A stretch of 64,000 nt of DNA, from positions 64,001 through 128,000 of the forward strand of contig JBGUGD010000039.1 in NCBI GenBank assembly GCA_041697335.1, read 5' to 3'. Shown piece after piece: positions 1-64,000 of the stretch. This stretch comes from Vampirovibrionaceae bacterium NZW_1234 (lineage in GTDB: Bacteria; Cyanobacteriota; Vampirovibrionia; Vampirovibrionales; JAGQHJ01). Below the pieces are notes generated by a model. It saw only the letters and a program-made list of their open reading frames with translations, made no database searches and was not told where the DNA came from. Position numbers and translations under genes: made by a program. Position 1 is the first letter of the stretch. Each line of letters begins with the position of its first letter.

Positions 1-102
1 GCGACGATACCAAATCGCAATCAAACATCACCATTTGTTAAGTTACTTGAGACAATCGACCACCCCGGATTAGGGGATGATGTTCCAGATTAGCCAACCC
101 AT

Positions 103-1527
103 CTAAAAAGGGAAGGGAGGCTTCTTACCACCTGGAAAGCCACCAGGAAACGGAGGAACTCCTTTTGCCCCTTTGGCTCCTCGAGCCATCTTCATTCCCA
201 TGGGCATTTTGCCCTTCTTCATCTGGTCGGTCATCTGAGTCATCTGCTTCATCATCTGACGCATCATCTCAAAATCTTTCAGAAACTTGGAAATATCGGC
301 CTCTTGCATACCGCAGCCTTTCGCAATTCGAAGCTTACGACTTCGGTTAATCTGCTCTGGCTTGCGACGTTCCTCCAAGGTCATACTGTTAATCATAGCT
401 TCAACACGTCGAAGCTGCTCTTCCCCCCCATGGGCCAACATTTCCCGCATATCCTTGGTTAACCCTGGAATCGGAAGCATCCCCAGAATTTGATCTAAGG
501 AACCCAAGCGCTTCATGGTGCGCTGTATCTTCATAAAGTCTTCCAAAGAAAACTCCTGCTTGCGCATCTTACGCTCAAATTCTTTGGCTTCATCCAGATC
601 GATGGCTTCCTGAGCCCGCTCAACCAAGGAAACCACATCACCCATCCCCAGAATACGGGTGGACATCCGCTCGGGGTAAAAAGGCTCAAGTCCATCCATC
701 TTTTCACCAGTACCCACCAGCTTAATGGGCTTTCCGGTGACCTCAACCACACTAAGCGCAGCCCCTCCCCGAGTATCGCCATCCAATTTGGTCAAGACAA
801 TCCCGGTCACATCCAACTGGGTATTAAAGGTCTCTGACACATGGATGGCCTCCTGGCCCGTCATAGCATCAATAACCAACAGCTTCTCTTGAGGCTTCAC
901 CATGCGCTCCAAAAGCAACAATTCCGCCATCATCTCAGTATCCACCTGAAGGCGGCCAGCCGTGTCAATGATAATGGTATTGAGCTGTTGCTCCTGCGCA
1001 TATTGAAGCCCTTGCCGGGCAATCTCAAGAACATCGGTGGAATTTTCAATAGAAAACACCGGTATACCGACCTGTTTCCCCAGAGAAATCAATTGGTTGA
1101 CCGCGGCAGGCCGATACACATCAGCGGCAATGAGCAAGGGTTTTTTGCCCTTTTTACGCAATTGAAGGGCTAACTTACCACAGGTGGTGGTTTTCCCCGA
1201 GCCTTGCAAACCAAACATCATAATGATTGCAGGATTGCCCTCCAGATCGAGGGGCTTGTTTTCACCCCCTAAAAGGGCAGTAAGCTCATCATGAACAATC
1301 TTAACCAACTGCTGAGAGGGAGAAACACTTTTAATGACGTTCTCGCCTTCTGCCCGTTCTTTAATACGCGTGATAAAGGTCTTTACAACACGCAAGCTGA
1401 CATCCGCTTCCAATAAAGCCCGGCGAACCTCTTTCAGGGCTTCGTCAATATTTTCAAGGGTCAGTTGCTTATTGCCACCAAGACTGGCAAAGCTCTCTTG
1501 TAACCGTTCTGATAACTGATCAAACAT
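103..1527 (-). CDS. ffh: Signal recognition particle protein Ffh (SRP54)
   Basis: GLQGSGKTT P-loop, DVYRPAA, DTAGR, TKLDGDTRGG, Met-rich M-domain. Confidence 0.98.
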   Translation of the reverse strand: MFDQLSERLQESFASLGGNKQLTLENIDEALKEVRRALLEADVSLRVVKTFITRIKERAEGENVIKSVSPSQQLVKIVHDELTALLGGENKPLDLEGNPAIIMMFGLQGSGKTTTCGKLALQLRKKGKKPLLIAADVYRPAAVNQLISLGKQVGIPVFSIENSTDVLEIARQGLQYAQEQQLNTIIIDTAGRLQVDTEMMAELLLLERMVKPQEKLLVIDAMTGQEAIHVSETFNTQLDVTGIVLTKLDGDTRGGAALSVVEVTGKPIKLVGTGEKMDGLEPFYPERMSTRILGMGDVVSLVERAQEAIDLDEAKEFERKMRKQEFSLEDFMKIQRTMKRLGSLDQILGMLPIPGLTKDMREMLAHGGEEQLRRVEAMINSMTLEERRKPEQINRSRKLRIAKGCGMQEADISKFLKDFEMMRQMMKQMTQMTDQMKKGKMPMGMKMARGAKGAKGVPPFPGGFPGGKKPPFPF

Positions 1528-1555
1528 ACTGGACTACCTAAATACGCTGCTTGGG

Positions 1556-2566
1556 TCAATCAAATAAGGCATTCACGAATGCTTGGGCATCAAAATCCCG
1601 AATATCCTCAATTTTTTCGCCCACACCTACCAATTTAACAGGTAAATGATACTGTTTTGCAATGTTAAACACAATGCCGCCCTTGGCGGATCCATCCAAC
1701 TTGGTCAATGCAACCCCAGTCAGCTGAACCGCTTCCTGAAACACTTCGGCTTGACGCAAGGCATTCTGCCCGGTCGTGGCATCAATCACTAACAAGGCTT
1801 CGTAAACTAAATCCGCAGGGGCTTCTCGCTCGATAATACGCTTGACCTTGCGAAGTTCTTCCATCAGGTTGAATTTGTTCTGAAGCCGCCCTGCCGTATC
1901 AATGATCAACACATCAGCCTTGGATTCAACGGCATGATGAATGCTGTCATAGATGACAGCTGCGGTATCCGCATTGTCTTTACGCACCAACTCAGCACCC
2001 GCCCGCTGGGCCCAAACTTCAATCTGGTCTTCGGCAGCGGCCCGAAACGTATCACCCGCCGCAATGACCACTTTTTTGCCTTGCTGGACGAATCGATGCG
2101 CCAATTTGCCAATCAATGTCGTTTTTCCAGCCCCATTGACCCCCACAATAAGGTAAAGATTCAATTTCCCCGCCTCATATCGCAATTCATTGGCATGAGG
2201 ACCTAATGCCAATGCTCGGGAAAATTCGTCCTGCAAGAATACCTTCAACTTATCGGTGGGGTGTACTGCTGGATTCTTGCGAATCTTTTCCGTTAATTCC
2301 ACAGCCATATCGACACCCACGTCCGCTCGGATCAATGTTTCTTCGATAGTTTCCAGATCGTCTTCCGTTAAAACCCGACTGGCATCAGCCCCCAAAGAGA
2401 GAATTTTACCAACCAAGGCTCGACCGGTAACAGATACAGCAGACTTGAGTTTATCCAAGCCCGACGCCGCTTCAGGAGAAGACATAGGTTCGGATGAGGC
2501 AGAAGCTACGGCTGAAGATTCCTGAGTCGTGCCTTCAACTGTTTTTTTGCCAAAGAGTTTAAACAT
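1556..2566 (-). CDS. ftsY: SRP receptor FtsY
   Basis: GVNGAGKTT, DTFRAAA, DTAGR, TKLDGSAKGG. Start moved to MFKLFG (ATG 2566), overlapping the nusB stop by 8 nt. Confidence 0.95.
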   Translation of the reverse strand: MFKLFGKKTVEGTTQESSAVASASSEPMSSPEAASGLDKLKSAVSVTGRALVGKILSLGADASRVLTEDDLETIEETLIRADVGVDMAVELTEKIRKNPAVHPTDKLKVFLQDEFSRALALGPHANELRYEAGKLNLYLIVGVNGAGKTTLIGKLAHRFVQQGKKVVIAAGDTFRAAAEDQIEVWAQRAGAELVRKDNADTAAVIYDSIHHAVESKADVLIIDTAGRLQNKFNLMEELRKVKRIIEREAPADLVYEALLVIDATTGQNALRQAEVFQEAVQLTGVALTKLDGSAKGGIVFNIAKQYHLPVKLVGVGEKIEDIRDFDAQAFVNALFD

Positions 2567-3236
2567 TCCCTGGGACCTCGGCAACGGTTTTGGCGATTTG
2601 TCCCAGAACGCCGTGAATAAACTTCCGGCTTTCTTCATCGGTAAAACGCTTGGCCAGCTCCAAGGATTCATCAATAACAGTAGCTGCATCAATGCTGTCA
2701 ACATAAAGAAGCTCGGAGACAGCCATGCGAAGTAGCACCAAATCCATCTTGTGCATGCGATCAACACGCCAATCCTGGGCGGCTTCCTCTATTTTGGCAT
2801 CAATCTCGTCCTGATGGCGTGTCACACTGCGAACCAGCATCATGCAGTAATTCTGCACATCTTCTCGTTCGGACAAAGCTTTGACTTCGGGCAAATATAG
2901 TGCTTCTTGCAGGTTTTGCACAGCTGACAACAAAGTATCTAATTGGGCCTGCATATCATGAGTGGTTGGAATGGGCACAGCAACCGTCGGGAGTTGATGC
3001 GGTATATGCTCATTGTCTGGATGGTCAAGCTCATGATCCAGAAGTGTCTCTTTGACAGCTGCAATCTTATGGGTCACGGTTTCCAACTGTTCCTCCGCCA
3101 AAGACTCCAAAGCTCGAACGGTATCAACAATCTGTTCTTGCAGGGACAATTTTTCCCAGACAAGCTTTTCGCCTTTCTTTTCGGCTTGGAACAGTGCAAA
3201 GACGGCTAATTCTCTAGCAATAGAACGTGCTTTCAT
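2559..3236 (-). CDS. nusB: Transcription antitermination factor NusB (long, cyanobacterial-like)
   Basis: RSIARELAVFALFQ N-terminus; DWRVDRM..MD..LLRMAVSE and IDESLELAKRF..EESRKFIHGVLG C-terminus; central insertion. Confidence 0.93.
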   Translation of the reverse strand: MKARSIARELAVFALFQAEKKGEKLVWEKLSLQEQIVDTVRALESLAEEQLETVTHKIAAVKETLLDHELDHPDNEHIPHQLPTVAVPIPTTHDMQAQLDTLLSAVQNLQEALYLPEVKALSEREDVQNYCMMLVRSVTRHQDEIDAKIEEAAQDWRVDRMHKMDLVLLRMAVSELLYVDSIDAATVIDESLELAKRFTDEESRKFIHGVLGQIAKTVAEVPGNV

Positions 3237-3420
3237 AACGATGGATCCTAGCACAAAAACAATGTGTCTAGTACTCTAGCACCTTTAGGGTCTCCATTTC
3301 ACCTGCTGATGAAAAAAATAGCCCGAATTTGCATCCAGCACAACGTTATGTTACAACCATAGCCATTATCTCCAGCGTGGTTTTGGAGAACAGAGTGAGC
3401 TTTCAGGGGAGATTACAAAA

Positions 3421-4458
3421 TTGCGCATCCGTCTCCAAGCCTACATCAGACCCAACCTGCAACATGTCAACGTCAGTCCTAAAGCACTGCCTATTGGAAA
3501 TCAGCGTTTCGCAAGCAGTCCGAGTTCCAGTTCTGATGAATCGCCTTGGATGGACCCACTCACAATCCGACTAAACCATCAAAGCTACCTAAATCCGATT
3601 CAGTCCGGCGAATCCATCCGTGTGACCCATTGTGCTAAGCTAGGCTCCTTGGGTGCTAAAGAGAGTGTTTATGCCAGTTACTGCCCGGAAATTGCTTCAG
3701 TTGCCGCAGAGGATCAAGTAAAATTAACCCATAGTGCCGTTTTGGGTGATATCCGCCCTAAACCCACAGAGCAAAATCCCACTCCATATGTAAACCGGTT
3801 AACCCTGAACCAAAGTAAACTGTTGGGAAGCGCCTTCGCTCGTAATATCGACGCCTATAAAAGCGATATCAATCACATTTACGCCAAAGAAAGCGCATTC
3901 CTCTTGGATACAACCGTACATGGCACAGTAAAGGTGGAAGCGCAAAAGCTTGTGGCCAAAAACTGTCCGAAATTGAATCATGTCATTTCACTGAATCAAG
4001 CCGAGTTAAGTCAGATTCCCGTCATTGGTCATCTAGAAACACAGGGAACCTTGGTTCTAAACAACTGTAAGGTCCAAGGCCATGTCAAAGCAGGACCTAA
4101 TAGCCTCATCCATAGCAGCCAGATTGCAGGCACACTCTCTGCCCGTAGCAATTACATGGTCTTACAGAACAGCACGGTTCACGACGTGAGCATCCAAACT
4201 CCGCTTCGATTACCAGAAATAGAGCACAGGCCACTGAAAATTAAACTCACCCGCTACATTCCCGCACCCCAGTATCTTCTCATCGACAAATCCTCTACCG
4301 TCAAGGGTGACATTACCTTTATGAATGGAGGGGGGTATGTTATCGCTGAGCGCGGCGCAAAAATTATAGGGGATATTATCAACGGCCATTTCTATTGGGC
4401 AGATTCTTTCCCCAAGCTTCTTTCCAGGGCGAATGAACTCTCTCAGCCCCCCCTGTGA
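3421..4458 (+). CDS. Hypothetical protein, probable beta-solenoid (repeated S/V-x-G-x-V/I strands)
   Basis: 345-aa ORF, TTG start after GGGGAG; repetitive short strands (STVKGDITF, CKVQGHVKA, SQIAGTLSA). Confidence 0.65.
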   Translation: MRIRLQAYIRPNLQHVNVSPKALPIGNQRFASSPSSSSDESPWMDPLTIRLNHQSYLNPIQSGESIRVTHCAKLGSLGAKESVYASYCPEIASVAAEDQVKLTHSAVLGDIRPKPTEQNPTPYVNRLTLNQSKLLGSAFARNIDAYKSDINHIYAKESAFLLDTTVHGTVKVEAQKLVAKNCPKLNHVISLNQAELSQIPVIGHLETQGTLVLNNCKVQGHVKAGPNSLIHSSQIAGTLSARSNYMVLQNSTVHDVSIQTPLRLPEIEHRPLKIKLTRYIPAPQYLLIDKSSTVKGDITFMNGGGYVIAERGAKIIGDIINGHFYWADSFPKLLSRANELSQPPL

Positions 4459-4744
4459 ACAAATATTACGGTAGTGTTTACAACGCTCTTAAAGCGGGAA
4501 TATCTCTAAATAGACACGGATCAATGAGACACTAATTGAGCGATACATACCCCATTAATAGAGTTCATCCGGGTTTCACCTATACCCTGCGTTGCGATGT
4601 TTCACCTGATGACCTGAACCCGGTACTGACCCTATCCTTCATTAACTGATATATCGGAATCAAATCTTCTGGCCATAAGGGCTCTCATTGGCCTGTCATT
4701 TCCTCGGGTTAACTGCTGTGAACTGACTTAGGAGACTGCTCGCT

Positions 4745-4906
4745 ATGACCATGCCGAATCCTTTTGTTGAAATGACCATGCCCAATCCTTTTGTCGAAGA
4801 TGCATTTGATCCTCAAGCCTATGAAAGCGAATCCTCTACAGACCTACCGTGGTCTATGGGTGTGATGGGTTTATGTGCCCTGATGCTGTTAACCTTTTTT
4901 ATGTAA
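4745..4906 (+). CDS. 53-aa small protein with duplicated MTMPNPFVE and C-terminal hydrophobic helix
   Basis: AGGAGA RBS; hand translation MTMPNPFVEMTMPNPFVEDAFDPQAYESESSTDLPWSMGVMGLCALMLLTFFM; terminator downstream. Confidence 0.65.
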   Translation: MTMPNPFVEMTMPNPFVEDAFDPQAYESESSTDLPWSMGVMGLCALMLLTFFM

Positions 4907-4986
4907 CCATCTCGGAACCGTTCTCTCGTTGTGCGTATAACCCTATAGCCATGAAACCTTGTTCCTGTTTCATATGACCATCTTTG

Positions 4987-5016
4987 AAATCCTGTCAGAA
5001 TGGCAGGATTTTTTTT
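4987..5016 (+). terminator. Intrinsic terminator
   Basis: AAATCCTGTCA-gaa-TGGCAGGATTT followed by T run. Confidence 0.75.
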
Positions 5017-5150
5017 GAGCGCTCTTATGATGAAAAAATAGAGTCTTGTAAAAAATATATAATATTTATATTAAATCAAGCAATATAGAGCTTGACTAGG
5101 TTTTTATTTAAATACAATTTATATAACAAGCCCAAAAAAGGTGTAAGGAC

Positions 5151-5351
5151 ATGGAACCAATCATAAGCACAAATACACGCTCATCCAGCCTCATTACGGA
5201 TGACGAGATTGCCAGTATTATTGACGCGTACTATAAACAAAAACACCAGGAAAATATGCCCACTCCTGGCGAGGTCAATACGTTAAAACTTCTATCCTCC
5301 ATGTCGAAAGATTCACCTTGGACACGTGGCAAACAAAGTATGGTCCACTAA
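5151..5351 (+). CDS. 66-aa hypothetical protein
   Basis: TAAGGA RBS, AT-rich upstream region, terminator at 5404. Confidence 0.5.
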   Translation: MEPIISTNTRSSSLITDDEIASIIDAYYKQKHQENMPTPGEVNTLKLLSSMSKDSPWTRGKQSMVH

Positions 5352-5403
5352 ACCCCACAAGGCAACACTTTGGCAACACCATTGGATTGAGAAAAAATCA
5401 TAT

Positions 5404-5439
5404 AAAAGCCAGGTTTACATGAAATAAACCTGGCTTTTT
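5404..5439. terminator. Bidirectional terminator
   Basis: AAAAGCCAGGTTTA / TAAACCTGGCTTTT inverted repeat between convergent genes. Confidence 0.8.
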
Positions 5440-5445
5440 CAGTAT

Positions 5446-6354
5446 CTATAAAGGTTCCTCACCAGAAACTGCCCCTATAAAGCAAGACCCCAGCACAATA
5501 CCATTCTCAAGTAGCTGAGTGAGCATGGGGATAAATTGGCTATAGAAAAGTCCTGGGGTCAACCCGGGCATCTGCGACGCGATGTGGGAATAGACCGGCT
5601 GAATCGAATCCAAGTATGACAAAAGGGCATTAGGGTGGGACTGAAGCGAATTCAGCCAAGCTGCCAGAACCGAAGAAACCTCAAACGATCGGCAGCGAAA
5701 CGGTCTGTCAAACGACCGATACATCCATACCAAGGTTGATCGGGGGGATAAAAAATCGGGCGAAAGCCTTGTTTCAGGATCAGATTTTAACAGTGAGACC
5801 AAAGAAGGAATGGGATAGGACAACTCCAATAGCGCTGAGGCCTGATTCAGGACCGGTACCATCAATGCAAGCTGGTCCTCACTTTCTGGCATAACCTTCA
5901 AGCGAGATTCCGGATAAGTTGTATCTGGATAACTAAGTAGACAAGCCTGTACCCACTCATAACGTGCTAAATCAGGCAAATAGGGCCAACGTTCCTGAAC
6001 AACCGCATGCCCGGCTAAATAATCAGCAAAAGCTTCCCCAACGGACATCAACCGATAAGAGCGGCTGGCCGGAGTCCAATCATAATCCTCGAATACCTCA
6101 TCCCAAACATCAACCAATACCATTGCCGTCAAGGAAAAAATTGACCTTAAGGTTTGTTCTACATTGGCCTGGAGCATATAAGCATATTGACGGTAATGCT
6201 CAAGTACCGGCTGCTGCATCGCCTCTTTTTCTCTATCTGATAGAGATGATTGAGCCCAAAAAACAGCAAGAGCATCTGATGACTTGAGTGCGAGCTTGCC
6301 CTCAGAGGTTGTCATCAGTTGCTTAAAGATCTGTTGAAATTCTTGAAGCGTCAT
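5446..6354 (-). CDS. DUF2063-family partner protein of the MNIO enzyme (HvfC/BufC-like)
   Basis: L.EFQQ.F N-terminus; GEAFADYL and WPYLPDLARYEW; overlaps the DUF692 stop (ATGA). Confidence 0.85.
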   Translation of the reverse strand: MTLQEFQQIFKQLMTTSEGKLALKSSDALAVFWAQSSLSDREKEAMQQPVLEHYRQYAYMLQANVEQTLRSIFSLTAMVLVDVWDEVFEDYDWTPASRSYRLMSVGEAFADYLAGHAVVQERWPYLPDLARYEWVQACLLSYPDTTYPESRLKVMPESEDQLALMVPVLNQASALLELSYPIPSLVSLLKSDPETRLSPDFLSPRSTLVWMYRSFDRPFRCRSFEVSSVLAAWLNSLQSHPNALLSYLDSIQPVYSHIASQMPGLTPGLFYSQFIPMLTQLLENGIVLGSCFIGAVSGEEPL

Positions 6355-7241
6355 TTTTGGTGAACCCCGAGCGGAAGGCTCACACCGTTGGATTTTCCTG
6401 ATGAATGACAGATAGAACGAATTTGATCCAATTCAGAGAGTAACGAATCAATGGGAGGCAGATTGTCATCTCGTTCAAGTAATATACCTTTGGCACAAGT
6501 CCGCTGAATTACCACTGCAAGTAAATCCCATACTTCCGAACAGACCGGCTCGGCATGCGTGTCGACAACAAGGTGCTTCTGTCGCAAGTGACCTGCCACG
6601 TGAAGCTGAACCACACGCTCAAGAGGGATAGCATTTAGAAATTCACCTGGGTCATAGCCATGATTTTGAGCATTAACAAAAATGTTATTCACATCAAGCA
6701 GCAAACCACAGTCGGAACGCTCGAGAATTTCAGCTAAAAACTGAGCCTCGGTCAGCTCTTGTGGCCCCATGGTTGCATAATACGAAATGTTTTCAATTAA
6801 AAACGGACGTTCCAGCCGTTCCTGAACAACCCGGATACGAGGCACAATATGATGCACCGCCTCCCAGGTAAACGGCAACGGAAGCAAGTCGTTCAAATAA
6901 ACACCATCCACGGATGAAAAACAGAGATGATCGCTAAACCATGGCGGATCAATGCGCTGAAATAACATGGCCAAATCCCGGAGATATTCTTCGGACAGCG
7001 GATCAACACTTCCGATGGAGAGATTAACGCCATGGGACACCATGGGGAACCCATAACTCCTGGCCTCTTCCAGCATCCAGATACTGTGTCCACCTTTGCC
7101 CATAAAATTTTCAGGCACAATCTCCAGCCAGTCAATGGTTGAGCGATGAGCCATGATCTCATCGAACAACCCATGTCGCAACCCCAAGCCAACACCAAGG
7201 TGCGGAAGATGCCTCATTTGCGTTTTAAAAAGACTCTCCAC
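6351..7241 (-). CDS. DUF692 multinuclear non-heme iron oxidative enzyme (MNIO; MbnB/TglH/ChrH/HvfB family)
   Basis: GVGLGLR, WLEIVPENFM, HGVNLSIGS, SDHLCF, IENISYY, LLLDVNNIFVN..NHG, LHVAGH, DTH, LLERD; GTG start after GAGGTG. Confidence 0.96.
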   Translation of the reverse strand: MESLFKTQMRHLPHLGVGLGLRHGLFDEIMAHRSTIDWLEIVPENFMGKGGHSIWMLEEARSYGFPMVSHGVNLSIGSVDPLSEEYLRDLAMLFQRIDPPWFSDHLCFSSVDGVYLNDLLPLPFTWEAVHHIVPRIRVVQERLERPFLIENISYYATMGPQELTEAQFLAEILERSDCGLLLDVNNIFVNAQNHGYDPGEFLNAIPLERVVQLHVAGHLRQKHLVVDTHAEPVCSEVWDLLAVVIQRTCAKGILLERDDNLPPIDSLLSELDQIRSICHSSGKSNGVSLPLGVHQK

Positions 7242-7319
7242 AAAAACACCTCACAACAGTGACCCTGCAATTTCATTGTCCTTCAGCACACCCGAGAAAG
7301 CAATAACGGCCGGTGGCTA

Positions 7320-7353
7320 AAAACCCTACACCAGATAAGTGGTGTAGGGTTTT
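7320..7353 (-). terminator. Intercistronic stem-loop after the precursor gene
   Basis: 14-bp stem AAAACCCTACACCA / TGGTGTAGGGTTTT, 6-nt loop. Confidence 0.7.
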
Positions 7354-7407
7354 AGACGAATTCACCTGCCTGTTGTTGCTAAAAACAGTGCAGACAGATG
7401 GTGAAAA

Positions 7408-7866
7408 TTAGTGCGCTTTTTTAGCGGCGCACTTTTTTTCCATGGATTTGGCTGCAGCACATCCTTTATCAGCATTCTTAACGGCTGCACACTTTTTCTC
7501 GACATGCTTGCCAGCAGCACATTTTTTCTCAGCAGACTTGCCGGCGGCGCACTTTTTCTCGGCAGTTTTAGCAGCGGCACATTTCTTTTCGGATTTTTTA
7601 GCGCCACACTTGGAGCCACACTTGTGCTCGGACTTTTTGGCGCCGCACTTGGAACCACATTTGTGCTCGCTCTTAGAACCACAAGAGCCTTTACCACACG
7701 CAGCATCGCCACCCTTTTCAGCAATCAATTGGCTGTTGGGGATTTCGCTCATCTGAAATAAACCGGACATGGAAGCATCTTCGGCCATGGCCATAGAGGA
7801 CAACATACCAGCACCCAATAACGACATACCCAAGGCTAACGAAGCGGCCTTTTTGGACTTTTTCAT
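7408..7866 (-). CDS. Secreted Cys/Lys-rich MNIO RiPP precursor (HvfA/oxazolin-like), 152 aa, 12 Cys
   Basis: AAAGGAG RBS; Sec signal MKKSKK...SMAMA; CG and CAA repeats; directly upstream of DUF692-DUF2063. Confidence 0.9.
   Translation of the reverse strand: MKKSKKAASLALGMSLLGAGMLSSMAMAEDASMSGLFQMSEIPNSQLIAEKGGDAACGKGSCGSKSEHKCGSKCGAKKSEHKCGSKCGAKKSEKKCAAAKTAEKKCAAGKSAEKKCAAGKHVEKKCAAVKNADKGCAAAKSMEKKCAAKKAH
7411..7671 (-). repeat. Coding tandem repeats: 2 x 13 aa (SEHKCGSKCGAKK) and 6 x 10 aa (EKKCAAxKxx)
   Basis: Read directly from the translation; 39-nt and 30-nt DNA periodicity. Confidence 0.9.
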
Positions 7867-7919
7867 GGAATTGCTCCTTTTCAAAACTGTGAAATACTAC
7901 TACTTTTACTCTACAGGAC

Positions 7920-7947
7920 GTAATACTCCCCCTGTTGGGAGTATCAC
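7920..7947. promoter_or_regulatory. Palindromic operator candidate (CsoR/RcnR-like G/C tract)
   Basis: GTAATACTCCC-cctgtt-GGGAGTATCAC, 10/11 symmetric, about 55 nt upstream of the precursor ATG. Confidence 0.55.
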
Positions 7948-8109
7948 TAAAATACCATATTTTTTGGGTTCTCCCGCTTCATAGGCTTAGAGGAATATTC
8001 TATCTAAGCCTACATTTCAGCGCATCAAGACGGTGTTTTTCCTGGCTTTTCAGCTATAATAGAGGGCCCTTCCTGTCTCATTATTTACCAAATAAAAGGA
8101 ATCACCATT

Positions 8110-8553
8110 ATGTCCCAAGTCACTCTGAACAATGCCCCGGACCTTCGAAGCAGTTATCCCAGAAGTCCCAATGATCTGGTGGGGGACTATATTTTACTGG
8201 GTCGAATTCTTGATAAATGCCGAGCCGTTCTTGCTGGAACAAATGGAGAGTATAATTATAACTGTCCGCTGGATCGACGGTTTTTCGACTTCACTGGAGT
8301 AGATGCCAACGCGTTCAAAGACCAGGTTGCCCAAGGAAAAACCGATGAGGAGATGCTCGCCTGGGTCAAAGCCAATAGTGCCCCCAGAAGTGAAGATGAA
8401 ATTCTCGCATGGAGCCATGAAAGTCGCTGGGCTCAACCTACAGAACCGGCCATGCGCGCCCACTTTGAACGAACACGTCGGGAAATAGCTCCTGACAGGC
8501 CTTACATCCAATCCTGGTTCCAGTTACTCGATACCGAAGAAGGTCGTTACTAA
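8110..8553 (+). CDS. DUF5069-family protein
   Basis: DL...YPRSP....G.Y..LGR..DKCRA..AGT.GEY.YNCPLD..FF.F.G motif; AAAGGA RBS. Confidence 0.8.
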   Translation: MSQVTLNNAPDLRSSYPRSPNDLVGDYILLGRILDKCRAVLAGTNGEYNYNCPLDRRFFDFTGVDANAFKDQVAQGKTDEEMLAWVKANSAPRSEDEILAWSHESRWAQPTEPAMRAHFERTRREIAPDRPYIQSWFQLLDTEEGRY

Positions 8554-8577
8554 TCTTTCAGACTAATTGCTCATAAG

Positions 8578-8612
8578 AAAGCGGCCAAGGATAAATTCCT
8601 TGGCCGCTTTTT
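8578..8612. terminator. Bidirectional terminator
   Basis: AAAGCGGCCAAGGA / TCCTTGGCCGCTTT. Confidence 0.8.
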
Positions 8613-8632
8613 CATAATGGTGAGTATCGATC

Positions 8633-11482
8633 TTAAGAAAACGTCACCAGCTTCTTTACACCATCAACCGCCATCGCCTTAAGCAAATGGTAGAGCGATG
8701 CAAACTGTTGCCGGTTGTAACCGGCAGTTGCGGAGTCAACCAATCCCAAAATGGCATTATTACGACGCCGTGCATTTTTCAACATCGTCCCCAATTCGTC
8801 TAACGTGCATTGTCCGGCATCGGGTGTATCGGAGTTGTCAATCAAACGTTTTGCCACTTGAGCAGCTTCTCTGCTAAAGCGATGCCCTACTTCCTGCGAG
8901 AAAACCCTGGCTGCATCATCCAACTGGAACTGGGTCCTCATATCCGAGGGATAGGACTTGGCAGAAGGAAACCGAGAGAAGCCTCGCATCGAATCGTTAT
9001 GAACCGGATCTTTTTGAAGAAACTCCGGTTGCTCCAAAAGTTTCTCAAACGCATCATCAAGTTCTTGGCGGGTTGGCAACCCCTCTTTCACTGTTCCATC
9101 AGGTTGTTGAATTTTTAACGTGGTCACTAAACCAACCCGACGCGCTGTTTCCGCATCAAGCCGATAACCTGGCGTATTTAACTGCCAGCCCAGCACATTG
9201 TTAATCAGCTTTTTAGACCCGTTGGCCAACCATTTAAAGTTTGGCGGAAATTCATTAAAATACTTGTCCAAATCACCAATGCGCTGCTTGCCGTTCAGAA
9301 TCATGGCATAGGCCAAAGGCTTACCGGCTTTTTGAGCCAAGCGTTCCGTGCCACCCCAGGCAGGAAAGATACCTAAATTCACTTCAGGTAGTGTAAAGGT
9401 GGCTTTATCACATGCAACAATCTCATCGCATGCCAATGCAAGCTCTACACCTCCACCATAGGCATCGCCTTGAACTTTGGCAATCGTCTTAATTTTGGAA
9501 TTGGCAATGGTATCCATCACATAGCGGCCCAATTGTACCGCGCGATCAAAGTCTTTAGCATCTTTCAGGTTTTTCAGCTCATCCAGATCAGCGCCGCCAG
9601 AGAATACCTTACCACCATTGGTTTCGAGGACAATGGCTTTAATCTTATCCGGTTGTTGGTTCGCCTCTTCGACAGCCCGCTTCAAATCCAACAAGGTCTG
9701 AGAATCCAACGTATTGAAGTTATTCCCACCCATAAAGTTTTGTACTTTATCGATAGTGATGGTTTGGACCCCCGTTTTTGGATTAAAGCTGGTGGATACA
9801 TGGCTGACCTTCATTTTGTCAGAACTAAGTTCAGGGACTCGGAACGTCTCACCATAGCGTGTGCGAATGGACTCTAACGCAGAAGCCACCATGGCAGTAT
9901 GACTCAGCGGCTTTTTTGATTTTCCGAGCGACAGCCAAGAGGATTTTGGTGCTGGGCTATCTTGCTGCTGCATCCATTGAAACGGCCTAAAAGACCAGCT
10001 AAAACCTACCTGGACAATATTATCGACATCTTTGGCGTCACATAAACCTTCATCCACAATCTGCATGGCAGAGGCACAAAGAGCACCGCGAAGTCGATCT
10101 CCCACAAGCTTTTCCAACGCCTTTTTCTCCGCCGGTGTTTTGGGTTCAGGCTTATCCAATTTCGTCATACCATAGGGGAAATATTCTGCTTCAGCTTCCA
10201 GCTTCTTAATTTCCAGATCCAGTCTATCTACACCCTGCTTTTTCTGGTCTAATTGGTGCTTTTCTCGAAGCGCTTGCTTCTCAGAGTATGGTGCCTTCGA
10301 TTTCTCGAGGTTGTACTCCAGTAGAGCGACATCATACTCCCGCTGCTTAGCAGCTCGATCCTCACGAAGCTGCTTTAAGGGTCCACGCTTGATACCCTGA
10401 ACCCGTTCAAATTCTTTTTGAAGCAACTCGGAGACCTTGTAATAGGGGCCCAACTCTTCCATATTTTTGGCAATTTGTACTCCTAAATCACCATATTTCT
10501 TGAAGAGTTTAAAGGGCGGCATCAATTTTTCTTCGGCCACAACAGGCATATCTGCCAAATTGCCCCACAGAATCTTGGAAGCTATTTTATCAATGGTTTT
10601 TGGCCCAGCCAGTCCTTCTTCATAAAGCCGCATTGCTTCGGTAGCCACTGTAATCAACAAACGATTGGCGACAAATCCGGCGGAGTCCTTCTTCACCAGA
10701 ACCGGAATTTTTCCGACAGCTCTGGCATATTTCATGGTTTGCTCAACCACCTCGGGCTTGGTTACACCAGGAATAGGAACAACTTCCACCAACAGGTTCT
10801 GACGCGCAGGATCAAAGTAATGAAGCCCAATAGCACGCTCAGGATGCTTTAGAAGCTTGGCTACTTCCGAGACGCGTAACGAAGATGTGTTAGTTGCAAT
10901 TATAGTATCTTGATCAACACGGCTTTCTAGGTTCTTCAGGGTCTGCTGCTTCAAAGGCAAGTTTTCATTAATCGCTTCAATGACCAGACCCACCGAAGGA
11001 AGATCTTCACGTCGATAGCCTCCTTGTTCTGGAGTTAGGCTGAGACGCTTACTATCTAATGCACGGCCTTCGGTCTCCTTGGTAGCACGAAAGTACTCTC
11101 CAGGCTTAATAACGCCTTTAGAAGCACCAATTGCCATTTCGCGGCGCGCTTCAAATACAGCATTCAGAGCCACCTCTTCGGACATATCAGTCGTCAGACG
11201 ATTAAAACCGGCAGTAGCAGCATTTTGCATAATGCCTTGTCCCATTTTGCCGTTGCCGCCTAAAATGAGGACATATCGATCTCGGCGCATGGCCTCCAAC
11301 GAGCCAGGCTGAACCGTAAAGCGCCCAAAGCGCAATGCCTTAGAACCTCTAGCAATTCTCACCTTGGAAAACCCATCTGATTGAGGCTCTAGGAGCATTG
11401 ATGTATCAGATACAGAATTATTTTTCAGGCCTTTCGCAACCCCCTGCGCAAATAAAAGCCTCCCCTTCGCTTGAATGTCCAC
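8633..11482 (-). CDS. 3-hydroxyacyl-CoA dehydrogenase / enoyl-CoA hydratase fusion (HADH first, crotonase last)
   Basis: GGNGKMGQGI, IEAINENL..K, ATNTSSL, GLHYFDP, GFVANR; then FSGGADL, AYGGGVELALACD, LPEVNLGIFPAWGGTERL. Start uncertain (GTG 11482 after GGGAGG, or ATG 11398). Confidence 0.88.
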   Translation of the reverse strand: MDIQAKGRLLFAQGVAKGLKNNSVSDTSMLLEPQSDGFSKVRIARGSKALRFGRFTVQPGSLEAMRRDRYVLILGGNGKMGQGIMQNAATAGFNRLTTDMSEEVALNAVFEARREMAIGASKGVIKPGEYFRATKETEGRALDSKRLSLTPEQGGYRREDLPSVGLVIEAINENLPLKQQTLKNLESRVDQDTIIATNTSSLRVSEVAKLLKHPERAIGLHYFDPARQNLLVEVVPIPGVTKPEVVEQTMKYARAVGKIPVLVKKDSAGFVANRLLITVATEAMRLYEEGLAGPKTIDKIASKILWGNLADMPVVAEEKLMPPFKLFKKYGDLGVQIAKNMEELGPYYKVSELLQKEFERVQGIKRGPLKQLREDRAAKQREYDVALLEYNLEKSKAPYSEKQALREKHQLDQKKQGVDRLDLEIKKLEAEAEYFPYGMTKLDKPEPKTPAEKKALEKLVGDRLRGALCASAMQIVDEGLCDAKDVDNIVQVGFSWSFRPFQWMQQQDSPAPKSSWLSLGKSKKPLSHTAMVASALESIRTRYGETFRVPELSSDKMKVSHVSTSFNPKTGVQTITIDKVQNFMGGNNFNTLDSQTLLDLKRAVEEANQQPDKIKAIVLETNGGKVFSGGADLDELKNLKDAKDFDRAVQLGRYVMDTIANSKIKTIAKVQGDAYGGGVELALACDEIVACDKATFTLPEVNLGIFPAWGGTERLAQKAGKPLAYAMILNGKQRIGDLDKYFNEFPPNFKWLANGSKKLINNVLGWQLNTPGYRLDAETARRVGLVTTLKIQQPDGTVKEGLPTRQELDDAFEKLLEQPEFLQKDPVHNDSMRGFSRFPSAKSYPSDMRTQFQLDDAARVFSQEVGHRFSREAAQVAKRLIDNSDTPDAGQCTLDELGTMLKNARRRNNAILGLVDSATAGYNRQQFASLYHLLKAMAVDGVKKLVTFS

Positions 11483-11636
11483 GATGCATAGCCTCCCCAA
11501 AAACTGTGTATATTCTGTTATGACTTTTTCATTATCTGTAATCAATCTCAAAACGAAAGTCGCTCGTTAAGAGTTGTTACAGACCGATGTATTTTCCTGA
11601 GCCTCGACGCCAAAGAAAGAAACTCAGGCGTTCCAC

Positions 11637-11667
11637 AAAAAAAAGGCCCCAAATAATCAGGGCCTTT
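11637..11667 (-). terminator. Intrinsic terminator
   Basis: AAAGGCCC / GGGCCTTT with A run on the + side. Confidence 0.65.
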
Positions 11668-11703
11668 ATGAAACAAAATGTGTGTGTGTTCTTCAATTAA
11701 ACT

Positions 11704-12381
11704 TTAAAAATCAAAGTCTGGATCAATGCCTTGGTAACCATACCCATAGGCATCACCGTAATACCAGTTATTCAGATAATCTGGAAAAAGTCCATTGGAA
11801 GGTGTTCCTGTATATGAGGGATCATCCATGGTGCCCCAGGGCACTGGAGGTGCTGGATAATGCGGTAAATTGGGATATCCTCCTGGATAAACACCATAGG
11901 GCTCGAACTGATTCGGGTAGCCTTGAGGAGTCGGGTTCGGCAACAAGCCTTCATTACCCAAGAGCAAACCTGCAAAGAAAGCTAACATGCCTGTAATAGG
12001 GGCATAGTTGATATTGAGAATGTTGTAATATCGGTTGAATGAGTCAATATTTGTCAAATTGCCGGATTGCAAATCGCCGGCAGAGTCAAAATTACTATAG
12101 CTTGCTTGATTTCCGGAGCGACTATCACCGGACAGAAGAAAATCAATTGCATTCGGCCGGGAGTAGGCCCAGGGAGAGTTGGATGGATACGGGTAAGCCG
12201 AAAAGGGTGTTTCTTGAAAATTATCAAACCCTTGAGCATAACTGGAAAATGGGTTTACGTTAAACCCGGTATTGAAAGGAATCGAAGGACCTGCCCCTTG
12301 ATGAAAGCCAATACCACCATTATGGTAAGGCACCATTGGCCCATTAGATGGATAAATTGCTGGAGGATAAGGGACAGCCAT
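11704..12381 (-). CDS. Pro/Gly/Tyr/Asn-rich low-complexity protein with one hydrophobic segment
   Basis: 225-aa ORF, no Lys, ITGMLAFFAGLLLG segment, own terminator. Confidence 0.7.
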   Translation of the reverse strand: MAVPYPPAIYPSNGPMVPYHNGGIGFHQGAGPSIPFNTGFNVNPFSSYAQGFDNFQETPFSAYPYPSNSPWAYSRPNAIDFLLSGDSRSGNQASYSNFDSAGDLQSGNLTNIDSFNRYYNILNINYAPITGMLAFFAGLLLGNEGLLPNPTPQGYPNQFEPYGVYPGGYPNLPHYPAPPVPWGTMDDPSYTGTPSNGLFPDYLNNWYYGDAYGYGYQGIDPDFDF

Positions 12382-12714
12382 AAAACACGACCCATAATAA
12401 AACTATACTAATATAATAAAAAATATATCCTTATTAAAATTGCCTGAGCAGGAGTTGATCGCGTGGCAGTTGTAACATTTCTTTATGAGCCAGGCAAACA
12501 CCCATAGAATTCACCGCATGCAATCTGCTTTGACCGACGTGAATCCCAACATCATGGACAAGAAAGCCATTTATCAGGAAGTACATTAAAGCTTCTCTTG
12601 AAAATCTGATTTCTCGAAGTTAGCCCAACTTTGTTAGAATGAAACAATAGTGCCCACTGTTTCATCAAGGGTTCTGGTTCCTTCCCCTGCAACCATTTAT
12701 AAAGAGGTTATTCG

Positions 12715-14970
12715 GTGACACCCCCTCGAGTCCTAGTTCGCTTACTCTCAGGCGCTTTTTTGCTTTCCTTAACATCAGGTTCTGTATTTGCCTCAGCCCC
12801 TATTCCTTTACCCTTTGAACCTTTAACGCCCCCCACACCTCAGGCGCCTGTCGCGCTCAGCACTATTTCTATAGAGCCCCACCAGATTGCCCTAGCCCAG
12901 TCTGTTTCCACAGCTCCCATTCCTCAGCTTCCCAACATATCAACAAATAACAGCAATTCAGTACCCCGAAAACAGATTGTGCCGTCAACATCTTTGCCTC
13001 CCTCTGAACCGATTACGCTCCGTTCAGACTTGGATGAGCTTGCTCAAAACCCACCTCAGAAAGGCTCGCTTGAATTAACTGCAACAGATCCGGATACAGG
13101 GAAACCCGTTAATATTAACATAAACAGTGACGAACTCTCCTACGACCCCCAAACAGCCATCTATACTGTCGAAGGAAACGTCTATATAATCATCCCTGAA
13201 AAAGAAACAGAGCTTCTGGCTGATAAAGTTACTTTTGACACAAAGTTATCCACCATGGTGGCAACGGGGAACGTCTTTATCATTAATGATGGTCAAGTCT
13301 TGGGCAGTCAAATGGCCCACATGAAATTGAAAGACAATCTCTCTTTCTATGCAGAACCCCGAACCATTACCGATGATGTTCGTGTCCGGGGCAAAATCGG
13401 TCTTCGCTCGGACCAGTACACCATTATGCGAAATGGTCGTATCATTATCACCACGGAAGCAATGAATAAGATTGCTAACAGTTATTCTGGCCGTCGTCTT
13501 CGGCTAGGACCCGGTGCACATTTTGCTTACTTTACTGCCTCCAATGGTAAAGCCATTTTAAGTGGTCGGCTTCAGCAGGCATTGATTGAAGGTGCAGGAA
13601 CATTCTATGATTTAGCAGATAATAACCTGGAAGGTTCTGGACAAGCAGCGGATTTACAGGTTGCAGACAAACCTGTTAGCCCCAAGGATATTGCAATTGC
13701 TGACTATGAAGGGCTAAACAGTGATTTCAAAGTCAAAATCAAAAACATCAACGTCTATCGAAAAAAAGACGGGTTTGACAAAATTTATCTGCATCACCCC
13801 TACTTTCGATACAAGAAAGTTCCTCTATTCTATATGCCGCTCATGGATTTCGGTTATCAGGAAAATCAACGTTTCCTGACCTATTTAGGTCCAGATATTG
13901 GATTTAGCGCAGACTATGGTGGTTTCTATGCAGGACCAGGCTGGGACTTTCCTGCCTTAAAAGGATGGTTAAAGCTCTCTCCCATAGTAACTTACGGAAG
14001 CTCCGTAAGAACGACCGATTCAAACCAGGCGGAACGTATTGATAATCAACTTGGCTTTGGTTTTTTAGGCCATTATCGTGCTCCGGGAAACCAGACTGAG
14101 TTCGGATACAGTACCACTGTCCGGCAACCCATTTTGATGATGCAACAACGCCTTTTTGGGCGAAATGGCACGCGTTTGCGGTTGGGAATGAATCACTTAC
14201 AAACAAACGGATTTTTCGGGCCCGAGCGCCCAAAAGACACAGCAGAAGTTATTGATTATCGTAATTTCAACCTGGGAGATCGGTGGAGCCTTGGAACTTA
14301 TCTATCTTCTGGGGTAATGACCGATAACTTCTTCCCGACCCGAAGCACGCGTTTCTTCGTGTCCCCTAAAGGCAGCGGGCCAGTTACGGCAGGACGATTC
14401 CAAGTCCAAGGTCGCCTTCTGAATTCACAGCCCCTACTTTATCTGGGTAACTTTGGCTCGATTGGTGCTTTAGCTCAAGCCCGTCTATCAGCTTACACGA
14501 CAGGGGATGTTTACGGGATCTTACAAGCCGGTCCCTATCTTAATCTCTTGACCGGTCCGGTATTTTCCCAAATCAGTTACCGTTACGGTGTTGAGGCCGG
14601 AGAGAGCCCCTTTGTATTTGATACCTTCTTCCAAGGCCGAAATAACATTCAGACCATTAATACAATTGACCTTGGCAAATTTGTGAATATTGGTGCCGTC
14701 CATGGGTTTAACTTGGATGAAGACAATGCCCGTAACAGCTTGTTGATTGATCAACGTCTGTTTATGACGGTTGGCTCGAAGGCATTAAGATTAACTGTCG
14801 GGGTCGATCTCATACAAAAACGTTCTTTCTTTGGGATAACTATTAACCCTCAAGGGGGACAAATTGCGACAGACTACAGCAATTTGAATATCTATGAGCA
14901 GGGCTATAACCCTCGGCGCCAACCTCCGGCGCCTGTTCCAACCGATATTCTAAACTTTGTGGGACAATAG
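12715..14970 (+). CDS. lptD: LPS-assembly protein LptD-like (OstA domain plus beta-barrel)
   Basis: Signal peptide; INSDELSYD..YTVEGNV..ADKV.FD..ATGNV OstA pattern; KVPLFYMP; aromatic-rich C-terminal barrel. Confidence 0.75.
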   Translation: MTPPRVLVRLLSGAFLLSLTSGSVFASAPIPLPFEPLTPPTPQAPVALSTISIEPHQIALAQSVSTAPIPQLPNISTNNSNSVPRKQIVPSTSLPPSEPITLRSDLDELAQNPPQKGSLELTATDPDTGKPVNININSDELSYDPQTAIYTVEGNVYIIIPEKETELLADKVTFDTKLSTMVATGNVFIINDGQVLGSQMAHMKLKDNLSFYAEPRTITDDVRVRGKIGLRSDQYTIMRNGRIIITTEAMNKIANSYSGRRLRLGPGAHFAYFTASNGKAILSGRLQQALIEGAGTFYDLADNNLEGSGQAADLQVADKPVSPKDIAIADYEGLNSDFKVKIKNINVYRKKDGFDKIYLHHPYFRYKKVPLFYMPLMDFGYQENQRFLTYLGPDIGFSADYGGFYAGPGWDFPALKGWLKLSPIVTYGSSVRTTDSNQAERIDNQLGFGFLGHYRAPGNQTEFGYSTTVRQPILMMQQRLFGRNGTRLRLGMNHLQTNGFFGPERPKDTAEVIDYRNFNLGDRWSLGTYLSSGVMTDNFFPTRSTRFFVSPKGSGPVTAGRFQVQGRLLNSQPLLYLGNFGSIGALAQARLSAYTTGDVYGILQAGPYLNLLTGPVFSQISYRYGVEAGESPFVFDTFFQGRNNIQTINTIDLGKFVNIGAVHGFNLDEDNARNSLLIDQRLFMTVGSKALRLTVGVDLIQKRSFFGITINPQGGQIATDYSNLNIYEQGYNPRRQPPAPVPTDILNFVGQ

Positions 14971-14982
14971 GTCTGCAACGGA

Positions 14983-15010
14983 AAAACGACGCTTAAAAAA
15001 GCGTCGTTTT
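14983..15010. terminator. Bidirectional terminator
   Basis: AAAACGACGCTT / AAGCGTCGTTTT. Confidence 0.8.
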
Positions 15011-15046
15011 AGAGGTTTATCAGAGTTCAGAACCCAAATCTTTGGT

Positions 15047-15214
15047 TTACATACCTTCAAACAAAAAGCTGCAATCACGGCCAAGCAAGGACACTTCCAT
15101 CATCAAACCCATTGCAGGGCGAATCATCTGGCGGTGGCTCAACAGGTTCACTTCCAGGCAGCTGCTGAGGCTGAGTAAATCGGCTTGGTTGTCCATCAAA
15201 ATCATTGTTTGCAT
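15047..15214 (-). CDS. 55-aa small hypothetical protein
   Basis: AGAGGAG RBS; MQTMILMDNQADLLSLSSCLEVNLLSHRQMIRPAMGLMMEVSLLGRDCSFLFEGM; ends just before the terminator. Confidence 0.55.
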   Translation of the reverse strand: MQTMILMDNQADLLSLSSCLEVNLLSHRQMIRPAMGLMMEVSLLGRDCSFLFEGM

Positions 15215-15373
15215 AGTTTCTATCTCCTCTCTCTTATTCGTACACCGAAGTAATCTCTTCTCTATGTTTGTATAAAAACAAACATTTTGATTTTGATTCT
15301 AGTTTGTAAAGTTATTTTAATTTCAAGTTTTAAGACATAGGGAAAGTCTGCATCAGCAGTGTATTTTGCAATG

Positions 15374-16066
15374 CTAACGCTGCACAATGCGCTCCAAGGT
15401 TCGCTCAATGGCCTCTCGATCCTCAGGTGCGGCATTGGCACGAAGCTGATCCGGCGTAAGGGCTGAATTCGAGTTATTATTTTGTGGTGACGGGTTCTGA
15501 TTGTTTCCTTGCGCCCCGGCGGGATTTACCGATTGATTCGGTGAGCGACCTTCCCGAGACCCATGCAAGAGATAATGTTCGTATCCCGAGGCGAAGTCGC
15601 CACGAGCTACTGCTGCAGCCACATCCGGATTACCCGCCAAATAAAAATCCTCATCGAAGCTCCCATTACCCTGTTGACCATTCTGTCGGCTTGCATTTAC
15701 CGTGGGATTGGTTCCCAAATCCCTTTCCTCTTCCAAGCCATGATCCAGGAAATGCTGGAAAGGGTTACGGCCATAAAAGGGGTCAGCCGCTACATCTGGA
15801 TTAGCTCTTAAATAGGCTTGTCCATCGAAATTCCCACCCCCCAAGTTCCGTCCCTCGTTTTGACCATGAAGGACATAATGGGCATAGGGATTACGGCTAA
15901 AAAACGGATCGGCAGCCACATCCGGGTTCTGTCGCAAGTAAGCTTGGCCGTCAAAATTTTCACGACCGCCGGTATTTTGCTGCGCCGTATTCACCGCATT
16001 CGCCAACCGAGCCACGGCTTGAGTCAGTAAATTGGCGCGAAGTTGCGCGCTTGCCAAGGGTCCCAT
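15374..16066 (-). CDS. NPDV-repeat protein, paralog 1
   Basis: Three FD...YL..NPDVAA......H(Y/F)..(H/E/Y)G..E.R repeats; start MGPLAS chosen by similarity to paralog 2. Confidence 0.8.
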   Translation of the reverse strand: MGPLASAQLRANLLTQAVARLANAVNTAQQNTGGRENFDGQAYLRQNPDVAADPFFSRNPYAHYVLHGQNEGRNLGGGNFDGQAYLRANPDVAADPFYGRNPFQHFLDHGLEEERDLGTNPTVNASRQNGQQGNGSFDEDFYLAGNPDVAAAVARGDFASGYEHYLLHGSREGRSPNQSVNPAGAQGNNQNPSPQNNNSNSALTPDQLRANAAPEDREAIERTLERIVQR

Positions 16067-16250
16067 AACGCACCTTTCCTCAGTATTACCTATATCCATG
16101 CAGTCGTATCACTTAAAAATATAAAAACACTCATAAATTTAGCCCATGTCACTTTATTACTGCTTGTAAACCTTAAAAAAACCTTAAGGCTCTGACTGCA
16201 GGTGCATACCAAGGCCTTAATCAGGGAGAAACAAGCCCTCAAACACCGGG

Positions 16251-16796
16251 TTAAGCAATGGTTTGGTTTGGCGAGCGCCCTTCTCGGGAGCCATATAACA
16301 AGTCATGCTCATAGGCGGCGCTAAAATCCCCACGAGAAACAGCAGCGGCGACATCCGGGTTAGTTGCGAGGTAAAAGCCTTCATTAAATCCTGCACTCAG
16401 TTCAGGATTAGCCTGTCGACTCGTATTCACCCTCGGATTCGTGCCCAGATCCCGCCCCTGTTCCATACCTTCATCCAAAAAATGTTGAAAAGGACGCGTA
16501 ACATACATGGGATCAACAGCGACATCTGGGTTTGCCCGTAAATAGGCAGCGCCGTCAAAATTACCGACACCTAAATTCCGATTTTCAAACTGCCCATGCG
16601 CTGCATAATGAGCAAACGGATTACTCCTAAAAACCGGGTTCGCTGCAACATCAGGATTTGCACGCAGATAGGCCTCGCCATCAAAATTTCCGGGACCACC
16701 GGTATTACGCCTCGCCGTTTGATTTGCGTTTGCAAGCTGTCGAATAGACTGATTCATCACATTTGCACGCATTAAGGCACTAGCCAATGCACCCAT
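16251..16796 (-). CDS. NPDV-repeat protein, paralog 2
   Basis: Same three repeats and N-terminus (MGALASA..RAN); tandem duplicate. Confidence 0.8.
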   Translation of the reverse strand: MGALASALMRANVMNQSIRQLANANQTARRNTGGPGNFDGEAYLRANPDVAANPVFRSNPFAHYAAHGQFENRNLGVGNFDGAAYLRANPDVAVDPMYVTRPFQHFLDEGMEQGRDLGTNPRVNTSRQANPELSAGFNEGFYLATNPDVAAAVSRGDFSAAYEHDLLYGSREGRSPNQTIA

Positions 16797-16942
16797 AACA
16801 CACCATCCTCATCATATTTCGTATCAACGTAGCCTATACCCTAAAAATACAAAAACATCCTGTGGATATGACATGTCACATGGTCTCTAAATGTAAATGA
16901 CGCTTCCTTAGGACACCGGCAAACACCGGAAAGATCTGGCCT

Positions 16943-16976
16943 AAAAAGAAAAAAGTGTCTCTATTAAGGAGACACT
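16943..16976 (-). terminator. Orphan intrinsic terminator
   Basis: AGTGTCTC / GAGACACT stem with long U tail on the - strand. Confidence 0.65.
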
Positions 16977-17182
16977 GATTGAGCGATGAGAGATTATAGG
17001 AGAGAGAGGAGGGTAGATTATGTCATTGATGAATGACATTACTGAATTCGGCTTTCCAAGAGCATTCTGAATACTCCACAAAGATGATTTAACAACCGTT
17101 CTTTATTGAGAAATCCCGTCACAAAATGCATGAATCCGGGTTTTATATAAATAAGGGGATATTATGATTTTGGGGGGACGCG

Positions 17183-17989
17183 ATGTCGTCATCGGTGGGG
17201 ATATTTCAGCGATTTGGCCAATTCTTGGAAACCCGGCTTTTCCGCGATGAAGGCTGGATCGGGAAACTGGTGGGCGGAAATAAAAATGGAATCGCAGCCC
17301 CACTCGGAAAAGATACCGTCGAATTTTTATCTCGCAATGTCAAACCTACACCCACAAAAGGGCTGGAAGGATTTGTGCAACGTGGACTTGGTATCTTGCC
17401 TCAAGGGATTCAATCTCGCCTGGGCGGTGCTCTCAATACATTTAACAATTTACCGGGGGTCAAAAATTTATCCGGCTTTGTAAAATTCTCTCTGCTGTTT
17501 GAAGCCATCAGCAGCACCGTCGGAGGGATTAAAGACGCTGCCGAGGGCTTTAGCAAAACTCAAGGAGGCATCCTCAGCAAACTTTGGGGTGGAGTCCAGT
17601 CCGGCTTTAAGTCGGTCGTAAAATCCATTGGCACATTTGCGGCTTCCACCGCAGCTGCTGTTGGAGTCCCGTTACTTCTGGGCATTTCACCTCTGGGTGC
17701 TGCCGGGATTATTGCTGGCACAATTGGCAGCCTAGTGGTAAGTTCTTTCGCTCGTAAAGGCCTTGACAAAGTAATTGACACGCACAGCCACACCAGCCAG
17801 CCCTCTGAGCAAGAGGTCGCAGCGCAGAATGGCAACCCACTGCTGTTAGCCACCCAAACGCCTCCCGACGCCAACCTGCCATGGCAAAGCCTGAGAGGAC
17901 GCAACCCGTTTATGGGAAGGTTCAATGGGGATGACCTGTCTCGCATTCCCAAACTGGACGATCGTCTGCTGTACCCAAACTTCAACTAG
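17183..17989 (+). CDS. Gly-rich hypothetical membrane-associated protein
   Basis: 268-aa ORF, GGGGGG RBS, long Gly/Ala hydrophobic hairpin. Confidence 0.75.
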   Translation: MSSSVGIFQRFGQFLETRLFRDEGWIGKLVGGNKNGIAAPLGKDTVEFLSRNVKPTPTKGLEGFVQRGLGILPQGIQSRLGGALNTFNNLPGVKNLSGFVKFSLLFEAISSTVGGIKDAAEGFSKTQGGILSKLWGGVQSGFKSVVKSIGTFAASTAAAVGVPLLLGISPLGAAGIIAGTIGSLVVSSFARKGLDKVIDTHSHTSQPSEQEVAAQNGNPLLLATQTPPDANLPWQSLRGRNPFMGRFNGDDLSRIPKLDDRLLYPNFN

Positions 17990-18097
17990 CCTCACCATGA
18001 AACCAACCATGGAATTCCTGCAGATCCGATTTGGGATCTGACACCTGGTCGCGTATAATAGCACCAGAGATACTTTTGTGGGATGTGGGATTGATCC

Positions 18098-18754
18098 ATG
18101 CACCAAGCCCTCCAACTCACTCTGGAACAGGTAGCCAGGGACCTGGATTTATCGGAAAGCGTTGTCTTACGCTTGGCCCAATATTTTGACGTGCCCAGGA
18201 AGTATTATAAGGCGCCCAGTGGTCAGCCTCGGCTTATGTTATTTAGTCCTCAAGAGGTGGACATTTTACGGCAAACCAAAGCCAGCCTGCTTGCAGGCCG
18301 TTCTCTCCCAGAAATCAAGCAATCTTTGGCTCATGCCCTCATCTATCTTGACCGACCTGAAGTTCTGGAACCCTTATCACCAAGGTCAGCATCCGCTGGA
18401 CACCCTGCAGAAGAAACCTCTGAAGAAGAATTGCCTTTGATTGAGTACGAACAGGATCATGCATTGAAGCAATACCTGGCTCAAGAAACTTTCCGACAAT
18501 ACCGCCATAATAATGAAGCCCCCGAAGCACCTTTTCAGAGGTTGGCCCAGGCACTTAAGAAGGAACCAACGCTACAGGCATTTGAATCTATGCCGACTAA
18601 ATCTTCATTAGGGTATGTGTCCCCCCCCAGCACAACCATTTTTCCCCGCTTGGAAGCCCCCCAGCCTGAACCACTACCATCGGATTTGAAAAATCGGATT
18701 CTTGAGCTAAAACAACAATTACTCCCGATACCTGCTAGCAATAATCTTGTTTGA
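18098..18754 (+). CDS. MerR-like helix-turn-helix protein
   Basis: TLEQVARDLDLSESVVLR...LFSPQEVDILRQ...L.AGRSL.EIK winged-HTH pattern. Confidence 0.65.
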   Translation: MHQALQLTLEQVARDLDLSESVVLRLAQYFDVPRKYYKAPSGQPRLMLFSPQEVDILRQTKASLLAGRSLPEIKQSLAHALIYLDRPEVLEPLSPRSASAGHPAEETSEEELPLIEYEQDHALKQYLAQETFRQYRHNNEAPEAPFQRLAQALKKEPTLQAFESMPTKSSLGYVSPPSTTIFPRLEAPQPEPLPSDLKNRILELKQQLLPIPASNNLV

Positions 18755-18827
18755 GGGGATTTAATAAGTTGATTCCCTATCAATTGCCCATTATGTCAGG
18801 AAACCCATTCGGATTGAGGGACCTCGA

Positions 18828-19574
18828 ATGCGCCTTTCGTCTTCTCCCGTAAGCCCTAATGTTCAGACCAAACCAGGATTTGGTTACGCTGCTATGTATC
18901 CATCCTATGGTTATGGTCCAGCCATGCCGTATCCTGCACAGTCTTCCTATCCTCAAATTTATTATCCACAACCTTACTGGCAGACCGGCTGGCCTCAATC
19001 GCCACCAACTTCACGCATACCCTCTTGGAATTCGTCAGGGCCTTTTGAGTCAGCTCACTCTCAAATCGAGCACAACCATGCGGATAATACACCACCAGGA
19101 TTACCAAACCTGCAAGAACGTTCATCGCAGGTCTGGAAACCTTTAACCGATGGCGAACCTCAGCCATCGGGTACGGCATCCAAAACATCGGACATAAAAA
19201 CCAAGACTCACTCAAGCGATGTTACACCAGCAACCACAACCAACGACCCTGATAAAGCTCAGTTTCTAGAATTGGCAGGCCAACTCTATGATCAGCCTGA
19301 GGTTCGTCGATTGCTTACCCCAGAAGCGGTCAAGAAACTGAAAACAGCCATCCAAAATCCTCTTCAGCTTCGTCAAGACATTATCGGCATTTTAGGACAG
19401 ACTCCTAAAGGCCAAGAAGTTCTAAGCCGCTTTAAGACAGCCCTTGGGGCCAGCCCCATGGCTACAAAATTGATGGAAAAAACTCTGAATTGGGTTGTTC
19501 CAACTCAATACAAAGATCTGGTTCAAGGCTTCTTTTCTCAGATCAGAAGCCCGAGTGCCGCTATAGCCCCATAA
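18828..19574 (+). CDS. Hypothetical protein with Pro/Tyr-rich N-terminus
   Basis: 248-aa ORF, GAGGGA RBS. Confidence 0.7.
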   Translation: MRLSSSPVSPNVQTKPGFGYAAMYPSYGYGPAMPYPAQSSYPQIYYPQPYWQTGWPQSPPTSRIPSWNSSGPFESAHSQIEHNHADNTPPGLPNLQERSSQVWKPLTDGEPQPSGTASKTSDIKTKTHSSDVTPATTTNDPDKAQFLELAGQLYDQPEVRRLLTPEAVKKLKTAIQNPLQLRQDIIGILGQTPKGQEVLSRFKTALGASPMATKLMEKTLNWVVPTQYKDLVQGFFSQIRSPSAAIAP

Positions 19575-19586
19575 GAGACCCTGGCC

Positions 19587-22514
19587 TTAAGTTCCTGTGG
19601 TCCCTACAGTGACTTGCATCAGACCATTCTTCAAAATTCGAGCATAGTCAGCAAAGCTTAACAGATCATTTCGCCAGTTTTGGTAGGTTGCCAGCAGCCC
19701 ATTCGTGCTGAAATCGGAGCGTCGCTTGTCACCAAAATGCTGGTTAATCGCATCCTCATAGGTTGCTCTAGCACCCGGGTTAGCCCAACGATAGGTGTAT
19801 CCGGCATATCCGGTTGAACGCACCGCTTTAGAAGCGTCCGTAACCGTCATATGAATATCCATAAAGTCACTGTTGCCCTGGAAGATTTGCTCGGCGCCAG
19901 CTCCTGATATCTTAAGCTGACTACCATCATAAACAACCGTGTAGGTCACGGTATCACCATCATCGTTGGTAGCCGTATATTTGTATTCCCGAGAGACTTG
20001 CATTGGAACAAACTGGCCGTTTTCTTCAATATGTGGCACTGTGTCGTTGCCATTTCGAGCCGCAGCCGGTGTATGCACAAAGTGAGCAGGATCTTCATAG
20101 CGCTCCCAAACAATGCGTTTGGAAATCTGATTGCCAGCAGCATCTTTACCCAGATCCAATACCGCACCCATTGCTTTGGTTACAGTGCTTGTACCCCAGG
20201 TGGCTGTTTCACGGTTATCTACAACCGTTCTAATACCGACAGAACCATCGAGCCTATCTGTCATTGCGTAGAAAACGGCTGGCCCCACACTATAATCTTC
20301 GGCATAGGCACCATCGTGATAGGTAAAGTGTGGGTCACCCGTTGAGCTGATTTCAGCATAGGTAAAGGGCACATTACTGCTGATCCAGTTCTGGAAATCA
20401 ACCCAATTGTCACAACCGGTAGCAAAGACATTATCTTTAGTCGATATCGAGGCCAAGCGAATCGAATTCAGCTCAGTACCTGTTGGCAAAGCACGGGTTT
20501 TCATAATCTGCCCCAAGAAACCGGTCGCATCACCACGGAAGCCTTGAGCACCGACTTTCCCAGTGAAATTGACGGTATTGCCCTTATCTTCCCAAGTATA
20601 GACACCTTTTTCGTTGGTTAAGGTCACCTTCGCATTGCCGCCCAGACCCGTCACGCGAATTACGCTGTCCTCATCCAGGCGATAGTTTCCATTAGCATCT
20701 AAATCAGCAGCAGTCAGCACTTTCTGTGTAATCGTGCCGTTGTTATTAATCCGAACAGTGACGGTATTATTCACCGCATCAATATAAACTTCGTCATCAT
20801 CATCCAGGAATGCCCCCTGTGTAGACACCGTGTTTGTGGTGTTAGCAGCATTCTGCTGGAATGCGTTAACCTGAAAATCCTTGGATGCAAACAGGTTAAT
20901 GGCACCGGTCATAGTATTACCCAAGGTCGTTGGTTCACTGAACCAACCAACCCGGGCTGCAGACGTCGCTCCGTCAAAAGAAAGCTCAAGATTTTCACTA
21001 TGAGCAGACTGGTTCTGACAGACATCGGTGCCCGTAGTTTCCCCATTGTTACTGACGATAGCAAAACCATCCACAGCACCATTACAGCCATTTACATAGG
21101 TTTGCCAATTAACGGCTTTCGCACCCGCTTCCATCACCATGGCCCGCAAGGCGTTTTGATCCGGCGCTTGCCCCTTAAGCAGGGCATGTCCAACCACACC
21201 ACTAACTTTGCCTTTGATACCACCGGTCAGTTGGCTCGATACTTTAAAGAAATCCCCTTGATCTTCAAAGACCAGACGTTGCTCTTCATCCTGGAAGATT
21301 AAGTTACCATTTTGAATCGTGACCGTATGACCACTGGAAAGCGTTCTGGTTTCATTAGCACCCAACGTAATAATTTGGCCATTGTCTTCAATACTATAGC
21401 GGTTTTGAGCTGCGTCCCCATGAATCACGATACCTTTATCAATTAAATCCAGTTTAGTAATTACCTTATTCGCTTGGCCTGCTACAGTCCCTTGGGTGGC
21501 ATTAAGTTGAAAATCTTTGTAGGAGAGCAGATTAATGGGCCCTTGTAAGCGAGGATCAAACTGCAACGGCTTACCTGTCAACCAACCTACACTTAAAGTA
21601 TTATTACTAGTCACTTCCCAGGTTACACCAGCACCTTGCAGCGGATCATCGGCACAGGCATCTGCAGGTGGTAGGGGCGGAGCTGGAGGCTGTGGTGGTA
21701 GACACACACCCGGTGAAGGAGCAGGTTGAGGTTTAGGAGCACAAAGACCCGTGGGCATCGGAGGCGGACAAACCCCGGTAGGAATCGGGGGATTACAAGT
21801 GCCAGGCAGAACTAAAGGTGACCAGAAACCACCGTTACCCCCCAAAAAGTAATTATTAGTTATATGTTGGGTAATATTGTTGACCAGATTTCCAACCCGG
21901 CCGTAGTTATTCCCCATTCCTCCGCCACCACCTGTGGAGGAACCACCAAAGAGCGACTTCAGGAAAAACATTTCCATCAACCCGGACATATCAAATGATG
22001 GTCTGCTTCCACCCGGGAAGTACACAGGTTTCTCAATATATATGGGTTGAGGTACCGGAACAGGGACAGGATAGTATTGCGGAGGCAATGGCCGTGGCGG
22101 AGGCGCCTGAACAGGCGCCGGAGCCGGAGCAGGGGGAACTGGTCCAGGAAACCCAGGATTTAAACCAAAATCAGGAAATGGATTTTGTGGAAAAAAGCCT
22201 GGAGGGGGTTGGTCGGTATAGTAATTACCGTAACCATTGGCAAAGGGATCTTCTATTGGGGATTGATAACCCATGTCCCCAATCGGCTCAAAGTTGAGTC
22301 GACCAAAATCAGAATTCATCCCGTAGAAACCAGTTGCCTGAACCGGGCTCCAATCAGACTCAAAGTTCGGCACCCAAGTCGGACTGGTTTTTCCTTGTAC
22401 CCACCCCTCGGCGAACACGTGGATTCGCTCATTTGGATTAAGGGAAGGCGGAATATACCAGGAGCTCTGGGACACCTGTCCTATAGGTCCAATATTTGTC
22501 CGATTAACAGACAT
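19587..22514 (-). CDS. Large Pro-rich protein with repeated VWD-like beta domains and a GDPH motif
   Basis: 975 aa; two related repeats (VGW....G.INL...KDFQ.NA.Q) and a third domain starting SSTGDPHF. Confidence 0.8.
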   Translation of the reverse strand: MSVNRTNIGPIGQVSQSSWYIPPSLNPNERIHVFAEGWVQGKTSPTWVPNFESDWSPVQATGFYGMNSDFGRLNFEPIGDMGYQSPIEDPFANGYGNYYTDQPPPGFFPQNPFPDFGLNPGFPGPVPPAPAPAPVQAPPPRPLPPQYYPVPVPVPQPIYIEKPVYFPGGSRPSFDMSGLMEMFFLKSLFGGSSTGGGGGMGNNYGRVGNLVNNITQHITNNYFLGGNGGFWSPLVLPGTCNPPIPTGVCPPPMPTGLCAPKPQPAPSPGVCLPPQPPAPPLPPADACADDPLQGAGVTWEVTSNNTLSVGWLTGKPLQFDPRLQGPINLLSYKDFQLNATQGTVAGQANKVITKLDLIDKGIVIHGDAAQNRYSIEDNGQIITLGANETRTLSSGHTVTIQNGNLIFQDEEQRLVFEDQGDFFKVSSQLTGGIKGKVSGVVGHALLKGQAPDQNALRAMVMEAGAKAVNWQTYVNGCNGAVDGFAIVSNNGETTGTDVCQNQSAHSENLELSFDGATSAARVGWFSEPTTLGNTMTGAINLFASKDFQVNAFQQNAANTTNTVSTQGAFLDDDDEVYIDAVNNTVTVRINNNGTITQKVLTAADLDANGNYRLDEDSVIRVTGLGGNAKVTLTNEKGVYTWEDKGNTVNFTGKVGAQGFRGDATGFLGQIMKTRALPTGTELNSIRLASISTKDNVFATGCDNWVDFQNWISSNVPFTYAEISSTGDPHFTYHDGAYAEDYSVGPAVFYAMTDRLDGSVGIRTVVDNRETATWGTSTVTKAMGAVLDLGKDAAGNQISKRIVWERYEDPAHFVHTPAAARNGNDTVPHIEENGQFVPMQVSREYKYTATNDDGDTVTYTVVYDGSQLKISGAGAEQIFQGNSDFMDIHMTVTDASKAVRSTGYAGYTYRWANPGARATYEDAINQHFGDKRRSDFSTNGLLATYQNWRNDLLSFADYARILKNGLMQVTVGTTGT

Positions 22515-22839
22515 GAGACACACACACTCCAGTAAATTACCATTTCGTAATAAAATAAAAACGCAAAGAGATATTAAATTGCCATATTAAAGACATAATA
22601 ATGTTTTTTGTTACATTTAGCAACATTCGTAATAAAATACGGAGTAAATCAAGACCTTAAGTCTCAAAATCAAATCAAATATCCCCGTCACAAACCGAAA
22701 CAAAGTATATCTTGTTTAAATCCAAATATCCGCCTTAAAAGACGCAAAACATGAAACCTACTTAAATATTGCTTCATGCCTTGTGGGCATCATTCAAGAT
22801 AAACCGCTATCCAAGAAAACAATAGCGCCTTTTATGGCT

Positions 22840-23919
22840 TTAAAACTGGAATGGAGCCTCAAACACCCCATGCTCGGTAATAATGCCCGTGATGAGATCA
22901 GCAGGAGTGACATCAAAGGCAGGATTATAAAACTGGACGCCTTCTGGACAAATAGCCTGTTCGTGGATGGTCCCTATTTCTTGGCCATCACGCTCTTCAA
23001 TGGGAATTAACTCACCCGAAGCCAAAGAAGCATCAATCGTCGAAGAGGGAGCAGCCACATAAAAGGGAACCTGGTGAGCCTTTGCTGCCAAAGCCAGTAA
23101 ATAGGTCCCGATTTTATTGGCCACATCACCATTGGCAGCAATCCGATCGGCCCCAACAATCACGAGATCTACACGCCCTTGTTTCATAAGCCAAGCCGAC
23201 ATATTATCCGAGATCAAGGTCACCGGAATACCCTCCTGCACCATTTCCCAGGTAGTCAGACGAGCTCCCTGCAATCGAGGCCGTGTTTCATCGGCATAAA
23301 CTTGAATCGAGGCGTCTTTGGCAAAAGCAGCACGAACGACCCCAAGCGCTGTACCATAGCCAGCCGTAGCCAATGCTCCGGCATTACAATGGGTTAATAT
23401 CCGGGCTCCCTGTGGCACTAATGCGGCCCCATGTCGACCGATAGCCCGACACATGGCTACATCCTCTTCAAAAATCGCATTGGCCTCAGCCGTAACACGC
23501 TGAGTCAATTCCAATACGGATGGTCCTTCAAAAGATTGGATAACCTTCAACAACCGATCCACAGCCCATTGAAGATTCACAGCCGTGGGACGCGCCATCG
23601 CAAGATGATGAGCGTCTCTAGCCAAAGCACCTTTGAACGCGGTCATATCGTCTTGAAGCGTCTTTTGATGATAACGGGCGCTTAAAACCAACCCATATGC
23701 ACCAGCAACACCGATGGCTGGAGCGCCCCGAACGATCATGGTCTGTATGGCAGAGACCATCTCCGACACGGTATCAACCGACACATAGTGTACCGACTGA
23801 GGAAGGGCCGTCTGATCCAAGAGAATAACGGCTTCATCCGTCAATCGAACAGCTTGGACCGCAGAACCCACAGGAAGCGAGCCCGGACTGTCTGAAAATG
23901 TGACGGCGGATGATGTCAT
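22840..23919 (-). CDS. mtnA: S-methyl-5-thioribose-1-phosphate isomerase
   Basis: LLDQTALP, VRGAPAIG, RPTAVNL, THCNAGALAT, ETRPRLQG, NKIGTY, NPAFDVTP. Confidence 0.97.
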   Translation of the reverse strand: MTSSAVTFSDSPGSLPVGSAVQAVRLTDEAVILLDQTALPQSVHYVSVDTVSEMVSAIQTMIVRGAPAIGVAGAYGLVLSARYHQKTLQDDMTAFKGALARDAHHLAMARPTAVNLQWAVDRLLKVIQSFEGPSVLELTQRVTAEANAIFEEDVAMCRAIGRHGAALVPQGARILTHCNAGALATAGYGTALGVVRAAFAKDASIQVYADETRPRLQGARLTTWEMVQEGIPVTLISDNMSAWLMKQGRVDLVIVGADRIAANGDVANKIGTYLLALAAKAHQVPFYVAAPSSTIDASLASGELIPIEERDGQEIGTIHEQAICPEGVQFYNPAFDVTPADLITGIITEHGVFEAPFQF

Positions 23920-23936
23920 GCGGACACGGACAAGCC

Positions 23937-25226
23937 TTATTTCTTGCGTCCCAGGAAATCAGGCAAATCCAGCAAACGGCGAGCGGCTTCTTGGATCGCT
24001 GGTGGTGGCTCCTTCTCGTATAAAGCCGATTTATTCAACTTATCGTCTACTTTCTGAGCCAAAGCATTTGAAGGATTCTGGGGTACAGCAGCTCCGTAAA
24101 CGCCCGGTGTTCCGGGTACCATACCTTGAGGCCACAACCCAGGTGCATTCTGAAAGGGAATATTGACCCCATGTTCACGTCCGGCAGCAGCACGGGCTTT
24201 CAGCTCAAACCCAGTCGCAATAACGGTAATCTGGATTTCACCTTGAATACGCTCATCAATAACAGCACCAAAGATGATATTGGCATCTTTATCAACGGCT
24301 TCGTAAATCACTTCAGCCGCTTCATTGACCTCATGCAACGTCATATCGGCACCACCCGTTACATTGAAGATCACGCCGCTGGCACCTTCAATAGATGTCT
24401 CCAGCAAGGGTGAATTCACAGCCATACGAGCGGCTTCCAGAGCGCGACCTTCGCCTGAGCCAATGCCAATCCCCATAATGGCAGAACCTGCCATACTCAT
24501 CACGGCCTTAACATCAGCGAAGTCAACGTTAATCAAGCCAGGAACAGTAATAATATTGGAAATACCCTGAACCCCACGCTGCAATACTTCATCAGCAATG
24601 CGGAAGGCTTCCTGCATGGAGGTGCGACGTTCAACCACTTCCAGAAGCTTGTCATTCGGGATCACAATCAAGGTATCAACAGCTTCACGTAAGCACTCCA
24701 GACCTTGAAGAGCCTGTTGTTGACGACGACGACCTTCAAAAGTGAACGGTTTGGTCACCACGCCCACAGTCAATGCTCCAATATCACGAGCCACCTCTGC
24801 AACAATGGCAGCGGCACCGGTTCCGGTCCCTCCACCCATACCGGCAGTAATAAAGACCATATCAGCGCCTTCTAAGGCTGCCATAATATCATCGCGGCTC
24901 TCTTCTGCAGCTTTTTGCCCGATTGCAGGATTCCCACCGGCGCCAAGGCCACGGGTAATTTTCTGCCCCAACTGAACCCGATGCGGTGTGGAGGCTGTAT
25001 CAATCACTTGCGAGTCTGTATTCATGACCCAAAAATCAATTCCAGTTAAACCACTGGCAATCATTCGGTTAACAGCATTACTGCCACCGCCACCAACACC
25101 AACAACCTTAATGACAGCTTTCGATTGGCTCATCTGAGGCGCAGCACCCTGATTCAGCGTCCGAAATAGCGGATTGTCATTATACTCTTGGTGCTCAAAT
25201 TGCTGCCCTTCGAAATTGTCCATCAT
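23937..25226 (-). CDS. ftsZ: Cell division protein FtsZ
   Basis: [22 protein letters not shown]-terminal DLPDFL peptide. Confidence 0.99.
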
Positions 25227-25310
25227 GTCGCATCCCTTTGTTTCTTTTTCTAAAACGCTATGTACTTATGCGCAATAGCAGTAGTCTAGCCTCTTTGGCC
25301 CTATTATTGA

Positions 25311-25667
25311 TTAAAACTGAAGCTTTGAAAAGAACTTTTGAGAAATGTAAGCAAGATTGCTAAACAATTTGATCCCAAACACAATAAACAAGGCAATATA
25401 AAGGTCAATGCGCATCAAATGACCAATAGTCAGCAGAAAATAAGCAAACAACAGGTTAAAAAAGTAGGTCAACATCATCGAGCGCAAGCTAAACTTCCCG
25501 CTTAAAAACTGCGACGTCCCCTCAACAAGGAGATCCAAGGTAATAATCAGCCCAACGGCAATAAACACCGAAAGATCTTCCGTAATCGAAAAACTTAGCG
25601 TGTTGGCCAGGACAATCCCACAGATCAGTCCTACCACCGGCATCAAAAAGAACCAAATCATTTTCAT
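25311..25667 (-). CDS. DUF1290 (Sbp-like) membrane protein
   Basis: P..GL..GI, ..LD....G....L...F, G..M.IDLY.A..VFG.KLF.NL pattern; next to DUF881. Confidence 0.75.
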   Translation of the reverse strand: MKMIWFFLMPVVGLICGIVLANTLSFSITEDLSVFIAVGLIITLDLLVEGTSQFLSGKFSLRSMMLTYFFNLLFAYFLLTIGHLMRIDLYIALFIVFGIKLFSNLAYISQKFFSKLQF

Positions 25668-25720
25668 AGGGGCGATTATACGAGGAGGATCGTCAAATGA
25701 CAATGAAGCATCACAAGCAG

Positions 25721-26431
25721 CTATGACGAGGAAGCGAGATTGGGAGCAGCAGCAGGAATGGCAACCTTAGCTTTCATCACTTTTGTCTCAATACCGTATT
25801 TTGAAAGACTCTTAACAAAACTTGTAGGGCGATTCAAATAAGCAGAAATCTTTTCCGGGTTTCCTAGTGCCTGCACCTTAAATGGAGAGGCAACCCGAGT
25901 ACCATTAATAACAATAATAGGTCCGGAGCAGTTGATCCCCGTCATTGAGGTAACAGGCTGGCCATTAATGGCAACGGCTGTAGCGCCAGCGGCCCTCAAA
26001 TCGTTGACCACTTCAGCTAAATCTGTATTATGCACAATCCCAACATTCGGATCGTCCCCCAACAATAAGGGTTTACTGCTATCTTTAACCAGAACTTCAA
26101 CCCCAGGACCCTCTTGCGGCACAAGACCTATAAATTTAGAGAGCTGCTGAATAGTTTCCTGATGGGCTCTCGAGTAGCGCCCCGAAGCTTGCAAACTCAA
26201 TTCTGTAATTTCCGATTCCAAGCTGGCATTGCGGTATTCCACATGTCGCAGGCGATGAGACAGTGCCCGAGACCTCAGAATCTCGGCCGTAGAATAACGA
26301 GAGCGCGAAAATTGCTTTTCGTGTTGCACATAATACTGGGTTCCCAAAAAGCCAAACCCCAGAAAGAGCAAGAACAAGAAGAAGAAAAAAGTCTGTTTTT
26401 TGAACGGGGTCAGCCGCATACAGAACATCAT
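25721..26431 (-). CDS. DUF881 (YlxW/YlxX-like) protein
   Basis: TM helix, coiled coil, G.GV.V...D, VH..DL..VVN.L..AGA.A.AINGQ, PF.V.A.G. Confidence 0.9.
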   Translation of the reverse strand: MMFCMRLTPFKKQTFFFFLFLLFLGFGFLGTQYYVQHEKQFSRSRYSTAEILRSRALSHRLRHVEYRNASLESEITELSLQASGRYSRAHQETIQQLSKFIGLVPQEGPGVEVLVKDSSKPLLLGDDPNVGIVHNTDLAEVVNDLRAAGATAVAINGQPVTSMTGINCSGPIIVINGTRVASPFKVQALGNPEKISAYLNRPTSFVKSLSKYGIETKVMKAKVAIPAAAPNLASSS

Positions 26432-26732
26432 CCATCAATAATACTTCTCCTATTGTAGGCGATGTTATCCGGCAAAAAAAGACTTAGCGGCTCTTCCTGA
26501 AACCGGAAAATAGGTAAAGCGCACTATGCTTAAAGCCTGTTTTGCCTCAAAACAAGATAGAAACCGCACACAAAACGGCAAAGTTTACCTATTCAATCAG
26601 ACATGAAGCTCCAGAAATCATTCTTTTGCAAATTCGATTCAAGGGAAGTGGTATTTGGGTCGATTCTTTAGAGGACGTCTAATTGCATTGTAAATGGTAT
26701 AACAGTAAACAAACCCCACTGGATCTTGAGGC

Positions 26733-27635
26733 ATGGCTTCCCCAAATATCCTCGAAGAAATACTGTCCAATTTAAACCACTTGCCAGAGCTGCCTGCGGT
26801 TGCCTTGCAAGTGTATCGTCTTATGGAAGATCCTCAGACCAGTGCCCGTGACTTGGCCAAGGTCATCATGATCGACCCAGGCCTCACAACAAAAGTTCTA
26901 CGACTGTGTAACTCTGCTGAATACGGTATCCCTCGAAAAATTGCGACCATCAGTGAAGCTGTATCCATTTTGGGATACAAAGAAATCAAGCGTATTGTCT
27001 TCGTCATTATTTCTCACAGCTTCCTCAACCGACCTGTACGAGGATATGCCCTGGAAAAAGGAGAGCTTTGGGATAACGCACTGACCTGTGCCTCCTATGC
27101 TCAGCACATTGCTCGCAAAGTTCATTTTATGGACGGTGAATTGGCCTTTATTGCAGCGCTGCTTCGCGATGTCGGCAAAGTCGCTTTGGAAAGTTATATG
27201 GTGGGGCAAAGCGAACTGCTGGAAGACAACGCTCGAAAAAACAAAATTTCTTTTGCCGAAGCCGAGGAAAATGTCCTGGGTGTCAGCCATACCGAAGTCG
27301 GATCACAGTTGGCTAGCCGATGGAACTTACCTGACTCTCTGGTGACCGCCATTGCCTACCATCATACGCCTTCAAAAATGCCTGCCTCACTCAGCCCTCA
27401 AGATGTTAAGTTAACCTGTATCGTGCATCTCGCTGACGTCTTTACCATGATGACCGGTAAAGGTGTTGGCGTAGACGGATTAATGTACCCACTCGACCCA
27501 AAAGTCTTTGAAGTGCTCCCTCTGGAACCAGACTCCATGGAACTGGAAGTGCTTTATGCAGAATTGCTGAAACTGCAAGAGAAAATCAATGAAATTACTA
27601 CCTCCTTTGATGGCGTAGGGGAGGTTATTCCGTGA
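26733..27635 (+). CDS. Stand-alone HDOD domain protein
   Basis: LPELP, DPGLT.KVLRLCNSA.YG, I.EAVSILG, RDVGK, H..VG..LA..W.LP, HH.P. Confidence 0.92.
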   Translation: MASPNILEEILSNLNHLPELPAVALQVYRLMEDPQTSARDLAKVIMIDPGLTTKVLRLCNSAEYGIPRKIATISEAVSILGYKEIKRIVFVIISHSFLNRPVRGYALEKGELWDNALTCASYAQHIARKVHFMDGELAFIAALLRDVGKVALESYMVGQSELLEDNARKNKISFAEAEENVLGVSHTEVGSQLASRWNLPDSLVTAIAYHHTPSKMPASLSPQDVKLTCIVHLADVFTMMTGKGVGVDGLMYPLDPKVFEVLPLEPDSMELEVLYAELLKLQEKINEITTSFDGVGEVIP

Positions 27636-28138
27636 ATGTTCAAACCACCCGAGAGACGCTGGTCTCGGTCGGCCAGATTTATATCACCAAATACGCCAAG
27701 GAAATTGTCAAAGCCACCCGGGTTGCAACTGGCATTGTGGTAGTGGTGTACGATACCGAAGCCAAAATGGGTGGAATGGCCCATATGGCACTACCGGATA
27801 GCAAAATGTCTTACACCACGGGTGATGCTCCGGAAAAATATGTCGATCTGGCTATCCCGTTGTTTATCAAAGAACTCACCGAAAAAGGACTCATCAAAAA
27901 CGCAGCCCACTTTAAGATCATTGGGGGCTCTCAATTGTTTAATTTTGGTGGGGGCAGCGGCAATATCTTAAACATTGGAACTCGAAATGCCATTACCGCT
28001 CGCACGATGCTGACACGAGAAGGTATTCAGGTTGAAAAAACAGAAACCGGGGGCAACAAGCCTAGAACCGTAATCTTAGATATGACCTGCGGACAGATCA
28101 AAGTCTTCCATCCCGGCGAAACCCCACGAATTATCTAG
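27632..28138 (+). CDS. cheD: CheD-like protein lacking the catalytic Cys
   Basis: YD....GGMAHMALP, KYVD.AI, KIIGGSQLF, NIGTRN, TGG...R. Confidence 0.85.
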   Translation: MNVQTTRETLVSVGQIYITKYAKEIVKATRVATGIVVVVYDTEAKMGGMAHMALPDSKMSYTTGDAPEKYVDLAIPLFIKELTEKGLIKNAAHFKIIGGSQLFNFGGGSGNILNIGTRNAITARTMLTREGIQVEKTETGGNKPRTVILDMTCGQIKVFHPGETPRII

Positions 28139-28153
28139 CAAGGAAGCCAGACC

Positions 28154-29041
28154 ATGATCCACGAAACACAAATTGACGACATGATCAACACAATGGAAAC
28201 ACGCCATGAGCTTCCTCTTGTTGCCATAGAAGTTAACAAGATGCTTGATAACCCGGACGTAGAGGTTCACGAGCTGGCCAATGTCATTATGATGGATCCC
28301 TCCTTGACGATGAAGATCCTGAAACTCTGTAACTCTGCTCAATATGGGTTTTCCCGGCAAATTGCAACACTGAGCGAAGCCGTATCGATTTTAGGATATC
28401 AAACCCTCAAGCGTGTTATCTTTACCATCATTTCTCATGGGTGTCTCGATAGAGCCGTTCTGGGATATGCGCTAGAGCGGGGCGACCTCTGGGAAAACGC
28501 CATTACCTGTGCAGTGTACGCTCGAAATATCGCCCAACGACTGGAATTTAAAGATCCAGAATTAGCCTTTGTGGGTGCCTTGATACGAGATATTGGAAAA
28601 ATTGCGTTGGAAGAGCACATTGACGGCAAAGGACAAGACTTGGCCGAAACAGCCCTACAACAAAAGTCGTCCTTTAGCGACGCCGAGGAAACCATTGCAG
28701 GGGTGAGCCATACCATAGTAGGTCTCCATATCGCCCAGCGCTGGAAGCTTCCGGACTCACTTTGCCATGTCATCCGTTATCATCATCAGCCTTCGAAGTT
28801 GCCGGCAGACATCTCTCAAGACGATGCCCAACTGGTCACTATCGTTCACCTGGCAGATACCTACACAATGATGACAGGCTCAGGTCTTGGCATTGACGGG
28901 CTTATGTACCCTTTAGATTTGGAGGCGCTGAAGTTTATCAATTTAACACCAGAAAACGCCGTTTTAGAGCCGATTTACTGCGACTTACTAAAACTAAAAG
29001 AAGAAATCCATACCTTGATGTCGACGTTTTTAAACGGTTAA
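28154..29041 (+). CDS. Stand-alone HDOD domain protein, paralog
   Basis: Same motifs as 26733..27635. Confidence 0.92.
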   Translation: MIHETQIDDMINTMETRHELPLVAIEVNKMLDNPDVEVHELANVIMMDPSLTMKILKLCNSAQYGFSRQIATLSEAVSILGYQTLKRVIFTIISHGCLDRAVLGYALERGDLWENAITCAVYARNIAQRLEFKDPELAFVGALIRDIGKIALEEHIDGKGQDLAETALQQKSSFSDAEETIAGVSHTIVGLHIAQRWKLPDSLCHVIRYHHQPSKLPADISQDDAQLVTIVHLADTYTMMTGSGLGIDGLMYPLDLEALKFINLTPENAVLEPIYCDLLKLKEEIHTLMSTFLNG

Positions 29042-29062
29042 AACGTCACTCTGGCAGAAAAA

Positions 29063-29416
29063 TTATGCGGTTGCCTGCTCCGCTGCGGACATACACCGTT
29101 TCAACATTTGCAGATACAGGCGCTGCTCACCGTTCATCACAAAATCCGCAAACGTGGCAATGGGATTTTCTTGGCGCTGCTCTTCTTCATCATCCAACAG
29201 ATAAGACCATTGCTCTAAAACATCGGCCTGAAGCCAGTCATCAAAATGCTCTTCCTCAACACCCATCGCCAAGGCAGACACTTTGGCAGAACTCAGCATC
29301 ATGGCCGTCTTTTCCAGCATGACCCGATCATCATCCGTCATTTCAACTTCTTCTATTGTTTCAAACCAATCGGTTAACATGTCCGTTAACTCAGAAACAT
29401 ACAATGCATCGCTCAT
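29063..29416 (-). CDS. Acidic hypothetical protein
   Basis: 117-aa ORF filling the gap, coding-like composition. Confidence 0.6.
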   Translation of the reverse strand: MSDALYVSELTDMLTDWFETIEEVEMTDDDRVMLEKTAMMLSSAKVSALAMGVEEEHFDDWLQADVLEQWSYLLDDEEEQRQENPIATFADFVMNGEQRLYLQMLKRCMSAAEQATA

Positions 29417-29651
29417 TGAAAAACTCTTTCAAACTATCCACAACATCATCAACCAAGTCGCAAGAGGCGGCTTTGATTCCATCATAGTGGACTCTGCCAA
29501 TAGGGCAAGCCCCTGCTGACTCCAGAAGCACTCTGAACATGCCCGAAAATTAATTTCCGCGCCAAGCCCCCCCTTAAATTCTGATGCCCACCCAACCTCC
29601 CTAGGTTAAAATACAGATATTGCCCATAACACATACTAGAGAGGTTGTTCA

Positions 29652-29801
29652 ATGAATCCCACATCCCGCCCAACCAATTGCTACTGTCCTCAGTGTCATC
29701 AACACCCTCAGACTCCGCCCATCGAAGTGCGGGGTCATCTGGAGTGCCCTATCTGTCATTGGGTGGTTGAAACCTGTTGTGAAGGAGGCCCCCAGAATTA
29801 A
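29652..29801 (+). CDS. 49-aa Cys-rich zinc-ribbon-like protein
   Basis: GAGAGG RBS; MNPTSRPTNCYCPQCHQHPQTPPIEVRGHLECPICHWVVETCCEGGPQN. Confidence 0.75.
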   Translation: MNPTSRPTNCYCPQCHQHPQTPPIEVRGHLECPICHWVVETCCEGGPQN

Positions 29802-29836
29802 TCCCAAGCTTTCAGGCGAATTGAGGGGGTAAATAA

Positions 29837-30544
29837 ATGACGACATACCGAACTGGGCAGCCTAATGACCAAAAAGCCGAACAATTAAGGCTTAAGATGG
29901 TCTGTGACCAACTCGAAAAACGAGATATTCACGACATAAACGTTTTAAACGCCATGCGCAAGGTTCCTCGCCACTTATTTGGCAAATTTACAACACTTGA
30001 AGAGGCCTATGGGGATTTTCCCTATCATATTGATTGTCAACAAACGATCTCTCAGCCCTATATGGTTGCCTTCATGACCCAAGCCCTCGAGATTGAACCC
30101 TTTCACAAGGTGCTCGAAATCGGCACCGGTTCAGGCTATCAAACCGCCATTCTCTGCGAACTATCCAGCAAGATCTACAGTATTGAACGTCATGCAGCAT
30201 TATCACAACAAGCCCAAAGTCAATTAGAATCACTTGGGTACCATCCTAGAAAGCTCATCATCGGTGATGGTTCCCAAGGCCTCTCACAAGACAGCCCTTT
30301 TGATCGCATTCTGGTAACAGCCGCCTGCGACGTCTACCCGCAAAATCTGATTCAGCAGTTAAATCCTGATGGCGGTATCATCATTTTCCCCATAGATACT
30401 GGAAAAGCCTATCAGCGCTTACTTAAAGTCATCCGACATAGCCTAGACCAAACCGAGGAAATCGACTTAGGCGAAGTGCGTTTCGTCCCTCTCATCCGAG
30501 CAGAAGCACAAGCGAATTCTCAAAACGCCAATCCATCGGATTAG
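29837..30544 (+). CDS. pcm: Protein-L-isoaspartate O-methyltransferase
   Basis: VPRHLF, QTISQPYMVA, VLEIGTGSGYQ, GDGSQG, PFDRILVTAA, VRFVPL. Confidence 0.96.
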   Translation: MTTYRTGQPNDQKAEQLRLKMVCDQLEKRDIHDINVLNAMRKVPRHLFGKFTTLEEAYGDFPYHIDCQQTISQPYMVAFMTQALEIEPFHKVLEIGTGSGYQTAILCELSSKIYSIERHAALSQQAQSQLESLGYHPRKLIIGDGSQGLSQDSPFDRILVTAACDVYPQNLIQQLNPDGGIIIFPIDTGKAYQRLLKVIRHSLDQTEEIDLGEVRFVPLIRAEAQANSQNANPSD

Positions 30545-31746
30545 TGTCGGCTAATACCGCCAGAACGCCCCATATAGACGTTATAGTCGAAGGTAAATTC
30601 AACGCTAATGCTGTTGTTGCGATATTCCGGAGGTAAAGGCCGAAACGGAGCAGAGCGTTCCACAGCAGCTCGAGCGGCAGCATCGGCATTGGCAAACCCG
30701 GAGGAGCGTTTCACATTCACACTTAAAAGACGTCCATCGCGAGAAATACTAAACAGCAGAACCACACTTTTATCTTCCCGATCATCGGGTGGAGTCCAGT
30801 TGCGACGAATGCGACGCTGAAGCTCCGCAAGATAGGGACCGAAATCCGGCTCCGCAATGGCATCGACCCCGGGTCGGCCACCGCCGCCACCAGGGCTCCC
30901 GTACTGAGAATAAGGACTACGACCACCTTGGCCCGATGAGCCTGCAGAAGAAGGTCGGCCACCCCCGGAAAACTGCCCAGGAACGGTTGCCGGGGAGCTG
31001 GCACCGCCACCACCGGAACCAGAACCAGCCGTGCCACTTCCGCTGGCAGGTCCTCTTACGAGGGGTCCGGTTGTCGTGACCGGCCCAGCCGACTCGGGAA
31101 CTTGGATTGGCGCGACAGGATTAGGCACAGCAGAAATGCGTTGGCGATCCGTGGTAGGCCGAGGAGCTGTTACCCTGGGCCGAGGAGGAGCCGGGGGCGT
31201 ATTATCGGGTTGCTGAGAAGGCTGTTGTGCTACCGGCTTAGCTTGTTGCTGGGGACGTTGAGGCTGAGGCGTCTGGTTTGGAGCAGAACGAGACCGAGGT
31301 GTCGGCGTCGCTGAAACACTGGGTTGAGGACGCTGACGAGGTTGAGGGTTACCTGCCTGTCGCTGGGTTTGGGCCTCACGCATATTGGGTATTTTTTCTC
31401 CCCCTGCACGGGTATTGTGTTCCGCCCGATTTCGAGTCTTCGGGTTACGGGGGGCCTCTTCAGGTGCATTCACCAATTGAAACTCAATATCCTGAACCGG
31501 CTGAGGCCGATCAAAGGTGAGCAAGTGAATGCCGAAAAACTCCAAGAGAATCAAGAACAACCAGATTAACAAGATGCTACCGATGTGAACACCGGCGGAA
31601 ATCAGCAAGCTGCGCGTCATGCCAATATCATTATCTTGGTAAGTCAGCACCATAGCCGGAACATCGCCCACTGTCGCAGGCTGAAACGGCTTCGGCTCGG
31701 GGGTAAATGAATTCGGTGCGTTACTCACCACGAGGTTGTCTCTCAT
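30541..31746 (-). CDS. TonB/TolA-family energy transducer
   Basis: TM helix with SxxxH (SAGVH), Pro-rich linker, C-terminal domain (RRIRRNWTPP, SSG...D.AA..AV..SAPF.PLP). Confidence 0.88.
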   Translation of the reverse strand: MRDNLVVSNAPNSFTPEPKPFQPATVGDVPAMVLTYQDNDIGMTRSLLISAGVHIGSILLIWLFLILLEFFGIHLLTFDRPQPVQDIEFQLVNAPEEAPRNPKTRNRAEHNTRAGGEKIPNMREAQTQRQAGNPQPRQRPQPSVSATPTPRSRSAPNQTPQPQRPQQQAKPVAQQPSQQPDNTPPAPPRPRVTAPRPTTDRQRISAVPNPVAPIQVPESAGPVTTTGPLVRGPASGSGTAGSGSGGGGASSPATVPGQFSGGGRPSSAGSSGQGGRSPYSQYGSPGGGGGRPGVDAIAEPDFGPYLAELQRRIRRNWTPPDDREDKSVVLLFSISRDGRLLSVNVKRSSGFANADAAARAAVERSAPFRPLPPEYRNNSISVEFTFDYNVYMGRSGGISRH

Positions 31747-31796
31747 CTTGACTTCCTTTACTATTTTAGGACGAAACGCAGGAAAACTTTAGTCCT

Positions 31797-32783
31797 ATGA
31801 AAAATGTAACGGTTATCCGTGCTTACCGGGGTGGCATTTGTGAAAACATTCATATCGCCTCAACCGCTGTTTGCTCAGAGACGGGAACGGTTTGCCAAAT
31901 GTTCCCAGACTTGGAAGAGAGCCATGTATTCCTGCGTTCTGCGGCCAAGCCATTCCAAGCCTTACCGTTATATCAAAACCCTCAATCAAAAGACATTCCC
32001 CTAGAGGAGTGGGCCATCATCTGCGCCTCGCATTCTGCCTCTGCGATACACCTGAAGCTGGTTCATCGATTATTAGAGCGAGCCCAAGCAACTGAAGCTG
32101 ATCTTCAGTGTGGTCCGCACATGCCCACTGATGAGTCCACTTCAAAGCAGCTCATCTGTTCTCAATCAGCCCCAACCAAGATCCATAACAACTGCTCGGG
32201 AAAGCATGCCGGCATGTTGTTGGCGTGCCGGTATTACGGCTGGCCTTTGGAAACGTACCTTGACCCTGATCACCCCTTACAGCAGGCCATTCGAAAAATT
32301 ATCGAGCATTACAGCGAGACCGACGCCATCATCACCGCCATTGACGGTTGTGGAGCACCGGTATTTGGTCTCCCCCTCGCCTCTATCGCCAAATTATTTC
32401 AGAACCTGGCTATACAACCTGAATTAGCGCATCTTTACCGGGCCATGGTCACCCATCCCGAACTCGTGGGTGATGCCCATCGGATTGATTCCAACCTCAT
32501 GAAGATCAGCCAAGGCAATATCGTGGCCAAGGTTGGAGCAGAAGGGTTTCTCGGTCTAGCCCATCGCGAGCGAAAAGAGGGCCTTGCCATCAAGATGCAT
32601 GACGGCAGCAACGAGATGCGGGATCGACTGGTCATTACGTTATTGGAAAAACTTGACTGGTTGAGCTTCGATCAGGCTGAAGCTCTTCGGCAAATGCCAC
32701 AGTTCTCGTCCCACCGCGTGAACACCCAGGGCAAAGTTATCGGCCATTATACCTTTGAGTTCCCTAACAGCGTGCCTGTCTAG
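31797..32783 (+). CDS. L-asparaginase II (Rhizobium AnsA-type)
   Basis: RSAAKPFQA, ASHS, NNCSGKHAGML, DGCGAP, AKVGAEG. Confidence 0.92.
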   Translation: MKNVTVIRAYRGGICENIHIASTAVCSETGTVCQMFPDLEESHVFLRSAAKPFQALPLYQNPQSKDIPLEEWAIICASHSASAIHLKLVHRLLERAQATEADLQCGPHMPTDESTSKQLICSQSAPTKIHNNCSGKHAGMLLACRYYGWPLETYLDPDHPLQQAIRKIIEHYSETDAIITAIDGCGAPVFGLPLASIAKLFQNLAIQPELAHLYRAMVTHPELVGDAHRIDSNLMKISQGNIVAKVGAEGFLGLAHRERKEGLAIKMHDGSNEMRDRLVITLLEKLDWLSFDQAEALRQMPQFSSHRVNTQGKVIGHYTFEFPNSVPV

Positions 32784-34663
32784 CGCTCCGAGACATGGCT
32801 GCTTTGGGACATGGGCGAATCCACATAGGTGTCTTCGTCTTGCATGGTCGAGACAAAGGGCATCGGGCCTTCCAATTGCATTTTGTTAATACGGTGGCCA
32901 TCCATTTCCAGGACCGTAAACATTAAGTCTTCAAACGGCACCTGATCGCCTTCCTTGGGTTCCCGGCCCAACAATCCAAAGACAAAGCCCCCAATGGTAT
33001 TGAACTCTTCATCGGGAATGCCCAGTTTAAAACGCTCATTGAGCTCGTCAATATTTATCCGCCCACTCATCACAATGCGGTTGGGCTCAGGCTGATCCAG
33101 AACATCCTGATCTTCATCGTACTCGTCCCAAATTTCACCCACGATCTCTTCTAACAAGTCCTCCAGGGTAACCAGGCCAGCAAAGCCGCCGTGCTCATCA
33201 GCCACCATGGCGATTTGAATTTTCTTGCGCTTGAATTCTTCCAGCAAATCGCTCACCGGTTTATTTTCGGGGTAAATATCAAACTCACGAACCAGTCCCT
33301 GAAGAGGCACGTCCATTTCACCGCGACGCAGGTACTCAAACACATCCTTGGCATGGATTGCACCGATCATATTGTCAATATCTTCCTGATAAACCGGAAT
33401 CCGGGTGTGGCCGGTTTTAACAATAATGTCTACCAAGTCGTTCAAGGACTCCGATACTTCAATACAATCCACATCGGTCCGAGGGATCATAATGTCACTG
33501 ACCACGGCGTGGGTAAATTCATAGACATTTTTGAGGATACGCTCTTCGCGCTGTTTAAGCACATTGCGTTCCCGGCCCTGTTCAATCAACCGATAGAACT
33601 GATCACTCCATTCAACGTTGGTCTCATCGGCCAAAACCTCGATGATAACCTCTTTGACATTAGATACCCGAGCCTGTACCCGATCCCGAATCCGGTCCGT
33701 CAGGTCATCCACATCTTTCACCAGAATGTCCGGGTCAACCTCGACCCGCATGTGAACCACAACCCCGGACATCCCGTAATCAATGGTCTTCAAGTCATGC
33801 ACTTGCGACACACCCGAAAGACTCAAGACAAAGTCGCGAATCTTCTGCTCAACCTGTGGGCTGGCCGAAGAGCCGGTCAAGCCCTTGCTGTTATGCAGGA
33901 ACAAGTAAATCGCCAAACTCAGCAGCATCAAACCGATCAAAATAGAAGCGGAGGCGTCAGGGACATGGGCGTAGGCTTGAGGCAAAATCCCAATTACTGT
34001 TCCCACTTGAGAAATGGTAATTGCCACCAGGGCCACAATCGCACCCAGAAGCGCAATGGTGTCTTCATAGTAAACAAACCGAGTAGTGGGGCTAATAATT
34101 GTGCGTACATGCTTACCTGCCGTCACCACACGACGCCACCACGAGGACTCGGTCAGTTCTTTCTCGTTTAACACAGCCGTCGCGGCAACATTGACAGCCC
34201 CAATCTCAAGAACAATACTGACCAATAGCACAACAGCCGATAACCAATACCCTTCCAGAGGTTGAGGGTGAATAAAGCGGTTGATGCCAATATACATGGA
34301 CATACTGGCCAATATGAGCATTAACAGACTGGCCAGCATCGCCCAAAGCGTGGTCTCCAACCCATACCCAAAGGGATGCGTTTTATCTGGCGCACGGCTG
34401 CCTTTGTAAAGACCAATCAATAAAAAACCGCTGTTTAACGAATCAGCCATCGAGTGCATGGCTTCAGAGAGCATGGCACTCTGGCGCCCAAGGATACCGG
34501 CTATCAGTTTCACCCCACCAATGGACAGGTTGGCGGCCAAAGCCACTAAAACGGCGCGCTTACTGTGCCAAGTGTCTGACTTGGCGGACGAAGGGAGAAC
34601 AACTGTTTCAATACTGCGTTGTGACCGTAAGGGACTACTGTCAGAGGAGTCAGAACTGGCCAT
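32780..34663 (-). CDS. Cation diffusion facilitator fused to a CBS pair and CorC/HlyC domain
   Basis: EAMHSMAD, HPFGYG, dimerisation domain; then IMIPRTD, GHTRIPVY, VADEHGGFAGLVTLEDLLEEIVGEIWDEYD, TIGGF. Confidence 0.9.
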   Translation of the reverse strand: MASSDSSDSSPLRSQRSIETVVLPSSAKSDTWHSKRAVLVALAANLSIGGVKLIAGILGRQSAMLSEAMHSMADSLNSGFLLIGLYKGSRAPDKTHPFGYGLETTLWAMLASLLMLILASMSMYIGINRFIHPQPLEGYWLSAVVLLVSIVLEIGAVNVAATAVLNEKELTESSWWRRVVTAGKHVRTIISPTTRFVYYEDTIALLGAIVALVAITISQVGTVIGILPQAYAHVPDASASILIGLMLLSLAIYLFLHNSKGLTGSSASPQVEQKIRDFVLSLSGVSQVHDLKTIDYGMSGVVVHMRVEVDPDILVKDVDDLTDRIRDRVQARVSNVKEVIIEVLADETNVEWSDQFYRLIEQGRERNVLKQREERILKNVYEFTHAVVSDIMIPRTDVDCIEVSESLNDLVDIIVKTGHTRIPVYQEDIDNMIGAIHAKDVFEYLRRGEMDVPLQGLVREFDIYPENKPVSDLLEEFKRKKIQIAMVADEHGGFAGLVTLEDLLEEIVGEIWDEYDEDQDVLDQPEPNRIVMSGRINIDELNERFKLGIPDEEFNTIGGFVFGLLGREPKEGDQVPFEDLMFTVLEMDGHRINKMQLEGPMPFVSTMQDEDTYVDSPMSQSSHVSER

Positions 34664-34807
34664 GGAACCTCAATGGTTACGGACACATCAAACCTGGATA
34701 AAAGGACAGATTCTGGAGAAGATATCGATCCGGGGCGAAAAAACTTCAATACCCCATCCAGTTTTTCGAAATTTATTTTATAGCTATTCCCCCGAGTTTT
34801 CAAGAGA

Positions 34808-35119
34808 TTAAGGCTGAATATCCTCCAAAAAGGTTTCCTCTCCCGTAACCGGGGCCAAGCCCTCTTTGGCCGAGAGTGTCCCCGCCGGGGATTTCTGAGA
34901 TTTGGAGACATTTCCAAACCACCCGCCACCCGAACGATTTCCTTTAGGATGGGCCAAAATGGCACCTATCCGATACCCAATGACACCGAGAACCACGCTG
35001 GACCCCAGTCCAAAGATCATGGCATGCAATGGATTATCGGTGGTCACATAGGCACGTGTGGCAATGACCAGAAAAGTCAACGAAGCAAAGATACCGGCTA
35101 ATCGAACCTCTTGTTTCAT
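34808..35119 (-). CDS. Small two-TM membrane protein
   Basis: 17 nt after flhA, TAAGG RBS, two hydrophobic helices. Confidence 0.7.
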   Translation of the reverse strand: MKQEVRLAGIFASLTFLVIATRAYVTTDNPLHAMIFGLGSSVVLGVIGYRIGAILAHPKGNRSGGGWFGNVSKSQKSPAGTLSAKEGLAPVTGEETFLEDIQP

Positions 35120-35136
35120 ACCTTAAAACCCGGACT

Positions 35137-37233
35137 TCATGACATAACAGCCGCCTCCACGTGGATGGTTCCTAAGGAAACCGCCCGAACCGTGGGGCCT
35201 ATTTCGTTGTAAGACAATACGGCAACCTGCGAAAGCATCCGCTCAATCAGGCGACGCAGTGGCAAACGCAGCCTGGAGTTACACAGCAGGACAGGTTGCA
35301 AGCCATGATTCATCAATACGGATTCCACCGCTTGATTAATGCTGGTCAACAGGTTCTGGGTGTATACAGGGCTCAAGCCCAACAACTCTCCACTTTCGGT
35401 TAAGCCCGCCGCCAACTTATCTTCAACATCGGGTGCTAAGGTAATCACAGGCAGTTCACCTGTGTTCGGATCCTGATACTGCTTGCAAATGCTCCGAGAC
35501 AAGGCCATCCGGCATTGCTCCATTAAATAATCCTTGTCCTTGGATACCCGGCTATGATATGTCAGAGCCTCCAGGATGCTGGCCAAATCCCGAATGGAGA
35601 CACGCTCCCGAAGCAGATTCTGTAAAATCACATGCAATTCAGCCACGGTCAGTTGATCGGGAATCAGATCCTCAACCAGCGATTCAGCAGATTTTTTGAG
35701 GTTATCCAGAAGCGATTGTACATCCAGACGAGACAGAATGTCGGGCGAGTATTTCTTGATGACTTCAGTCAGGTGCGTTGCAACCACCGCAGAAGCACTC
35801 ACAATGGTATACCCTTTCGCCTCTGCCTCTTCTTTTTGATCCGGGTAAATCCAGATGGCTGGCAGGCCAAAAGCAGGCTCTTTACCGGCAATACCGTTGA
35901 TGGGTTCGGCCATATTATCCGTGTTCATGGCCATCCACATTTCAGGGCGGACTTCGCCACTGTCAATCACCACACCCCGAATCTTGATGTTGTAGCCGTT
36001 GGGAGAGAGTTGCAAGTTGTCACGCACACGCACAGAGGGCAACACCATACCCAGTTCAATTGCTACTTGGCGCCGTATTTGCGAGATCCGATCCAGCAGG
36101 TCACCCCCATTCTCAGGTTCCAGCAATGGAACCAGTCGATAGCCGATTTCCACCTCCAGGGATTCCACCTGTAGCAGATCCATGACGCTTTCCGAGGTAC
36201 TGGCCTTTTTGATCTTGGCCTTGGCCGATTCAGCCGCTTGCTGGCGCTCCTGTTCGGCTAGCTTACGCTTTTGACCCTTGTAAAGGAAATAGCTTCCGGC
36301 CCCCAAAGCAGCCGCAATCAACATAAAGGGCAACGTGGGCAAACCCGGGATCAAGGCCAAAGCCCCCATCAAGGAGCCCACAATACCCAGAATCTTGGGA
36401 TCCATAAACATTTGTGCCTGAATGTCATCGCCCAAGTTCCGCTGATCGGAATCCGAAACACGGGTTACCAAAATACCGGTGGCTGCCGAAATAACCAGGG
36501 CAGGCATTTGTGACACCAAGCCATCCCCAATGGTGAGGATGGTAAAGTGTTGAACTGCATCCTGAATGGACATTCCCTGTTGAAAAACGCCCACAATTAA
36601 ACCCCCAATAATATTCACCACGGTAATCAAAATGGCAGCAAAGGCATCACCCTTAACGAATTTGGAGGCACCGTCCATGGTCCCGTAGAAATCAGCTTCG
36701 CGCTGAATCTGGCTGCGGCGGACCTTGGCTTCTTCTTCGGTAATAATTCCGGCGTTTAAATCAGCATCAATACTTAACTGCTTTCCAGGCATCGCATCCA
36801 AGGTAAAGCGGGCAGCCACCTCGGCAACCCGACCAGCACCGGTGGTAATGACACTGAAGTTAATGATGACGAGAATAATAAAGATAAGAATCCCGACGAG
36901 GTAGTTCCCCCCGACAACGAAACTCCCGAACGCATGAATAACCGCACCAGCCTCCCCATGGGTTAATATCAGTCGTGTGGCGCTCACGTTCAGGCCCAGG
37001 CGAAACAGGGTGGCTACCAGAAGAATAATGGGGAACGTCGAATACTGAAGTGGCTCATGTGTGTACAAGGTCACCATTAAAATCGTTACGGCCAGGGCCA
37101 AATCCACCGTCAGCAAGACATCCAGAAAAAACGACGGCATGGGCAACAGCAGCATACCGATAATCAAGGAAATGCCGACAGCCAGAAAGATGTCGTTGTG
37201 TTTCAGGAGCTTGGATAAACTCAGTTTATTCAT
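35137..37233 (-). CDS. flhA: Flagellar export protein FlhA
   Basis: RVAEVAARFTLDAMPGKQ, FYGTMDGASKFVKGDA. Confidence 0.97.
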   Translation of the reverse strand: MNKLSLSKLLKHNDIFLAVGISLIIGMLLLPMPSFFLDVLLTVDLALAVTILMVTLYTHEPLQYSTFPIILLVATLFRLGLNVSATRLILTHGEAGAVIHAFGSFVVGGNYLVGILIFIILVIINFSVITTGAGRVAEVAARFTLDAMPGKQLSIDADLNAGIITEEEAKVRRSQIQREADFYGTMDGASKFVKGDAFAAILITVVNIIGGLIVGVFQQGMSIQDAVQHFTILTIGDGLVSQMPALVISAATGILVTRVSDSDQRNLGDDIQAQMFMDPKILGIVGSLMGALALIPGLPTLPFMLIAAALGAGSYFLYKGQKRKLAEQERQQAAESAKAKIKKASTSESVMDLLQVESLEVEIGYRLVPLLEPENGGDLLDRISQIRRQVAIELGMVLPSVRVRDNLQLSPNGYNIKIRGVVIDSGEVRPEMWMAMNTDNMAEPINGIAGKEPAFGLPAIWIYPDQKEEAEAKGYTIVSASAVVATHLTEVIKKYSPDILSRLDVQSLLDNLKKSAESLVEDLIPDQLTVAELHVILQNLLRERVSIRDLASILEALTYHSRVSKDKDYLMEQCRMALSRSICKQYQDPNTGELPVITLAPDVEDKLAAGLTESGELLGLSPVYTQNLLTSINQAVESVLMNHGLQPVLLCNSRLRLPLRRLIERMLSQVAVLSYNEIGPTVRAVSLGTIHVEAAVMS

Positions 37234-37255
37234 GCAGCATACCCTGTTCTCTCAC

Positions 37256-38344
37256 TTACTTCACCGTCTGAACCTGGGGACGCCGACGCCCCTTGTTACG
37301 TTTAAACACGAAGGCCAGAACCTCGGCCACGGCAATAAACAGTTCCGGCGGGATTAAGTGATTGACTTCAACCAATGCGTACAAACTTCGAGCCAGAGGC
37401 CGGTTTTCCACAATGGGCACCTTATTCTCCTTAGCAATTTGGCGAATCTTCAAGGCCATATGATCCGTGCCCTTGGCCACCACAATGGGAGCCGGAGCAA
37501 CGTCGGGATCATACTTAATGGCCACAGCAAAGTGGGTCGGGTTGGTTACCACAACATCGGCCTGAGGGATAGCTTTGGCCATTTTAGAGAATGCAATCTC
37601 CTGCCCCTTGGCCCGCACTTTGCCTTTAATCTGTTGGTTCCCCTCGGCGTTCTTCATTTCATCTTTGACTTCCTGCTTGGTCATCTTCAGGTTTTTCATC
37701 AGCTGGCGCTTCTGCCACCAGAGGTCCACCACACCCAACACCAACATAACCAAAGCAATGGAGGAGGCAATCTGAATTACCATCTGGAAAATAAAGCCCC
37801 ACGCCTCGGTAAAGCCCATGGTCGCCATACTCAACAAGTGTCCCTTGTTGGCATTAATAATGGAAAACCCACATGCCCCTACAATCACCATTTTCAAGAG
37901 ATTCTTGGCCAACTCCACCAAAGAGCGGACAGAGACAAAGCGTTTGGCTCCCGCAATCGGGTTCAACTTGGAAAAATTAGGCTTAATCACCTGAAATGAC
38001 ACCATCCACTTGACTTGGAGAATATTAATCAAAATTCCGACCACCATAATGGTCAACATAAAGGGAATTACCAACAAAACAACGTGATACACGATGTCTC
38101 TGAAGAGTTGGCCAAACGTCAATACAGTCAACGTGTGGGCCATACGAAGTTCATGATGCAGGAGTTCTCGGGTCAGGCGGCATAAATAATTGAATAAATA
38201 CGAGCTGTACGTAATCAAGAGAATCCAGGAAGCCACCAGGACCAACGCCGAATTTAATTCATTGCTTTTGGCAACCTGGCCTTTTCGTCTGGCATCGGCC
38301 AGACGTTTACCTGTAGGCTGTTCTGTTTTTTCCTGTCCTGACAT
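37256..38344 (-). CDS. flhB: Flagellar export protein FlhB
   Basis: EKTEQPT..RL.DARRKGQV, NPTH autocleavage site. Confidence 0.97.
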   Translation of the reverse strand: MSGQEKTEQPTGKRLADARRKGQVAKSNELNSALVLVASWILLITYSSYLFNYLCRLTRELLHHELRMAHTLTVLTFGQLFRDIVYHVVLLVIPFMLTIMVVGILINILQVKWMVSFQVIKPNFSKLNPIAGAKRFVSVRSLVELAKNLLKMVIVGACGFSIINANKGHLLSMATMGFTEAWGFIFQMVIQIASSIALVMLVLGVVDLWWQKRQLMKNLKMTKQEVKDEMKNAEGNQQIKGKVRAKGQEIAFSKMAKAIPQADVVVTNPTHFAVAIKYDPDVAPAPIVVAKGTDHMALKIRQIAKENKVPIVENRPLARSLYALVEVNHLIPPELFIAVAEVLAFVFKRNKGRRRPQVQTVK

Positions 38345-38353
38345 ACAGCCTCC

Positions 38354-39142
38354 CTAAGTCCTGAACAGTATCATCAAGTGCGAGGTCAACTCCTCATAGG
38401 CCTTGCCCAGGGCCTCAGCCGTGTAGGGCAAGGTAATGGAAATGAGCAACAGACCCAACATAATCTTGCCGGGCAGCGAAACCATCATAATGTTCATTTG
38501 GGGCATTAGCTTGGCCATAAACGCCAGAGCAACCTCTTTTACCAGAATAATACCCATCACGGGCAATACCAGAAGCATGGATAAGACAATGGCGTGTGAG
38601 CCCAAGCCCGTAAAACGTTGAGCCAACAAAGCAAAGGATTCAATCCCTGTTGCCAGCGGCACAAATTCAAAACTCTTGGCAACTGCCATAATCAGACTGT
38701 GATGAATATTCAGGGTCATAAACAGCATCAGCGCCAACATGCTGTAAAACTGACCAATGGCCGGAGAGTTAACCTGGGTTGTTGGGTCCAGGGCTTGTGC
38801 CATATTCAAGCCAATCATCACACTGATATGCCCACCGGCCATCTGAACCGAAGCAAAAACCAGTTGAGCCACAAACCCAAGCATCAAGCCAATGGCCAAC
38901 TCCTGAAACGCCAGCCAGCCAAAGCTCCAAAGGTCCTTCGCCCAGATAGGAGCAGCATTGGTGGAATAAATGGGAAACATCACCATGCCCAACGTAAAGA
39001 TCAGAAAAATACGGACCTGAATCGGAATTCCCAACTGCGTAAAAAACGGTGCCGTCGCCATCATGCCGCTGATGCGCATTAGCATCAGCATAAACACCAT
39101 TACGGTGGCTTCGGAAAAAATGGCTAGCAGATTCGGGTTCAA
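38354..39142 (-). CDS. fliR: Flagellar export protein FliR
   Basis: R.SG...TAPFF, E..IG..LG, DP, K.MPQMN; TTG start after AAGGAG. Confidence 0.95.
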   Translation of the reverse strand: MNPNLLAIFSEATVMVFMLMLMRISGMMATAPFFTQLGIPIQVRIFLIFTLGMVMFPIYSTNAAPIWAKDLWSFGWLAFQELAIGLMLGFVAQLVFASVQMAGGHISVMIGLNMAQALDPTTQVNSPAIGQFYSMLALMLFMTLNIHHSLIMAVAKSFEFVPLATGIESFALLAQRFTGLGSHAIVLSMLLVLPVMGIILVKEVALAFMAKLMPQMNIMMVSLPGKIMLGLLLISITLPYTAEALGKAYEELTSHLMILFRT

Positions 39143-39160
39143 TCCAGAAGACTCCTTCGC

Positions 39161-39430
39161 TTATTCCGTAATGGTTACCATGTGATTCAGAATTCGATGC
39201 GTGCGATCGATATACACGCTCAGCATCCAGGGACAGGCAATGACCAGAACCACGAGTGAGACGAGAATCTTCGGCACAAAGGTCAATGTTGCTTCCTGAA
39301 TCTGAGTGACCGCCTGAAACAGGCTGATTAAAATCCCAACGGACATAGCCACAACCAGAACCGGGGCACACAGCATCAGGATTAGCATAATGGTTTCTTG
39401 TAACAAGCCAATAAAGGCCATTTCAGACAT
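39161..39430 (-). CDS. fliQ: Flagellar export protein FliQ
   Basis: QAVTQIQEATLTFVPK. Confidence 0.96.
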   Translation of the reverse strand: MSEMAFIGLLQETIMLILMLCAPVLVVAMSVGILISLFQAVTQIQEATLTFVPKILVSLVVLVIACPWMLSVYIDRTHRILNHMVTITE

Positions 39431-39457
39431 ATTCTTACGCTCCACTCATCACGGTCA

Positions 39458-40324
39458 TTAATGAAACCCCAGAACCAGAGCTTCGGTAATCAGATGCCAC
39501 CCATCGACCAGAACAAAGAGAACAAGTTTGAAAGGCAAAGAAATGGTCATTGGTGGCAGAAAGACCATCCCCATAGACGTTAGCAAGCTGGCAATAACAA
39601 TGTCGATAACAATAAACGGCAAAAAGACAATAAACCCAAGCTGAAATGCTGTTTTCAACTCACTGATAATAAAGGCAGGCAGCAATACATACGTCGGTAC
39701 ATCATCGGTGGTTTTCGGGGCCTTGAGCTTGGCCAAACGAACAAACAAGCCCACGTCCTTTTCATCCACCTGCTTAAACATAAAGCTGCGTAAGGGGTCC
39801 AGGGCCAGGGTAATAGCCTTTTCCTGGGCCAATTGATGGTGAAGATAAGGTTGAAGTGCCTTGTTGTTAATGGCTGAAAACGTGGGGGACATAACAAAGA
39901 AGGTCAGAATCAGAGCCAACCCAACCACCACTTGATTGGGAGGCAGCGTGGGCGATCCGATGGCATGACGGACCAACGATAAAACAATCACAATCCGGGT
40001 AAAGGCCGTCGTCATAATCAGAAGGGCCGGTGCCAAGGTCAGCACCGTCAACAGGATCATGATCTGGAGGCCTTTGCTGATATCTTCAGGGTTATTCGAT
40101 TGCCCCAGCTTGATATCCAGGGTGGGCAAGCCCCCTGAAATTTGGGCAAACGCATCGGTTGGAAGCCCAATCATGAGCAACACCATTGCAAAGACTATCC
40201 AAAGCGATTTTTCTCTGACCCACCGCATACGTGCTCTCGCTCTCTCAGGACCATCGTCCCTGACCGGGACGTTCTCACATACACCTATCCTGATGATGAC
40301 CGATTTTGATGCCCTTGCCATCAA
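39458..40324 (-). CDS. fliP: Flagellar export protein FliP
   Basis: TAFTRIVIVL, PPNQV, ISELKTAF, PFKLVLFVLVDGW; start approximate. Confidence 0.96.
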   Translation of the reverse strand: MMARASKSVIIRIGVCENVPVRDDGPERARARMRWVREKSLWIVFAMVLLMIGLPTDAFAQISGGLPTLDIKLGQSNNPEDISKGLQIMILLTVLTLAPALLIMTTAFTRIVIVLSLVRHAIGSPTLPPNQVVVGLALILTFFVMSPTFSAINNKALQPYLHHQLAQEKAITLALDPLRSFMFKQVDEKDVGLFVRLAKLKAPKTTDDVPTYVLLPAFIISELKTAFQLGFIVFLPFIVIDIVIASLLTSMGMVFLPPMTISLPFKLVLFVLVDGWHLITEALVLGFH

Positions 40325-40383
40325 CCAAACATAGGAGTCCTCATAAGGGACTTCCTCTAAGCGAATGTGAAGGGATAAATTTC

Positions 40384-41532
40384 TTATTTTCGGGGAGCGT
40401 CTGTGGAGACTCGGGCGAGTTCCTGATAAAGCTCTTTTTCTCTAGCTGACAGACTTTTGGGGGAAACAATGTAGACAGTCACGAACTGATCCCCTGTATT
40501 GTTGTTCAGCTTAACCCCTTGCCCTTTCAAGCGAAAGACCGTTCCCGAGTTGGTCAGGGCAGGAATCACCATTTTGACCTTGCCATGCAGGGTTGGCACA
40601 TCAATTTCGGCCCCAAGCACAGCCTCCGGAATCGTAATGGGTACATCACATGTAACCGTCAGCCCGTCAATCTTCAGGGCCTGCTCTTCCTCAATTTTGA
40701 TCAGCAGGAATAAATCCCCGGGTTCGCCGCCCTGAAGACCCCGCCCACCCTCTTTCGCCACACGAACCTTGGAACCGGCCTTGACGCCTGCCGGAATACG
40801 GACATCAATCTTTCGCACCGTCACCAATTGCTTATCCCCATGGCACACTGAACAAGGCAGACCATTGACCTTGCCTGTGGCCGAGCAGCGCTTGCAAGCT
40901 TCGGTGTGCTGAACACTAACCGTTTTCACAATACCTTGCTGAGACTCGTTGCGAGAGATAACCGTCTCCACCGTCACATCTTCACCTCGAACCGGCTTCG
41001 AGGAGGCCGCCTTGTTGGCGGCCGAATAGGCCCGTTGGGCATCGCGAACAGCCGAAGGCTCCGGACCGGATGAGGCAGCAGTATTGCCATCGGCTCTCTC
41101 GTCCTTGCGAAACAAAGAGTCAAACATATCTTTGAACCCGGCATTCTTGCCATCACCTGCGTCTGCGGAAGTTTGTTTGGTCGAGGACCCTGCTGAGGTT
41201 TTTGTCCGAGGAGGGGGCGGTGCTTTAGCATTTTTTGCCCTCCCACCAGAAGCGGGCTCTCGGGTTGAAGTCGACTGCGCCTGGGTGTTCTTGTCAGTCG
41301 ATGTTTTTCGACGAATGCCAAAACTTAAATCATAGGCCTGGCGTTTTTCAGGTTCAGATAATACGGCATAGGCTTCTCCCACCTGCTTGAACTTGGACTC
41401 GGCAATAGGATTTCCAGGGTTAATGTCCGGGTGGTACTTACGCGCCAGACGTCGGTAAGCACTTTTGATCTCCGCCATATCCGCCGACGGAGTCACTTCC
41501 AGAATGTCATAATACGTTTGACGGTGATCCAC
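40384..41532 (-). CDS. DnaJ-family co-chaperone with reduced zinc finger
   Basis: J-domain with HPD, only two CxxC motifs, DnaJ C-terminal domain. Confidence 0.92.
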   Translation of the reverse strand: MDHRQTYYDILEVTPSADMAEIKSAYRRLARKYHPDINPGNPIAESKFKQVGEAYAVLSEPEKRQAYDLSFGIRRKTSTDKNTQAQSTSTREPASGGRAKNAKAPPPPRTKTSAGSSTKQTSADAGDGKNAGFKDMFDSLFRKDERADGNTAASSGPEPSAVRDAQRAYSAANKAASSKPVRGEDVTVETVISRNESQQGIVKTVSVQHTEACKRCSATGKVNGLPCSVCHGDKQLVTVRKIDVRIPAGVKAGSKVRVAKEGGRGLQGGEPGDLFLLIKIEEEQALKIDGLTVTCDVPITIPEAVLGAEIDVPTLHGKVKMVIPALTNSGTVFRLKGQGVKLNNNTGDQFVTVYIVSPKSLSAREKELYQELARVSTDAPRK

Positions 41533-41591
41533 CCATAGACCCTCTGTTCAAGTCTATTTCCATGATGGCATTATCTCACAGCCCAGCCCAT

Positions 41592-42707
41592 CTAGCCAAA
41601 GCGTTGTCGCAAGGTCAACAGGACTTTACCGCTGCCCAGTGCTAAAAGAAGCGGTATAAATGCGGCTGCCAGAGGTGGCAAAAAACCAATACTGCCTAAG
41701 GTTGTGCAGACAGGAACCATTACATTATAGAACAGCAGAAAGACAGCCGCATACGTCAACCCTAAGTTCCGTGTGGCGCGAGATCGTTCAACTCCGAGAC
41801 ACGCCCCTAAAACAGCAAATACAATGGGAATGAACGCCAGAAAATACCGTTGGTATAAGCGCACTTTATAAAAACGCTCATCTTCACTCTGCCCACCCAG
41901 GCCCAAAAGACGAACATATTTTTGTAAATCTGCTAATCGGTATTCCGTGGGTCTTCCGGGAGGAAAAGACAAGAAGGCCTGAGCCATATCACTGGTATGG
42001 ACTAGCTTTAACCCAAACGATGCCACGGTTTGGTAAATCCCCTCTTCATTCAGCTGGTAATCAATCCCATCCGACAGGAGCCATCCCTTATCCTGGTCGC
42101 TCCAGCGTCCTTGAGTTGCAGTAATCATTCTCCAAATACGGGTTTCAGGCCCTTTGCCCGTGAAAAAGAGAAAGATAAACTGATTCATATCAGTTTTAGC
42201 CTTGGGGGAAATGACCAAAAACTTGTCCATTGACCCATCCGGGCCCCGTTCGACATAGGTAACCTGATGATGTTCCTCAGCGTTTTCCTCAAACTGGGTC
42301 TGCGCATTTAAGGCATATAAGGCCTTTGAGGCCTCAGGCACGAACCATTCTTGCGTCAAAACAAATAAAAGACTCATGGAAGCCCCAACCATCCCAATGG
42401 GAATCAGAATTCGCCGAAAAGACACTCCACTGGCCATAATAGCAGTCAGTTCAGAGGACAAACTCATCTGGCGAAACAGAAACACACTGGCAAACAACGT
42501 GGCAATGGGCAGACAATAAACCAAAACCGTGGGCACCTGATAGATCAAATAGGCCAAGCCTTGCCAGGGCGTCAATTTATGCTCGGAGACCCCTTGAATG
42601 GCATTGAACATAATTTCCGGCGCCAACCAAAGGACCGTAAAGACGAAAATGGCAAACACAGCAATAAGGGCGTGACGACTGATAATAAACCGATCCAGGA
42701 GTTTCAC
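41592..42707 (-). CDS. LptF/LptG permease
   Basis: LLDRFI, SELTAIMASGVS..R...P, six-TM layout; overlaps the lptB stop. Confidence 0.9.
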   Translation of the reverse strand: MKLLDRFIISRHALIAVFAIFVFTVLWLAPEIMFNAIQGVSEHKLTPWQGLAYLIYQVPTVLVYCLPIATLFASVFLFRQMSLSSELTAIMASGVSFRRILIPIGMVGASMSLLFVLTQEWFVPEASKALYALNAQTQFEENAEEHHQVTYVERGPDGSMDKFLVISPKAKTDMNQFIFLFFTGKGPETRIWRMITATQGRWSDQDKGWLLSDGIDYQLNEEGIYQTVASFGLKLVHTSDMAQAFLSFPPGRPTEYRLADLQKYVRLLGLGGQSEDERFYKVRLYQRYFLAFIPIVFAVLGACLGVERSRATRNLGLTYAAVFLLFYNVMVPVCTTLGSIGFLPPLAAAFIPLLLALGSGKVLLTLRQRFG

Positions 42708-43423
42708 AGTTGAAAATCAGCCCCTAAATAGTAATCTCGTACAATTTGCTCGTTTGCAACGTCCTGAGCGGAGCCCGCATAAATGATTTTACCGTCATGA
42801 ATGATGTACGCCCGGTCCACAATGCTTAAAGTAGCTTTAGGATTGTGATCGGTGAGCAGAATGCCAAGCCCGCGCGATTTTAGCTGCACAATCAGCTTCT
42901 GGATATCTTGAATGGCAATGGGATCAATCCCGGTAAAAGGCTCATCCAATAACAAATACTTGGGGTTTGCGGCAATAGCCCGAGCAATCTCCACCCGCCG
43001 ACGCTCCCCGCCTGACAATTGAATTGCCGGCTTGTGCCGATGCCGTTCAATACCAAACTCCTGAAGCAACTGCTCCAACTGCTCCTGCTTCACCTGAGCC
43101 GGACCTTCCTGAAACTCTTGCACCAGGCGTATATTCTCTTCCACCGTTAAACGGCGAAACACCGAGGTTTCCTGCGGCAAATACCCTACCCCGGCTCGAG
43201 CACGTTCGTGAATAGGCAAGTCGGAAAGGTTTTGCTCGTTTAACCAGATTTCACCTTGATTTGGCTGAACAATACCCACCGTGGAATAAAACGACGTGGT
43301 CTTCCCGGCCCCATTGGGCCCCAGCAAGCCCACCACTTCACCCAGATTCACGTCAAAAGACACATCATTGACGACCGGTCGACCGCCATATTGTTTGAAC
43401 AAGTTTCGAACTTTCAGGGTCAT
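42704..43423 (-). CDS. lptB: LPS export ABC ATPase LptB
   Basis: GPNGAGKTT, GYLPQE.SVF, LSGGERRRVEIARA, DEPF, TDHN, YLG..F. Confidence 0.96.
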   Translation of the reverse strand: MTLKVRNLFKQYGGRPVVNDVSFDVNLGEVVGLLGPNGAGKTTSFYSTVGIVQPNQGEIWLNEQNLSDLPIHERARAGVGYLPQETSVFRRLTVEENIRLVQEFQEGPAQVKQEQLEQLLQEFGIERHRHKPAIQLSGGERRRVEIARAIAANPKYLLLDEPFTGIDPIAIQDIQKLIVQLKSRGLGILLTDHNPKATLSIVDRAYIIHDGKIIYAGSAQDVANEQIVRDYYLGADFQL

Positions 43424-43429
43424 ACCGGG

Positions 43430-44581
43430 TTAATTTCCGCCTTGTTGCGATGTGGCTTTCTCAATCATCATTTCCTGTTCAAAGGCATCAGCCGAAGAAG
43501 AGGCAGTACTATTTGCCGATGTCTTGGCATGACCCGACGAACCGTTAGTGGCGGCGGGTTTGCCTTTTTCTGTATTCGAGGCCTCTTGATTTTTAGCCTT
43601 AATAAAGGTTGTAACATTACCTTTGGCATTAAATTGCTTGGGGTTCACGGTAATTACAACCGTATCTCCGGTCACACGGCGATCCGGGTCATCAATCATG
43701 GCTCTGCCGGTCATAACAATGCGATTTAACGTGTCATTTTCACGGTAAAAAACCGCTTTGGGTCCCTTGGCCACGTAGTCATCGTAATGGATCAGCGTAT
43801 TGCCATTGGCGATTAAGGTACCCGTCTTGTGATCTAACTCTTGCAAGTGAGATTGAACCTGGATTCGGGTGGTCTTGCCTTCGCTGTCCTTGCTTAAAAC
43901 ACTGCTCTGAGTATTACGTTCAGCAAAAATATCGCCCGTATCCAGCTTAATCGTAATGGTTTCGGCTTTAATCTCTTGGTCTCCCTGGATTAGTTTGGCC
44001 CCTTTAATAAAGACCGCCTTTTCAGCCCCACCTGAGGCTCCCAGAAAAATCAGGGCTTCAGGGCTGGTGATCAAGGCATCACCTTTTTTAACAGTCACAT
44101 GGCCCACGGCTTTCATAACACCGTGTTGCTGATCAAACTCCTGGTGATCGGACTTAATGGAAACATCACCCTCTTTGGCCCCGCTCATCTGGGTCACGAC
44201 ATTGCCTTTCGCTTTCATCGCCCCGTTATCCAACCCCATATTCAGGGTATCCGCCTGAATGGTCTGCTTCACGGAGGTCCCTTGGCGAACCATTTTGGGG
44301 CGATTGGAAAATGTGGCTGAGCTGGCTTTGCCATTTTTATCCATCGAAAAATCAGCCTGGGGTCCTGAAATCTGGGTTCCTTCCATCGCCACCAAAACGT
44401 TTCCTTCAAAATGAGACCGCCCTGTAAACGGTTCAAAGACCTGTGTTCCGGAGCTGACTCGAATATCTGCCGCCTGAGCGCTACTGAGTGAAAACATCAA
44501 GACGACTGGAATGACAAAAACAATCCATTGGCCAAAGCGAGAACCAAATTGGGAGGAGAACGCAAAGAGAGGGTGTACCAT
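43430..44581 (-). CDS. lptA: LptA/OstA-family periplasmic protein with tandem jellyroll repeats
   Basis: Signal peptide, repeated A.GNV / I.AD/E.I motifs, upstream of lptB. Confidence 0.75.
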   Translation of the reverse strand: MVHPLFAFSSQFGSRFGQWIVFVIPVVLMFSLSSAQAADIRVSSGTQVFEPFTGRSHFEGNVLVAMEGTQISGPQADFSMDKNGKASSATFSNRPKMVRQGTSVKQTIQADTLNMGLDNGAMKAKGNVVTQMSGAKEGDVSIKSDHQEFDQQHGVMKAVGHVTVKKGDALITSPEALIFLGASGGAEKAVFIKGAKLIQGDQEIKAETITIKLDTGDIFAERNTQSSVLSKDSEGKTTRIQVQSHLQELDHKTGTLIANGNTLIHYDDYVAKGPKAVFYRENDTLNRIVMTGRAMIDDPDRRVTGDTVVITVNPKQFNAKGNVTTFIKAKNQEASNTEKGKPAATNGSSGHAKTSANSTASSSADAFEQEMMIEKATSQQGGN

Positions 44582-44719
44582 GGGAAGTCTCCTACTTGAG
44601 TACAGAGGGGGTCTACTTTATGATAAATGACTGGTAACAGAAACGAAAGTTCTAATTTTTTAAAGCATAACCGGTCTAACGTTGTGCTTGCTGCAAAAGC
44701 ACCGACCGCAAGGAGAATC

Positions 44720-45331
44720 ATGACCCTATTTCGAAGCTTACAAACCCGTTATGAGCAAAAAGAGGCCTTTACCAAGTCCACGTTCCCGTGGCCGGCCATT
44801 TATCGTGACCCGCTCCCGCATATTGAGCCGAGTCAATATGCTCTGCAGATTCGTATAGAAAATCAACTGCCCAAATCCATGCCCTTAAAACAGCTGGCTA
44901 CCTTGCCCTCGTTTAACGAAAGCCGACGAATCACCAGTAAATCCGGCTGGACCTACTACGGGCACTGGAAAGGTTTGACCTTTCAAACGCTGTTTAACTT
45001 GTTTTCCACCCCCCATCTATACCCCTGGGTGCGGATTGAGTCTTTAAACGGGCAGCATTACCTCATTGACCGCAAAAATCTGATGAACTACCGGGTCATC
45101 ACCGAATCGGATGGGAATCCCTTGTCGGTGCTTTATGGCGGCCCCTTGTGGGTTCACTGCTTTGATTACTATGTGGAGTATGGCATTCCCAATGTCAAAA
45201 GCATTGTCCTGCTTCAAGGTGAACATGAGTACTATCACCCCAACGAGGCCCTGGGCTTTCGCCTGGATCAGGCCCGCGTAATGCCAGGGTCTTATTACGC
45301 CATTCATCACGAAAAAATTGCGACGCTGTAG
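44720..45331 (+). CDS. Sulfite oxidase/MsrP-like molybdopterin-binding-fold protein, degenerate
   Basis: AAGGAG RBS; L.QL..LP, GW....WKG..F..L, G.PL...YGGPL; no Tat signal. Confidence 0.65.
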   Translation: MTLFRSLQTRYEQKEAFTKSTFPWPAIYRDPLPHIEPSQYALQIRIENQLPKSMPLKQLATLPSFNESRRITSKSGWTYYGHWKGLTFQTLFNLFSTPHLYPWVRIESLNGQHYLIDRKNLMNYRVITESDGNPLSVLYGGPLWVHCFDYYVEYGIPNVKSIVLLQGEHEYYHPNEALGFRLDQARVMPGSYYAIHHEKIATL

Positions 45332-45406
45332 AGTAGGATGGGTGAAAAACCATCGAAACCTCGACGATGACTGGGTTGCTTGTTGAAGAGATTAAGACGA
45401 AAAAAC

Positions 45407-45449
45407 AGATTTTCACCGTGCGGACAAATTGTCCGCACGGTGAAAATCT
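45407..45449. repeat. Perfect 21-bp inverted repeat (terminator-like on the - strand)
   Basis: AGATTTTCACCGTGCGGACAA-a-TTGTCCGCACGGTGAAAATCT. Confidence 0.85.
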
Positions 45450-45836
45450 TATGAAAGACCGACTTAACACTGGACTGACAGCAGGTGCAACCGAAAAACA
45501 TAAAGACATCAACCTTTTTTAAGTTATTTTTAGTTATTATTCCCATTCATTTAGATTTTTAAACATATAATCCAGAAAAAACCCCCATATACAGAGAGAA
45601 ATTAGATTTATGCTCAACATAAATGCTTTCATACAGTCATTTTTAAACACAAATAATGACCTTTAACCCTTTGAAATATAGCTTTTACCAAATTTTATCC
45701 CAGCTTTTAAAAAAGCAAGCTGAAGCATGACTGCACGACATTGCCGTGTCAGCGCATTGTTTGAGCCCAGGCTAGCTCGTTTCCGTTTTTTTTGGCACAA
45801 TACGGAAACGGAATCTAAAAAAGGGTGTCATTCTGA

Positions 45837-46736
45837 ATGCTGTCTTTACGCAACCCCCGCTTTTTTGCCACACTGACCCTTGCCTTGGCGGTCTTCTCGA
45901 CAGTTTCTCCGGCACATGCCCTAACTTCCTTCGATGACATTGTCGAGCTTGATAAAACACCTGAAAACACCCGGATTCAAGAAAAAATTCAGCTTTCCAA
46001 ACCCATTGAAACGTTAAACGCCCCCCTCCAGGCCCATATCAAGTCAGCCACAGGCTCTACAGCCGAAGATTTGCGAAATTTGGATCTGTTATGGCAGTCG
46101 GTTATCTCCAAAAATCCTGTCATTCAATACGGCCTGAAGCAGTTGGCAACACCACCAGAGCTGAGAGAAGTTCATTCCAGCATCTTGTCTCGGACCGTTG
46201 GCGGTCTCTTAAGTGGCGCCTCTCTATTGCCGTATATGTTCGGAGCAGATCCTTACACGGTTGGAGCCTCGGCCATCGGCGCCAATATGGTGGACCGGGC
46301 CATGGTCAATTCCAAGAAAATCGACCCGTCGCAACTGCCTTCGGATACGGAATTGGTAGAGCTGGCCAGCTTTGTGCAGAGTCTTCAAAAAGCCCTGGTC
46401 TCGAATTACTTTGATTACAAAAACTGCTTGAGAACCATGGTGCAAATGAATCAAGTTACGGATCGCCTGGAAACCAGCATAACCACAACAAAAACAGAAG
46501 CCGATCCCGTCCGTCAGATTGCTCTAGAGCACCAGAAACAAAGTGCTCTTGCCCAGGCCCGAGCCGCCAAACAAGGTGCCATTCGCCATTACATTGCCCT
46601 AGAGCGTTTGGTTGGCAAAGACAATATGAAACAGCTACGCTTTGGTGACATTACCCCCTCGGAACCCGGCCCGGTCAGCCTGATGCCCAGTAAAGCCCTG
46701 CCTTCAGGAGTCATGTATGATTCGGTTCTTAAATAA
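45837..46736 (+). CDS. Exported helical protein, TolC-half-repeat-like, paralog 1
   Basis: Signal peptide (AHA); LW...I.KNP.IQ; LV.NYFDY; ALERLVG. Confidence 0.75.
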   Translation: MLSLRNPRFFATLTLALAVFSTVSPAHALTSFDDIVELDKTPENTRIQEKIQLSKPIETLNAPLQAHIKSATGSTAEDLRNLDLLWQSVISKNPVIQYGLKQLATPPELREVHSSILSRTVGGLLSGASLLPYMFGADPYTVGASAIGANMVDRAMVNSKKIDPSQLPSDTELVELASFVQSLQKALVSNYFDYKNCLRTMVQMNQVTDRLETSITTTKTEADPVRQIALEHQKQSALAQARAAKQGAIRHYIALERLVGKDNMKQLRFGDITPSEPGPVSLMPSKALPSGVMYDSVLK

Positions 46737-47499
46737 GCCCGCCCTCGGATTGGTCCTTTTGACCCTGGTTTTGCCGCTGAATCTGGCCTTTGGGTTTAAC
46801 AACGACCCGTTGCAAGGCATGCATCAGGAACTGCTCTCTGAAATTGATGACCTAGAGCCCACCCTCCTGCCTGAACTGGAAATTTTGTGGCGAGGGACCC
46901 TGCAACGCAACTCCAGTATCCAGCTGGCCCTGGAAAAGATGGCCGAAAAAACCGGCCAACTTAAACACAAAGACCGCTCGGCATGGACACAGAACATGCT
47001 TCGAGGCCTGGTTCAAATTGGAGGTTTTGGTGGTGCAGCCCTTGCCGGGAACCCGGCACCTCTTTTAGGCAGCGCCTTTATCACGCGAGCCACCGCCCCA
47101 GACACTGTGGCCAAAGAGCTGACCAAAGTCACCAGCGCCGATCTGGTTATTCTGACCCGTGAAATCGAAGAAACGCAGAGCCAATTGCTCTTGAATTTTT
47201 TATCCTATCGCCAGAGCTGTGAATCCTATAAGCAGCAACTCCAGGCCATAGAACAGCATCATGCCCTGGCCAAGTCTCTGCCTCAAGATAATCCCGACGT
47301 GACGGATTTGTTACGAACCACTTCCCTTCAATCCAGCTTTGAGTTACAACAAATCGAAGGTAAGCTCCAGTCCAACCGACAGGTCCTGGTCCTACTGTCG
47401 GGAGAGAATGCCGTTAAAGAAGTGGACAAACATTTAGAAGAGTTACTGAACGTAAAGTTACCTACCCATGCCCCCATTGAATCACCTACCCAATCCTAA
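46717..47499 (+). CDS. Exported helical protein, paralog 2
   Basis: Signal peptide; LW..TL.RN..IQ; LL.NFLSY; VLVLLSG. Confidence 0.75.
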   Translation: MIRFLNKPALGLVLLTLVLPLNLAFGFNNDPLQGMHQELLSEIDDLEPTLLPELEILWRGTLQRNSSIQLALEKMAEKTGQLKHKDRSAWTQNMLRGLVQIGGFGGAALAGNPAPLLGSAFITRATAPDTVAKELTKVTSADLVILTREIEETQSQLLLNFLSYRQSCESYKQQLQAIEQHHALAKSLPQDNPDVTDLLRTTSLQSSFELQQIEGKLQSNRQVLVLLSGENAVKEVDKHLEELLNVKLPTHAPIESPTQS

Positions 47500-48553
47500 T
47501 TCTTCGGATTTTCCACCTGAATCCCCGATTGACATCGTCTCTTTCGGTAGTGCCGTTCAGGATGTTTTTGTGAATATTCCGATTGAGTCCGATCAATCGG
47601 CCTTTATCCGCAGCAATCATTTACTGATGGCCTTGGGCTCCAAGATCAATGTGGATTACCCTTTAACCGAAGTCGGCGGAGGTGGAACCAATACGGCTGT
47701 TAATTTCAGTATCCAAGGCTTAAAATCGGCAATTCTTTCTCGCATTGCCAATGACAAGGGTGGTGAAGAGGTTTTAAGCCGCCTTCGGCAATTTCATGTC
47801 AACACCGAGTTTCTGCAAATCGACAGCAGCACCATGGCCCGGACTGGCATGTCCATCATCCTCAACGTTCCCGGCCATGACCGGACCGTTCTGGTGAACC
47901 GGGGCGTCAGCCACTTGATCAATTTTGATGAGGTCAATTGGAAGCGGGTCAGCCTGGCCAAGTGGATGTACCTGGGGGCCTACGGCAGCCGCAATGAAGA
48001 CGACTTTGACCGTTTGTCCGATGTAGCCAGCAAAAGCAACATTGATATTGCCTTTAATCCAGGACTTGCCCAAATCAAACGGGGCTACGGCGCCTTAAAG
48101 CGCATTATTTCAGAAACCAAAATCCTGGTAATGAACCGCACCGAAGCGGCCATTCTAACCAATTCCTCCAAAACCGAGCGGGTCACCGTCATCTTACAGA
48201 AGCTCAAGGATATGGGGCCTAAGGTGGCCATTATTACTCATGGCCGAAATGGGGTCTTTGCAGCCGACGACAAGGACAATCGCTATTTCATATCCCCCAT
48301 GATGGTAGAAGCCACCTGCACGCTGGGGGCGGGAGACGCCTTTGCCAGTACCTTCACGGCATCCATTATTAAAGACGGCTGGGATATTCCTTTGGGCTTG
48401 AAACGGGCTACCGTCAATGCCGCCAATGTGGTTCAGAACCCCGGGGCCCAGATTGGCCTGGAGCCTATGGAGCGACTGGATGCCTATTTGGAAGAGCTGG
48501 ATCTGGAAGTGGAAGATATCCCCGATCGAAGCTCCAAACACGTCAAAAGTTAG
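47468..48553 (+). CDS. PfkB-family carbohydrate kinase
   Basis: GGGGTNTA, FNPG, N..EA, ITHG..G, TLGAGDAF. Confidence 0.92.
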   Translation: MPPLNHLPNPNSSDFPPESPIDIVSFGSAVQDVFVNIPIESDQSAFIRSNHLLMALGSKINVDYPLTEVGGGGTNTAVNFSIQGLKSAILSRIANDKGGEEVLSRLRQFHVNTEFLQIDSSTMARTGMSIILNVPGHDRTVLVNRGVSHLINFDEVNWKRVSLAKWMYLGAYGSRNEDDFDRLSDVASKSNIDIAFNPGLAQIKRGYGALKRIISETKILVMNRTEAAILTNSSKTERVTVILQKLKDMGPKVAIITHGRNGVFAADDKDNRYFISPMMVEATCTLGAGDAFASTFTASIIKDGWDIPLGLKRATVNAANVVQNPGAQIGLEPMERLDAYLEELDLEVEDIPDRSSKHVKS

Positions 48554-48633
48554 ACCGATACCATCGCCGTTTGACACGGCTCTTTGCAAACTCTCTCCTT
48601 AGCGTTACAGTGGGAAAGGAAAGGAGGGTTCCA

Positions 48634-50013
48634 ATGCTGACCGCGTCATTAATGTCCTCATCCTCTCCCACAGCCCAGGAGTTGGAGGCCTTACTGGCAG
48701 TATTAGCCCACACGGATCCAAGTCGGGTGATGACTTACAGTCAAGCAGGCAAACTGGCCTCGATCATTCCCGCTTGGGATCGCCTCACACAAACCGATTG
48801 GAATACCCAACACCAAACCCACCATTACCCGCTGGATGTGCATACCTTTGAAGTCATCAGCCAGACCAAAGCCTCCCCCCATTTTTCACCTTTAACCGCC
48901 TATCAAAAAGAAATTACACTGCTCAGCGCGTTGCTCCATGACATTGATAAAAACACGGGTCCTGCGTGGCTTCGCCCTAAGATCCCAGTGGACAAGCTCC
49001 ACCCCATCAAGTCAGCCGAGATGAGTCGCGAGATTTTAGCCCCTCTCGGGGTATCCTGGGAGGCCCTCCAGCGTATTTATACGTTGATTCATCATCATCA
49101 GGCCATTGGGCGACTGTTTATCTTCTTCCCAGAAGGGGCTCCGCATGCGGTACTGCAGAAAATAGCGTTAAAACTTCGAAGTGTGCCCTTACTCCATTGC
49201 TTGTTGGCCTTGTCTCAAGGCGACATTAGCGGAGTTAAGGAGAACAATGCCCTCTTTACTGAGAATGTGGCCACCCGGATTGTGGCGTATGCTGAAAGCA
49301 TTGGCCAGGAGATTTATCATGCCCGGCATCGAATTGCCTTGCTCCCCCAGAACTGGACATTAGAAGACACCGGTCAAGACCAGCCCAAGCTGACGAACTT
49401 CCAAGGCTTTTTCTTTGAAGCCGACTCCGAAGCGGCCCTACAGCAAAAGCTGACGCAATACGCCTTAGGTGGCACATGCCTGCTTCAATATGCGCGCTCC
49501 AAAGAAGAGCTGGCTTACATGTGGAAAGCACCTTATGCCATGGTGTGCCGGGTTCTTCCCGAAAATATGAGTTACGCAGGCCCTCTGCCAACCCCCAACC
49601 TAAAAGAAACGCTGTCCCTGGCAACAATGCCCCTGTTTTATGCCCTCTGGCTGGGGGAAGTCCATCCCACTATCCCTTTGTCTCAGGCCGAAACACACGC
49701 CTTTGAAACCTTACGTGATACCCAGAACCACTATCAGGACACCCTCATAAAACACCCTGCTTATAGCCAAGCGACATGGCATGCCATGGAAGAAGCACTC
49801 TTTGATCCGCATGTATTTTTCAGCGCGGCTAGCAGTCCCGCTTCATGGCTTCATGGGCCTTACTCACAGGCACAACAGGCAACGTGTGACGCATTATGCC
49901 AAAAGGCCCCCTGCTATACTCTTGCGACCCGGCCACACCCCATCGGCCTTCTCTCGAAAACCCAGGAAAAGGCATTCGGCTTGGCCCCGGACACCTTGTG
50001 TTTAATGCTCTAG
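48634..50013 (+). CDS. HD-domain protein with unrecognised C-terminal half
   Basis: AGGAGG RBS; HHYPLDVHT, LLHDIDK, HP..SAE, IHHH (GlnD/CCA-type HD spacing). Confidence 0.8.
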   Translation: MLTASLMSSSSPTAQELEALLAVLAHTDPSRVMTYSQAGKLASIIPAWDRLTQTDWNTQHQTHHYPLDVHTFEVISQTKASPHFSPLTAYQKEITLLSALLHDIDKNTGPAWLRPKIPVDKLHPIKSAEMSREILAPLGVSWEALQRIYTLIHHHQAIGRLFIFFPEGAPHAVLQKIALKLRSVPLLHCLLALSQGDISGVKENNALFTENVATRIVAYAESIGQEIYHARHRIALLPQNWTLEDTGQDQPKLTNFQGFFFEADSEAALQQKLTQYALGGTCLLQYARSKEELAYMWKAPYAMVCRVLPENMSYAGPLPTPNLKETLSLATMPLFYALWLGEVHPTIPLSQAETHAFETLRDTQNHYQDTLIKHPAYSQATWHAMEEALFDPHVFFSAASSPASWLHGPYSQAQQATCDALCQKAPCYTLATRPHPIGLLSKTQEKAFGLAPDTLCLML

Positions 50014-50025
50014 GAGCCCTGCTGT

Positions 50026-51336
50026 ATGCCCCCTAACACACCCTTTCAAGCAGAAATCATTGCGGTTGGTACCGAAGTTCTCATGGGAGAAATCATCAAC
50101 AGCAATGCCAGCTATTTGTCCCAAGCCTTAGCCGAACTGGGCGTCAACGTATACTACCATACCGTGGTGGGCGATAATCCCAACCGGATCAAAGCCGTCT
50201 TTGAAACAGCGATGCGCCGGGCCAACCTGATTGTGGTCACCGGCGGTCTGGGCCCCACAGACGATGATTTAACCGTGGCAACGTTGGCCGAACTGTTTGA
50301 AACACCGATGGTCGCTGACCCAGCATCTGAAGAGCGCATTCGACAGTTTTTCATTGCCCGGGGCATGCCCATGAGTTCCACCAACCTGAAACAGGCCATG
50401 CGCCCTGTCGATGCCGAACCTCTCCCAAACCGGACGGGAACGGCCCCAGGCCTTTTCTGGGATGTGTCTACCCACGTTGCCAAGCGCGGGTGGAACACCG
50501 GGCCGTGCTACATCCTGGCCTTTCCCGGGGTTCCTCGGGAAATGAAAACCATGTGGACCGAGGTCGCCATGGCCAAGCTTAAGCCACTCTTGCCGGAATC
50601 TGCCGTTCTGGTCAGCCGTTCGCTCCAATTTTTCGGCATCGGTGAGTCCATGCTGGGTGAGAAACTTCGGGATTTAATGGCCCAAGCCTCACCTACAGTG
50701 TCGCCCTATGTTGGCCAAGCGGAAGTGCGTATTCGGATTGCAGCCAAAGCCCCGAGTGAAGCCGAAGCCCTGACCCTAATCGAGCCCGTGGCCGGTGAAA
50801 TTCAATCCCGATTAGGCACCTACTGCTTTGGCAGTAACGAGGAGCCCATGGAGGCGGTAGTGGCTCAACTCCTCAGAGCCAAACAGAAAACTGTGTCCGT
50901 GGCCGAATCGTGTACCGGCGGTTTGATCAGCTCCAGGCTGACGGACATCAGCGGCAGCTCGGAGTATGTCCTTCTCAACATGGTGACCTACAGCAATCAG
51001 GCTAAAGAAACCCAGCTGGGCGTGTCTTCTGAAACCCTGGCCTCGTTTGGGGCTGTCAGTGGTCAAGTGGCTGCTGAAATGGCCATGGGTATCCGTGAAA
51101 AAGCCCAAACCGATATTGGCCTAGGCATCACCGGCATTGCCGGGCCCACAGGCGGCACGGATAGCAAACCGGTGGGGCTCGCCTATATCGGCCTTGCCGT
51201 GGCGGACCAATGTCCGATTGTGAAAAAAGTGCTGGTGAATGCCCAATATGATCGCCACCAGATCAAACACTGGTTTAGCCAGTACGCGTTGAATACCTTA
51301 CGCCTGTACCTGCTGGATTCACTTGACCCGGACTAA
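50026..51336 (+). CDS. cinA: CinA (MocF domain plus NMN deamidase PncC)
   Basis: VGTEVL.G...NSN, TGGLGPTDDD.T, GTAPG, PGVPREM, AESCTGG, TGIAGP.GG...KPVG. Confidence 0.95.
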   Translation: MPPNTPFQAEIIAVGTEVLMGEIINSNASYLSQALAELGVNVYYHTVVGDNPNRIKAVFETAMRRANLIVVTGGLGPTDDDLTVATLAELFETPMVADPASEERIRQFFIARGMPMSSTNLKQAMRPVDAEPLPNRTGTAPGLFWDVSTHVAKRGWNTGPCYILAFPGVPREMKTMWTEVAMAKLKPLLPESAVLVSRSLQFFGIGESMLGEKLRDLMAQASPTVSPYVGQAEVRIRIAAKAPSEAEALTLIEPVAGEIQSRLGTYCFGSNEEPMEAVVAQLLRAKQKTVSVAESCTGGLISSRLTDISGSSEYVLLNMVTYSNQAKETQLGVSSETLASFGAVSGQVAAEMAMGIREKAQTDIGLGITGIAGPTGGTDSKPVGLAYIGLAVADQCPIVKKVLVNAQYDRHQIKHWFSQYALNTLRLYLLDSLDPD

Positions 51337-52182
51337 AACAGCCCCACTGGCAGTGGTTTTGGCCGGTTTCTTCAAAATCCCTCGTAACGCCACAATGCGC
51401 TTTTCGATGAATTCCCGGTTGCGGTAATGGGATTTCATACTCAACAGCTTTTCATAGTAGCGAAGGGCCTCGGCCGGGCGGTTGCCATGATCCAAGGAAA
51501 TAGCCAAGCCCAGATAACCCCGAGAGAAATCCGGAGCCATCTCAATGAGTTGGCGAAACATTTTTTCGGACTGTGTGTACTGCCCCTGGCGCATGTAAAT
51601 GCTGCCCAAATTATTGTAGGCAGGCAAGAAGTCGGGCTCAGCGGCAATGATTTCCTCATACAAGCGGGTCGGCTCGGTGAGTTCGCCCTGCAATTCCAGA
51701 CACAAGGCCAGATTAAACTTGGCTTCCGTGTAGTTGGCATCCAACTTCATGGCTTGGCGGAAATGGTGGATTCCTTTGGCCGGCATACCTGCTTCATTAA
51801 AACATTTGGCGGCCTCCACGTGCACTTCCTTATCGAAGGAATTTAAGGATAAGGCTTTATTAAACGTCGCCATGGCCCGTTTGAGATCGCCTTTTCGCCG
51901 AAAACAGCGTCCCATAGCCACATAGGCCTCCACAAACATGGGGTTCAAGGCAATGGCCTTTTCATAAGCCCGAATGGCCTCTTCCACTTCATCCCGAAGC
52001 CGGTGGGTATCCCCTTGAATCAGGTAGTCATAGGCTTCGCCATACTTTTCCACCATGGGGTGTTTGACTTCAACGGAAATGGCCCCGGCAAATTTATTGA
52101 GGGCGGCCAACAATTTGGATGAATAATTAATTTTGGGTTTCTCAGCGGGTGATCCACTCCGACCACTATCAAACTGCGCCAT
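51319..52182 (-). CDS. Tetratricopeptide-repeat protein
   Basis: About six 34-aa TPR-like repeats; AGGAG RBS. Confidence 0.9.
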   Translation of the reverse strand: MAQFDSGRSGSPAEKPKINYSSKLLAALNKFAGAISVEVKHPMVEKYGEAYDYLIQGDTHRLRDEVEEAIRAYEKAIALNPMFVEAYVAMGRCFRRKGDLKRAMATFNKALSLNSFDKEVHVEAAKCFNEAGMPAKGIHHFRQAMKLDANYTEAKFNLALCLELQGELTEPTRLYEEIIAAEPDFLPAYNNLGSIYMRQGQYTQSEKMFRQLIEMAPDFSRGYLGLAISLDHGNRPAEALRYYEKLLSMKSHYRNREFIEKRIVALRGILKKPAKTTASGAVLVRVK

Positions 52183-52391
52183 ACCACATTACTCCTGCTC
52201 TCTCAGCCCACTCTCAAGGCATATTTTCATTTTAGAAGTGCACTCATGGATGGACCTCATCCATATGGTGTAGACCCTGGGCCAATCTTTAAAAGCCCCC
52301 TATCCAGAGGAGAAAAGCAGGCCTATTAAGCGATCTTCACAAATGTGTCAATGTGGATTTTTGAAGAACCCTATCGTTAACGCCAGCACAC

Positions 52392-52428
52392 AAAAAACCA
52401 CCCTTCACGTTCCAGGAAGGGTGGTTTT
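52392..52428. terminator. Intrinsic terminator after the GH9-like gene
   Basis: AAAACCACCCTTC / GAAGGGTGGTTTT. Confidence 0.75.
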
Positions 52429-52465
52429 ATCAAGACTCAGGGCTAAAGCACCAATCTAAGAGAGA

Positions 52466-54361
52466 TTAAAGCGGTTTGGGCCAGTGGCCTTTTTTGATAT
52501 CCGGTTCGTCAAAGCGATCCCGCAAATCCCGCTGCTCTTCTTGCTGTTTATCCCGAATCGGCGCAACCTGCTGGTTCAGAAGCGTCAAGGCATACGCCAA
52601 CTGGGTGCGCTCCAGCAGAGAGTTGAAGGTCAGCTTCTGATAGCCTTTACGCATCCGCTGCCGGGCTTTTGTTTCTGTCTCTTCCAATGCCTTCAGAGAA
52701 TCGGTGCTGATCTTGGCATCCAGGCGCATTATGTTGGAATCTGCGAACTTTTGGCCCATTTTGGTTGCCGCAATCCCGGTTTTTCCAGCCATCCAACCCA
52801 AGGGGTCGGTTAATGCCGAAGCCACTTCATATTTGCCTTCCCGCACGAAGGAAATCTTGTCATACCCATACAAGTTATTGACCCAAGCGGCCAGGGACTG
52901 AATAGCACCGGACTCGCCTTGACGGGCCTGGCTCAGCAACGCCCATACATCCCCAGTGGTGGATTCAGCCGGAGACAACCCTGTACCCTTCGTCATCGAA
53001 CCCAGCAAAAGCGAGTCAAAGGCAGACAAAGACGAGACATGAGATTTCACGGTGTCATAAGCTTTGGCGTACAGCATATCGCTACTGGCCTGACTCATGG
53101 GGGTAGTAGCCAGGTACATCCATTCGGGTTCGGTCTGGGCCGCATGGGCAACCAGATAAGACCAACCCTTTTCAGCCGCACGCAAGAATCGAACCGACAT
53201 ACTCAGATCTTCCTTTTGAAAAGCAAGGGAGGCTGTTGCCAGGGTCATCACCGCGCGAGCCGTAGCTTCTGTGCTTGGAGCCGGTACCAGGGTATAGCGG
53301 GTCACACCACCTTCCGATTGCCGACGGACCCCTTGGGGAAAAGACCCATCCGGTTGCTGGCTGGTCAACAGGTATTGAAGCCCCCAATTGGCTTCATCCA
53401 GAATATCGGGATATTTGCTCTGAGTATAATGCTCACCCACCAATCCCAGGTATTTAAAGGACTTGGGATTAATCAAATAGGTTTGCAGCAGCATTTGAGA
53501 TAGGTTTGCAATATCCACGGTGGATTTTATCAAGTTCTGGTTGTCGTTTTGCGTATACCATCCTCCGGTCACCAATTGCGGCTTGGGACCTTCCGGGGTC
53601 ACTTCGGCCAGCGGATTCACTACATTAAGGTTGTAGCATTGCTGCAGAATGCGAAAGGTGCCATTGTCAGGCGGGCAATGGGCTTTGTTCATATCTTGAA
53701 GCACTGGTTGCAAAGCATCCCAATAAACAGCATCGGAGACATAGATGGGCGCGTCGCTCTTGTGACCACTACCGACTACAGCCAAATCAAAGACACCCTC
53801 AGCCGGGGTCTCGCGAAATTCCACATAAAAGGGAGTGACCGGTGTATCTCCTTGAACCGATTGAATCTTAGAGGGCTCCTTAAACTGCAGACGCTGCTGT
53901 TTTAAGTCATAGAGGTAGAACACACCGCCAATAGGGGTGTTTTTAAACGCTTCCAGTTTGTAATCCGTGATGGCCTTGTTTCGAGCCACGCGCTCGGATT
54001 CGGCCAATTTGCGACGTTCTTCCTTGGTCATGGACTTCTCGTCTTTGAGGGCTTTTTTACGCACCTCGGCCGCAGCTTCCTCCCCTCTCTTCAAGGCTTC
54101 TGCATCAATCTGACTTTGCCAAACCTTCCAAAACGCCTTTTTAGACTCTTTCTCTGCCTCAGATTCCGTTTCAGGAGTTTTTTCGTTCTTTTGACCTTTG
54201 ATGTTGGGCTGTTCACTGAGTTCCAAATAGATTCGCTTGGGCAATAATGGAGAGTACCCCAGGCGCGGCACTAACATCGAATCGGCAAATACCGGCAACG
54301 TATGCGCCAGAATCAAAATGCCCGACATCCCAAGTAAAAACGTTTTACAATAGCGATTCAT
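52466..54361 (-). CDS. Exported glycoside hydrolase family 9-like protein, degenerate
   Basis: Signal peptide (VFA); GY.P..PK; VTGGWY; PDILDEA.WGL.YLL..Q..DGSF; L.AAEK.W.Y. Confidence 0.7.
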   Translation of the reverse strand: MNRYCKTFLLGMSGILILAHTLPVFADSMLVPRLGYSPLLPKRIYLELSEQPNIKGQKNEKTPETESEAEKESKKAFWKVWQSQIDAEALKRGEEAAAEVRKKALKDEKSMTKEERRKLAESERVARNKAITDYKLEAFKNTPIGGVFYLYDLKQQRLQFKEPSKIQSVQGDTPVTPFYVEFRETPAEGVFDLAVVGSGHKSDAPIYVSDAVYWDALQPVLQDMNKAHCPPDNGTFRILQQCYNLNVVNPLAEVTPEGPKPQLVTGGWYTQNDNQNLIKSTVDIANLSQMLLQTYLINPKSFKYLGLVGEHYTQSKYPDILDEANWGLQYLLTSQQPDGSFPQGVRRQSEGGVTRYTLVPAPSTEATARAVMTLATASLAFQKEDLSMSVRFLRAAEKGWSYLVAHAAQTEPEWMYLATTPMSQASSDMLYAKAYDTVKSHVSSLSAFDSLLLGSMTKGTGLSPAESTTGDVWALLSQARQGESGAIQSLAAWVNNLYGYDKISFVREGKYEVASALTDPLGWMAGKTGIAATKMGQKFADSNIMRLDAKISTDSLKALEETETKARQRMRKGYQKLTFNSLLERTQLAYALTLLNQQVAPIRDKQQEEQRDLRDRFDEPDIKKGHWPKPL

Positions 54362-54553
54362 AGGTTGACGCATCCTCTCCAAATTCCAGTCTTAAAGAAT
54401 GGGTTGTTTGACTCAACTACGATTAACTACAATTGTCCCAAAGAATCACATTAACGCCAAGAGGCCGTAAAGAAATTCCCGAGGTTGGTCACATTGTACT
54501 AAGAGTATGCGAAACCGACTAGTGCATCCCCGTCGTGTTTGGATGGCGATGTA

Positions 54554-55402
54554 TTAGGCTGCATAGGGATAAGTTGTCGCATAGGCGTGGGCATAAGGAC
54601 TGGAATAAGGCATGCCATGGGCGCCATAAGACATGAAAGACGGATGAGTGTAGCCTGTATAATACCCACCCCAAGGCATCGCAGCATAAGACAGGGGACT
54701 GGACACCGCCCCAAGAGCGAAGGGATTGAAGATTCGATGCGTATGGTTATCCGCCATCGGTTTGGGTTGGGCCGTCACAGGCTCTGTAACCATCTCCGTT
54801 TGCTCAAGCGAAGGAACGTCAACACCCGCTTCCAAGTTGGCAGGTTTAGAAGCCTGTTCAGCCTGAGGCTTCATGAAATCCGGCATCGGATCCGTCGGGC
54901 GTACCGGATCGAAAATCATGTTGGGTTTCAATTCGAAGGCTTTGTGATTAAACCACAGGTTACAAGGATTGCACTTGAGGAAAATACGCTTGGCCCCGCG
55001 TAAGATACCACCCAGAACACCGTACTCGCGAATGGCCTCGGCCGTATAGGTAGAACATGAAGGGTAATAGGGACAGACACATCCCAAAATGTTTCGGGTG
55101 CCACCCTTGCCATCTTCACGACGCGTCCGTTGTTGATACCATTCAATGGCTTTTAAGCACCAGCGCTGCAACCAGCTTCGGTTGGCATCGGCATCGGTGA
55201 AAGCATCGGTAATTCGTTTTTGATCTTCCACCACACCGGCAAATACGGGAGGGCGTTCCGGATCCAGATGAAGGTCAGTTTTGGGATTCAAGACACTCGG
55301 TGCAGAAGACAGAAAAAGAGGAGCCCTGCCAGCAATCGGCCCGGATGAAACAACAAACCCATTGGGGAGAGAGCTGTTCCGATGAATACAGTGGGCGATC
55401 AT
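54554..55402 (-). CDS. YidD-domain protein with long N- and C-terminal extensions
   Basis: I.WYQ...[15 protein letters not shown]...G......RI..CNP; GAGGAG RBS. Confidence 0.8.
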
Positions 55403-55512
55403 AGCGAACTCCTCGGTTCAAAATAGGGGGGTTAATTAAGGTTAGTGAGTGGGTGAGTGAATTTCATTTCACTGGTAGAGGAAAGAAGTCTGATTCAGGA
55501 GACATAAACCAT

Positions 55513-56136
55513 CTAGGCAATGCCTAACACCTGTTTAGCCTTATCGAAAGACATCCCGGAAGCTTTTTTGAACTTGCGGCTGAGCTTGGCAATTTCCTTA
55601 GGCTGAGCCCCATTTTCGAGCATAGACAGAATGCTATCAAACATTTTACGAGCTTTGCCAGTCACCCGGGCGCCACCTTTCTGACCGGCAGCGACAGCTT
55701 TACCGACATTTTGGGTAACCTGCTGAACGGCTTCACCATTTTTAAATAAACCCATAACGGCGTCCCAGGTGTATTTCTTCACGAAGCGAGCCACATCCAT
55801 GATGGGATTCCACAGGTATTTAGACAAGAAGCCAGCTTCTTGAGCCGCTTGAGGCAATACTTTGGCACCACCCTTGCCAGCAATTTTACTGCCGGCTTGA
55901 GCGACGGCTTTGGCGGCACCCGCATTGCGGAAGAAATATAACCCGACTCCCGCTAAGGCACCTAAGGCTAAAAACTCAAGACCACCGAACAGAAAATTCG
56001 ATTTCTTGGCCGATTGAGCCGTCTCGAAGCTATCGCCATTGGCCCCGGCAAATTGGATCCCAGAAGCACTGGATTTATTGGATTTTGAAAAACCGGATTG
56101 AGCGTTTTGAATACCATATGCACTAACGTTGTTCAT
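55513..56136 (-). CDS. Basic single-TM hypothetical protein, paralog 1
   Basis: AGGGGG RBS; shares KKSNFLFGGLEFL and GFLSKY..NPIMDVARF.KKYTWDAVMGLFK with paralog 2. Confidence 0.85.
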   Translation of the reverse strand: MNNVSAYGIQNAQSGFSKSNKSSASGIQFAGANGDSFETAQSAKKSNFLFGGLEFLALGALAGVGLYFFRNAGAAKAVAQAGSKIAGKGGAKVLPQAAQEAGFLSKYLWNPIMDVARFVKKYTWDAVMGLFKNGEAVQQVTQNVGKAVAAGQKGGARVTGKARKMFDSILSMLENGAQPKEIAKLSRKFKKASGMSFDKAKQVLGIA

Positions 56137-56232
56137 AAAATCCCCCTAAAAATCAGACTATTAAGTTCCTCCTGAAGCTCAGAGCCAATCTATGGTTGAG
56201 CTGTATACCCTATTAATCACCGTGAAGATTTT

Positions 56233-56250
56233 TTTGTGACACCTTGTAAA
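56233..56250 (-). promoter_or_regulatory. 10-bp-period direct repeat TTTACAAG-GT-GTCACAAA (HLR1/OmpR-type site candidate)
   Basis: Identical copy at 57344..57361; related GTTACATT-TA-GCAACATT at 22610..22627. Confidence 0.4.
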
Positions 56251-56282
56251 CAAATATGAAGACCTGAATGCGGCCAATACAC

Positions 56283-56315
56283 AAAAAAAAACGCCACCGA
56301 GATAACTCTGTGGCG
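56283..56315 (-). terminator. Intrinsic terminator
   Basis: CGCCAC.GAG / CTC.GTGGCG with U9 tail on the - strand. Confidence 0.75.
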
Positions 56316-56445
56316 CTACGTCTGTTTGTTTTCGTCCCAAACCCAACGGGGAGTGCTGGGTCAGTTCGAAAGTGCAGATGTGTGAAGTGGGGGGTTGTAG
56401 TGAGTAGGTGAGTGAGTGTGTGTATGGTAGGTAGTAAGCTTTGGA

Positions 56446-57240
56446 CTAGAGGGCAATCTTGAACTTTTCAACAAACTTGGTGAATTTATAGCCTGTTTGC
56501 TGGTGGAATAAGCGGGTCAGGTTGGCCAGTTGACGCTCACCAGCACCGGCTTTGCGTAATTCTGCAATTTGCGTAAAGAGCTGCTTCAATTCCGGGGTCA
56601 AGCTCTCAAACCCTTTCAGAGACTTGGTAAAAGCACGAGTTGCTTTTTGGCCGGCAGCCACAATGGCTTGCTTACCTTCGGTCGTGGCTGTAGCAACCGC
56701 ATTGCCACCCGCTTTTTGAACAGCTTTGGCTACCTGGGCACCCTTTTTCGTCACTTGTGTGGCAACCTGGCTAACCGCTTGCCCCCCACGCCGAGTGGCA
56801 GATTTAACGGCCTGTTTCCCAACTTCCTGAACAGCTTCACCGCTTTTAAACAAGCCCATAACGGCGTCCCAGGTATATTTTTTAATGAAGCGAGCCACAT
56901 CCATGATGGGATTCAGGATGTACTTGGACAGAAAACCAACTTCTTTCCCAGCCACTTGGCCGCCACCTTGCCCCATGAATTTGGAACCGGCTTGGGTAAT
57001 AGACTTTACCGCACCGGAGTTGCGGAAGAAATAAAGCGCCCCGGCAGCCAGGCCACCTAAGACCAAAAACTCCAGGCCACCAAACAGAAAATTGGACTTT
57101 TTAGACGGCTGAGCCGACTGGAACGTATCCTGACCATTGCCGGCAAAGTGAATACCGGAAGAGGCAGTTGAATTGGAAAAAGTAAATCCAGCTTGCGGTT
57201 GTTGAATTCCGTTTTGACCAAACACACGAACGTTACTCAT
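56446..57240 (-). CDS. Basic single-TM hypothetical protein, paralog 2
   Basis: Tandem duplicate of 55513..56136, including upstream DNA. Confidence 0.85.
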   Translation of the reverse strand: MSNVRVFGQNGIQQPQAGFTFSNSTASSGIHFAGNGQDTFQSAQPSKKSNFLFGGLEFLVLGGLAAGALYFFRNSGAVKSITQAGSKFMGQGGGQVAGKEVGFLSKYILNPIMDVARFIKKYTWDAVMGLFKSGEAVQEVGKQAVKSATRRGGQAVSQVATQVTKKGAQVAKAVQKAGGNAVATATTEGKQAIVAAGQKATRAFTKSLKGFESLTPELKQLFTQIAELRKAGAGERQLANLTRLFHQQTGYKFTKFVEKFKIAL

Positions 57241-57396
57241 AAATCCCCCTAATACATTCTTTCTTTGTTGTTTCCCCTGAAGTTCAACCGTGCTCTTGGC
57301 TCTTGGTTTGAACTTATACCCTATAAATCACCCTGAAGATTTTTTTGTGACACCTTGTAAACATATATGAAGCAAATGCACTCTCCAATGCTCAAG

Positions 57397-57424
57397 AAAA
57401 AAGCTGCTGTACTGAAACAGCAGC
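57397..57424 (-). terminator. Intrinsic terminator
   Basis: GCTGCTGT / ACAGCAGC with U tail on the - strand. Confidence 0.7.
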
Positions 57425-57706
57425 CTTGCGTCTGTATGTTTTCGTATTGAATCCCGCAACAAAGTCTAGTGTGTGTACTAAAGGAGAAATCTAAGCATTA
57501 AAGAGGGTACAGGCAGGTTAAAACAAGAACATTGCGCCACATTTTCCTTCGGCGCTCTATCCAAGCGGTTTATTTCGTCCGATGTTCCCATTAAAACCAA
57601 TGTGTTCACTATACGCCCGGGTCCTTACGGAGGATATAGTAAGTAAACTTATGTATCGTTACAGTTTTTAAACGACGATTACGACACCGGACGCACGCTT
57701 ATGAAA

Positions 57707-59176
57707 TCAAGAATTTAAATCCGCAGCTACCCGGCGAATCTCGACCATCAACGCTTCCAGATCCGCAAGCGAGGTAAACGGGTTCATCAGCACACAGCGC
57801 AAATACTGCCCGCGCGGCAAGCGGGTCTGAACAATATAAAATGACTCGTCGGCTAAAATACGCTGTCGAATTTGAAGCTGTAATGCATCCAAATCACCGG
57901 CAAACCCTTGTGGTATATAACGAAAACAAATGATGTTGCTTTCCGGCGCAATCGCAATCTCAAATTCAGGGTCAGCCTGAAGGATGTGAGCAAACTGACG
58001 GGTGCGATCATAGGTTTGGGTAATATACTCATCAAACAAAGCCGTCCCATAGACCTTCAACGCCACATAGAGCTTCAGGCTGAGCATCCGCTTGGTACAC
58101 TCCATGGTGCGATGCGCCAGGTTATACCATTCTTCCTGGGCTTGACGCTCAAATAAATAGCTGGCACGTTGAGAAAAAGCCTCGTAAGAATGCTGACCGT
58201 CCTTGAAAATAACAGCTGTTACCAATCCTGGCATCATCATCATTTTATGCGCATCCCATACGACAGAATCTGCCCGGTCAATACCAGCCAACAAACCTCG
58301 ATATTTTTCGGAAACCAGCGTTGAAGCCCCATGAGCCCCGTCCACATGAAGCCAGAGGTCATAAGTTTGGCAAAAATCGGCGATTTCTGATAATGGATCA
58401 AAGCTTCCTGTAGCCGTCGAGCACCCGTTGGCAACCACGGCAAGGACCTTTTTCCCCTTTTCTTGGGCTCGCCGATAAGCTGCGACAAGTGCTTCTGGCT
58501 GCATTTTAAATGACGCGTCCACGGCAACAGGCATGACGCCTTCGTGACCCCAGCCCATAATTTGAACCGCCCGCTTAACGGAATAGTGGGTCTGCTCGGC
58601 TGCAAGAACACAAAATGGGGAAGCATCACCGGGGCCTTCATCCCAAATATCAAATCCCGCTTTGACTTGGCGTGCGGCCAACAGAGCCGTCAAATTGCCA
58701 ATGGTACCACCCGAGGTCAAAACCCCATCAGCCTGGACACCATAGCCAATTAACCGACTCATCCATTCAATAACTCGGCGCTCCATCGCTGTGCTTGCGG
58801 GGCCCATTTCATAAATCGCCGTACCATTATTCAGCAAGGCCGCCACCATGTCGCACAGCGCAGCCACAGGCAACGGTGCAGAAACTTGGTGCCCGATGTA
58901 GCGTGGGTGATGCAAGTGATTGGACTGAGCCAAAACCAAACGCATCAATTCCTCGAAAGAAGCTGAAGGCCCCTTCTCAAACGATACAGGCCATTTGTCC
59001 AGCATAACCGACGGATGAATCGCAGGCAGCACCGGCATCGATACGTTTGGCTGAGTAACAGCATTTAAATAATCTGCCAACTCATCTACGAGTCGATGTG
59101 CCATGGACCGAAACTGCTCAGGATCATATGCCTGAGCAAGGGCAGTTGCCATGTCCGAAGCCGAGGAATGAACCAT
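57707..59176 (-). CDS. Group II PLP-dependent decarboxylase (DAB/aromatic amino acid/Glu family)
   Basis: HHPRYIGHQ, TSGGTIGN, HYS, WLHVDGAHG, ADSVVWDAHK (PLP Lys). Confidence 0.93.
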   Translation of the reverse strand: MVHSSASDMATALAQAYDPEQFRSMAHRLVDELADYLNAVTQPNVSMPVLPAIHPSVMLDKWPVSFEKGPSASFEELMRLVLAQSNHLHHPRYIGHQVSAPLPVAALCDMVAALLNNGTAIYEMGPASTAMERRVIEWMSRLIGYGVQADGVLTSGGTIGNLTALLAARQVKAGFDIWDEGPGDASPFCVLAAEQTHYSVKRAVQIMGWGHEGVMPVAVDASFKMQPEALVAAYRRAQEKGKKVLAVVANGCSTATGSFDPLSEIADFCQTYDLWLHVDGAHGASTLVSEKYRGLLAGIDRADSVVWDAHKMMMMPGLVTAVIFKDGQHSYEAFSQRASYLFERQAQEEWYNLAHRTMECTKRMLSLKLYVALKVYGTALFDEYITQTYDRTRQFAHILQADPEFEIAIAPESNIICFRYIPQGFAGDLDALQLQIRQRILADESFYIVQTRLPRGQYLRCVLMNPFTSLADLEALMVEIRRVAADLNS

Positions 59177-59444
59177 ATACCGACCTTTCACTAAGAGCCC
59201 GATTGCAATAGATTAAGAAGCAGCAAGAGACCGCAGAATCCAGTTAGCACAGTAACGTAAAGGGGTATGATTCTCAAGACCTGAAGAAAAACGGTCTCTC
59301 GATAGACCCTTTAAGTTTGTGTCCAGCAGAGCTAGCCAATTCTCGGAAGCTGAAGACTGCCCATGTTGGCAATAACAATCCCGCTGGAAATCCACATAAT
59401 AAATAGTGTGATTCAACTCTTCTACTTCCACTCTTAGGACTTAC

Positions 59445-59478
59445 ACGCCTTAGCAAAAAAGCTAAGGCGTTTTATTTT
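59445..59478 (+). terminator. Orphan intrinsic terminator
   Basis: ACGCCTTAGC / GCTAAGGCGT followed by TTTATTTT. Confidence 0.65.
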
Positions 59479-59602
59479 ATATGTAATACTTTCCCCATGC
59501 CCTTCCCGGTATGATTGGAAATTCATGGGCAGCCCCTTCGATACCCTTTTTTAACTTAAAATGCTGTCCTCACCTCGTAAGACACATGGGACGTTTGATG
59601 GG

Positions 59603-60196
59603 ATGACTGATTTACTTGTGCCCCCCCTCTACATCCCCAGCCCTCCGGGCATCCACTATGTCGGCCCTAATGTGCCGGCTTCACCAACCATGTCTTACCC
59701 AACCCCGTACACCCAATCTTACTACTCGTATCACCCAACAGTGGTCACAAATATTCAGTCTCCTGGAGTGTATGGATACCCGCCCCCAGCATACTATACC
59801 CCAATTCAACAACCTTCTTGGCAGCAAACCCGCCCTATGATGGCACAACCGAATGCCCCAATGCCGATGACTGATCAAATGAGCAATCATCCCTTTCCTC
59901 AGCCACCTCCCCCTACTCCGGAAAACAAATCCCAGGAGGCGGATCCAACTTCATTGGAAGCCCTTACACAAAATCCCTTTCGCTATGGCCTCCATGCCTT
60001 TGCAAAAGGCATTAATATGGCCTTTTTCCCCGCATTATTTGCAGGCTTACTCACCTTCCAGTCCAAGAGCGCCCTTGGTTATTCCAAGGCGTTTGGTTAT
60101 GCAGGCGCTTTAACAGGACTCATTACCTTGATGGGAGGAGCCTTTAATACGCTATGGACCTTCAAAAACTCCATCAAGAAGAAACTTCAGCTATAA
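59603..60196 (+). CDS. Pro/Tyr-rich protein with two C-terminal TM segments
   Basis: ORF with low-complexity N-half and hydrophobic C-end; start uncertain (59561 or 59603). Confidence 0.7.
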   Translation: MTDLLVPPLYIPSPPGIHYVGPNVPASPTMSYPTPYTQSYYSYHPTVVTNIQSPGVYGYPPPAYYTPIQQPSWQQTRPMMAQPNAPMPMTDQMSNHPFPQPPPPTPENKSQEADPTSLEALTQNPFRYGLHAFAKGINMAFFPALFAGLLTFQSKSALGYSKAFGYAGALTGLITLMGGAFNTLWTFKNSIKKKLQL

Positions 60197-60361
60197 ACTC
60201 ACAACCCAAACAGATCTGAATTATAAAAAAATGTAACAAATTCATCAGGGTAATGCCCGGTAAACGCATTTTCACATGAATGATTGTTTTTATTATGTTG
60301 AGAGAAGCGAAACCTCCCATACACATATAACCTACGAGAAGAAAAGAGAGAACTTAAGATG

Positions 60362-60389
60362 CCGGCAAGAAATTGCCGGTTTTTCTTTT
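60362..60389 (+). terminator. Intrinsic terminator
   Basis: CCGGCAA-gaaa-TTGCCGG followed by TTTTTCTTTT. Confidence 0.75.
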
Positions 60390-60472
60390 GGTGATGATTT
60401 AAGCGGATTTAACGTTGCATCATAAACCTATGCAAACAAAGCCCCGCTTGATTCAAGGAGAGTTAAATTGCC

Positions 60473-61867
60473 TTAAGTCGGTTGTAGGGATTTTCCGGTC
60501 AACTCAGCCTTGAGGTTTTCAAAGCCAGGGCGACCCATCAAGGCGTAGGTGTATTGTTTTGCCAGTTCAACACCAGGCTGATCAAAAGGATCGATGTTGA
60601 GGAGACGTCCCATTAGAGCGGTCTGGACCTCCAGGAAATAAAGCAATTGCCCAAAGTGATAGGCATCCAGTCGGTCTAATGTCAACGTCACGTTGGGACG
60701 CTGGTTTTTGGTGAGACTCGCTCGAGTGGCATCGGCTTCGGCTTGCAGAAGCTCTTCGAAGGTATGATCCCCGAGATAGCTTAGGTCAGGCACGTCAGGA
60801 TAGAGATTCGGAATTGTCAGCTTATTTTCAAAGGACTTTAGGCGCACAAAGGTGAAAATCTTGTCAAAAGGCCCTTCGTTAAACAGTTGCACTTGTGAAT
60901 GTTGATCGGTTACACCAACGGCTTTCAACGGGGTCGGACCTTCATGAACCAGATTATTGTCTAAATCAGTCTTTTTCCCTAACGATTCGGCCCAAAGCTG
61001 GACATACCAATCGGCTACATAGAACAGTTTTGCTGTATAAGGCATCAAAACCGAAATACGTTTACCCTGCTGGTACATTAAATATTGAATCAGAGCGGCT
61101 TGGGCAGCAGGATTTTCCTCAACAGCAGTTGCTTGCAGGTTGGGCATCAAATCCCGAATCCCTTTTAAGAGATCGGCAATCGGAATACCCAAGAGCGCCG
61201 CTGGCAACAAACCAACGGCAGAAAAAACAGAATAACGCCCACCCACATCTTCCGGAACTTCAAAAGCCACCAGACCCTCCTGGTCGACAATCTTGCGCAA
61301 AACGCCTTTTTTAGGGTCCGTGGTCATAACCAAATGCTTCGAAAGGTTTTCCGGCCCAACAGCCTGACTTAAAGCCGCTTTAAGCCATAAATAGCCCGCC
61401 ATGGTTTCAGCCGTAGTGCCGCTCTTGGTAATGACATTGACGAGGGTCCGCTTCAAGTCCAAGATTTCAAACAAGCCCTGCAGCTTATCCGGATCCACAT
61501 TGTCTACAAAGTAATAGCGAGGAAAGCCATTGCGCTGTGCGGCACTCCGCTCATTCCAGTAAGAAGGCAACAAGGCCTCAAACATGGCCATGCCACCTAA
61601 GGAGGACCCACCAATACCGATGACGACTAACTGGTCAAACTGACCTTTAACAGAATTGGCATAGGACATAATGTTGTCAACCATGCCTGTGTTCTGAGCC
61701 AGATTCGCCCAACGCCGCCACCCGCCGGCCTGCTCCGGGTTATCCCAAAGCCACTGAACGGAAGAAGCCACTTTTGAGGCATACTCCTTGAAGGATAGAG
61801 ACAGATCCAGACCTTGAGCGGCCCCTACCGCAGATTGCTGAACGTTGGTCGTATCCAAATGAAGCAT
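60473..61867 (-). CDS. pgi: Glucose-6-phosphate isomerase
   Basis: GIGGSSLG, TKSGTTAET, VGGRYSV, QLWAESLGK, DQHSQVQ, PFDQPGVELAK. Confidence 0.97.
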   Translation of the reverse strand: MLHLDTTNVQQSAVGAAQGLDLSLSFKEYASKVASSVQWLWDNPEQAGGWRRWANLAQNTGMVDNIMSYANSVKGQFDQLVVIGIGGSSLGGMAMFEALLPSYWNERSAAQRNGFPRYYFVDNVDPDKLQGLFEILDLKRTLVNVITKSGTTAETMAGYLWLKAALSQAVGPENLSKHLVMTTDPKKGVLRKIVDQEGLVAFEVPEDVGGRYSVFSAVGLLPAALLGIPIADLLKGIRDLMPNLQATAVEENPAAQAALIQYLMYQQGKRISVLMPYTAKLFYVADWYVQLWAESLGKKTDLDNNLVHEGPTPLKAVGVTDQHSQVQLFNEGPFDKIFTFVRLKSFENKLTIPNLYPDVPDLSYLGDHTFEELLQAEADATRASLTKNQRPNVTLTLDRLDAYHFGQLLYFLEVQTALMGRLLNIDPFDQPGVELAKQYTYALMGRPGFENLKAELTGKSLQPT

Positions 61868-61983
61868 GTTTAAGGTCCCTTCCGTCGCTTTCTATTACCC
61901 AATGCCATGGAGAATTGATTTTATTTCTTACTCAGGTGTCAAACAGGTGTCAAGTCGCCATCCTGATGACATTAAATGCAGGG

Positions 61984-62067
61984 TTAATAATAGCCAAAGG
62001 CCATGAGAATAACAAGAAGGACCATGAAGTTGATGCCAGCTGAAAGTGTCAGCTTTACACCATTCAC
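61984..62067 (-). CDS. 27-aa single-TM small protein candidate
   Basis: AGGGGG RBS, GTG start; MNGVKLTLSAGINFMVLLVILMAFGYY. Confidence 0.45.
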   Translation of the reverse strand: MNGVKLTLSAGINFMVLLVILMAFGYY

Positions 62068-62235
62068 TGCTTACCCCCCTGGACTTTTAAGACAACATGG
62101 CAAAAAACCTTGCCACACAATTGCCATATTAAAAACGCATTCAGAAAGCTTTATAAACTCTTTATTTTGCCTGCTCACAACCAAAAACCCAAAGAACCAA
62201 GCCAATTCTTCACATCCCCGATTTTTAAAAAGGGG

Positions 62236-62264
62236 TTGACTTTCATCCCCTTAGTGTCTATACT
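62236..62264 (+). promoter_or_regulatory. Sigma70-type promoter
   Basis: TTGACT-17 bp-TATACT. Confidence 0.7.
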
Positions 62265-62317
62265 ACACCCAGAAAGTGTAAACACTACACATTCTTTGCA
62301 GGAAAGTAGGTGCCTTG

Positions 62318-62596
62318 ATGTTGCCCTTAACCTCAATCTCCTCCCCTCGCTTTACCTCTGGACAATTTTTCCCCCGAGCCGTTCGGGAAGAACAAGGAAC
62401 AATCCAGGGGCTACTTCGTAAAATCGGGCAACATGTTCTACCCAGCACCTTAAAGGACGACTATTCGCAGGATGTGCTTGATATCTATCCGACAAAAGCA
62501 CCCAAGGTGTTTGTTGATGAGGATGCCTGCACCCGGTATAAAGTCCAATCCACACCCTTCTACCCCTCGTCCTCCGGATTGTACTGGGTAGGGTAG
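62318..62596 (+). CDS. 92-aa hypothetical protein
   Basis: Promoter, AGGTG RBS and downstream terminator frame the ORF. Confidence 0.65.
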   Translation: MLPLTSISSPRFTSGQFFPRAVREEQGTIQGLLRKIGQHVLPSTLKDDYSQDVLDIYPTKAPKVFVDEDACTRYKVQSTPFYPSSSGLYWVG

Positions 62597-62705
62597 TCCC
62601 CCAAATTCGAGGTTTTCCTGTATTTTTACTCCTACAACTTAACAATAAACGTATATACCCCCCTTATTTCCCCCTCGACAGATCTTCATGATGAAGAAAT
62701 GTCCT

Positions 62706-62729
62706 AATCCCCGAAAGGGGATTTTTTTT
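62706..62729 (+). terminator. Intrinsic terminator
   Basis: AATCCCC-gaaa-GGGGATT followed by T run. Confidence 0.8.
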
Positions 62730-62770
62730 ATGCCATCTCAAGGGTACAATAAAGGCGACGGAGTTCGCTT

Positions 62771-64000
62771 GTGGATATTCAGTACGATCGATATAGTTTT
62801 ACGATAGAGGGTCGGCGGCAGTTCATTCGAAGTGGCGCTATGCATTATTTTCGTCTGCCTCATCAACGGTTGTGGCAGGATCGTCTCCAAAAGCTCAAAT
62901 ATGCGGGCTATAACACGGTTGACCTCTATTTCAACTGGGATTACCATAGCAAAGCTCCAGGCGTGTACGATTTCACGGGCATTCGTGATGTAGATCACCT
63001 CCTGGATATGGTAGAAGCTCAGGGCCTATATCTCATTGCACGACCGGGGCCTTATATCAACGCAGAAACTGCTCGAGGCGGCCTACCGGCGTGGCTGCTA
63101 AGCGATCCCGAGGTCATATTACGTAACCGCAAAGAAGGTGCCTTCACTTACTCAGAAAGGTACATGAGCTATGTCCGGCAATGGCTGGATCAAATCCTGC
63201 CGAAGTTTAAAGACCGACCGAACCTGCTGATGGTCCAGGTTGAAAACGAATACAGCACCATTGATATGGAACCGGACTACATGCAGGAGCTGATTGATAT
63301 TTACCGTAGCTACGGCATTCAGGTTCCAACGATGCATAACGATTTCTACGCAGCAGGCCTGTATGCTGATTTAGTCGATATCTATGCCATCGACAACTAT
63401 TCGGTAACCGCCTTTGACATGAATTGGCGAACATTCCCGGATTTGTTTTCGGTTTTAGATCACCTGGAGACAAACATCCGGGACGAGTTTTGCCCCGACC
63501 GCCCGTTAATGATTGCAGAACTCCAGGCCGGCTGGTTTGCTGGCTGGAAAAGTGTCTGCTACGACACCATTCATCAAAGCCTGGGACGTGAACATATCGG
63601 GTTAGTGACCCGCAGCTTTATCGGGCAAGGCGGTACTGCCTTTAACCACTATAAAGCGGTGGGGGGAACGAACTGGGATCACATTGGGGCTACCGATGCC
63701 TACACCTCCTATGATTTTGCTGCCCCCATCAGTGAAGCTGGAGTCCCAACAGAGCGCCTTTTTGAGGCAAAACGCATCAACTTGTTCTTAACCCACTTTG
63801 ATATGACACAAACAGAGCGTGTCGAAAGCAGTGAGATCGGCATCCAGCATAATGAAGGGACGTATGTCGTCCGAAAAGACCTTACAAAAGCTGGCACCTA
63901 TTGGATCATCACTCGAAATATTACGAGCAGTCCTAAGCGAGTAGAGATTAAACCCGGTATTTCTACAGAAGTCCAGCCTTACCGGTCGATGATTTTACCC
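62771..64000 (+). CDS. GH35 beta-galactosidase (runs off the window end; absent from the ORF track)
   Basis: GGAG then GTG; hand translation DIQYDRYSFTIEG..SGAMHYFRLP, YFNWDYH, RPGPYINAE..GGLPAWL, QVENEY, ELQAGWF, GGTNW, SYDFAAPI. Confidence 0.93.
   Translation, partial: MDIQYDRYSFTIEGRRQFIRSGAMHYFRLPHQRLWQDRLQKLKYAGYNTVDLYFNWDYHSKAPGVYDFTGIRDVDHLLDMVEAQGLYLIARPGPYINAETARGGLPAWLLSDPEVILRNRKEGAFTYSERYMSYVRQWLDQILPKFKDRPNLLMVQVENEYSTIDMEPDYMQELIDIYRSYGIQVPTMHNDFYAAGLYADLVDIYAIDNYSVTAFDMNWRTFPDLFSVLDHLETNIRDEFCPDRPLMIAELQAGWFAGWKSVCYDTIHQSLGREHIGLVTRSFIGQGGTAFNHYKAVGGTNWDHIGATDAYTSYDFAAPISEAGVPTERLFEAKRINLFLTHFDMTQTERVESSEIGIQHNEGTYVVRKDLTKAGTYWIITRNITSSPKRVEIKPGISTEVQPYRSMILP

Follow-up and report, generated by a model that had tools for sequence, protein, structure and literature searches.

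The window, a stretch of 64,000 nucleotides from contig JBGUGD010000039.1 of Vampirovibrionaceae bacterium NZW_1234, carries what its sequence identifies as a Lys-Cys captophorin operon of the oxazolin/fontiphorin type. The genes lie on the minus strand in the order precursor-MNIO-partner, followed by a terminator (Table 1). We propose that the MNIO (DUF692) and its partner probably oxidize most or all of the twelve Cys residues of the precursor to 5-thiooxazoles and that the exported product binds surplus copper. The locus is an ordinary member of the captophorin class, and neither a new class nor new chemistry is indicated.

Table 1. Features of the captophorin operon (positions are those of the window)
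Feature	Position	Strand	Remarks
Palindrome with C/G tracts, candidate repressor operator	7920..7947	.	CsoR-like, non-canonical spacing
Ribosome-binding site AAGGAG of precursor	7874..7879	-	sequence
Precursor gene	7408..7866	-	152 aa, 12 Cys, Lys-Cys captophorin type
Predicted Sec signal peptide, residues 1-28	7783..7866	-	sequence and hydropathy; cleavage between AMA and E
Conserved LFQMSEIPNSQLIA segment	7720..7761	-	alignment of 21 precursors
First Cys pair ACGKGSCG, counterpart of KCGEGKCG	7678..7701	-	alignment A1
Two 13-aa SEHKCGSKCGAKK repeats, residues 66-91, 4 Cys	7594..7671	-	
Six 10-aa (E/D)K(K/G)CAAxKxx repeats, 6 Cys	7411..7590	-	
14-bp perfect-stem hairpin, precursor/MNIO intergenic region	7320..7353	-	
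MNIO (DUF692) maturase gene	6351..7241	-	start GTG 7241 or ATG 7217
DUF2063/RRE-fold partner gene	5446..6354	-	302 aa
15-bp intrinsic-terminator-like hairpin at operon end	5404..5438	-	

The operon and its precursor

Captophorin (MNIO-PME1) loci combine an MNIO that has intact iron-site residues and a catalytic Asp with a Sec-signal, Cys-rich precursor encoded directly upstream. Both are present here, the signal being judged by sequence and hydropathy, and the repeated 5-mer containing Lys-Cys places it in the Lys-Cys group. It contains no EGKCG and matches neither NF050137 nor NF050188, as strict Buf_EGKCG/HvfA membership would demand; it has no Pfam match at E values up to 0.1, and so none to the DUF2282 domain that with four conserved Cys marks Buf1; and it has neither the Cys-Lys dipeptide nor the confidently predicted fold expected of the Buf2/Cys-Lys group (pLDDT 47.6).

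The start codon of the partner overlaps the MNIO stop codon (ATGA), i.e. the two genes are translationally coupled. The stem-loop that the initial annotation had noticed between the precursor and DUF692 genes has a perfect stem, and its intergenic region folds with z = -3.09; the hairpin may raise precursor mRNA relative to enzyme mRNA. No RNA data for the locus are listed among the public sequencing runs. A contig from one public run, possibly the source sample itself, spans positions 7428-7687 with zero differences from the window. The GC content of the locus is 47-49% (50% for the genome) and in the tree the MNIO falls among class members, so horizontal import was rejected as not indicated.

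The precursor reads as first annotated, with a Sec signal, the motifs ACG and SCG, two tandem 13-residue units and six repeats of an exact 10-aa period. Its Cys residues are at positions 57, 62, 70, 74, 83, 87, 96, 106, 116, 126, 136 and 146, with a spacing of 4-5 aa in the first half and 10 aa in the second. Lys precedes Cys at nine of the twelve sites (five EKKCA, two EHKCG and two GSKCG), and at six of the twelve the sequence is C-A-A, in five cases as KCAA and in one as GCAA. Lys makes up 22% of the residues, the net charge is +20, and the repeats vary at synonymous sites. The predicted signal has a basic N-terminus and a hydrophobic core whose Kyte-Doolittle mean over 11 residues reaches 1.86, its cleavage site was read by eye, it has no lipobox Cys, and the low-confidence precursor model places a helix at residues 6-19 within it.

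Downstream of the signal, the LFQMSEIPNSQLIA segment aligns with NPFASAELSQGYKVA of an EGKCG precursor. F37 is invariant across the 21 aligned precursors and E41 and A49 are kept in at least 90%, which suggests a recognition leader for the RRE of the partner. In alignment A1 C57 is invariant, and G58 and C62 are nearly so. Profile comparison with the EGKCG precursor L061 (hhalign probability 97%, E 1e-10) extended homology over the signal, the leader and the first Cys pair. The top ESM Atlas cluster for the precursor bears the name HvfA family (score 0.90, low recognition), which we treat as a lead only.

These shared elements bear on whether the precursor is a substrate at all. It might instead be a Cys-rich protein that binds metal without being modified, or one that resembles histone H1, is rich in Lys and Ala and just happens to be encoded upstream, as a weak match (17.2 bits, cut-off 80) to an H1-like model and the lack of any match to Pfam or NCBIfam precursor models could be taken to imply. 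However, the H1 match is confined to the low-complexity part, the signal, leader and first Cys pair are common to EGKCG precursors, and a precursor occupies the same position at 25 loci, so that we regard this explanation as highly improbable.

The precursor-MNIO-partner arrangement was found at 25 of the 31 MNIO loci inspected in the genome and its relatives. Among the precursors of relatives, KCAA is present in 8 of 23, the domain cut-off of the NCBIfam HvfA-family model NF050137 is passed by 4 of the 11 scanned, and CG and CA interchange at equivalent places, with C-A at seven of nine sites in one homologue. A Melainabacteria-type host, as originally suggested, agrees with the closest named MNIO record, which is titled Vampirovibrionales (71% identity), and with other close homologues labelled Vampirovibrio, Melainabacteria or Obscuribacterales. 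Metagenome scans yielded 344 candidates with the precursor alignment, of which 0 were confirmed, and 47 loci with the MNIO, none above 55% identity.

The MNIO and its partner

The search for both enzyme families that the initial annotation had recommended was clear for the MNIO, which matches PF05114 at 1e-101, and less so for the partner, which scores 20.1 bits against DUF2063 (cut-off 27.2) and 54.7 against the HvfC model (cut-off 142), yet PF09836 is matched by 24 of the 25 aligned partner proteins. The partner is full length, its profile also matches 3DEE, and its AlphaFold model (pLDDT 90.9) retrieved TglI 8HI7 (E 5e-8) and NGO1945 3DEE (E 4e-5) in Foldseek. The predicted fold thus points to the adjacent DUF2063 and RRE protein of a PME1 locus, although a strict reading of the PMC12452194 signature would allow its classification as PME-type 2. 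Family models, fold and gene order agree with the oxazolin/bufferin kind of operon initially proposed.

The MNIO passes the NF050167 BufB cut-off (314 bits against 310) and falls below that of NF003818 HvfB (292.5 against 360). Residues H62, D96, H97, E142, D175, N177, N178, H206, H210, D219, H221, E248 and D250, numbered from ATG 7217, are invariant in 42 aligned homologues, and all are kept here. They include the likely counterparts of the HvfB site-3 ligands N175/D242/H244, and the catalytic Asp249 of FonB also likely has a kept counterpart; the correspondence to HvfB and FonB was drawn from motifs and an alignment with 3BWW. In a tree of the 72 rows left after removal of 2 long-branch rows and 13 near-duplicates, the MNIO grouped with class members, apart from 19 non-class rows (support 97/88), its exact placement being weakly supported (90/66).

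The Phe250 gatekeeper of FonB appears to be missing from the MNIOs of this lineage. The probable counterpart, position 251, is Q in 83, T in 14, L in 13, N in 6, S in 2, I in 1 and D in 1 of 120 homologues, the only D being that of the window. We considered whether a Cys-Lys enzyme was mismatched here with a Lys-Cys substrate, and rejected this because position 251 varies across the class, whose Cys-Lys precursors pair with Gln there.

Proposed fate and role of the precursor

In the proposed pathway the partner would bind to the LFQMSEI leader and, by analogy with FonBC, HvfBC and BufBC, four H would be removed from each Cys by the diiron MNIO with O2, giving a band at ~305 nm; the Cys-Ala-Ala sites would be among those converted. 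Sec export with cleavage after AMA would release an unstructured chain of 124 residues (~12.6 kDa) into the periplasm, where it may coordinate several Cu(I) ions without adopting a fixed fold, a mode proposed for fontiphorin.

Conversion of the Cys-Ala-Ala sites is argued for by what FonBC accepts. It processes EAKCAEGKCA, i.e. Lys-Cys-Ala, and requires an acidic residue at position 1 and Lys at 3, while Gly at 5 can be replaced by Ala alone (PMC13097082). The EKKCA repeat fits these rules, the CAA units retaining the acidic -3 and Lys -1 residues, and this counts for their modification. Cys-Ala therefore needs no relaxed enzyme, so that the relaxed specificity first suggested as a novelty falls away. 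The same holds for the C-A-A sites themselves, since Dataset S2 of PMC13097082 contains 693 KCAA occurrences together with 10-aa-period KCG/KCA arrays, and for the multi-site, very Lys-rich precursor, since up to 58 Cys have been described and that of one relative, L013, has 12 Cys and is equally Lys-rich. The initial annotation had conceded that characterized KCAA precursors would remove its novelty; such arrays are catalogued and a synthetic KCA substrate has been tested, but no characterized natural lone-CAA array was found in the literature, where the SI PDFs of PMC13097082 and PMC12452194 may list more motifs. No relevant paper pairing KCAA with MNIO was found, and KCAA and the lineage names had no match in the two spreadsheet supplements of PMC12452194.

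The difference in Cys spacing between the halves allows another outcome, in which the paired Cys-Gly sites become thiooxazoles and the six lone Cys-Ala-Ala sites keep free thiols or form disulfides, so that one chain would carry two kinds of metal site. There are precedents for partial modification: the two N-terminal cysteines of HvfA form a disulfide, as do the outer Cys of Buf1, and a FonA substrate with one repeat is unmodified whereas one with two repeats is modified (PMC13097082). It counts against the main reading that, in the consulted part of that paper, AKCGA repeats are handled by FonBC only once and no substrate with lone Cys 10 residues apart is reported. However, FonBC accepts KCA, the flanking acidic and Lys residues are kept, relatives interchange CG and CA, and in FonB the substitution of Asp for Phe250 made selectivity looser, not tighter (PMC13097082). 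We consider such a hybrid product quite unlikely, and equally so a fuller version in which an Asp-gatekeeper enzyme treats the two halves differently to make a two-chemistry periplasmic metal sponge, possibly under CsoR control.

A role in copper uptake, as the originally suggested chalkophore would have, is the less likely one; descriptions of the class have it sequester copper that is in excess. Characterized MNIO-PME1 products are all 5-thiooxazole and generally Cu-binding, and bufferin, oxazolin, fontiphorin, gonophorin and bulbicupramide are each reported to bind Cu. With the same chemistry and export, the product could nevertheless serve against another metal or oxidative or envelope stress, or in copper storage. 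The Microbulbifer EGKCG cluster mmrABC is not expressed under copper and gives little protection, its authors declining the term 'protective'; the upstream regions of precursors carry ECF-type promoter motifs in 12 of 25 cases (the operon of the window has none) and TGTCA-N6-TGACA in 4 of 25; and operons of relatives often have a class I tRNA-ligase gene on one side and YceI on the other, rather than copper genes as neighbours. A second, paralogous operon in the genome, with Ser-Cys-Ala repeats and its own enzyme, is followed by an AhpC/TSA-family gene. Directly upstream of that operon, however, is the genome's only CsoR-family gene, carrying a Tyr-Cys/His/Cys/Glu copper fingerprint, and this, together with the Cu-binding of the known products, makes a job other than copper detoxification unlikely.

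Direct control of the operon by this CsoR, through the palindrome upstream of the precursor, also seems doubtful. Ten of its 11 arm pairs match, eight of them perfectly, and a perfect arm of at least 8 arose in 33 of 1000 shuffles. It is the only genome match to TAC.CCC..GGG.GTA, with 0 in 1000 shuffles, which means little because the pattern was written after the site had been seen. Its spacing is TAC-X14-GTA, against TAC-X9-GTA in the CsoR type 2 consensus (PMC3902906). The same site was not found upstream of 24 other precursors or of 25 copA genes (one partial match); the upstream regions taken for 21 csoR genes, two of them mis-placed, also lacked it, apart from one partial match. A type 2 operator was rejected on its spacing and its absence from the copA and csoR genes of relatives. 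No CsoR gene adjoined an MNIO gene in the relatives for which both positions are listed, and the parts of the captophorin literature consulted contain no description of CsoR control. The palindrome is thus a weak lead as a CsoR operator. That at least one of site selectivity and CsoR control holds is a minority prospect, if a less slender one than either.

Significance and comparison with known systems

The locus is a modest advance. It adds to the Lys-Cys captophorins a subfamily from Vampirovibrionales, the precursors of which are often missed by standard models. The subfamily was not found in the published precursor catalogue; Vampirovibrio MNIO-partner pairs are already catalogued. Its enzyme has by nature the Phe-to-Asp change that mutagenesis introduced into FonB, and the locus offers a natural test of whether isolated Cys-Ala sites at 10-residue intervals undergo the same processing as paired Cys-Gly. 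As the genome also encodes the paralogous enzyme with its Ser-Cys-Ala repeats, a cross-swap could map specificity.

Among the closest known systems is fontiphorin (fonABC) of Fontimonas thermophila (PMC13097082; bioRxiv 10.1101/2025.11.18.689057), likewise a minimal cluster of three genes that lacks DoxX and encodes a Lys-Cys repeat precursor, an MNIO and a DUF2063/RRE partner. Among the scanned ORFs adjoining our operon, Pfam and NCBIfam models detected neither DoxX nor a sigma gene, as first annotated, but fon and mmr show that this is not novel; three DoxX genes lie on other contigs of the genome. Fontiphorin has 7 sites in EGKCG units, whereas the window has 12 in EHKCG, GSKCG and EKKCA units, including lone Cys spaced 10 aa. 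On the inferred correspondence, Arg15 and catalytic Asp249 of FonB are kept, with His for Arg16 and Asp for Phe250. Three uncharacterized KC-style precursors in Dataset S2 (in the rows keyed WP_296406674.1, WP_374494645.1 and WP_299878392.1) have a signal peptide, an NPF-type leader and similarly Lys-rich 10-aa-period units mixing KCG, KCA and KCAA; they differ in having DGKCA/EGKCA rather than EKKCA, other leader wording and no paired SEHKCGSKCG block.

Oxazolin (hvfABCX) of Haemophilus influenzae (10.64898/2026.06.05.730506; 10.64898/2026.07.17.739211) shares the Sec signal, repeated Lys-Cys units, identical iron-site residues in its MNIO and an RRE partner, whereas the window has no adjacent DoxX, a precursor outside NF050188 and NF050137, and an MNIO under the HvfB cut-off. 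The bufferins Buf1 (DUF2282) and Buf2 (6/12-Cys) of Caulobacter vibrioides (10.1101/2024.03.18.585515; PMC12452194) have the same A-B-C order, Sec export and 5-thiooxazole class; sigma genes accompany Buf1 clusters and not Buf2, buf2 being under SigF in trans. The MNIO of the window scores above the BufB cut-off, and Asp occupies in it the position described for Cys-Lys MNIOs, but the precursor has no DUF2282 match, Cys-Lys motifs or predicted fold, and its 12 Cys form tandem repeats rather than the duplicated 6-Cys domain of Buf2.

The operon and its two predicted processing proteins

The operon belongs to the known captophorin (MNIO-PME1) class, with a repeat style that is lineage-specific. 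All of the repeat features reported for its precursor in the initial annotation (12 Cys residues, two 13-aa repeats and six 10-aa repeats) were confirmed in the sequence, and one contig from a public run spans the greater part of the repeat array and is identical to it there. Labels on the runs that best cover the locus name hot-spring or microbial-mat metagenomes; these could be the very data from which the sequence derives.

Features of the window operon and of the second captophorin operon of the same genome
Feature	Position	Strand	Remarks
Precursor gene	7866-7408	-	152 aa
14-bp hairpin	between precursor and MNIO genes	-	
MNIO gene	7241 or 7217 to 6351	-	alternative starts
Partner gene	6354-5446	-	302 aa; start overlaps MNIO stop
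Terminator-like hairpin	5404-5438	-	3' of partner gene; closes the gene set
Second operon	G000:C16:29297-32823 (L066:7298-10824)		CsoR-family gene, precursor, MNIO, DUF2063 partner, AhpC/TSA-family gene

Elsewhere in the window, a short ORF (4745-4906, + strand) begins with a tandem duplication (MTMPNPFVE x2), and in a 972-aa fatty-acid oxidation protein (8633-11551, - strand) the hydroxyacyl-CoA dehydrogenase domain precedes the enoyl-CoA hydratase domain, which is the opposite of the order in FadB/FadJ.

The assignment of the MNIO to DUF692 was upheld by a PF05114 profile match of 1e-101 and by a score above the cut-off of the NCBIfam BufB model (314, cut-off 310); with the HvfB model it scored below the cut-off (292.5, cut-off 360). 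The partner had been called DUF2063. Taken alone, the window protein scores below both the DUF2063 and the HvfC cut-offs, but 24 of the 25 aligned partner proteins match PF09836, a partner profile search retrieves NGO1945/3DEE, and the partner model (pLDDT 90.9) has a fold that matches TglI and NGO1945.

Thirteen His/Asp/Glu/Asn positions are invariant among 42 aligned MNIO homologues and, judged by motif, appear to include counterparts of the HvfB site-3 residues (10.64898/2026.07.17.739211) and of FonB Asp249. Where FonB, from the fontiphorin system of Fontimonas thermophila, has Arg16 and Phe250, the window MNIO seems from its ERDF motif and a 3BWW alignment to have His and Asp. None of the 120 nearest MNIO homologues has Phe at this second, gatekeeper position, and the window's own protein is the only one among them with Asp. 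Since FonB-F250D is described as still forming 5-thiooxazole while accepting more substrates (PMC13097082), the Asp would, by analogy, favour broad processing rather than new chemistry in the window enzyme.

The precursor family

A profile scan with precursor models gave no match for the window precursor. In a survey of 31 MNIO loci from its own genome and 60 relatives, a signal-bearing Cys-repeat precursor was found directly upstream of the MNIO gene at 25; that the peptide is a non-substrate is, in our judgement, very improbable. The remaining six loci were excluded from precursor counts: at two the peptides had no signal, at one DoxX took the precursor place, and at three no precursor was found. 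Two elements recur across the precursors, LFQxxEV...IAE and an initial xCGxGxCG pair, and both align with a Thalassolituus EGKCG precursor (hhalign probability 97% for the precursor profile). Of 11 scanned precursors from relatives or homologues, 4 passed the HvfA-family domain model.

The residue after Cys is Gly at 120 of 170 sites and Ala at 38. KCAA is present in 8 of 23 relatives' precursors, which are not independent because seven come from one genus; two metagenome homologues (P0002 and P0003, peptide sequences only) are also KCAA arrays, and the precursor at locus L013 has 12 Cys, 21% Lys and a net charge of +17. Set against the FonBC preference for an acidic residue at -3 and Lys at -1, the window CAA units keep the former and have the latter in five of six. 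A hybrid precursor modified site-selectively is an alternative to which we give little weight.

The composition of the precursor core varies at L005, L011, L015, L025 and L016, from cores rich in His (as many as 18 residues) to strongly acidic ones (net charge -54), and the leader segment seems to occur a second time inside the L025 precursor. A peptide at L032:2938-3270 has a signal, a leader-like segment and a mature part lacking Cys, and stands, across an antisense ORF, ahead of the MNIO most similar to that of the window (71% identity); it may be a precursor in decay or a substrate without Cys. At L003, L004 and L098, signal-less 55-aa peptides ending CSRSRSWFGCCPCYGR stand before an MNIO, and a 589-aa extended MNIO has a YACxA-repeat protein ahead of it; the peptides and the repeat protein are candidates for other precursor types.

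Host lineage, second operon and regulation

The proposed Melainabacteria-type host fits the database labels: among named records, the closest MNIO carries the title Vampirovibrionales, and close homologues are labelled Vampirovibrio, Melainabacteria or Obscuribacterales. An MNIO was detected in 165 of the 401 genomes of the host class; with the query used, family f5 had it in 98 of 104 genomes and family f7 in 0 of 189. In the f5 loci inspected (L082-L105), most precursors are of the Cys-Lys type with GSCKG repeats, and the gatekeeper residue is mostly Gln. Gln also occupies this position in the MNIO of a second captophorin operon, with Ser-Cys-Ala repeats, on contig C16 of the same genome. 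Its precursor (129 aa, 8 Cys) carries GCMA/GCFG/LCAG and 10-aa SCAA repeats. The two MNIOs of the genome are 55% identical and lie in separate tree groups, both within class members.

GGAAC-N15-17-(C)GTC, which we take to be an ECF-sigma-type motif, occurs in 12 of 25 precursor upstream regions (L006, L012, L013, L015, L017, L018, L021-L023, L025, L027 and L028; shuffled mean 0.24) and is absent upstream of the window operon. The genome itself has 17 strict intergenic matches, several ahead of proteins with signal-like N-termini. TGTCA-N6-TGACA occurs in 4 of 25 upstream regions (L002, L008, L017 and L019; shuffled mean 0.22, maximum 3), and a perfect site lies upstream of the second-operon precursor. 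In L030, and apparently in L019, the precursor has a gene for a Crp-family regulator ahead of it.

The only CsoR-family gene in the genome lies directly upstream of the C16 operon and carries the copper fingerprint described in PMC4235346. A palindrome with C/G tracts lies 54-81 nt upstream of the window precursor; its spacing deviates from the CsoR operator consensus given in PMC3902906, and it was not found as a recurring site at relatives' copA or csoR genes. This palindrome could serve either the precursor or a divergent DUF5069 gene (8110-8553, + strand), because both share one intergenic region. Separately, a perfect palindrome on C16, CGAGGTATACCCCAATGGGTATACCTCG (L066:11535-11562; G000:C16 near 33539), is near the CsoR consensus (TAC-X8-GTA) and sits before a small predicted lipoprotein gene, although it could instead be the preceding gene's terminator.

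Proposed function and published systems

We consider it probable that the partner would bind the precursor leader, that a diiron MNIO would turn most or all Cys into 5-thiooxazole, and that Sec would export an unstructured chain binding excess copper in the periplasm. The same chemistry serving another physiological job is unlikely, if slightly less so than site-selective modification; the assumption of a copper role is weakened by the Microbulbifer cluster, for which PMC12538549 reports that no copper induction was found. In the oxazolin system (hvfABCX of Haemophilus influenzae; 10.64898/2026.06.05.730506; 10.64898/2026.07.17.739211), the ring is described as reassigned to 5-thiooxazole, with two Cys unmodified. 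Sigma genes accompany Buf1 and not Buf2 according to PMC12452194, and both buf operons are placed under SigF control in 10.1101/2024.03.18.585515. PMC12452194 also describes EGKCG precursors that reach 58 Cys, and hundreds of signal-bearing precursors left unclassified. MelA1/MelH is a Melainabacteria MNIO system of a different type (PMC13056109).

Our literature search found no Vampirovibrionales captophorin study and no characterised natural KCAA array. KCAA itself is already catalogued, with 693 occurrences in Dataset S2 of PMC13097082. A sample of 30 from the middle of the list consisted of isolated sites in proteins almost identical to one another, but in some rows, WP_296406674.1 for instance, KCG and KCA are mixed in arrays with a 10-aa period. 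Two Vampirovibrio MNIO-PME1 pairs appear in Dataset S1; their precursors had no match by accession in Dataset S2. The same paper sets up a Lys-Cys precursor group, gives fon as a cluster of three genes and reports that FonBC accepts EAKCAEGKCA.
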